Below, piece after piece: positions 1 to 12,339 of a stretch of 12,339 nt of DNA. Below the pieces are notes generated by a model. That model was not told where the DNA came from and made no database searches. It saw only the letters and a list, made by a program, of their open reading frames with translations. The number at the start of each line of letters is the position of its first letter. Position 1 is the first letter of the stretch. Origin of the DNA: an uncultured archaeon (GTDB taxonomy: Archaea; Asgardarchaeota; Jordiarchaeia; Jordiarchaeales; Jordiarchaeaceae). The DNA is taken from assembly GCA_964510585.1 (NCBI GenBank), contig CAZECW010000035.1, positions 1 through 12,339 of the forward strand, given 5' to 3'. Position numbers and translations under genes: made by a program.

Positions 1-136
1 TGCGTCTTGTTTAGCCCCTTAAGCCCAAGCCAAACCCTTCAGCTACCAACAATCATCATCCTTTCCTACTTTCTTATAAGCTTTTTGGGCGATTCATCCC
101 CGCGACTAAAGTCGGGGGCTTTCTCGCCAAGGTTCT
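1..136 (-). mobile_element. Left end (LE) of an IS200/IS605-family element, partial; the element runs off the left edge of the window
   Basis: The minus strand reads TTAC(140-137)|AGAACCTTGGCGAG-AAAG(122-119)-CCCCCGAC TTTA GTCG[C]GGGG-ATGAATCGCC. This is a subterminal imperfect hairpin with one bulged base, preceded by AAAG at +15..+18 from TTAC. It mirrors the IS608 LE layout (target TTAC, guide AAAG, bulged hairpin). An outer GGCGA/TCGCC stem is also present. No tnpA or tnpB coding sequence is inside the window. Confidence 0.65.
73..86 (-). promoter_or_regulatory. BRE/TATA-like promoter inside the IS left end, pointing into the element
   Basis: The minus strand reads AAAAAGCTTATAAG just inside the hairpin. 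The same AAAAGCTTAT core lies upstream of the M28 gene (4243-4258). Confidence 0.4.
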
Positions 137-292
137 GTAAAGTAGAACCGCCCCCAAAATACTCACTGCAGAAACTATCAACATAGCCAACAGAAGGACT
201 CCGCCAATAAAGGTTAGCGGCAAACCTCTAGGCGAACCCGACTTCTCACTTGCCGTAAAAACACCTTTTTTTTCAAGAAAACCAATGATAAA
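137..292 (-). pseudogene. Fragment of a membrane/secreted protein gene interrupted by the IS at TTAC
   Basis: The open minus frame reads FIIGFLEKKGVFTASEKSGSPRGLPLTFIGGVLLLAMLIVSAVSILGAVLLY| and contains a long hydrophobic stretch. It ends exactly at the TTAC junction and reads on into the IS to TAA at 76-74. There is no in-frame ATG before the hydrophobic stretch. Confidence 0.3.
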
Positions 293-489
293 TTATTTCC
301 CCTCTTAAACTATTAACCTTTCCCAGGAATAATGTCCCAAAGGAGAAGGAAACCTATTAAAAATCTTGAAAGCTCCAGGAAGACTGCGAAAAGCTCAGAG
401 GCAGGGTTCAGAGGAAGAATAAATTAAAAGAGGTCGTCAAAAAAATGATTTCAGGGCAAGTTTTCAAAAAGTTTCGGGGAGAACCTTTT

Positions 490-837
490 TTAGCCAGTTA
501 TGAATTCTGCGACTTCTTTGCATCCGTACTTCAAGCATATTTCGGCGGTTTTTTCGGGCTCCACACTCAATGCGGCTTTGAATAGGGCTCTTAAACCGTT
601 GTTGGTTTCCAGTTTTCCGCGTCTCCACAGGTGTAGGACGCCCTTGGCATACTCGGTGGGCATAGAGTTTTCAGTCTCCAGAACCATACTTATTAGGTCT
701 TCTACCAATTCTCCTCTAACATTTGGGTTTACTCCGCTCACGAGCTCTGCCAGCTCAAGTGCGGCTATTTTTTCTTTTGCAAACAACATTTTTACATCTA
801 CCTCCAACCTTTGCTCTGTACTTTCCCCACTTTTCAT
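490..837 (-). CDS. Hypothetical protein, 115 aa, predicted mostly helical (MKSGESTEQRLEVD...AEFITG)
   Basis: This is the protein-like part of ORF 490..966. The upstream extension is AT-rich and looks non-coding. ATG at 837 has TTTTTATA (874-867) about 30 nt upstream, consistent with a leaderless archaeal transcript. No family recognised. Confidence 0.65.
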   Translation of the reverse strand: MKSGESTEQRLEVDVKMLFAKEKIAALELAELVSGVNPNVRGELVEDLISMVLETENSMPTEYAKGVLHLWRRGKLETNNGLRALFKAALSVEPEKTAEICLKYGCKEVAEFITG

Positions 838-1291
838 GCTTATAAAGTAAAGGTCATGTTTTAGGGTATAAAAATTCAGAAATAATGAAAAATAAGCCAT
901 TATAAAATAAAGAAGTAGAAGGATATAATAGAAAATACTAATTAAAAACGGATTAAAAGCGACCATAAAAACACAATTTTCAAAAAAATATTCCTAAAAA
1001 AACAAAAAAATACGGAAAAAACTTACAAAAACCATCACAAAAATTCCCATCTTACAAAAATATTCCTCATAACAAAAAAGAAAACTAACAATTTTTGACG
1101 CAAAACCAAATAGTCAAGACAAAAATCCCCAACTATCCACACCTGCCAAAAGGCCCGAATTATAAAAAAATGCAAATATTGGACACAAACAACCCATCTA
1201 GCTCAATCAATCCCTCTAAAACCGGAAAAAATACTGCAACAAACCCGAAAAAATGATGTGGAGCCGCCCTTCACCCGAGTTGAGCCCCTTT

Positions 1292-2707
1292 TTATATCGG
1301 CGGCTTTTTATCCCTCCAAGGAAAATTCTTCTCAAAAGCTCGGGAAGCCTGAAGCACACCCAATTCGTCAAACCGGTTACCCACAATCTGTAGACCCACA
1401 GGCAGACCTTCCCTAGTATAGCCACACGGAACAGAGGCCGCAGGTATATGGGTGAAGTTAAAGGGGAAGGTAAACGCTGTCCAACCCGTAGGTCCCACAG
1501 GCTTTCCCGCAATCTCATTGGGTCCCAATCCTACGTCTATTTTGAATGGGGGAACTGCATTCGTTGGAGTCAGGAGAAAATCGTACTTCTCAAAAATTCT
1601 TCTGAGCTGATCCCACAGTTCCTTGCGCCGGTACTCAATTTTACAATAGTCAGTGGCCTTTATGTGATCCGCCAGCCAGAGAAAGTCAAGGTATGGCTTA
1701 TAACACACCTTCTTCCATTCTTCCATACGGTCTCCCACAGCCGCAACAATATTCGAAATCTCCATACTGACAAAATCCGCCCCCATATCTATGAGATTCA
1801 GCTTTACCTCTTCCACTAAGCAGCCCATATCCTTAAAGGAGAAGGCAGCCCTTCTCACAATCTCCTCAACCTCTGGTTCAACTATCGCGTAACCCAAATC
1901 AGGACTGAAAGCAAACTTTTTCCCCTTAATGCCTCTATCTATGTTTTCAAGGTAACTCACACCCGGCGGTGGAAGCGAGAGATAATCCCTACTGTCAGGT
2001 CCCGCCATGATGTCCAGCATTAAAGCGGCGTCTGCAACTGTCCGGGTAATGGGACCTTCCACAGCCAAAGTCTCAAAACCAGGAAGTTGAGGCCAACGCG
2101 GAATACGTCCCAGGTGGGGTTTGAAGCCGAAAACACCGCAAAAACTAGCGGGGGTCCTTAAAGAACCTCCCCAATCATTTCCCACCGCGATGGGACACAA
2201 ACCAGCAGCCACCGCAGCCGCGGAACCTCCACTTGAGCCCCCACAAGTCCTAGTTTTATCCCAGGGATTTCTGGTAACTCCAAAAACAGGATTGTCCGTA
2301 ATGCCAATTAACCCGAACTCGGGAAGATTAGTCTTACCCATTATTATGGCACCGGAACTCCTCAGCCTCTCCACAAGAACATAGTCCTCCTTGGGAACAT
2401 AGTTCTCGTAAAGCTTTGAACCCCAAGTGGTGCGAACACCCTTAACGGGCATATTATCCTTTATGGCAACTGGAACACCATGCAGGGGGCCCAGCTTCTT
2501 GCGGCTCTTTACAGCCTTCTCTGCGGCCTCGGCCTCCTTCCGGGCACTCTCCTCTGTTAAAGTTACGAAGGCGTTAATTTCTGGGTTCACTTTCTCAATT
2601 CTTTTAAAGAAGGCGTCGACAACATCAACTGGTGATAATTCTCCATTCTTTACTGCTTTGGAAAGCTCCAAAGCGCTCATCCAAACAATTTCTCTCTCTT
2701 TAACCAT
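1292..2707 (-). CDS. Amidase signature (AS) family amidase, paralogue 1, 471 aa
   Basis: It has VAIKD (K83), the GGSSGGSAAAVA signature (S158), GNDWGGSLR (S182), GKTNLPEF and LPVGLQIVG, giving an intact Ser-cisSer-Lys triad. GCGGTG lies upstream of the ATG. Confidence 0.95.
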   Translation of the reverse strand: MVKEREIVWMSALELSKAVKNGELSPVDVVDAFFKRIEKVNPEINAFVTLTEESARKEAEAAEKAVKSRKKLGPLHGVPVAIKDNMPVKGVRTTWGSKLYENYVPKEDYVLVERLRSSGAIIMGKTNLPEFGLIGITDNPVFGVTRNPWDKTRTCGGSSGGSAAAVAAGLCPIAVGNDWGGSLRTPASFCGVFGFKPHLGRIPRWPQLPGFETLAVEGPITRTVADAALMLDIMAGPDSRDYLSLPPPGVSYLENIDRGIKGKKFAFSPDLGYAIVEPEVEEIVRRAAFSFKDMGCLVEEVKLNLIDMGADFVSMEISNIVAAVGDRMEEWKKVCYKPYLDFLWLADHIKATDYCKIEYRRKELWDQLRRIFEKYDFLLTPTNAVPPFKIDVGLGPNEIAGKPVGPTGWTAFTFPFNFTHIPAASVPCGYTREGLPVGLQIVGNRFDELGVLQASRAFEKNFPWRDKKPPI

Positions 2708-2753
2708 GAAACACCGCCCGTTTTTTATTAATAGTTTTATATCTTAAAATTGT

Positions 2754-4193
2754 TTAGTGTCCTCTTATTTTGCTCGGGTCTGCTTTATCTATTTTTTTGA
2801 TTGTTCCAATGAATGCTGCTGCCACTGGATTCAGCTGGTCTACCGCAACTTTATCCAGGGTGTCGCAGGGGTCAAAAAGGTACTCTGGTCCCGAGATACA
2901 GCTGTAGATGGGATATCCTGCTCTGAAGAAGGCCATGGCATCTGTGGGCACTCCCAGAGGAGTGGTTCCGGGCAATATTATGAGGCGTTCCAGATTGTAT
3001 TTCTCTGCTTCCACAGCCAAATTATAGACCAGGCTGCTGGTGGCTTCTTCATTTCCTCCCTTGGTGAAAACTCCTCGGGGCTCGGGCAAGCCGGTGTCCA
3101 CCCATTCCTCCTGTTCTACGTCGAAGTCTTGGGCAATATGCTCTATGCACACATCCATCACCAGTCTCCGCATTATGTCTGGATTACTCTCTATGAAGGT
3201 GCTGTCCCCTCTTGCTGGTCCCCCGAAGTGTGTTCCCGTGGATAGAAAAACTAGGGTTTTCTCTCTCTCTGATAAGGGTGTTTTGGTAAAGTGTTCGGCT
3301 AAGGCTAGAACTTCGGCTACTCCTGAGGCGTCCTCAACCGCACTGTTCCAGGGACCATCATGGTGGGAATGTACCACTATTGTATCTTTGGTTTGTCCTG
3401 GCAGCACCGCGACGATGTTGTGGGTGATAGCTGGCTCCACATCTCCAGTCAATATTAAGTTAGCCTTAAGGCTTCCTTTCGCATTCTGTAATTTTTCAAC
3501 TAGCTCTGCTCCGTCTCTTCTTCCAACCCATAGTCCTGGTATCCAACCCGGTATCTGTCCCGGTAATCCTAGGCGTGTGAGGAACCAGTCTGGCATTTCT
3601 TGGTTTAGAGGTCCGAAATAGGGGATGTATATTCGGTTTTCATTGGTGGGATAGTCGGCCAAAATACCTACTATTCCCGCTGCTTTTTGTTTGCATGAGT
3701 GCCAGTAGGCTCCCCACCAGTTGGGATAAATCCAGGCTGTGGGGTGCGCAAAATTTTTGAGTGTTTCCTTTGGGTCCCAGACAAAGAAAGCCATTTTCTC
3801 CAGAAGACTTGCCTGGAGCATTGGAAAGCGTACATTCATCAAAACAATTTTTCCCTCAACATCCTTACCTTCGAAATCCTTAGCAGTGCCGTCGCCTAAG
3901 TAAACGATTTCGCCCTCTACGCCATCCTCATCTGTGAAGCCGGTGTTAGGTGTGTGAAAGCAGGGTATTTCGCTTTCGCCCACGGTGAGCTTCCAGTCCC
4001 GGGCTTCCCATTTTAGTATGCGGTAGGGCTGCTTTTCCACATCGATTAATCCAAAATCTTCAAACTTCTTCGCAATGTATTCTTCAGCCTTGGAGTCCGC
4101 CAAAGTGCCAGGTCTCCGATAGCCGAAGGAAGCTATTTTCTCTATCCAGCTCGAAATTTCCTCATTGGAAACCACGTCGGATGCAAAATTCAA
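2754..4193 (-). CDS. M28-fold (Zn aminopeptidase-like) protein with PA-domain insert and non-canonical metal/catalytic residues, ~479 aa
   Basis: It has an N-terminal R.PGT.AD..AEEYI segment, a PA insert (GEIVYLGDGTAKDFEGKDVEGKIVL) and HNIVAVLPG...VVHSHHD, then AVEDASG, LVFLSTGTH, CIEH, PTDAMAF and YLFDPCDTLDKV. The ORF track starts at GTG 4202, but that GTG lies inside the SD-like GAGGTGA, so the in-frame TTG at 4193 is preferred. Confidence 0.85.
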   Translation of the reverse strand: MNFASDVVSNEEISSWIEKIASFGYRRPGTLADSKAEEYIAKKFEDFGLIDVEKQPYRILKWEARDWKLTVGESEIPCFHTPNTGFTDEDGVEGEIVYLGDGTAKDFEGKDVEGKIVLMNVRFPMLQASLLEKMAFFVWDPKETLKNFAHPTAWIYPNWWGAYWHSCKQKAAGIVGILADYPTNENRIYIPYFGPLNQEMPDWFLTRLGLPGQIPGWIPGLWVGRRDGAELVEKLQNAKGSLKANLILTGDVEPAITHNIVAVLPGQTKDTIVVHSHHDGPWNSAVEDASGVAEVLALAEHFTKTPLSEREKTLVFLSTGTHFGGPARGDSTFIESNPDIMRRLVMDVCIEHIAQDFDVEQEEWVDTGLPEPRGVFTKGGNEEATSSLVYNLAVEAEKYNLERLIILPGTTPLGVPTDAMAFFRAGYPIYSCISGPEYLFDPCDTLDKVAVDQLNPVAAAFIGTIKKIDKADPSKIRGH

Positions 4194-4242
4194 AATGTTC
4201 ACCTCTCTCTAACAAGTATTAGTATCCTCTCATAACAACCAC

Positions 4243-4258
4243 AAAATAAGCTTTTGCG
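4243..4258 (-). promoter_or_regulatory. BRE/TATA promoter of the M28-like gene
   Basis: The minus strand reads CGCAAAAGCTTATTTT about 50 nt upstream of the start, leaving room for a short SD-containing leader. Confidence 0.5.
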
Positions 4259-4262
4259 AAAC

Positions 4263-4285
4263 AAACCAAACCAAACCAAACCAAA
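4263..4285. repeat. Pentanucleotide microsatellite (AAACC)4-AAA
   Basis: Read directly: aaaccaaaccaaaccaaaccaaa, preceded by a degenerate aaac. Confidence 0.85.
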
Positions 4286-4390
4286 TTTAGCACCAAAAAG
4301 TACAAATTCTGCCCAAAAAAAGGGGAGAAAAGAATAATGGGGAATTGTTGGAGGTATTTGAATCAACTTTTTTGTTTGCTTCTCTGCACC

Positions 4391-5806
4391 TTAAATTGGT
4401 GGCTTCTTGTCCTGCCAAGGCAAAACCTTTTCGAATGCCCTGGAAGCTTGAAGCACTCCCAACTCATCGAAACGGTTACCCACAATCTGGAGACCCACTG
4501 GAAGCTTATCCTTAGTGAAGCCACAGGGAACCGAGGCTGCAGGTTGACCTGTAAAGTTAAATGGGAAAGTAAAAGCAATCCAGCTCACTGGGCCCACAGG
4601 TTTTCCAGCAATCTGGGAGGGCCCCATCCCTAACTCCAAGTTAAAGGCTGGAACAGCGGTTGCAGGAGTCAAAAGGAAGTCATATTTCTCAAAAACTCTC
4701 CTAACCTTTTCCCAGAGCTCTTTTCTGCGATACTGCGTCTTAACATAGTCGGTAGCCTTAAGGGCGTCAGCCAGCCAGAGAAAGTCCAAGTATGGCTTAT
4801 AACACACATTCTTCCACTCCTCCAAACGATCTCCATAGGCTGCAACTGTTTCTGCAACCACTTGATTGACCAGATCTCCCTCCATGTTTGGAAAGTCCAG
4901 CTTAACCTCCTCCACACTATGACCCGCATCAGCAAAATCGAAAGCAGCCTTCCTAGTAATCTCTAGAACTTCTGGGTCAACCACAGCATACCCAAGGTCA
5001 GGGCTGTAGGCGAACTTCTTTTTCTTGACGCTTTTCTCCAAATTTTCCAAGTAGCTCACACCGGGTGGTGGTAGCGAGAGATAATCCCTATTGTCGGGAC
5101 CTGCCATAATATCCATCATTAGGGCGGCGTCAGCCACAGTTCGAGTAATAGGTCCCTCCACAGCCATTGTCTCCCAGCCTGGCAAAGCCGGCCAGCGTGG
5201 AATGCGGCCCAGGGAAGGCTTTAATCCGAAAACACCGCAAAGGCTACAGGGAACCCTTATGCTGCCCCCGCCATCATTGCCCACCGCTATGGGGCACATG
5301 CCCGTGGCCACAGCAGCTGCGGAGCCGCCGCTGGAGCCGCCTGTGGTTTTTGTTCTATCCCAAGGATTCTTGGACGCTCCAAAAAGTGGGTTGTCTGTTA
5401 TGGGAATTAAGCCAAACTCTGGAAGATTAGTCTTGCCTAGTATTATTGCTCCAGCGTTTTTTAGTCGCTCCACTAAAACCATGTCTTCCTGTGGAACATG
5501 GTTCTCGTAGAGTTTGGAGCCGTAGGTGGTGCGGACACCCTTAACGGGAATGTTGTCTTTGATGGCTACTGGTACACCGTGGAGTGGTCCCAGCTTCTTG
5601 CGGCTCTTTACTGCCTTCTCTGCGGCTTCAGCCTCCTTCCGGGCACTCTCCTCGGTTAGGGTAACAAAGGCGTTAATCTCGGGATTAACCTTCTTGATGC
5701 GATTATAGAAAGCGTCTACAACTTCAACTGGTGAAATTTCTCCCTTCTTTATGGATTTGGCGAGTTGTATGGCACTCATCCATATGATTTCCTTCTTCTT
5801 AGACAC
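4391..5806 (-). CDS. Amidase signature (AS) family amidase, paralogue 2, 471 aa
   Basis: It has the same triad (K83, S158, S182 in GNDGGGSIR), a GTG start and a strong SD (AAAGGAGG) upstream. It is gap-free colinear with paralogue 1 at an offset of 3099 nt. Confidence 0.95.
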   Translation of the reverse strand: MSKKKEIIWMSAIQLAKSIKKGEISPVEVVDAFYNRIKKVNPEINAFVTLTEESARKEAEAAEKAVKSRKKLGPLHGVPVAIKDNIPVKGVRTTYGSKLYENHVPQEDMVLVERLKNAGAIILGKTNLPEFGLIPITDNPLFGASKNPWDRTKTTGGSSGGSAAAVATGMCPIAVGNDGGGSIRVPCSLCGVFGLKPSLGRIPRWPALPGWETMAVEGPITRTVADAALMMDIMAGPDNRDYLSLPPPGVSYLENLEKSVKKKKFAYSPDLGYAVVDPEVLEITRKAAFDFADAGHSVEEVKLDFPNMEGDLVNQVVAETVAAYGDRLEEWKNVCYKPYLDFLWLADALKATDYVKTQYRRKELWEKVRRVFEKYDFLLTPATAVPAFNLELGMGPSQIAGKPVGPVSWIAFTFPFNFTGQPAASVPCGFTKDKLPVGLQIVGNRFDELGVLQASRAFEKVLPWQDKKPPI

Positions 5807-5848
5807 GTAAACCCTCCTTTTTTAAGGGATAGTATAGGAAGAATTATT

Positions 5849-5863
5849 GATATAAAACTTGTG
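5849..5863 (-). promoter_or_regulatory. Candidate TATA box for amidase 2
   Basis: The minus strand reads CACAAGTTTTATATC about 45 nt upstream of the GTG. Confidence 0.35.
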
Positions 5864-6221
5864 TTTATTGATGCTCCCCACGATTTTTAGAGAGGCTTTC
5901 TTGCCGTCGATTTTGTAAAGAATCAGACTGTTTAAAGTGGGGCGTTCTAAACCAATGAGCCATTTAGGGCAAACTCCTGCTGGAGCAGTTGGAAAAAACT
6001 GGCAGTATCCTCCACTCTAGACACATTGAGGAAACTGGAAAATGAAAAGGGGTCAAAGAAACAGGAGGGGATGCTTTGCCTCCTGAAGAATCCTGATGGG
6101 AGCCTAACTCTAAGCAAGAGGGTATAGTAAATTCCTAAAGAGTGGGGCGAAACTGAAAAGACTAAAAAATGTGATCAGAACGGGTTTACCAGTATGGCGT
6201 TGGGGGATAAAGGGAGTGTTT

Positions 6222-7631
6222 TTAGAAGTTTAGTGTTTTTATTTCCAGTATTCTGCAGAATTCCGTGATTTCTTTTGTTATGTCTCCTACAACTAGTTGG
6301 GCGTGTTGGCTTGGGTAAACCTCTAAGATTTGCGCTGGGTCGCACTCTAAGCCTATGCTTATCACGGGCCACTTCATCATGTTTTCAAAGGCTTCACTTC
6401 TCACTATTCTTCCCCTGATTATTATCATAAGGTACTCCCCTTGGGTTCTTCCAAGCCTTGCCCATGTTATTGGTTCTCCCTCTTCTGCAATGTAGTGGAT
6501 TGCCGCTCCGCCCGCTTTTCCTTGGACTTGGGGTACAAGTTCTACTCCCTTGAGGTTTTCTTTAGGGTTTTGTGAACGTTTAGTGTACCAGGTGCTTGCT
6601 CCACCGCAGTTTGCGATGGTGAAAAGTCTTTTTTCCCGATCCCAGAAGAGTATGTCTCCGAAATAGACTGGTTTTCCGCCGCTTAGGAGTTTTAGTATCT
6701 GCATGGTGAGGGCTCCGTTTAGGTCTGCTTCGCAGGCGCAAGGGGTGGTTTCCTTTTTTCCCTCCGCATCGTAGGGATCATTTAGGAATGTGGGGGTGAG
6801 GCACTGGTTAACGTATTTGTCGCTGAGCTCGGGCTGACACTTAATCCCCACAAAATCTAATTCCAAGCTGGCCACTAATCGTTTCGCGGCCACGTAGCTC
6901 CTAACCTGTTTCTCCAAGGTTTCATCAGTGACCACTCCCCCATCCTTCAGGACTTTGCAGTTCTCATTAATCCATTCTAGGTACTGCTTCACAACCTGTG
7001 GGGGAACTTTTTCCGCTTCTCTTATGATTTCTACTTGGTCTATGTGTTCCACATCTACACCAAAGATTCTCTGAATCTGGCTAGGGTCAGCGGTCGCAGT
7101 GTATATTCCCATGGATCTTCCCCCAATTAAGCCTAGGGTTGAACCTCTTAAGCGGTTAATTGCAGTGGCGGCTCTCACAAATGCCATGGTTTCTGAGGCT
7201 ACTTGGGGGCTGTTTATGGCTCCACTTATATAGAGGGTTCTGTTTTTTATTCCCACCTCATCCAGTGCTCCCTTCACTGCTGTGGGTCCGCTAAGAGCCA
7301 TAGGAGCCAAAACCATTACTGGAAGAGAGTGGCTTTGGGCTTTTTTTGCCGCAGCCACACCTATGGAAGGGTAGGTCCAACTGGGAATGCACATGATGAG
7401 GGATTCTCCTTCCCTATGTACTAGTTCAGACACTGCTATTAGTGCTTCCTTCTTGGAGTTTACTCTTCCGCAGTCAATTGCCTCCGCTCCCTTCTCCTCC
7501 AACAGTTTTATGAGTTCTGTATGCAAGAATTCTTCCAGCTGTTTCATGTCCACTCCGCTTTTGAGCATTCCCTGGTAGAACTCCTCCCGGGGATCAACAA
7601 TACTTAAAACACCAACACTGGGCCTATGCAT
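6222..7631 (-). CDS. fucI: L-fucose/D-arabinose isomerase (FucI) family ketol-isomerase, ~469 aa
   Basis: Motifs correspond to those recalled from E. coli FucI: IVDPRE (~IDGRR), SWTYPS (~WCYGS), GRSMGI (~GVSMGI), GIKCQ (~GFQGQ) and FLNDPYDAEG (~ILNSSFDWNG). Metal-ligand equivalents are E in ACEAD, D in YFGD and H in PSQH (E337/D361/H528 in FucI). ATG 7631 with upstream GGGAGAG is preferred over 7703. The family call is solid; the substrate is not proven. Confidence 0.85.
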   Translation of the reverse strand: MHRPSVGVLSIVDPREEFYQGMLKSGVDMKQLEEFLHTELIKLLEEKGAEAIDCGRVNSKKEALIAVSELVHREGESLIMCIPSWTYPSIGVAAAKKAQSHSLPVMVLAPMALSGPTAVKGALDEVGIKNRTLYISGAINSPQVASETMAFVRAATAINRLRGSTLGLIGGRSMGIYTATADPSQIQRIFGVDVEHIDQVEIIREAEKVPPQVVKQYLEWINENCKVLKDGGVVTDETLEKQVRSYVAAKRLVASLELDFVGIKCQPELSDKYVNQCLTPTFLNDPYDAEGKKETTPCACEADLNGALTMQILKLLSGGKPVYFGDILFWDREKRLFTIANCGGASTWYTKRSQNPKENLKGVELVPQVQGKAGGAAIHYIAEEGEPITWARLGRTQGEYLMIIIRGRIVRSEAFENMMKWPVISIGLECDPAQILEVYPSQHAQLVVGDITKEITEFCRILEIKTLNF

Positions 7632-7690
7632 AAAGTGAACTCTCCCAAACTTTAATTCGACTTTTGAGGTAGTCTTAGCATTTTTAATGG

Positions 7691-7793
7691 GGTTTGGATG
7701 CATTTAAGTTTGCCGAAAGTTGCCCCATCTCCCGCAGAGTAGGCTATCATTCCAGGTTTTGATGCATTTTAAGTTTGCCGAAGTGCCATCCCA
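7691..7793. repeat. Imperfect tandem direct repeat (two copies, 64-nt period) in the divergent isomerase/aldolase promoter region
   Basis: Copy 1 (7691) is GGTTTGGATGCATTT-AAGTTTGCCGAAAGTTGCCCCATCTCC. Copy 2 (7755) is GGTTTTGATGCATTTTAAGTTTGCCGAA-GT-GCC--ATC-CC. Confidence 0.85.
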
Positions 7794-7920
7794 CTGAAGA
7801 TGCTTGGTTTTTTAACTCTTGTAGAGTCGTTTAGGGGGCGAAAATATTATTTGTGTGGAGCCTTCTTTAACCTATAAATGTTTGAATTTCGGAAAAATTT
7901 TTGGATAGGTGAATTTGGTT

Positions 7921-8727
7921 ATGGTTATTGGTAAAAAGTTTCGGTTGGGTAGGATTTTCCAGAAGGATGGAAAGTCTCTTGTTGTGGCTTTGGATCACTC
8001 CTTCACCTTTGGACCTATGCAGGGCATAGAGAAGCCCGGTGAAACAATTGAGAAGGTGATTGAGGGCGGCGCTGACGCAATAATGACCAGCTACGGTATA
8101 ATAAAGGAGTTCCACGACCTCATGGTTGGAAGGGTGGGCACAATACTACGCTTGGACAGCGGTGGAAGCATCTATAATCTTTTGGACTTTAATAAGGTGA
8201 CTGATTGGCACCTGATTTATAGTGTGGAGGAGGCGGTGAGGCTGGGTGTGGACGGCGTTATTGTTATGGGTTTCTTTGGTGCTCCCTGCGAAGCTGCCAC
8301 CTTGGAGATTCTGGGGTATGTGGCTGAGGAGTGCCACAAGTGGGGTATGCCCCTACTTGCGGAGACCCTTCCCATGGTTGGCAATATTGTTAAGGATGCC
8401 TACGATGTGGGACATGTATCCTTTGCTGCCAGAGTCGGGCAGGAGTATGGAGCTGACTTCATAAAAACTAATTACACTGGGAGTCCAGAGTCATTCAGAA
8501 AGGTTATAGAAAACTGTTCCATACCAGTTCTCATCGCTGGAGGAGCCAAAATGGAAACCCCAAAAGACGTTTTGGGAGTGGTGAGGGGAGCAATTGACGC
8601 CGGAGGGAAGGGCGTAGTATTCGGTAGAAACATTTGGCAGTACAAAAACCCTACAGCTATGACTAGAGCCATAGCAAAAATAATACACCAAAACGCAAGT
8701 GTGGAAGAAGCATTAAAGGAACTATGA
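7921..8727 (+). CDS. DhnA/FbaB-type class I (Schiff-base) aldolase, ~268 aa
   Basis: It has N-terminal GKKFRLGRIF, VALDH, GADAIM, DFIKTNYTG (Schiff-base Lys, codon 8464-8466), VLIAGG and VFGRNIWQ. ATG 7921 sits 8 nt after AGGTGA, so it is preferred to GTG 7909. Confidence 0.9.
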   Translation: MVIGKKFRLGRIFQKDGKSLVVALDHSFTFGPMQGIEKPGETIEKVIEGGADAIMTSYGIIKEFHDLMVGRVGTILRLDSGGSIYNLLDFNKVTDWHLIYSVEEAVRLGVDGVIVMGFFGAPCEAATLEILGYVAEECHKWGMPLLAETLPMVGNIVKDAYDVGHVSFAARVGQEYGADFIKTNYTGSPESFRKVIENCSIPVLIAGGAKMETPKDVLGVVRGAIDAGGKGVVFGRNIWQYKNPTAMTRAIAKIIHQNASVEEALKEL

Positions 8728-8785
8728 AAAGATAAAAAAAGGGTAAGAGTGAATATTACCGCATAAATTTTTGAATGTGATTGAA

Positions 8786-9736
8786 ATGTCTGTAAAGGTT
8801 TTGGATGTTGTAGGCATTGGATTGACCTGTGTAGACTTGGTAATGAGGGTTCCCAAGTTTCCTGAGGTTGACGAGGTGGTCATATCTTTTGAGTTTGAAC
8901 AGCATTTTGGTGGGGTGGCTGCCAACGCCATAGTAACATTGGCTCGTCTGGGAGCAAAGGTGGGATTTATAGGAAAAATAGGCATGGATCCCTTCGGATA
9001 CAATATGGTGAAGGCGTTTGAAAAGGATGGTGTAGACACCAGCAAAATAATAAGGGACAGACGTTTCGGCTCCGCCCTAAGCTTTATTCAGGTAGGCCCT
9101 AATGGGGAGAGAAAGATTTCCCACTATCCGGGAGCCGCCCCCTTCCTCACACCCGAAGATGTGGAGCAAACAAGTGACTACATTGCCTCCTCAAAGATGA
9201 TTCACATGGACGGGATTAATCCCCAATCTGCGATACGCTCAGCGGAAATAGCCAAAAAGAGGGGAGCCCAGGTTTCCTTTGACTTGAGCACCTCCCTAAG
9301 CGCGGTGGAGATTTTTGGCCTCACAAAAAAAGATGTGGAGAACTTTATTGGACTCATAGATGTTTTCATTCCCTGCAAAATTGCCGCCCAGGAATTAACT
9401 GGGGAGGAAGAACCCGAGAAGGCGGTAAGGAAACTTTTGGATATGGGTCCAAGCGTTGTGGGCATCACTCTTGGAAACAGGGGATGTATAGTGGCAACAA
9501 AGGAGGAAATTGTCAGGAAGCCCGCCTACAAGGTTGAAGTAAAGGATACCACGGGTGCGGGAGACGCTTTTCACGGAGCATTCCTCTACGGTCTACTCAA
9601 AGGGTGGACTCTGGAAAAAACAGCAGAATTTGCAAATGCTGTGGCGGCCATAAAATGCCAACACTTCGGGGCTAGAAGCGGATTACCCACAGAAAGCGAA
9701 GTGGAAAAATTCCTAAAAACTGCTCAAACCATATAG
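8786..9736 (+). CDS. PfkB/ribokinase-family carbohydrate kinase, ~316 aa
   Basis: It has VVGIG..CVD, GGVAAN.IVTLARLG (PfkB signature 1), GERKI, ITLGNRG and DTTGAGDAFHGAF (signature 2, catalytic Asp present). ATG 8786 is preferred to TTG 8771. Confidence 0.92.
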   Translation: MSVKVLDVVGIGLTCVDLVMRVPKFPEVDEVVISFEFEQHFGGVAANAIVTLARLGAKVGFIGKIGMDPFGYNMVKAFEKDGVDTSKIIRDRRFGSALSFIQVGPNGERKISHYPGAAPFLTPEDVEQTSDYIASSKMIHMDGINPQSAIRSAEIAKKRGAQVSFDLSTSLSAVEIFGLTKKDVENFIGLIDVFIPCKIAAQELTGEEEPEKAVRKLLDMGPSVVGITLGNRGCIVATKEEIVRKPAYKVEVKDTTGAGDAFHGAFLYGLLKGWTLEKTAEFANAVAAIKCQHFGARSGLPTESEVEKFLKTAQTI

Positions 9737-9747
9737 CAGGCTCCCAA

Positions 9748-9753
9748 TTTTTT
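9748..9753 (+). terminator. Candidate archaeal oligo-T terminator after the kinase
   Basis: A T6 run begins 12 nt after the stop codon. This is a weak signal on its own. Confidence 0.25.
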
Positions 9754-9822
9754 AACCCTAACATATTATCTTTATTATGCGATATGGATATTTTGAAGGT
9801 TAAGTTTTTTATTGGTGGTTTT

Positions 9823-10326
9823 TTGGGAACGAATTTTGAGAGAGCTAGGGTATGTATTCTTATGGCCATTAGTGATTTAGAGAGAGTTATTAGAAATTTT
9901 GAATCAGAGGATTTCGCCGCAGCTGTTTTTAGAGCTCAAACTTCTGCGGAGCGTTTATCTAAAGGTCTCATTTTTCTATTGGGTCTCCAATTCAAAAAAA
10001 CTCACAAACCCACGGCAATCATCAAAAAGGTTTTAGGTGAGAGACAACTTACAGAAACTCAGAAAAAACTGGTCTCGCAGATTATTTCAAAAGCAAAAAT
10101 TCTTGAGGAACAGGGAACAATACCTCGATATGGTGTCGAGACCCCTACTACGATTCTGCGTCCCGAAGAATTATATGACAAGAACAAAACTCTGGAGCTA
10201 ATTCGAGTGGCCAGTGAACTTGTTGATGTTTATATTCGTCTGTTGGAGCTCCAGAACCTATTTCCAGACGTGCAGCCCGAGTTGAGGAGGGTAAAAGTTG
10301 AGCTATCCAAACTATTCCCGAATTAA
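9823..10326 (+). CDS. HEPN domain protein (archaeal COG2250-like), ~167 aa
   Basis: It has F..A.F.AQ..AE+..K (FAAAVFRAQTSAERLSKG), KKTH, RY (IPRYG) and Y.K.....LI..A, and it is adjacent to an MNT gene. In-frame TTG 9823 follows GGTGG; ATG 9784 is the alternative start. Confidence 0.8.
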   Translation: MGTNFERARVCILMAISDLERVIRNFESEDFAAAVFRAQTSAERLSKGLIFLLGLQFKKTHKPTAIIKKVLGERQLTETQKKLVSQIISKAKILEEQGTIPRYGVETPTTILRPEELYDKNKTLELIRVASELVDVYIRLLELQNLFPDVQPELRRVKVELSKLFPN

Positions 10327-10333
10327 GCATCCC

Positions 10334-10786
10334 ATGTATAAAAAGTGGTTGGAGGATTATGTTTCAAACCTTCTAGAAAAGCTTGGCGAAAGAGTGGTAG
10401 CCATACTTGTGTTCGGCTCCGTTGCTGCTGGTAAGGCTCGATTCGACGAAGAACATCAAAGCGACATAGACATATTAGCCGTAATAAAGGAACTGCCAAC
10501 CGACTATTTCGAAAGAATAATGTACAAAACAGAAATACAGGGTATGACCGGCTTAGGGGTGGAGTCGATATGGTACACGCCTGAAGAAATGGTAAAAGTT
10601 GCTGAGAGAAAACCTCCATACATTCTAGACGCCCTAATTCACGGAATCATAATCTACGACACCGAAAAATTCCTGGAAAACGTATCAAACAAGCTCAAAG
10701 AGGACCTCAAAAGAAAAGGAGTCATTGAAACAGAAACAGCGTGGAAATGGCCAACCCGAAAAGCCATAGAAGAAATAGAATTCTAA
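10334..10786 (+). CDS. Minimal nucleotidyltransferase (MNT, Pol-beta fold), ~150 aa
   Basis: It has ILVFGSVAAG...SDIDILAV (GS + DxD), then ESIWYTPEE and DALIHGIIIYD. The ATG is 7 nt after the HEPN stop. Confidence 0.88.
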   Translation: MYKKWLEDYVSNLLEKLGERVVAILVFGSVAAGKARFDEEHQSDIDILAVIKELPTDYFERIMYKTEIQGMTGLGVESIWYTPEEMVKVAERKPPYILDALIHGIIIYDTEKFLENVSNKLKEDLKRKGVIETETAWKWPTRKAIEEIEF

Positions 10787-10824
10787 AAAGGTATGTGGGT
10801 TTAACTCCTGAAAACCGTTCTGGT

Positions 10825-10968
10825 GTTATATGCTCCCTTTCCCTGAAAGGGGGCTATTTTGGGTTCTACTCCAGGGTGGGAGGCATTTGCCAGAAAAGCC
10901 CAAATAAGCCTTCCTGCAATGTTTAGAGCCCCAATATCCATTATTCGAACACAACAGCTAAATGCATA
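10825..10968 (-). mobile_element. Possible decayed tnpB 3' end / omega-RNA scaffold / right end of an IS200/IS605 element
   Basis: The minus frame gives FSCC.RIMDIGALNIAGR, resembling the TnpB C-terminal Cys-knuckle plus D.(N/V)GA.NI motif but one residue short. It is followed by a multi-stem region and GAACCC...GCCCCCTTTCAGGGAAAGGGAG. The match is degenerate. Confidence 0.3.
10832..10860 (+). terminator. 10-bp hairpin plus T-rich tail: possible terminator of HEPN-MNT, or the end hairpin of an IS remnant on the minus strand
   Basis: GCTCCCTTTC-CCT-GAAAGGGGGC (9 Watson-Crick pairs + 1 G.T) is followed by TATTTT, 45 nt after the MNT stop. Confidence 0.45.
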
Positions 10969-11187
10969 CCTAAAAAACAAACAACCCAAAAAAACCATTT
11001 TCAAGCAGAGAGAATAGAAATAAAACTTAAAATTTTAATCCTAGCTCTCAAGGACTCCCAGAAACCAAATTCTAAATATAAACCGTTAAACACTATCAAT
11101 GAAGATGAAGTTACGTCTGAGGAATTTTTCGGGTGGGCGATGGGAGTATGGTATGAACCCAGTTTGATTATAGGGTTGAGCAAGTGA

Positions 11188-11796
11188 TCATTTTCCGTAT
11201 CCTTGGGGACTGTACCGCTGCAGTGCATTCTCCATATATTTTTTGCATGGTCTGTAGGTGAGACCGGAGAAGAGCAGAAGCGGAATCGCTGGTAATAGCA
11301 GTAGATAGTTAGGGAATATTTTTGCCACGAAAATAACGAAGAACAATGCGAATGATAGGTAAAATCCTATTGTTGTGGCTGCGAAGAGGGTTAGCATTTC
11401 TTTGTCTCTTTTCGTTCCTTTAAGCAGAGAGTTTATTCCGCGCTTTACATTCCCGAAGTTGTTGTACCCCGGAGTGTATTTCACAAAGCTTATAAAGGAT
11501 AAGTACCAGCCTGCAATGATAAAATCAAGCGCAACGCAAATCAGGCTAACAAGAGTTAAGAGAAGTGTGAATGAGTTTATAATAGGTACAGTGTTAGGCC
11601 CGTTACTTATAGTGAGAGGGGACACAACAAGAATCTGTGGCGGAACCAAGTTCAAGAGGGGAATGACAATACTAGGACTATTCATTTGAATCAGGTATAA
11701 TGCGGAAACCACAACTGGTATCGATATGAGAATCCCCAATGCAAGTAGCCGATTATGCACGACGTTAATATCCGTATTATTCCACAAATTCAACAT
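11188..11796 (-). CDS. Hypothetical integral membrane protein, 202 aa, ~4 hydrophobic segments
   Basis: ATG with a strong SD (AAAGGAGGTAG). Hydrophobic runs are LLALGILISIPVVVSALYLI, FTLLLTLVSLICVALDFIIAGWYLSFI, LTLFAATTIGFYLSFALFFVIFV and YLLLLPAIPLLLFSGL. No family recognised. Confidence 0.8.
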   Translation of the reverse strand: MLNLWNNTDINVVHNRLLALGILISIPVVVSALYLIQMNSPSIVIPLLNLVPPQILVVSPLTISNGPNTVPIINSFTLLLTLVSLICVALDFIIAGWYLSFISFVKYTPGYNNFGNVKRGINSLLKGTKRDKEMLTLFAATTIGFYLSFALFFVIFVAKIFPNYLLLLPAIPLLLFSGLTYRPCKKYMENALQRYSPQGYGK

Positions 11797-11810
11797 TTAT
11801 CTACCTCCTT

Positions 11811-12131
11811 TCAACATCCAAAATAAAAAATTAAATAAAAAGGGGTACAAGACCCCATCAACACTTTAATTACATCTCCAAATATTTGAAATCTACCACG
11901 GTGGACTACATGAGACTCACTTACCACAAGGTCAACAAGTTTTATAATCAAAGGTATAGAGTGAGAGGAAAAAGTCAACTTATGCACAAGTAGGGGTACA
12001 ATCCCAATTATAATAAAAATGAGGTCTAACCCCAACAACAGGTTAACCACATACCGCGTATTCCTATTACCAAAAAGTTGAAAACTCCACCACCTTTCTC
12101 CTTGCCTAGTACGGCCGTAACAGTCTTCCAA
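11811..12131 (-). pseudogene. Doubtful small single-TM protein or pseudogene
   Basis: A 106-codon frame with one hydrophobic run (VVNLLLGLDLIFIIIGIVPLLV) stops just before the SD of the next gene. Upstream in the same frame, GGAGGA-6 nt-TTG is followed immediately by TAA, which could be a nonsense change at codon 2. Confidence 0.25.
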
Positions 12132-12339
12132 CCCGTTCTCTCCAAAATCTTACAATTTTAGTCCTCCAACCATTTTTAGGTAATTCTTTTATTCCTATTT
12201 TAAACATTTTACCACGATATTGGAAAAATTTCACCGCCTTTCAACTAAAACGGTTCTCCACAAAAAGGGGGGAGTTTATGCGGAGGGTATTCCGTCGAGA
12301 ATTCCACCTAAAAAAGGGAGAACTATTAGGCAGGGGAGT

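Follow-up and report, generated by a model that had tools for sequence, protein, structure and literature searches.

An archaeal M28-fold protein belongs to a widespread clade with a reorganised candidate metal site and a predicted histidine at the general-base position

The window analysed here, an entire 12.3-kb contig (C35), encodes an M28-like protein that, judged from its sequence, is a homologue by descent of the M28 peptidases with a protease-associated (PA) domain and appears to lack both the ligand set and the glutamate base of the co-catalytic M28 enzymes. Textbooks characterise clan MH peptidases by a two-zinc co-catalytic site. The departures from it known to us are glutaminyl cyclase (QC), which has the Zn1 half only, and inactive receptors. 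In our best explanation, which taken as a whole we give an even chance of being right, the protein would be a cytoplasmic, active M28+PA-fold metallo-amidohydrolase with a reorganised site, in which a single metal would occupy the surviving Zn2-type subsite. If this is true, a clade with the Zn2 half and a histidine at the general-base position would represent a third solution, large and strongly conserved. A preliminary description had pointed out the unusual site. That observation is partly confirmed, being real and non-random, with one correction of register, and its interpretation is partly supported.

The genome (3.78 Mb, 96% complete) belongs with the Asgard archaea, the closest protein matches of the window being from Candidatus Freyarchaeota / Jordarchaeia. 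The M28-like gene lies between two genes for amidase-signature amidases (Table 1). Amidase A starts 46 nt downstream of it and falls under all NCBIfam equivalog cut-offs. Amidase B, which is 76% identical to amidase A, lies 188 nt upstream, and the gap contains a T-run and a TATA-like AT-rich box. As the preliminary description had it, residues H280, E290, T324, H325, E354, H355 and F443 are encoded at 2862-3371 within an intact ORF. Translation probably begins at TTG 4193 (codon 4), which is preceded by the Shine-Dalgarno-like GAGAGGTGA; near homologues have a length of 479 aa. Note that residues are nevertheless numbered throughout from GTG 4202. No signal-peptide-like N-terminus was found in the window's M28-like protein, and an upstream extension of the ORF is impossible. 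The gene is under strong purifying selection, as dN/dS was 0.06-0.10 in comparison with four relatives (L014-L017).

Table 1. Genes, domain and predicted active-site residues in the window (residue numbers from GTG 4202; AAP, Aeromonas/Vibrio proteolytica aminopeptidase).
Feature	Position	Strand	Description
M28+PA-fold protein gene (P0001)	2754..4202	-	Intact ORF, 482 aa counted from GTG 4202
PA (protease-associated) domain, approximate	3453..3920	-	Residues ~95-250; architecture as in 2ek8, 6hc6, 3iib, CPQ, GCPII and TfR; predicted secondary structure
H280-H281-D282	3357..3365	-	Predicted: H280, Zn2 ligand (AAP H97); D282, H-bond partner (AAP D99)
E290-D291	3330..3335	-	Predicted: E290 replaces bridging Asp (AAP D117); D291 corresponds to D118
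H325-F326	3225..3230	-	Predicted: H325, general-base position (AAP E151); F326, Zn1-ligand position (E152)
E354-H355	3138..3143	-	Predicted: E354 replaces Zn2 ligand Asp (AAP D179); H355 replaces pocket Met (M180)
F443-D444-P-C-D447	2862..2876	-	Predicted: F443 replaces Zn1 ligand His (AAP H256); D447, Asp of canonical HTxxDT
Amidase-signature amidase A (P0002)	1292..2707	-	471 aa; Pfam PF01425, E 7e-123
Amidase-signature amidase B (P0003)	4391..5806	-	471 aa; PF01425
L-fucose-isomerase-like gene	6222-7703	-	
Aldolase, PfkB kinase, HEPN/nucleotidyltransferase pair	beyond the L-fucose-isomerase-like gene	+	

The proposed homology to M28 was borne out by sequence, profile and fold comparison. 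Pfam PF04389 (M28) matched with 26.3 bits against a cut-off of 21.3, the match being confined to profile positions 1-63 of 193, and phmmer retrieved the PA-domain aminopeptidase 2ek8 with E 8.8e-13. When a profile of the family was compared with the PDB, 2ek8 (E 1.7e-37), 3iib (1e-28) and BSAP (6hc6; 1e-19) were found, with residues ~42-154 and ~197-366 aligning to 2ek8. An AF2 model based on 119 homologues reached a pLDDT of 94.9 and a pTM of 0.94. Its top match in the PDB by Foldseek was again 2ek8 (E 1.1e-29), with further matches to BSAP, 3iib, PaAP, GCPII/III and transferrin receptor (TfR); among the Swiss-Prot models YwaD, carboxypeptidase Q (CPQ) and fungal Lap2 came first. Full-length structural alignment to 2ek8, 6hc6, 3iib and CPQ models gave TM values of 0.62-0.71. 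The aminopeptidase alpha/beta fold and the significant profile similarity place the protein in the M28 (clan MH) superfamily, and a PA domain that interrupts the catalytic domain places it in the BSAP / 2ek8 / CPQ-like subgroup.

The best sequence and fold matches are the aminopeptidase of Aneurinibacillus sp. AM-1 (2ek8), Bacillus subtilis BSAP/YwaD (6hc6) and a Shewanella M28 protein (3iib). These have the PA-interrupted alpha/beta catalytic domain in common with the window protein, as well as SHHD, xDASG, the Asp of the SDH motif and DT(L)DK. However, their identity to it is 16-20%, and they carry D / EE / D / H where it carries E290 / H325-F326 / E354-H355 / F443. A search of NCBIfam with the M28-like protein returned no match, and ESM Atlas, AFDB clusters and AFDB Swiss-Prot supplied no name more specific than M28, aminopeptidase or CPQ.

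Alignments to 2ek8, 3iib and 6hc6 equate H280 with H97, E290 with D117, E354 with D179, H355 with M180 and F443 with H256 (AAP numbering), in agreement with the preliminary description. The paired motifs, with the window protein first, are SHHD/SHHD, AVEDASG/ANDDASG, lEHiA/LDMVG and YLFDpxDT/WYHTPNDT. A further equivalence that had been put forward, T324-H325 with the EE motif, is one residue off, since the segment F319-G328 is ungapped in all sequence and profile alignments to solved M28 enzymes, and these pair H325-F326 with EE. In these alignments H325 faces the general base E151, the first Glu of the pair, and F326 faces the second, which is the Zn1 ligand E152.

Three independent observations support this register, with H325 at the general-base position. 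First, the family profile scored PDB entry 2anp higher than wild-type AAP (1amp) over the same residues (32.5 versus 27.9 bits). We take 2anp to be the E151H mutant of AAP, the one described by Bzymek et al. 2005. Going by its title, that paper reports a functional E151H Aeromonas aminopeptidase (Bzymek et al. 2005, ref. 47 in PMC3426542). The E151H variant has its histidine exactly at the position of H325; AAP differs from the window protein in having no PA domain and in retaining both zinc subsites. Second, 'HE' replaces 'EE' in a paralogue encoded elsewhere in this genome (G000 contig C146, L012:262-1902:-). It shares the architecture of the window protein at 32% identity and has His at the base position, but it retains the complete canonical ligand set (H, D, E, D, H) and carries a C-terminal PKD-like domain. 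Third, the basal members of the family tree are 'HE' proteins with H443 retained. In one subclade, position 325 is E, although position 326 is still Q or hydrophobic and position 443 is N. The 'HE' paralogue looks like an evolutionary intermediate between canonical M28 enzymes and the clade of the window protein; such a natural intermediate would make the evolutionary path visible.

Where co-catalytic M28 enzymes have the ligands His, Asp, Glu, Asp and His, the window protein has H280, E290, F326, E354 and F443, and where the EE motif supplies the general-base Glu it has H325. With the corrected register, the earlier count of five changes at six key positions stands, the list now reading H, D>E, E>H, E>F, D>E, H>F. 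The general-base Glu is absent, as had been stated, but the idea of a missing general base gives way to that of a histidine at its position. The ligands private to Zn1 appear to have been lost (F326, F443), with F/M at 326 and F/Y at 443 in the clade. Those of Zn2 would be retained as H280/E290/E354, with two Asp-to-Glu changes, and the base would have changed from Glu to His (H325). H281 was considered as a new ligand of the clade and ruled out; it is not clade-specific, because SHHD is also present in 2ek8 (SHHDS).

Conservation was analysed in an alignment of 119 homologues (30-98% identity) and in a set widened to 248 sequences with representatives at 50% identity. Among the 119 homologues, E354 and D447 are invariant, and H280, H281, D282, D291, H325 and H355 are conserved in at least 90%. 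The invariant and near-invariant columns of this alignment contain no further conserved EE pair and no His able to restore a canonical site, so that a finding which would have spoken against the earlier interpretation did not turn up. In the wider set, H280 is found in 244 of 248 sequences (98%), D282 in 246 (99%), D291 in 230, E354 in 242 (98%) and D447 in 244. Position 325 is H in 236 sequences (95%) and E in 6; position 355 is H in 230 (93%) and M in 9. At position 326, E or D never occurs, the residues being F (141), M (65), Y (13) and W (10), and L too. Position 443 is occupied by F (116), Y (67), L (32), N (9) and H (3). At position 290 the residues are E (191), Q (36), N (14) and D (5). 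The pattern of substitutions is far from chance and defines a clade; the claim that it is selected and clade-defining holds in both alignments.

From homology we infer that H280, E290, H325, E354 and H355 converge on one point. The most economical reading would be a mononuclear site formed by H280/E290/H325/E354, with or without H355. The Zn1 subsite of the two-zinc centre would have been dismantled, with F326 and F443 now in place of its private ligands, and the Zn2 subsite would persist with longer carboxylates (H280, E290, E354). One metal ion would be bound by H280 and E354, together with E290 and/or H325. This metal would activate a water molecule that attacks an amide bond, and proton transfer would presumably fall to H325 or to H355, a second new His that would line the pocket. 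H325 may descend from a His general base already present in a dinuclear 'HE' ancestor.

Alternatively, a dinuclear site may have been rebuilt, with the metal once held by E152 and H256 re-ligated by H325, D444 and/or H355, E290 acting as the bridge, and H355 or a group of the substrate serving as base. We consider this unlikely. H325, H355 and D444 are polar residues typical of the clade. H325 (-1) and D444 (+1) are direct neighbours of the lost Zn1 ligands, and H355 comes immediately after the retained Zn2 ligand E354. Co-variation also fits a rebuilt site: Q290 occurs together with H444, and a variant clade combines N290-E291-M355, which indicates that positions 290, 291 and 355 are coupled. 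However, the Q290/H444 combination is essentially restricted to a single clade and amounts to about one evolutionary event, and M355 occurs in a clade that retains H280, H325 and E354. An amide residue (Q or N) at position 290 in 20% of the members speaks against two metals that depend on a bridging carboxylate. D444 was rejected as a family-wide replacement ligand for H256, since it is found in only 165 of 248 sequences. H280, H325 and E354, which all clades share, would be enough for one metal only.

The mononuclear reading has a difficulty of its own. Zn1 is regarded as the high-affinity and catalytically sufficient site of AAP, so we know of no precedent for retention of Zn2 only, and a site of the Zn2 type may fail to support hydrolysis. 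Whether catalysis is possible with the Zn2 subsite by itself could be tested on this clade, whose interest would be greater if a single-metal Zn2-half site were confirmed.

Glutaminyl cyclase (animal and bacterial type II) also has the M28 fold and holds a single Zn after the loss of a subsite. QC has no PA domain and keeps the Zn1 ligands Asp/Glu/His (AAP D117/E152/H256) together with the equivalent of the Glu151 base. In contrast, the family of the window protein appears to retain the Zn2 half, with F326 and F443 as the equivalents of E152 and H256 and H325 as that of E151, and the sequence similarity is marginal, as are the matches of the profile to QC. The clade of the window protein would thus be the converse of QC rather than its analogue, because QC kept precisely the ligands that are lost here. 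These opposite sites also weigh against the possibility that the fold was repurposed, as in QC, to cyclise a substrate, to transfer acyl or aminoacyl groups or to carry out another non-hydrolytic reaction. In favour of such a repurposing, losing one metal subsite together with the Glu base resembles, by what is known of the family, the route taken by QC, and the profile weakly touches the QC entries 6qro and 7cje (E ~1e-4, in the N-terminal part only). Against it, about half of the family members have signal-peptide-like N-termini, like scavenging hydrolases, and the neighbouring genes encode hydrolases, not biosynthetic enzymes. We regard a non-hydrolytic function as quite improbable.

Could the protein be a pseudoenzyme? 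Transferrin receptor, nicastrin and nicalin combine the M28(+PA) fold with a non-canonical site, and TfR and nicalin are among the profile and fold matches of the window protein. A non-catalytic binding or scaffold protein of this type, possibly serving the amidases, would fit the loss of both Zn1 ligands and of the canonical base, and the position of the gene between two amidase genes. However, the inactive members of clan MH lose site residues without conserved replacement ligands, whereas the replacements in the clade of the window protein are 93-98% conserved. The site positions as a whole carry polar residues conserved at 93-99%, are among the most conserved of the protein, and all hold potential ligands or acid/base groups. 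The dN/dS values and the fact that most family members lack an adjacent amidase likewise speak against a scaffold, and we think this the least probable of the explanations considered.

The family is widespread. In an exhaustive phmmer search, representative clusters (50% identity) numbered 190 at E below 1e-30 and 757 at E below 1e-10. A pattern-seeded scan in which each species was represented by a single genome, with a 12-sequence alignment as the seed, found relatives in at least 266 genomes. The archaeal hosts comprise Jordarchaeia/Freyarchaeota, Promethearchaeota, Hod- and Hermodarchaeota, Thermoproteota, Methanomethylicota and one euryarchaeote. Bacterial hosts include Binatia, 'delta proteobacteria'/Myxococcota, Dehalococcoidia, Acidimicrobiia, Nonomuraea, Actinocrispum, Planctomycetota, Solimonas and Pseudomonas mediterranea. 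In the phylum of the window, 12 of the 31 genomes searched contain the family, among them 9 of the 10 other genomes of the window's order. Its distribution is patchy in Asgard and other archaea and extends over many bacterial phyla.

In their source records, members are named solely 'M28 family peptidase' or 'hypothetical'. Neither sequence and structure database names nor the literature searched revealed a characterised member. Literature searches also turned up nothing relevant on M28 pseudoenzymes or on PA-domain M28 enzymes with a mononuclear site. Hundreds of proteins annotated as "M28 family peptidase" are almost certainly not ordinary aminopeptidases.

We next consider the gene neighbourhood, which bears on the type of reaction. 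Three PF01425 genes are present in the genome: the two that flank the M28-like gene and a GatA-like gene elsewhere. The order amidase / M28-like / amidase recurs in close relatives (L014-L016) and at L008; at the locus of a homologue with 69% identity there is a single amidase, downstream. In bacteria, an amidase gene overlaps the start of the M28-like gene at three loci (L032, L039, L043), and at five further Binatia loci amidases are found 2-4 kb upstream. C-N hydrolases account for 10 of 67 immediate neighbours on the same strand (ceramidase-like, 4; Amidase, 3; CN_hydrolase, 2; penicillin amidase, 1). Other surroundings are varied. L032 also has amine-oxidase-like flavoproteins, a thiolase, an acyl-CoA synthetase and an acyl-CoA dehydrogenase; at L020, an M24 peptidase and a carboxylesterase adjoin a tandem pair of family genes. 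In Pseudomonas the context is a PTE-family gene and TetR, in one Freyarchaeota genome a polysaccharide synthase and GT2, and in Promethearchaeota a 329-aa gene without an assigned family and DUF4443. When a conserved operon was sought across the family loci, no single constant partner emerged, and neighbours differed between lineages. The family is in the recurring company of amide and ester hydrolases, without a fixed operon.

This neighbourhood points to amide-bond hydrolysis rather than a non-hydrolytic reaction. In our preferred reading, the enzyme would take part in the same catabolic route as both flanking amidases, with an amide- or peptide-like small molecule as substrate. The amidohydrolase reading is weakened by the lack of a conserved gene context across the family, by the archaeal and bacterial neighbouring amidases being only ~33% identical, and by the origin of many amidase-linked loci from related Binatia genomes. 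More tentatively still, the clade may represent a natural M28-fold class of Asgard archaea and many bacteria with one metal in a 'Zn2' half-site (H280, H325 and E354, assisted by E290 and H355), which would hydrolyse or transform a non-peptide amide together with amidase-signature enzymes; we consider this broader proposal possible, though doubtful. The recurrent pairing with amidases provides a starting point toward the substrate. Prediction of a complex between the M28-like protein and amidase A, run without controls, gave a median score of 0.00, with one of three runs reaching 0.50.

The genome that contains the window encodes a paralogue of the M28-like protein on another contig, C146. This paralogue retains all five canonical M28 ligands, and the canonical 'EE' pair (general-base Glu and Zn1-ligand Glu) is replaced by 'HE', with His at the base position. 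The paralogue has the appearance of a naturally occurring intermediate that links canonical M28 to the clade of the window's protein. At its C-terminal end it carries a PKD-like domain matching collagenase PKD domains.

In the Promethearchaeota/Hermodarchaeota loci (L040, L045, L047, L053, L061, L070, L072, L082, L087 and L091), a gene for a 329-aa protein without a Pfam match lies ~85 nt upstream of the family member on the same strand in every case, and a PH0730-like/DUF4443 gene is also close by. The tandem family pair of L020 is flanked by genes for an M24 peptidase and a carboxylesterase.

The amidases on either side of the M28-like gene are paralogues (76% protein identity) and make up a direct duplication with a 3.1-kb offset. 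Both copies are present in three related genomes (L014-L016), indicating that the duplication is old and that both copies are maintained. The repeat upstream of the M28-like gene has a T-run on one side and a TATA-like, AT-rich box on the other.

Locations of features in the window and at family loci
Feature	Location	Strand	Remarks
M28 paralogue, 546 aa	G000 contig C146, L012:262-1902	-	32% identical to the window's M28-like protein
Family copies, n=2	L020:5953-9098		tandem, overlapping; Deltaproteobacteria MAG
Amidase A	window 1292-2707	-	
Amidase B	window 4391-5806	-	
Short (TTTGG)n-like repeat, tttggtttggtttggtttggttt	window 4255-4290	minus-strand reading	in 188-nt amidase B/M28-like gene spacer
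Divergent sugar-catabolism cluster	window 6222-9736	both	L-fucose-isomerase-like gene (-), DeoC/LacD aldolase (+), PfkB kinase (+)
HEPN domain gene	window 9784-10326		29-nt overlap with next
Minimal nucleotidyltransferase gene	window 10298-10786		29-nt overlap with preceding

The sugar-catabolism cluster looks like an isomerase-kinase-aldolase route for a sugar; the match of its L-fucose-isomerase-like gene to sulfoquinovose isomerase SftI is weak and sub-threshold (E 1e-25). The overlapping genes that follow are a toxin-antitoxin-like pair of the HEPN/MNT type.

Follow-up and report, generated by a model that had tools for sequence, protein, structure and literature searches.

A candidate phosphorylative sugar-catabolic module combining a FucI-fold isomerase, a PfkB kinase and a Schiff-base aldolase in Jordarchaeia

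Introduction

In the E. coli FucI-FucK-FucA pathway, L-fucose or D-arabinose is processed in three steps by an isomerase, an FGGY-family kinase and a class II metal aldolase. The E. coli ydj cluster provides a related scheme, in which the PfkB kinase YdjH 1-phosphorylates an unusual ketose and the ketose-1-phosphate aldolase YdjI then cleaves the product. To our knowledge, the characterised archaeal routes for pentoses and deoxy-sugars are all oxidative and non-phosphorylative.

Bacterial sulfo-EMP sulfoglycolysis (YihS or SqvD, YihV, YihT or SqiA) also proceeds by isomerisation, 1-phosphorylation and cleavage to DHAP. Its kinase, YihV, belongs to the PfkB family and its class I aldolase, YihT, to PF01791 (PMC8006165, PMC9594981), and hybrid sulfo-EMP/EMP2 clusters contain the FucI-family isomerase SqvD (PMC9594981). 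In archaea, no sulfoquinovose pathway is known (PMC12890257). A literature search returned no usable account of a FucI-like pathway in Asgard archaea, or of pathways that combine class I aldolases with FGGY kinases.

The locus considered here lies in a 12,339-nt stretch of DNA, the whole of which was analysed and is referred to as the window. With the fuc pathway it shares the three-step logic, the isomerase fold and the catalytic Glu/Asp, whereas a PfkB kinase and a class I Schiff-base aldolase take the places of the FGGY kinase and the class II enzyme. The comparison with the ydj cluster differs in other respects: YdjI belongs to class II, the ketose is supplied by dehydrogenases and not by an isomerase, and the system is bacterial. 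All three enzyme families are shared with the hybrid sulfo-EMP clusters, although YihT falls in the LacD branch and the present aldolase in the DhnA branch. A preliminary description of this DNA had noted that no characterised pathway was known to use this combination; at the family level this does not hold, given YihV with YihT and the presence of SqvD in the hybrid clusters (PMC9594981).

Gene organization

The three genes are real and arranged as previously described, with an isomerase gene (Pfam Fucose_iso N1, N2 and C) divergent from an aldolase gene (DeoC/LacD aldolase) and a kinase gene (PfkB). Corrected starts are given in Table 1. Homologues of the isomerase are ~469 aa long and cover 95% of the ORF, placing the start at ATG 7631. 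The aldolase most likely begins at ATG 7921, judging from its agreement with a near-identical 268-aa protein (P0121). With the kinase ATG at 8786, the 58-nt aldolase-kinase gap reported earlier is exact; the alternative TTG start upstream, at 8771, would give a gap of 43 nt. The suggestion that the DNA is archaeal is likewise borne out, as the nearest contigs carry the names Candidatus Jordarchaeia, Jordarchaeum and Lokiarchaeia. The organism is a member of the Jordarchaeia (Asgard) from hot springs, and the same DNA is present in hot-spring metagenomes of several studies, with no RNA data set among the sources listed.

Table 1. Features of the divergent locus, with positions numbered from the first letter of the window
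Feature	Positions	Strand	Remarks
Isomerase ORF	6222-7703	minus	ORF call before start correction
Aldolase ORF	7909-8727	plus	ORF call before start correction
Kinase ORF	8771-9736	plus	ORF call before start correction
FucI/AraA-fold metal-dependent aldose-ketose isomerase, 469 aa	6222-7631	minus	Pfam Fucose_iso N1/N2/C, ATG 7631
Divergent intergenic region	7632-7920		289 nt; candidate promoter/operator region
DhnA-type class I (Schiff-base) aldolase, Glu-x-Leu subfamily	7921-8727	plus	Pfam DeoC
PfkB-family sugar kinase	8786-9736	plus	Pfam PfkB; below every NCBIfam equivalog cut-off

The spacer between the divergent genes contains a direct repeat of ~30 nt (7691-7720 and 7755-7784, spacing 64 nt), for which 200 shuffles gave 0 chance matches. 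A single copy of this repeat is retained in the equivalent spacer of three contigs of the same genus (L032, L033 and L034). The spacer with its repeat is a candidate promoter/operator region.

The neighbouring genes in the window encode amidases, an M28-like hydrolase and a HEPN/NTase pair; by Pfam annotation, the window contains no transporter, regulator, glycosidase or aldehyde-handling enzyme. Because synteny of the amidase-M28-amidase genes is restricted to close relatives (L004, L005 and L032), and because these genes are absent beside the isomerase-PfkB pair in LC30 and Thermoproteota, they are not counted in the module.

Isomerase and kinase

The predicted model of the isomerase (pLDDT 93) has D-arabinose isomerase and L-fucose isomerase as its best PDB folds, with a TM score of 0.85 and 17-20% identity to 3A9R and 1FUI. 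The catalytic Glu and Asp of FucI (E337 and D361 in the E. coli enzyme) align with the isomerase at CACEAD and FGDI, and E301, D326 and H443 are invariant among 24 homologues. The last of these would be equivalent to the FucI-family His. The three-domain fold, the metal-binding/catalytic Glu and Asp, and a His place the protein in the FucI/AraA superfamily. It is nevertheless not an orthologue of FucI: it scores 41.6 bits (cut-off 850) and 51.5 bits (cut-off 775) with TIGR01089 and NF008220, respectively, and represents a short branch of 469 aa, as compared to ~590 aa for FucI. L-fucose and D-arabinose, which had been offered as example substrates, therefore have no specific support.

The kinase matches Pfam PfkB (PF00294) at 210 bits (E 6.6e-62) over profile positions 3-301 of 302 and contains the GXGD catalytic motif as TGAGDAF, which places it in the PfkB superfamily. 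Its top NCBIfam match is ribokinase, with scores under the cut-offs (TIGR02152, 196 bits vs 299; NF008353, 176 vs 341). Assignment as a ribokinase was rejected on these scores and on the replacement of GSxNxD and GGKGAN by GLTCVD and GGVAAN; Asn14 and Lys43, which we take to be ribose-binding residues of ribokinase (E. coli numbering), are not conserved. A weak match, at 78 bits, was found to PDB 3h49, YdjH, the PfkB ketose kinase of the E. coli ydj cluster.

Aldolase subfamily

The aldolase (Pfam DeoC/LacD aldolase, E 5.5e-44; predicted model pLDDT 93.5) resembles MJ0400 in structure, with a TM score of 0.91 and 40% identity. It retains the Schiff-base Lys (GADFIKT), the Asp-His pair and the P1 phosphate site (GG, GRN). 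These features and the TIM-barrel are common to T. tenax FBPA (1OJX) and the ADH synthase MJ0400 (2QJG), with TM scores of 0.82-0.91. In T. tenax FBPA, catalysis involves the Schiff-base Lys177, Asp24 and the proton shuttle Tyr146 (PMC2728841). The Lys and Asp are kept here, with Leu at the position of Tyr146 and Glu at that of Trp144. The resulting motif, E152-T-L154-P-M156, differs from both W144-S-Y146-P-R148 of T. tenax FBPA and M-M-Y-P-R of ADH synthase, and Glu-x-[Leu/Ile/Phe] is found in 120/120 of the best aldolase homologues. In the engineered T. tenax enzyme 1W8S (W144E/Y146F), the same two positions were altered; the present aldolase naturally carries Glu and a non-Tyr residue there.

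The preliminary description named ADH synthase and plain FBP aldolase as identities that would count against a sugar pathway. The former is ruled out by the TIGR01949 score (226 bits vs 299) and by the Glu-Thr-Leu-Pro-Met motif; the true ADH synthase of this genome (363 bits) lies on another contig, C209, in the order asd-ADHS-DHQSII. The latter is answered in part: the enzyme is not of the Trp-x-Tyr type, but a Glu-type enzyme could still cleave FBP. Some Glu-type members may indeed be plain FBP aldolases, since they are the sole DhnA homologue in three Thermofilales/Thermoprotei genomes. The genome also encodes an FBP aldolase/phosphatase (C51). Assignment as an LsrF thiolase was rejected (NF006081, 180 bits vs 297), and an LsrF-like copy scoring 428 bits is present on C99. 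With NF040816 the aldolase scores 208 bits against a cut-off of 430, which no control genome passes.

Genomic context separates the two motif types. At 23 other Glu-type loci, an FGGY or PfkB kinase is found in 10 and a Zn-ADH in 11; a kinase, Zn-ADH or sugar ABC component lies within 4 genes in 18/23, and DHQ synthase II or asd in 0/23. By contrast, the 54 Met-Met-Tyr-type loci have a kinase in no case and DHQS-II or asd in 38. The context of the Glu-x-Leu subfamily is sugar-catabolic, with accompanying sugar kinases, Zn-dehydrogenases and sugar ABC transporters, whereas ADH synthase accompanies aromatic amino-acid genes. In the sister genome G028, an 82%-identical aldolase is encoded in an operon in the order Zn-ADH, aldolase, FGGY kinase, a different ketose-making and phosphorylating route to a cleavage step that is presumably the same. 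Among longer proteins containing the aldolase, no fusion to a sugar kinase was found; the only fusions are of the ADH-synthase type, to aspartokinase and DHQ synthase II.

Distribution and linkage

Within the genus, three genomes (G000, G056 and G082) carry all three genes, adjacent to one another, and orthologues of all three are absent from G038 (one contig, closed, 100% complete) and G064. Every member of the genus has the ADP-PFK/GK gene, whether or not it carries the module. In L004, a relative with 75% identity, the gene order is rearranged and the three genes are still together. These observations support the view that the three genes form one accessory, or optional, unit.

Of 201 Asgard genomes, the same four encode orthologues of the isomerase (identity of 54% or more) and of the kinase (50% or more), and the two genes are adjacent in 4/4. 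Phylogenetic analysis groups the PfkB-linked isomerases in a single archaeal clade of Asgard and Thermoproteota (support 99/98), in which 10/11 members have a PfkB neighbour; in Thermofilales the isomerase and PfkB genes share an overlap of 4-16 nt. Two different PfkB subfamilies are represented among the neighbouring kinases, a pointer that the linkage is functional and not merely historical. The conserved core is the isomerase-PfkB pair. Outside Jordarchaeia, in LC30/Njord-like Asgard and Thermoproteota, no aldolase adjoins this pair, and the sole Glu-type aldolase of G034 is distant (37% identity) and encoded on a different contig. The expected conservation of the three-gene neighbourhood is therefore seen within the genus, where the genes are either adjacent or jointly absent, but does not extend to the aldolase outside Jordarchaeia.

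Two apparent associations were discarded. A kinase-isomerase fusion on contig L047 reflects a spurious long kinase ORF (773 aa) in a G+C-rich contig. In the Asgard family f9, kinase and aldolase homologues lie ~9 kb apart on several contigs; these aldolases are of the Met-Met-Tyr (ADH synthase) type and are unrelated.

Discussion

Considered jointly, the structural and comparative data point, with a probability of roughly 55%, to an accessory sugar-catabolic module that converts an aldose to a 2-ketose, the 2-ketose to a ketose-1-phosphate, and the latter to DHAP and an aldehyde. The pathway would involve: conversion of a free aldose or aldose-like sugar to the 2-ketose by the Mn-type FucI-fold isomerase; phosphorylation of the ketose by the PfkB kinase, most likely on C1, a position deduced and not readable from sequence; and cleavage of the ketose-1-phosphate to DHAP and an aldehyde by the Schiff-base aldolase. 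The substrate is taken to be a neutral pentose, hexose or deoxy-sugar. What is established here comprises the three folds and the catalytic residues in them, the inheritance of the genes as a set, the clade-wide pairing of isomerase and kinase, and the catabolic setting of the aldolase subfamily; from these we infer the order of the steps, the position of the phosphate, the formation of DHAP and the nature of the substrate. The isomerase-kinase-aldolase logic proposed at the outset, with a PfkB kinase and a class I aldolase, is thus supported by co-inheritance and catalytic residues, but its three steps are firm in the Jordarchaeia lineage only, because elsewhere the aldolase does not adjoin the pair.

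The role of the aldolase could be different. In a two-step entry, which we consider unlikely, the isomerase and the PfkB kinase would yield a ketose 5- or 6-phosphate (such as fructose-6-P, ribulose-5-P or xylulose-5-P) for central metabolism, and the aldolase would be a catabolic FBP aldolase carried as a passenger in Jordarchaeia. The pair without an adjoining aldolase in LC30/Njord-like Asgard and Thermoproteota fits this arrangement, as do the absence of class II FBA and PFK-A from the genome, the genomes in which a Glu-type protein is the sole DhnA homologue, and the presence of fructokinase among the closest solved relatives of the kinase. However, two residues of the solved archaeal FBPA, Tyr146 and Arg148, are missing from the aldolase; G038 and G064, which retain the ADP-PFK/GK gene, have lost the aldolase along with the isomerase and kinase; and the subfamily of the aldolase is recurrently coupled to FGGY kinases, none of which is known to us to make FBP. 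Alternatively, the kinase and aldolase might serve housekeeping upper glycolysis as a PfkB-type ATP-phosphofructokinase and an FBP aldolase, with the isomerase an unrelated neighbour. Archaeal fba-pfk operons and PfkB-family PFK are known, and the genome yielded no further obvious glycolytic FBA. This arrangement is nevertheless highly improbable, as both genes are missing from a closed genome of this genus, the 1-PFK/PfkB phosphosugar-kinase models match the kinase in its C-terminal third only, and the kinase accompanies the isomerase in different lineages with 50-74% identity.

Two further alternatives concern other substrates. An analogue of inositol catabolism in its lower half, following the logic of IolB-IolC-IolJ, would isomerise an aldehydo-acid such as 5-deoxyglucuronate, phosphorylate it with an IolC-like PfkB kinase and cleave it to DHAP and an acid semialdehyde. 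PfkB-aldolase fusions do occur in the inositol pathway (NF047869), and against the IolC N-domain model the kinase scores 158 bits. This score is below the 300-bit cut-off, the window lacks iolG/E/D-like genes, and no enzyme of the FucI fold is known to us to use uronates, leaving this analogue very little credence. An archaeal sulfo-EMP-like sulfoglycolysis, with a SqvD-like SQ isomerase, a YihV-like SF kinase and an SFP aldolase, is the least credible of the alternatives, even though its Pfam families are identical to those of the hybrid sulfo-EMP clusters (PMC9594981). The best NCBIfam match of the isomerase is the sulfoquinovose isomerase SftI (NF048012), at 90 bits against a cut-off of 700, and the kinase matches the YihV structure 7AG6 at 120 bits. 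The sulfonate triad of YihV, Lys27-Asn109-Arg138 (PMC8006165), is unmatched in the HMMER alignment to 7AG6, with K27 replaced by Val, N109 by His and R138 by a non-basic residue in a poorly aligned region. DUF4867/SqvB was not found, in a search that also gave no match in any control; the sole GH31 is MalA-like and not a sulfoquinovosidase; and the window contains no SLA reductase, dehydrogenase or exporter.

If the preferred pathway to DHAP and an aldehyde operates, it would represent a bacterial-style entry into glycolysis in Asgard archaea and Thermoproteota, assembled from different enzyme subfamilies. It would also provide a testable function for three widely distributed, uncharacterised subfamilies: the short FucI-fold isomerases, this PfkB branch and the Glu-type DhnA aldolases. 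A more tentative generalization, which we regard as doubtful, is that the Glu-x-Leu DhnA proteins constitute a hitherto unrecognised ketose-1-phosphate aldolase family in which Glu replaces the Tyr proton shuttle and which, with the archaeal isomerase-PfkB clade, would make up a phosphorylative pentose/deoxy-sugar route in both lineages. The aldolase is of enzymological interest by itself, as a natural counterpart at the positions engineered in 1W8S.

Gene organization

The structural, phylogenetic and neighborhood data partly support a catabolic module with the isomerase-kinase-aldolase logic of the preliminary description; this logic, which is also that of FucI-FucK-FucA, is predicted here with no particular substrate assigned. 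The three genes described earlier are confirmed, and the corrected kinase start reproduces the 58-nt aldolase-kinase gap. Because isomerase homologues are about 469 aa long (95% of the ORF is covered) and an ATG is available at 7631, the isomerase gene is shortened accordingly.

Features of the putative sugar module and adjoining genes
Feature	Position	Strand	Remark
Isomerase ORF	6222-7703	-	three L-fucose-isomerase domains matched
Isomerase gene, corrected	6222-7631	-	homologue length
Aldolase ORF	7909-8727	+	DeoC/LacD aldolase family match
Aldolase gene, corrected	most likely start ATG 7921	+	agrees with near-identical 268-aa protein P0121
Kinase ORF	8771-9736	+	PfkB match
Kinase gene, corrected	start ATG 8786	+	58-nt aldolase-kinase gap
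Divergent isomerase/aldolase spacer			289 nt; contains 30-nt direct repeat
Direct repeat, ~30 nt	7691-7720 and 7755-7784		spacing 64 nt; GGTTT(G/T)GATGCATTT(T)AAGTTTGCCGAA(A)GT
HEPN protein and MntA-like nucleotidyltransferase	9784-10786		overlapping genes, directly 3' of kinase
Amidase - M28-like - amidase genes	1292-5806

The spacer repeat, which may act as an operator or promoter element, has no further copy in the window; contigs from the same genus retain a single copy in the equivalent spacer. The HEPN gene occupies the same place in three other loci (L032, L033, L005); in the window, the HEPN protein and the nucleotidyltransferase are probably a toxin-antitoxin or defense pair. The amidase and M28-like genes adjoin the sugar genes in L004, L032 and L005 (Jordarchaeia-level, 74-96% identity) and are not beside the isomerase-kinase pair in more distant lineages.

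The source genome is a 3.78-Mb, 96%-complete MAG. The nearest public contig belongs to a Candidatus Jordarchaeia archaeon (isomerase 93% identical), and DNA of the window is present in hot-spring metagenomes of several studies.

The isomerase-kinase pair

The "FucI" label holds for the fold and fails for orthology. The isomerase model (pLDDT 93) superposes on D-arabinose isomerase and FucI with TM 0.85 at 17-20% identity, ahead of AraA (TM about 0.8). The catalytic Glu and Asp of FucI align (CACEAD, FGDI); these residues, E301 and D326, are invariant across 24 homologues, as is H443. FucI orthology is ruled out by scores of 41.6 and 51.5 bits against equivalog cut-offs of 850 and 775; the best NCBIfam match is the sulfoquinovose isomerase SftI, at 90 against a cut-off of 700.

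A maximum-likelihood tree built from 79 sequences of the family places the isomerases with a PfkB neighbor in a single clade (support 99/98), which contains Asgard sequences (Jordarchaeia, LC30/Njord-like) and Thermoproteota sequences (Thermofilaceae and relatives). PfkB adjoins the isomerase in 10/11 clade members, and in Thermofilales the paired genes share 4-16 nt. Among 201 sampled Asgard genomes, isomerase (at least 54% identity) and kinase (at least 50%) orthologues occur in the same four only: the source genome, its relatives G056 and G082, and G034 of an LC30-related genus. The genes are adjacent in all four. Kinase and isomerase identities move in parallel (74/75, 70/69 and 49/54%). 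The Thermoproteota neighbors belong to a different PfkB subfamily, grouping with another paralogue of the source genome; this isomerase clade is thus coupled to two kinds of PfkB kinase, a point in favor of a functional link.

The window kinase scores under every equivalog cut-off. Because neither Asn14 and Lys43 of ribokinase nor the sulfonate triad of YihV is conserved in it, and because phosphosugar-kinase models match its C-terminal third only, its substrate would most likely be a free, uncharged ketose.

The closest characterized systems at family level are bacterial sulfo-EMP clusters, which use the PfkB kinase YihV and the PF01791 class I aldolase YihT, with the FucI-family isomerase SqvD in hybrid clusters (PMC9594981). 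The family combination is therefore not unprecedented, and the earlier remark that no characterized pathway with it is known does not hold at this level. A sulfoquinovose route is itself rejected: the SftI score and the YihV triad fail, and the only GH31 is MalA-like. No such pathway is known in archaea (PMC12890257).

The aldolase

The source genome encodes three DhnA paralogues, on contigs C209 and C99 and in the window. The C209 copy is the true ADH synthase (363 bits vs 299), within an asd-ADHS-DHQ-synthase-II operon, and the C99 copy is an LsrF-type equivalog (428 bits vs 297) with a gene for a Zn-dependent dehydrogenase beside it (both in L003, 1483-3389). LsrF has a known role in AI-2 processing in bacteria. 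The window aldolase is neither, which removes the ADH synthase identity that the preliminary description had named as a refutation.

In the window enzyme the Schiff-base Lys, Asp-His pair and phosphate site (GG and GRN) are all conserved. It carries E152-T-L154-P-M156 at the site of W144-S-Y146-P-R148 in T. tenax FBPA and M-M-Y-P-R in MJ0400. Tyr146 (T. tenax) and Tyr153 (MJ0400) are the proposed proton shuttle (PMC2728841). The engineered T. tenax variant 1W8S departs from wild type exactly at Trp144 and Tyr146 (Glu, Phe), and Glu-x-[Leu/Ile/Phe] is common to 120/120 best homologues of the window aldolase.

This motif splits gene contexts cleanly. Of 23 Glu-type loci, drawn like the others from both metagenomes and genomes, 10 have an FGGY or PfkB kinase within four genes, 11 a Zn-ADH within four genes, 18 a kinase, Zn-ADH or sugar ABC part, and none DHQS-II or asd, while 38 of 54 Met-Met-Tyr-type loci have DHQS-II or asd and none a kinase or Zn-ADH within four genes; these counts are descriptive, many contigs being short and the relatedness of loci uncontrolled. 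Glu-type examples are: aldolase-FGGY-sugar ABC in a proteobacterium; aldolase-SBP-permeases-two FGGY kinases in Caldilineaceae; and GH36-like gene-aldolase-FGGY in a Thermoprotei MAG.

Trp-x-Tyr-Pro-Arg DhnA aldolases, as in T. tenax FBPA, occur in the LC30-related genus (L199, L200; G012, G034) and not in Jordarchaeia. An ADH-synthase-type homologue in another Asgard genome (G058:C106:84230-84994) contains one in-frame TAG.

Three-gene linkage and proposed pathway

Conservation of the three-gene neighborhood is limited to Jordarchaeia. Within the genus, G056 and G082 have the same adjacent trio. In L004 (75% identity) the order is kinase (leftward), isomerase (rightward), aldolase (leftward), placing the aldolase on the opposite side of the isomerase with the trio still together. 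Two other members of the genus, G064 and the closed genome G038, have no orthologue of any of the three genes. G028 has the aldolase alone (82% identity), in a translationally coupled Zn-ADH-aldolase-FGGY kinase operon (C245, 2346-5636; 4-nt aldolase-kinase overlap) that makes up an alternative, polyol-based route to a cleavage step that is probably the same. An ADP-PFK/GK gene is found in every member of the genus, with or without the module, and the source genome encodes FBP aldolase/phosphatase; the window aldolase is therefore not indispensable for glycolysis in the genus.

We place the full isomerase-kinase-aldolase route at a probability of about 0.55; that the isomerase and kinase form a two-step entry module, with the aldolase acting separately, is less likely. 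The three-step reading is weakened by the following: the aldolase is not seen beside the pair outside Jordarchaeia; in G034 the only Glu-type aldolase is a distant one encoded away from the pair, and it is missing from the congener G012, which has no isomerase; a Glu-type enzyme is the sole DhnA homologue in three Thermofilales/Thermoprotei genomes, and some members could therefore be ordinary FBP aldolases; and the window holds no transporter, regulator or aldehyde-handling gene.

The isomerase belongs to a large family of mixed function, whose bacterial members (34-42% identity) neighbor ABC transporters, FGGY kinases, split transketolases, URO-D-like and creatininase-like proteins, and HpcH aldolases. 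Across L036-L113, separate subclades of these isomerases associate with split transketolase genes (11 loci), with URO-D-like proteins (11 loci) or with creatininase-like and HpcH-aldolase genes, which suggests several more uncharacterized sugar routes.
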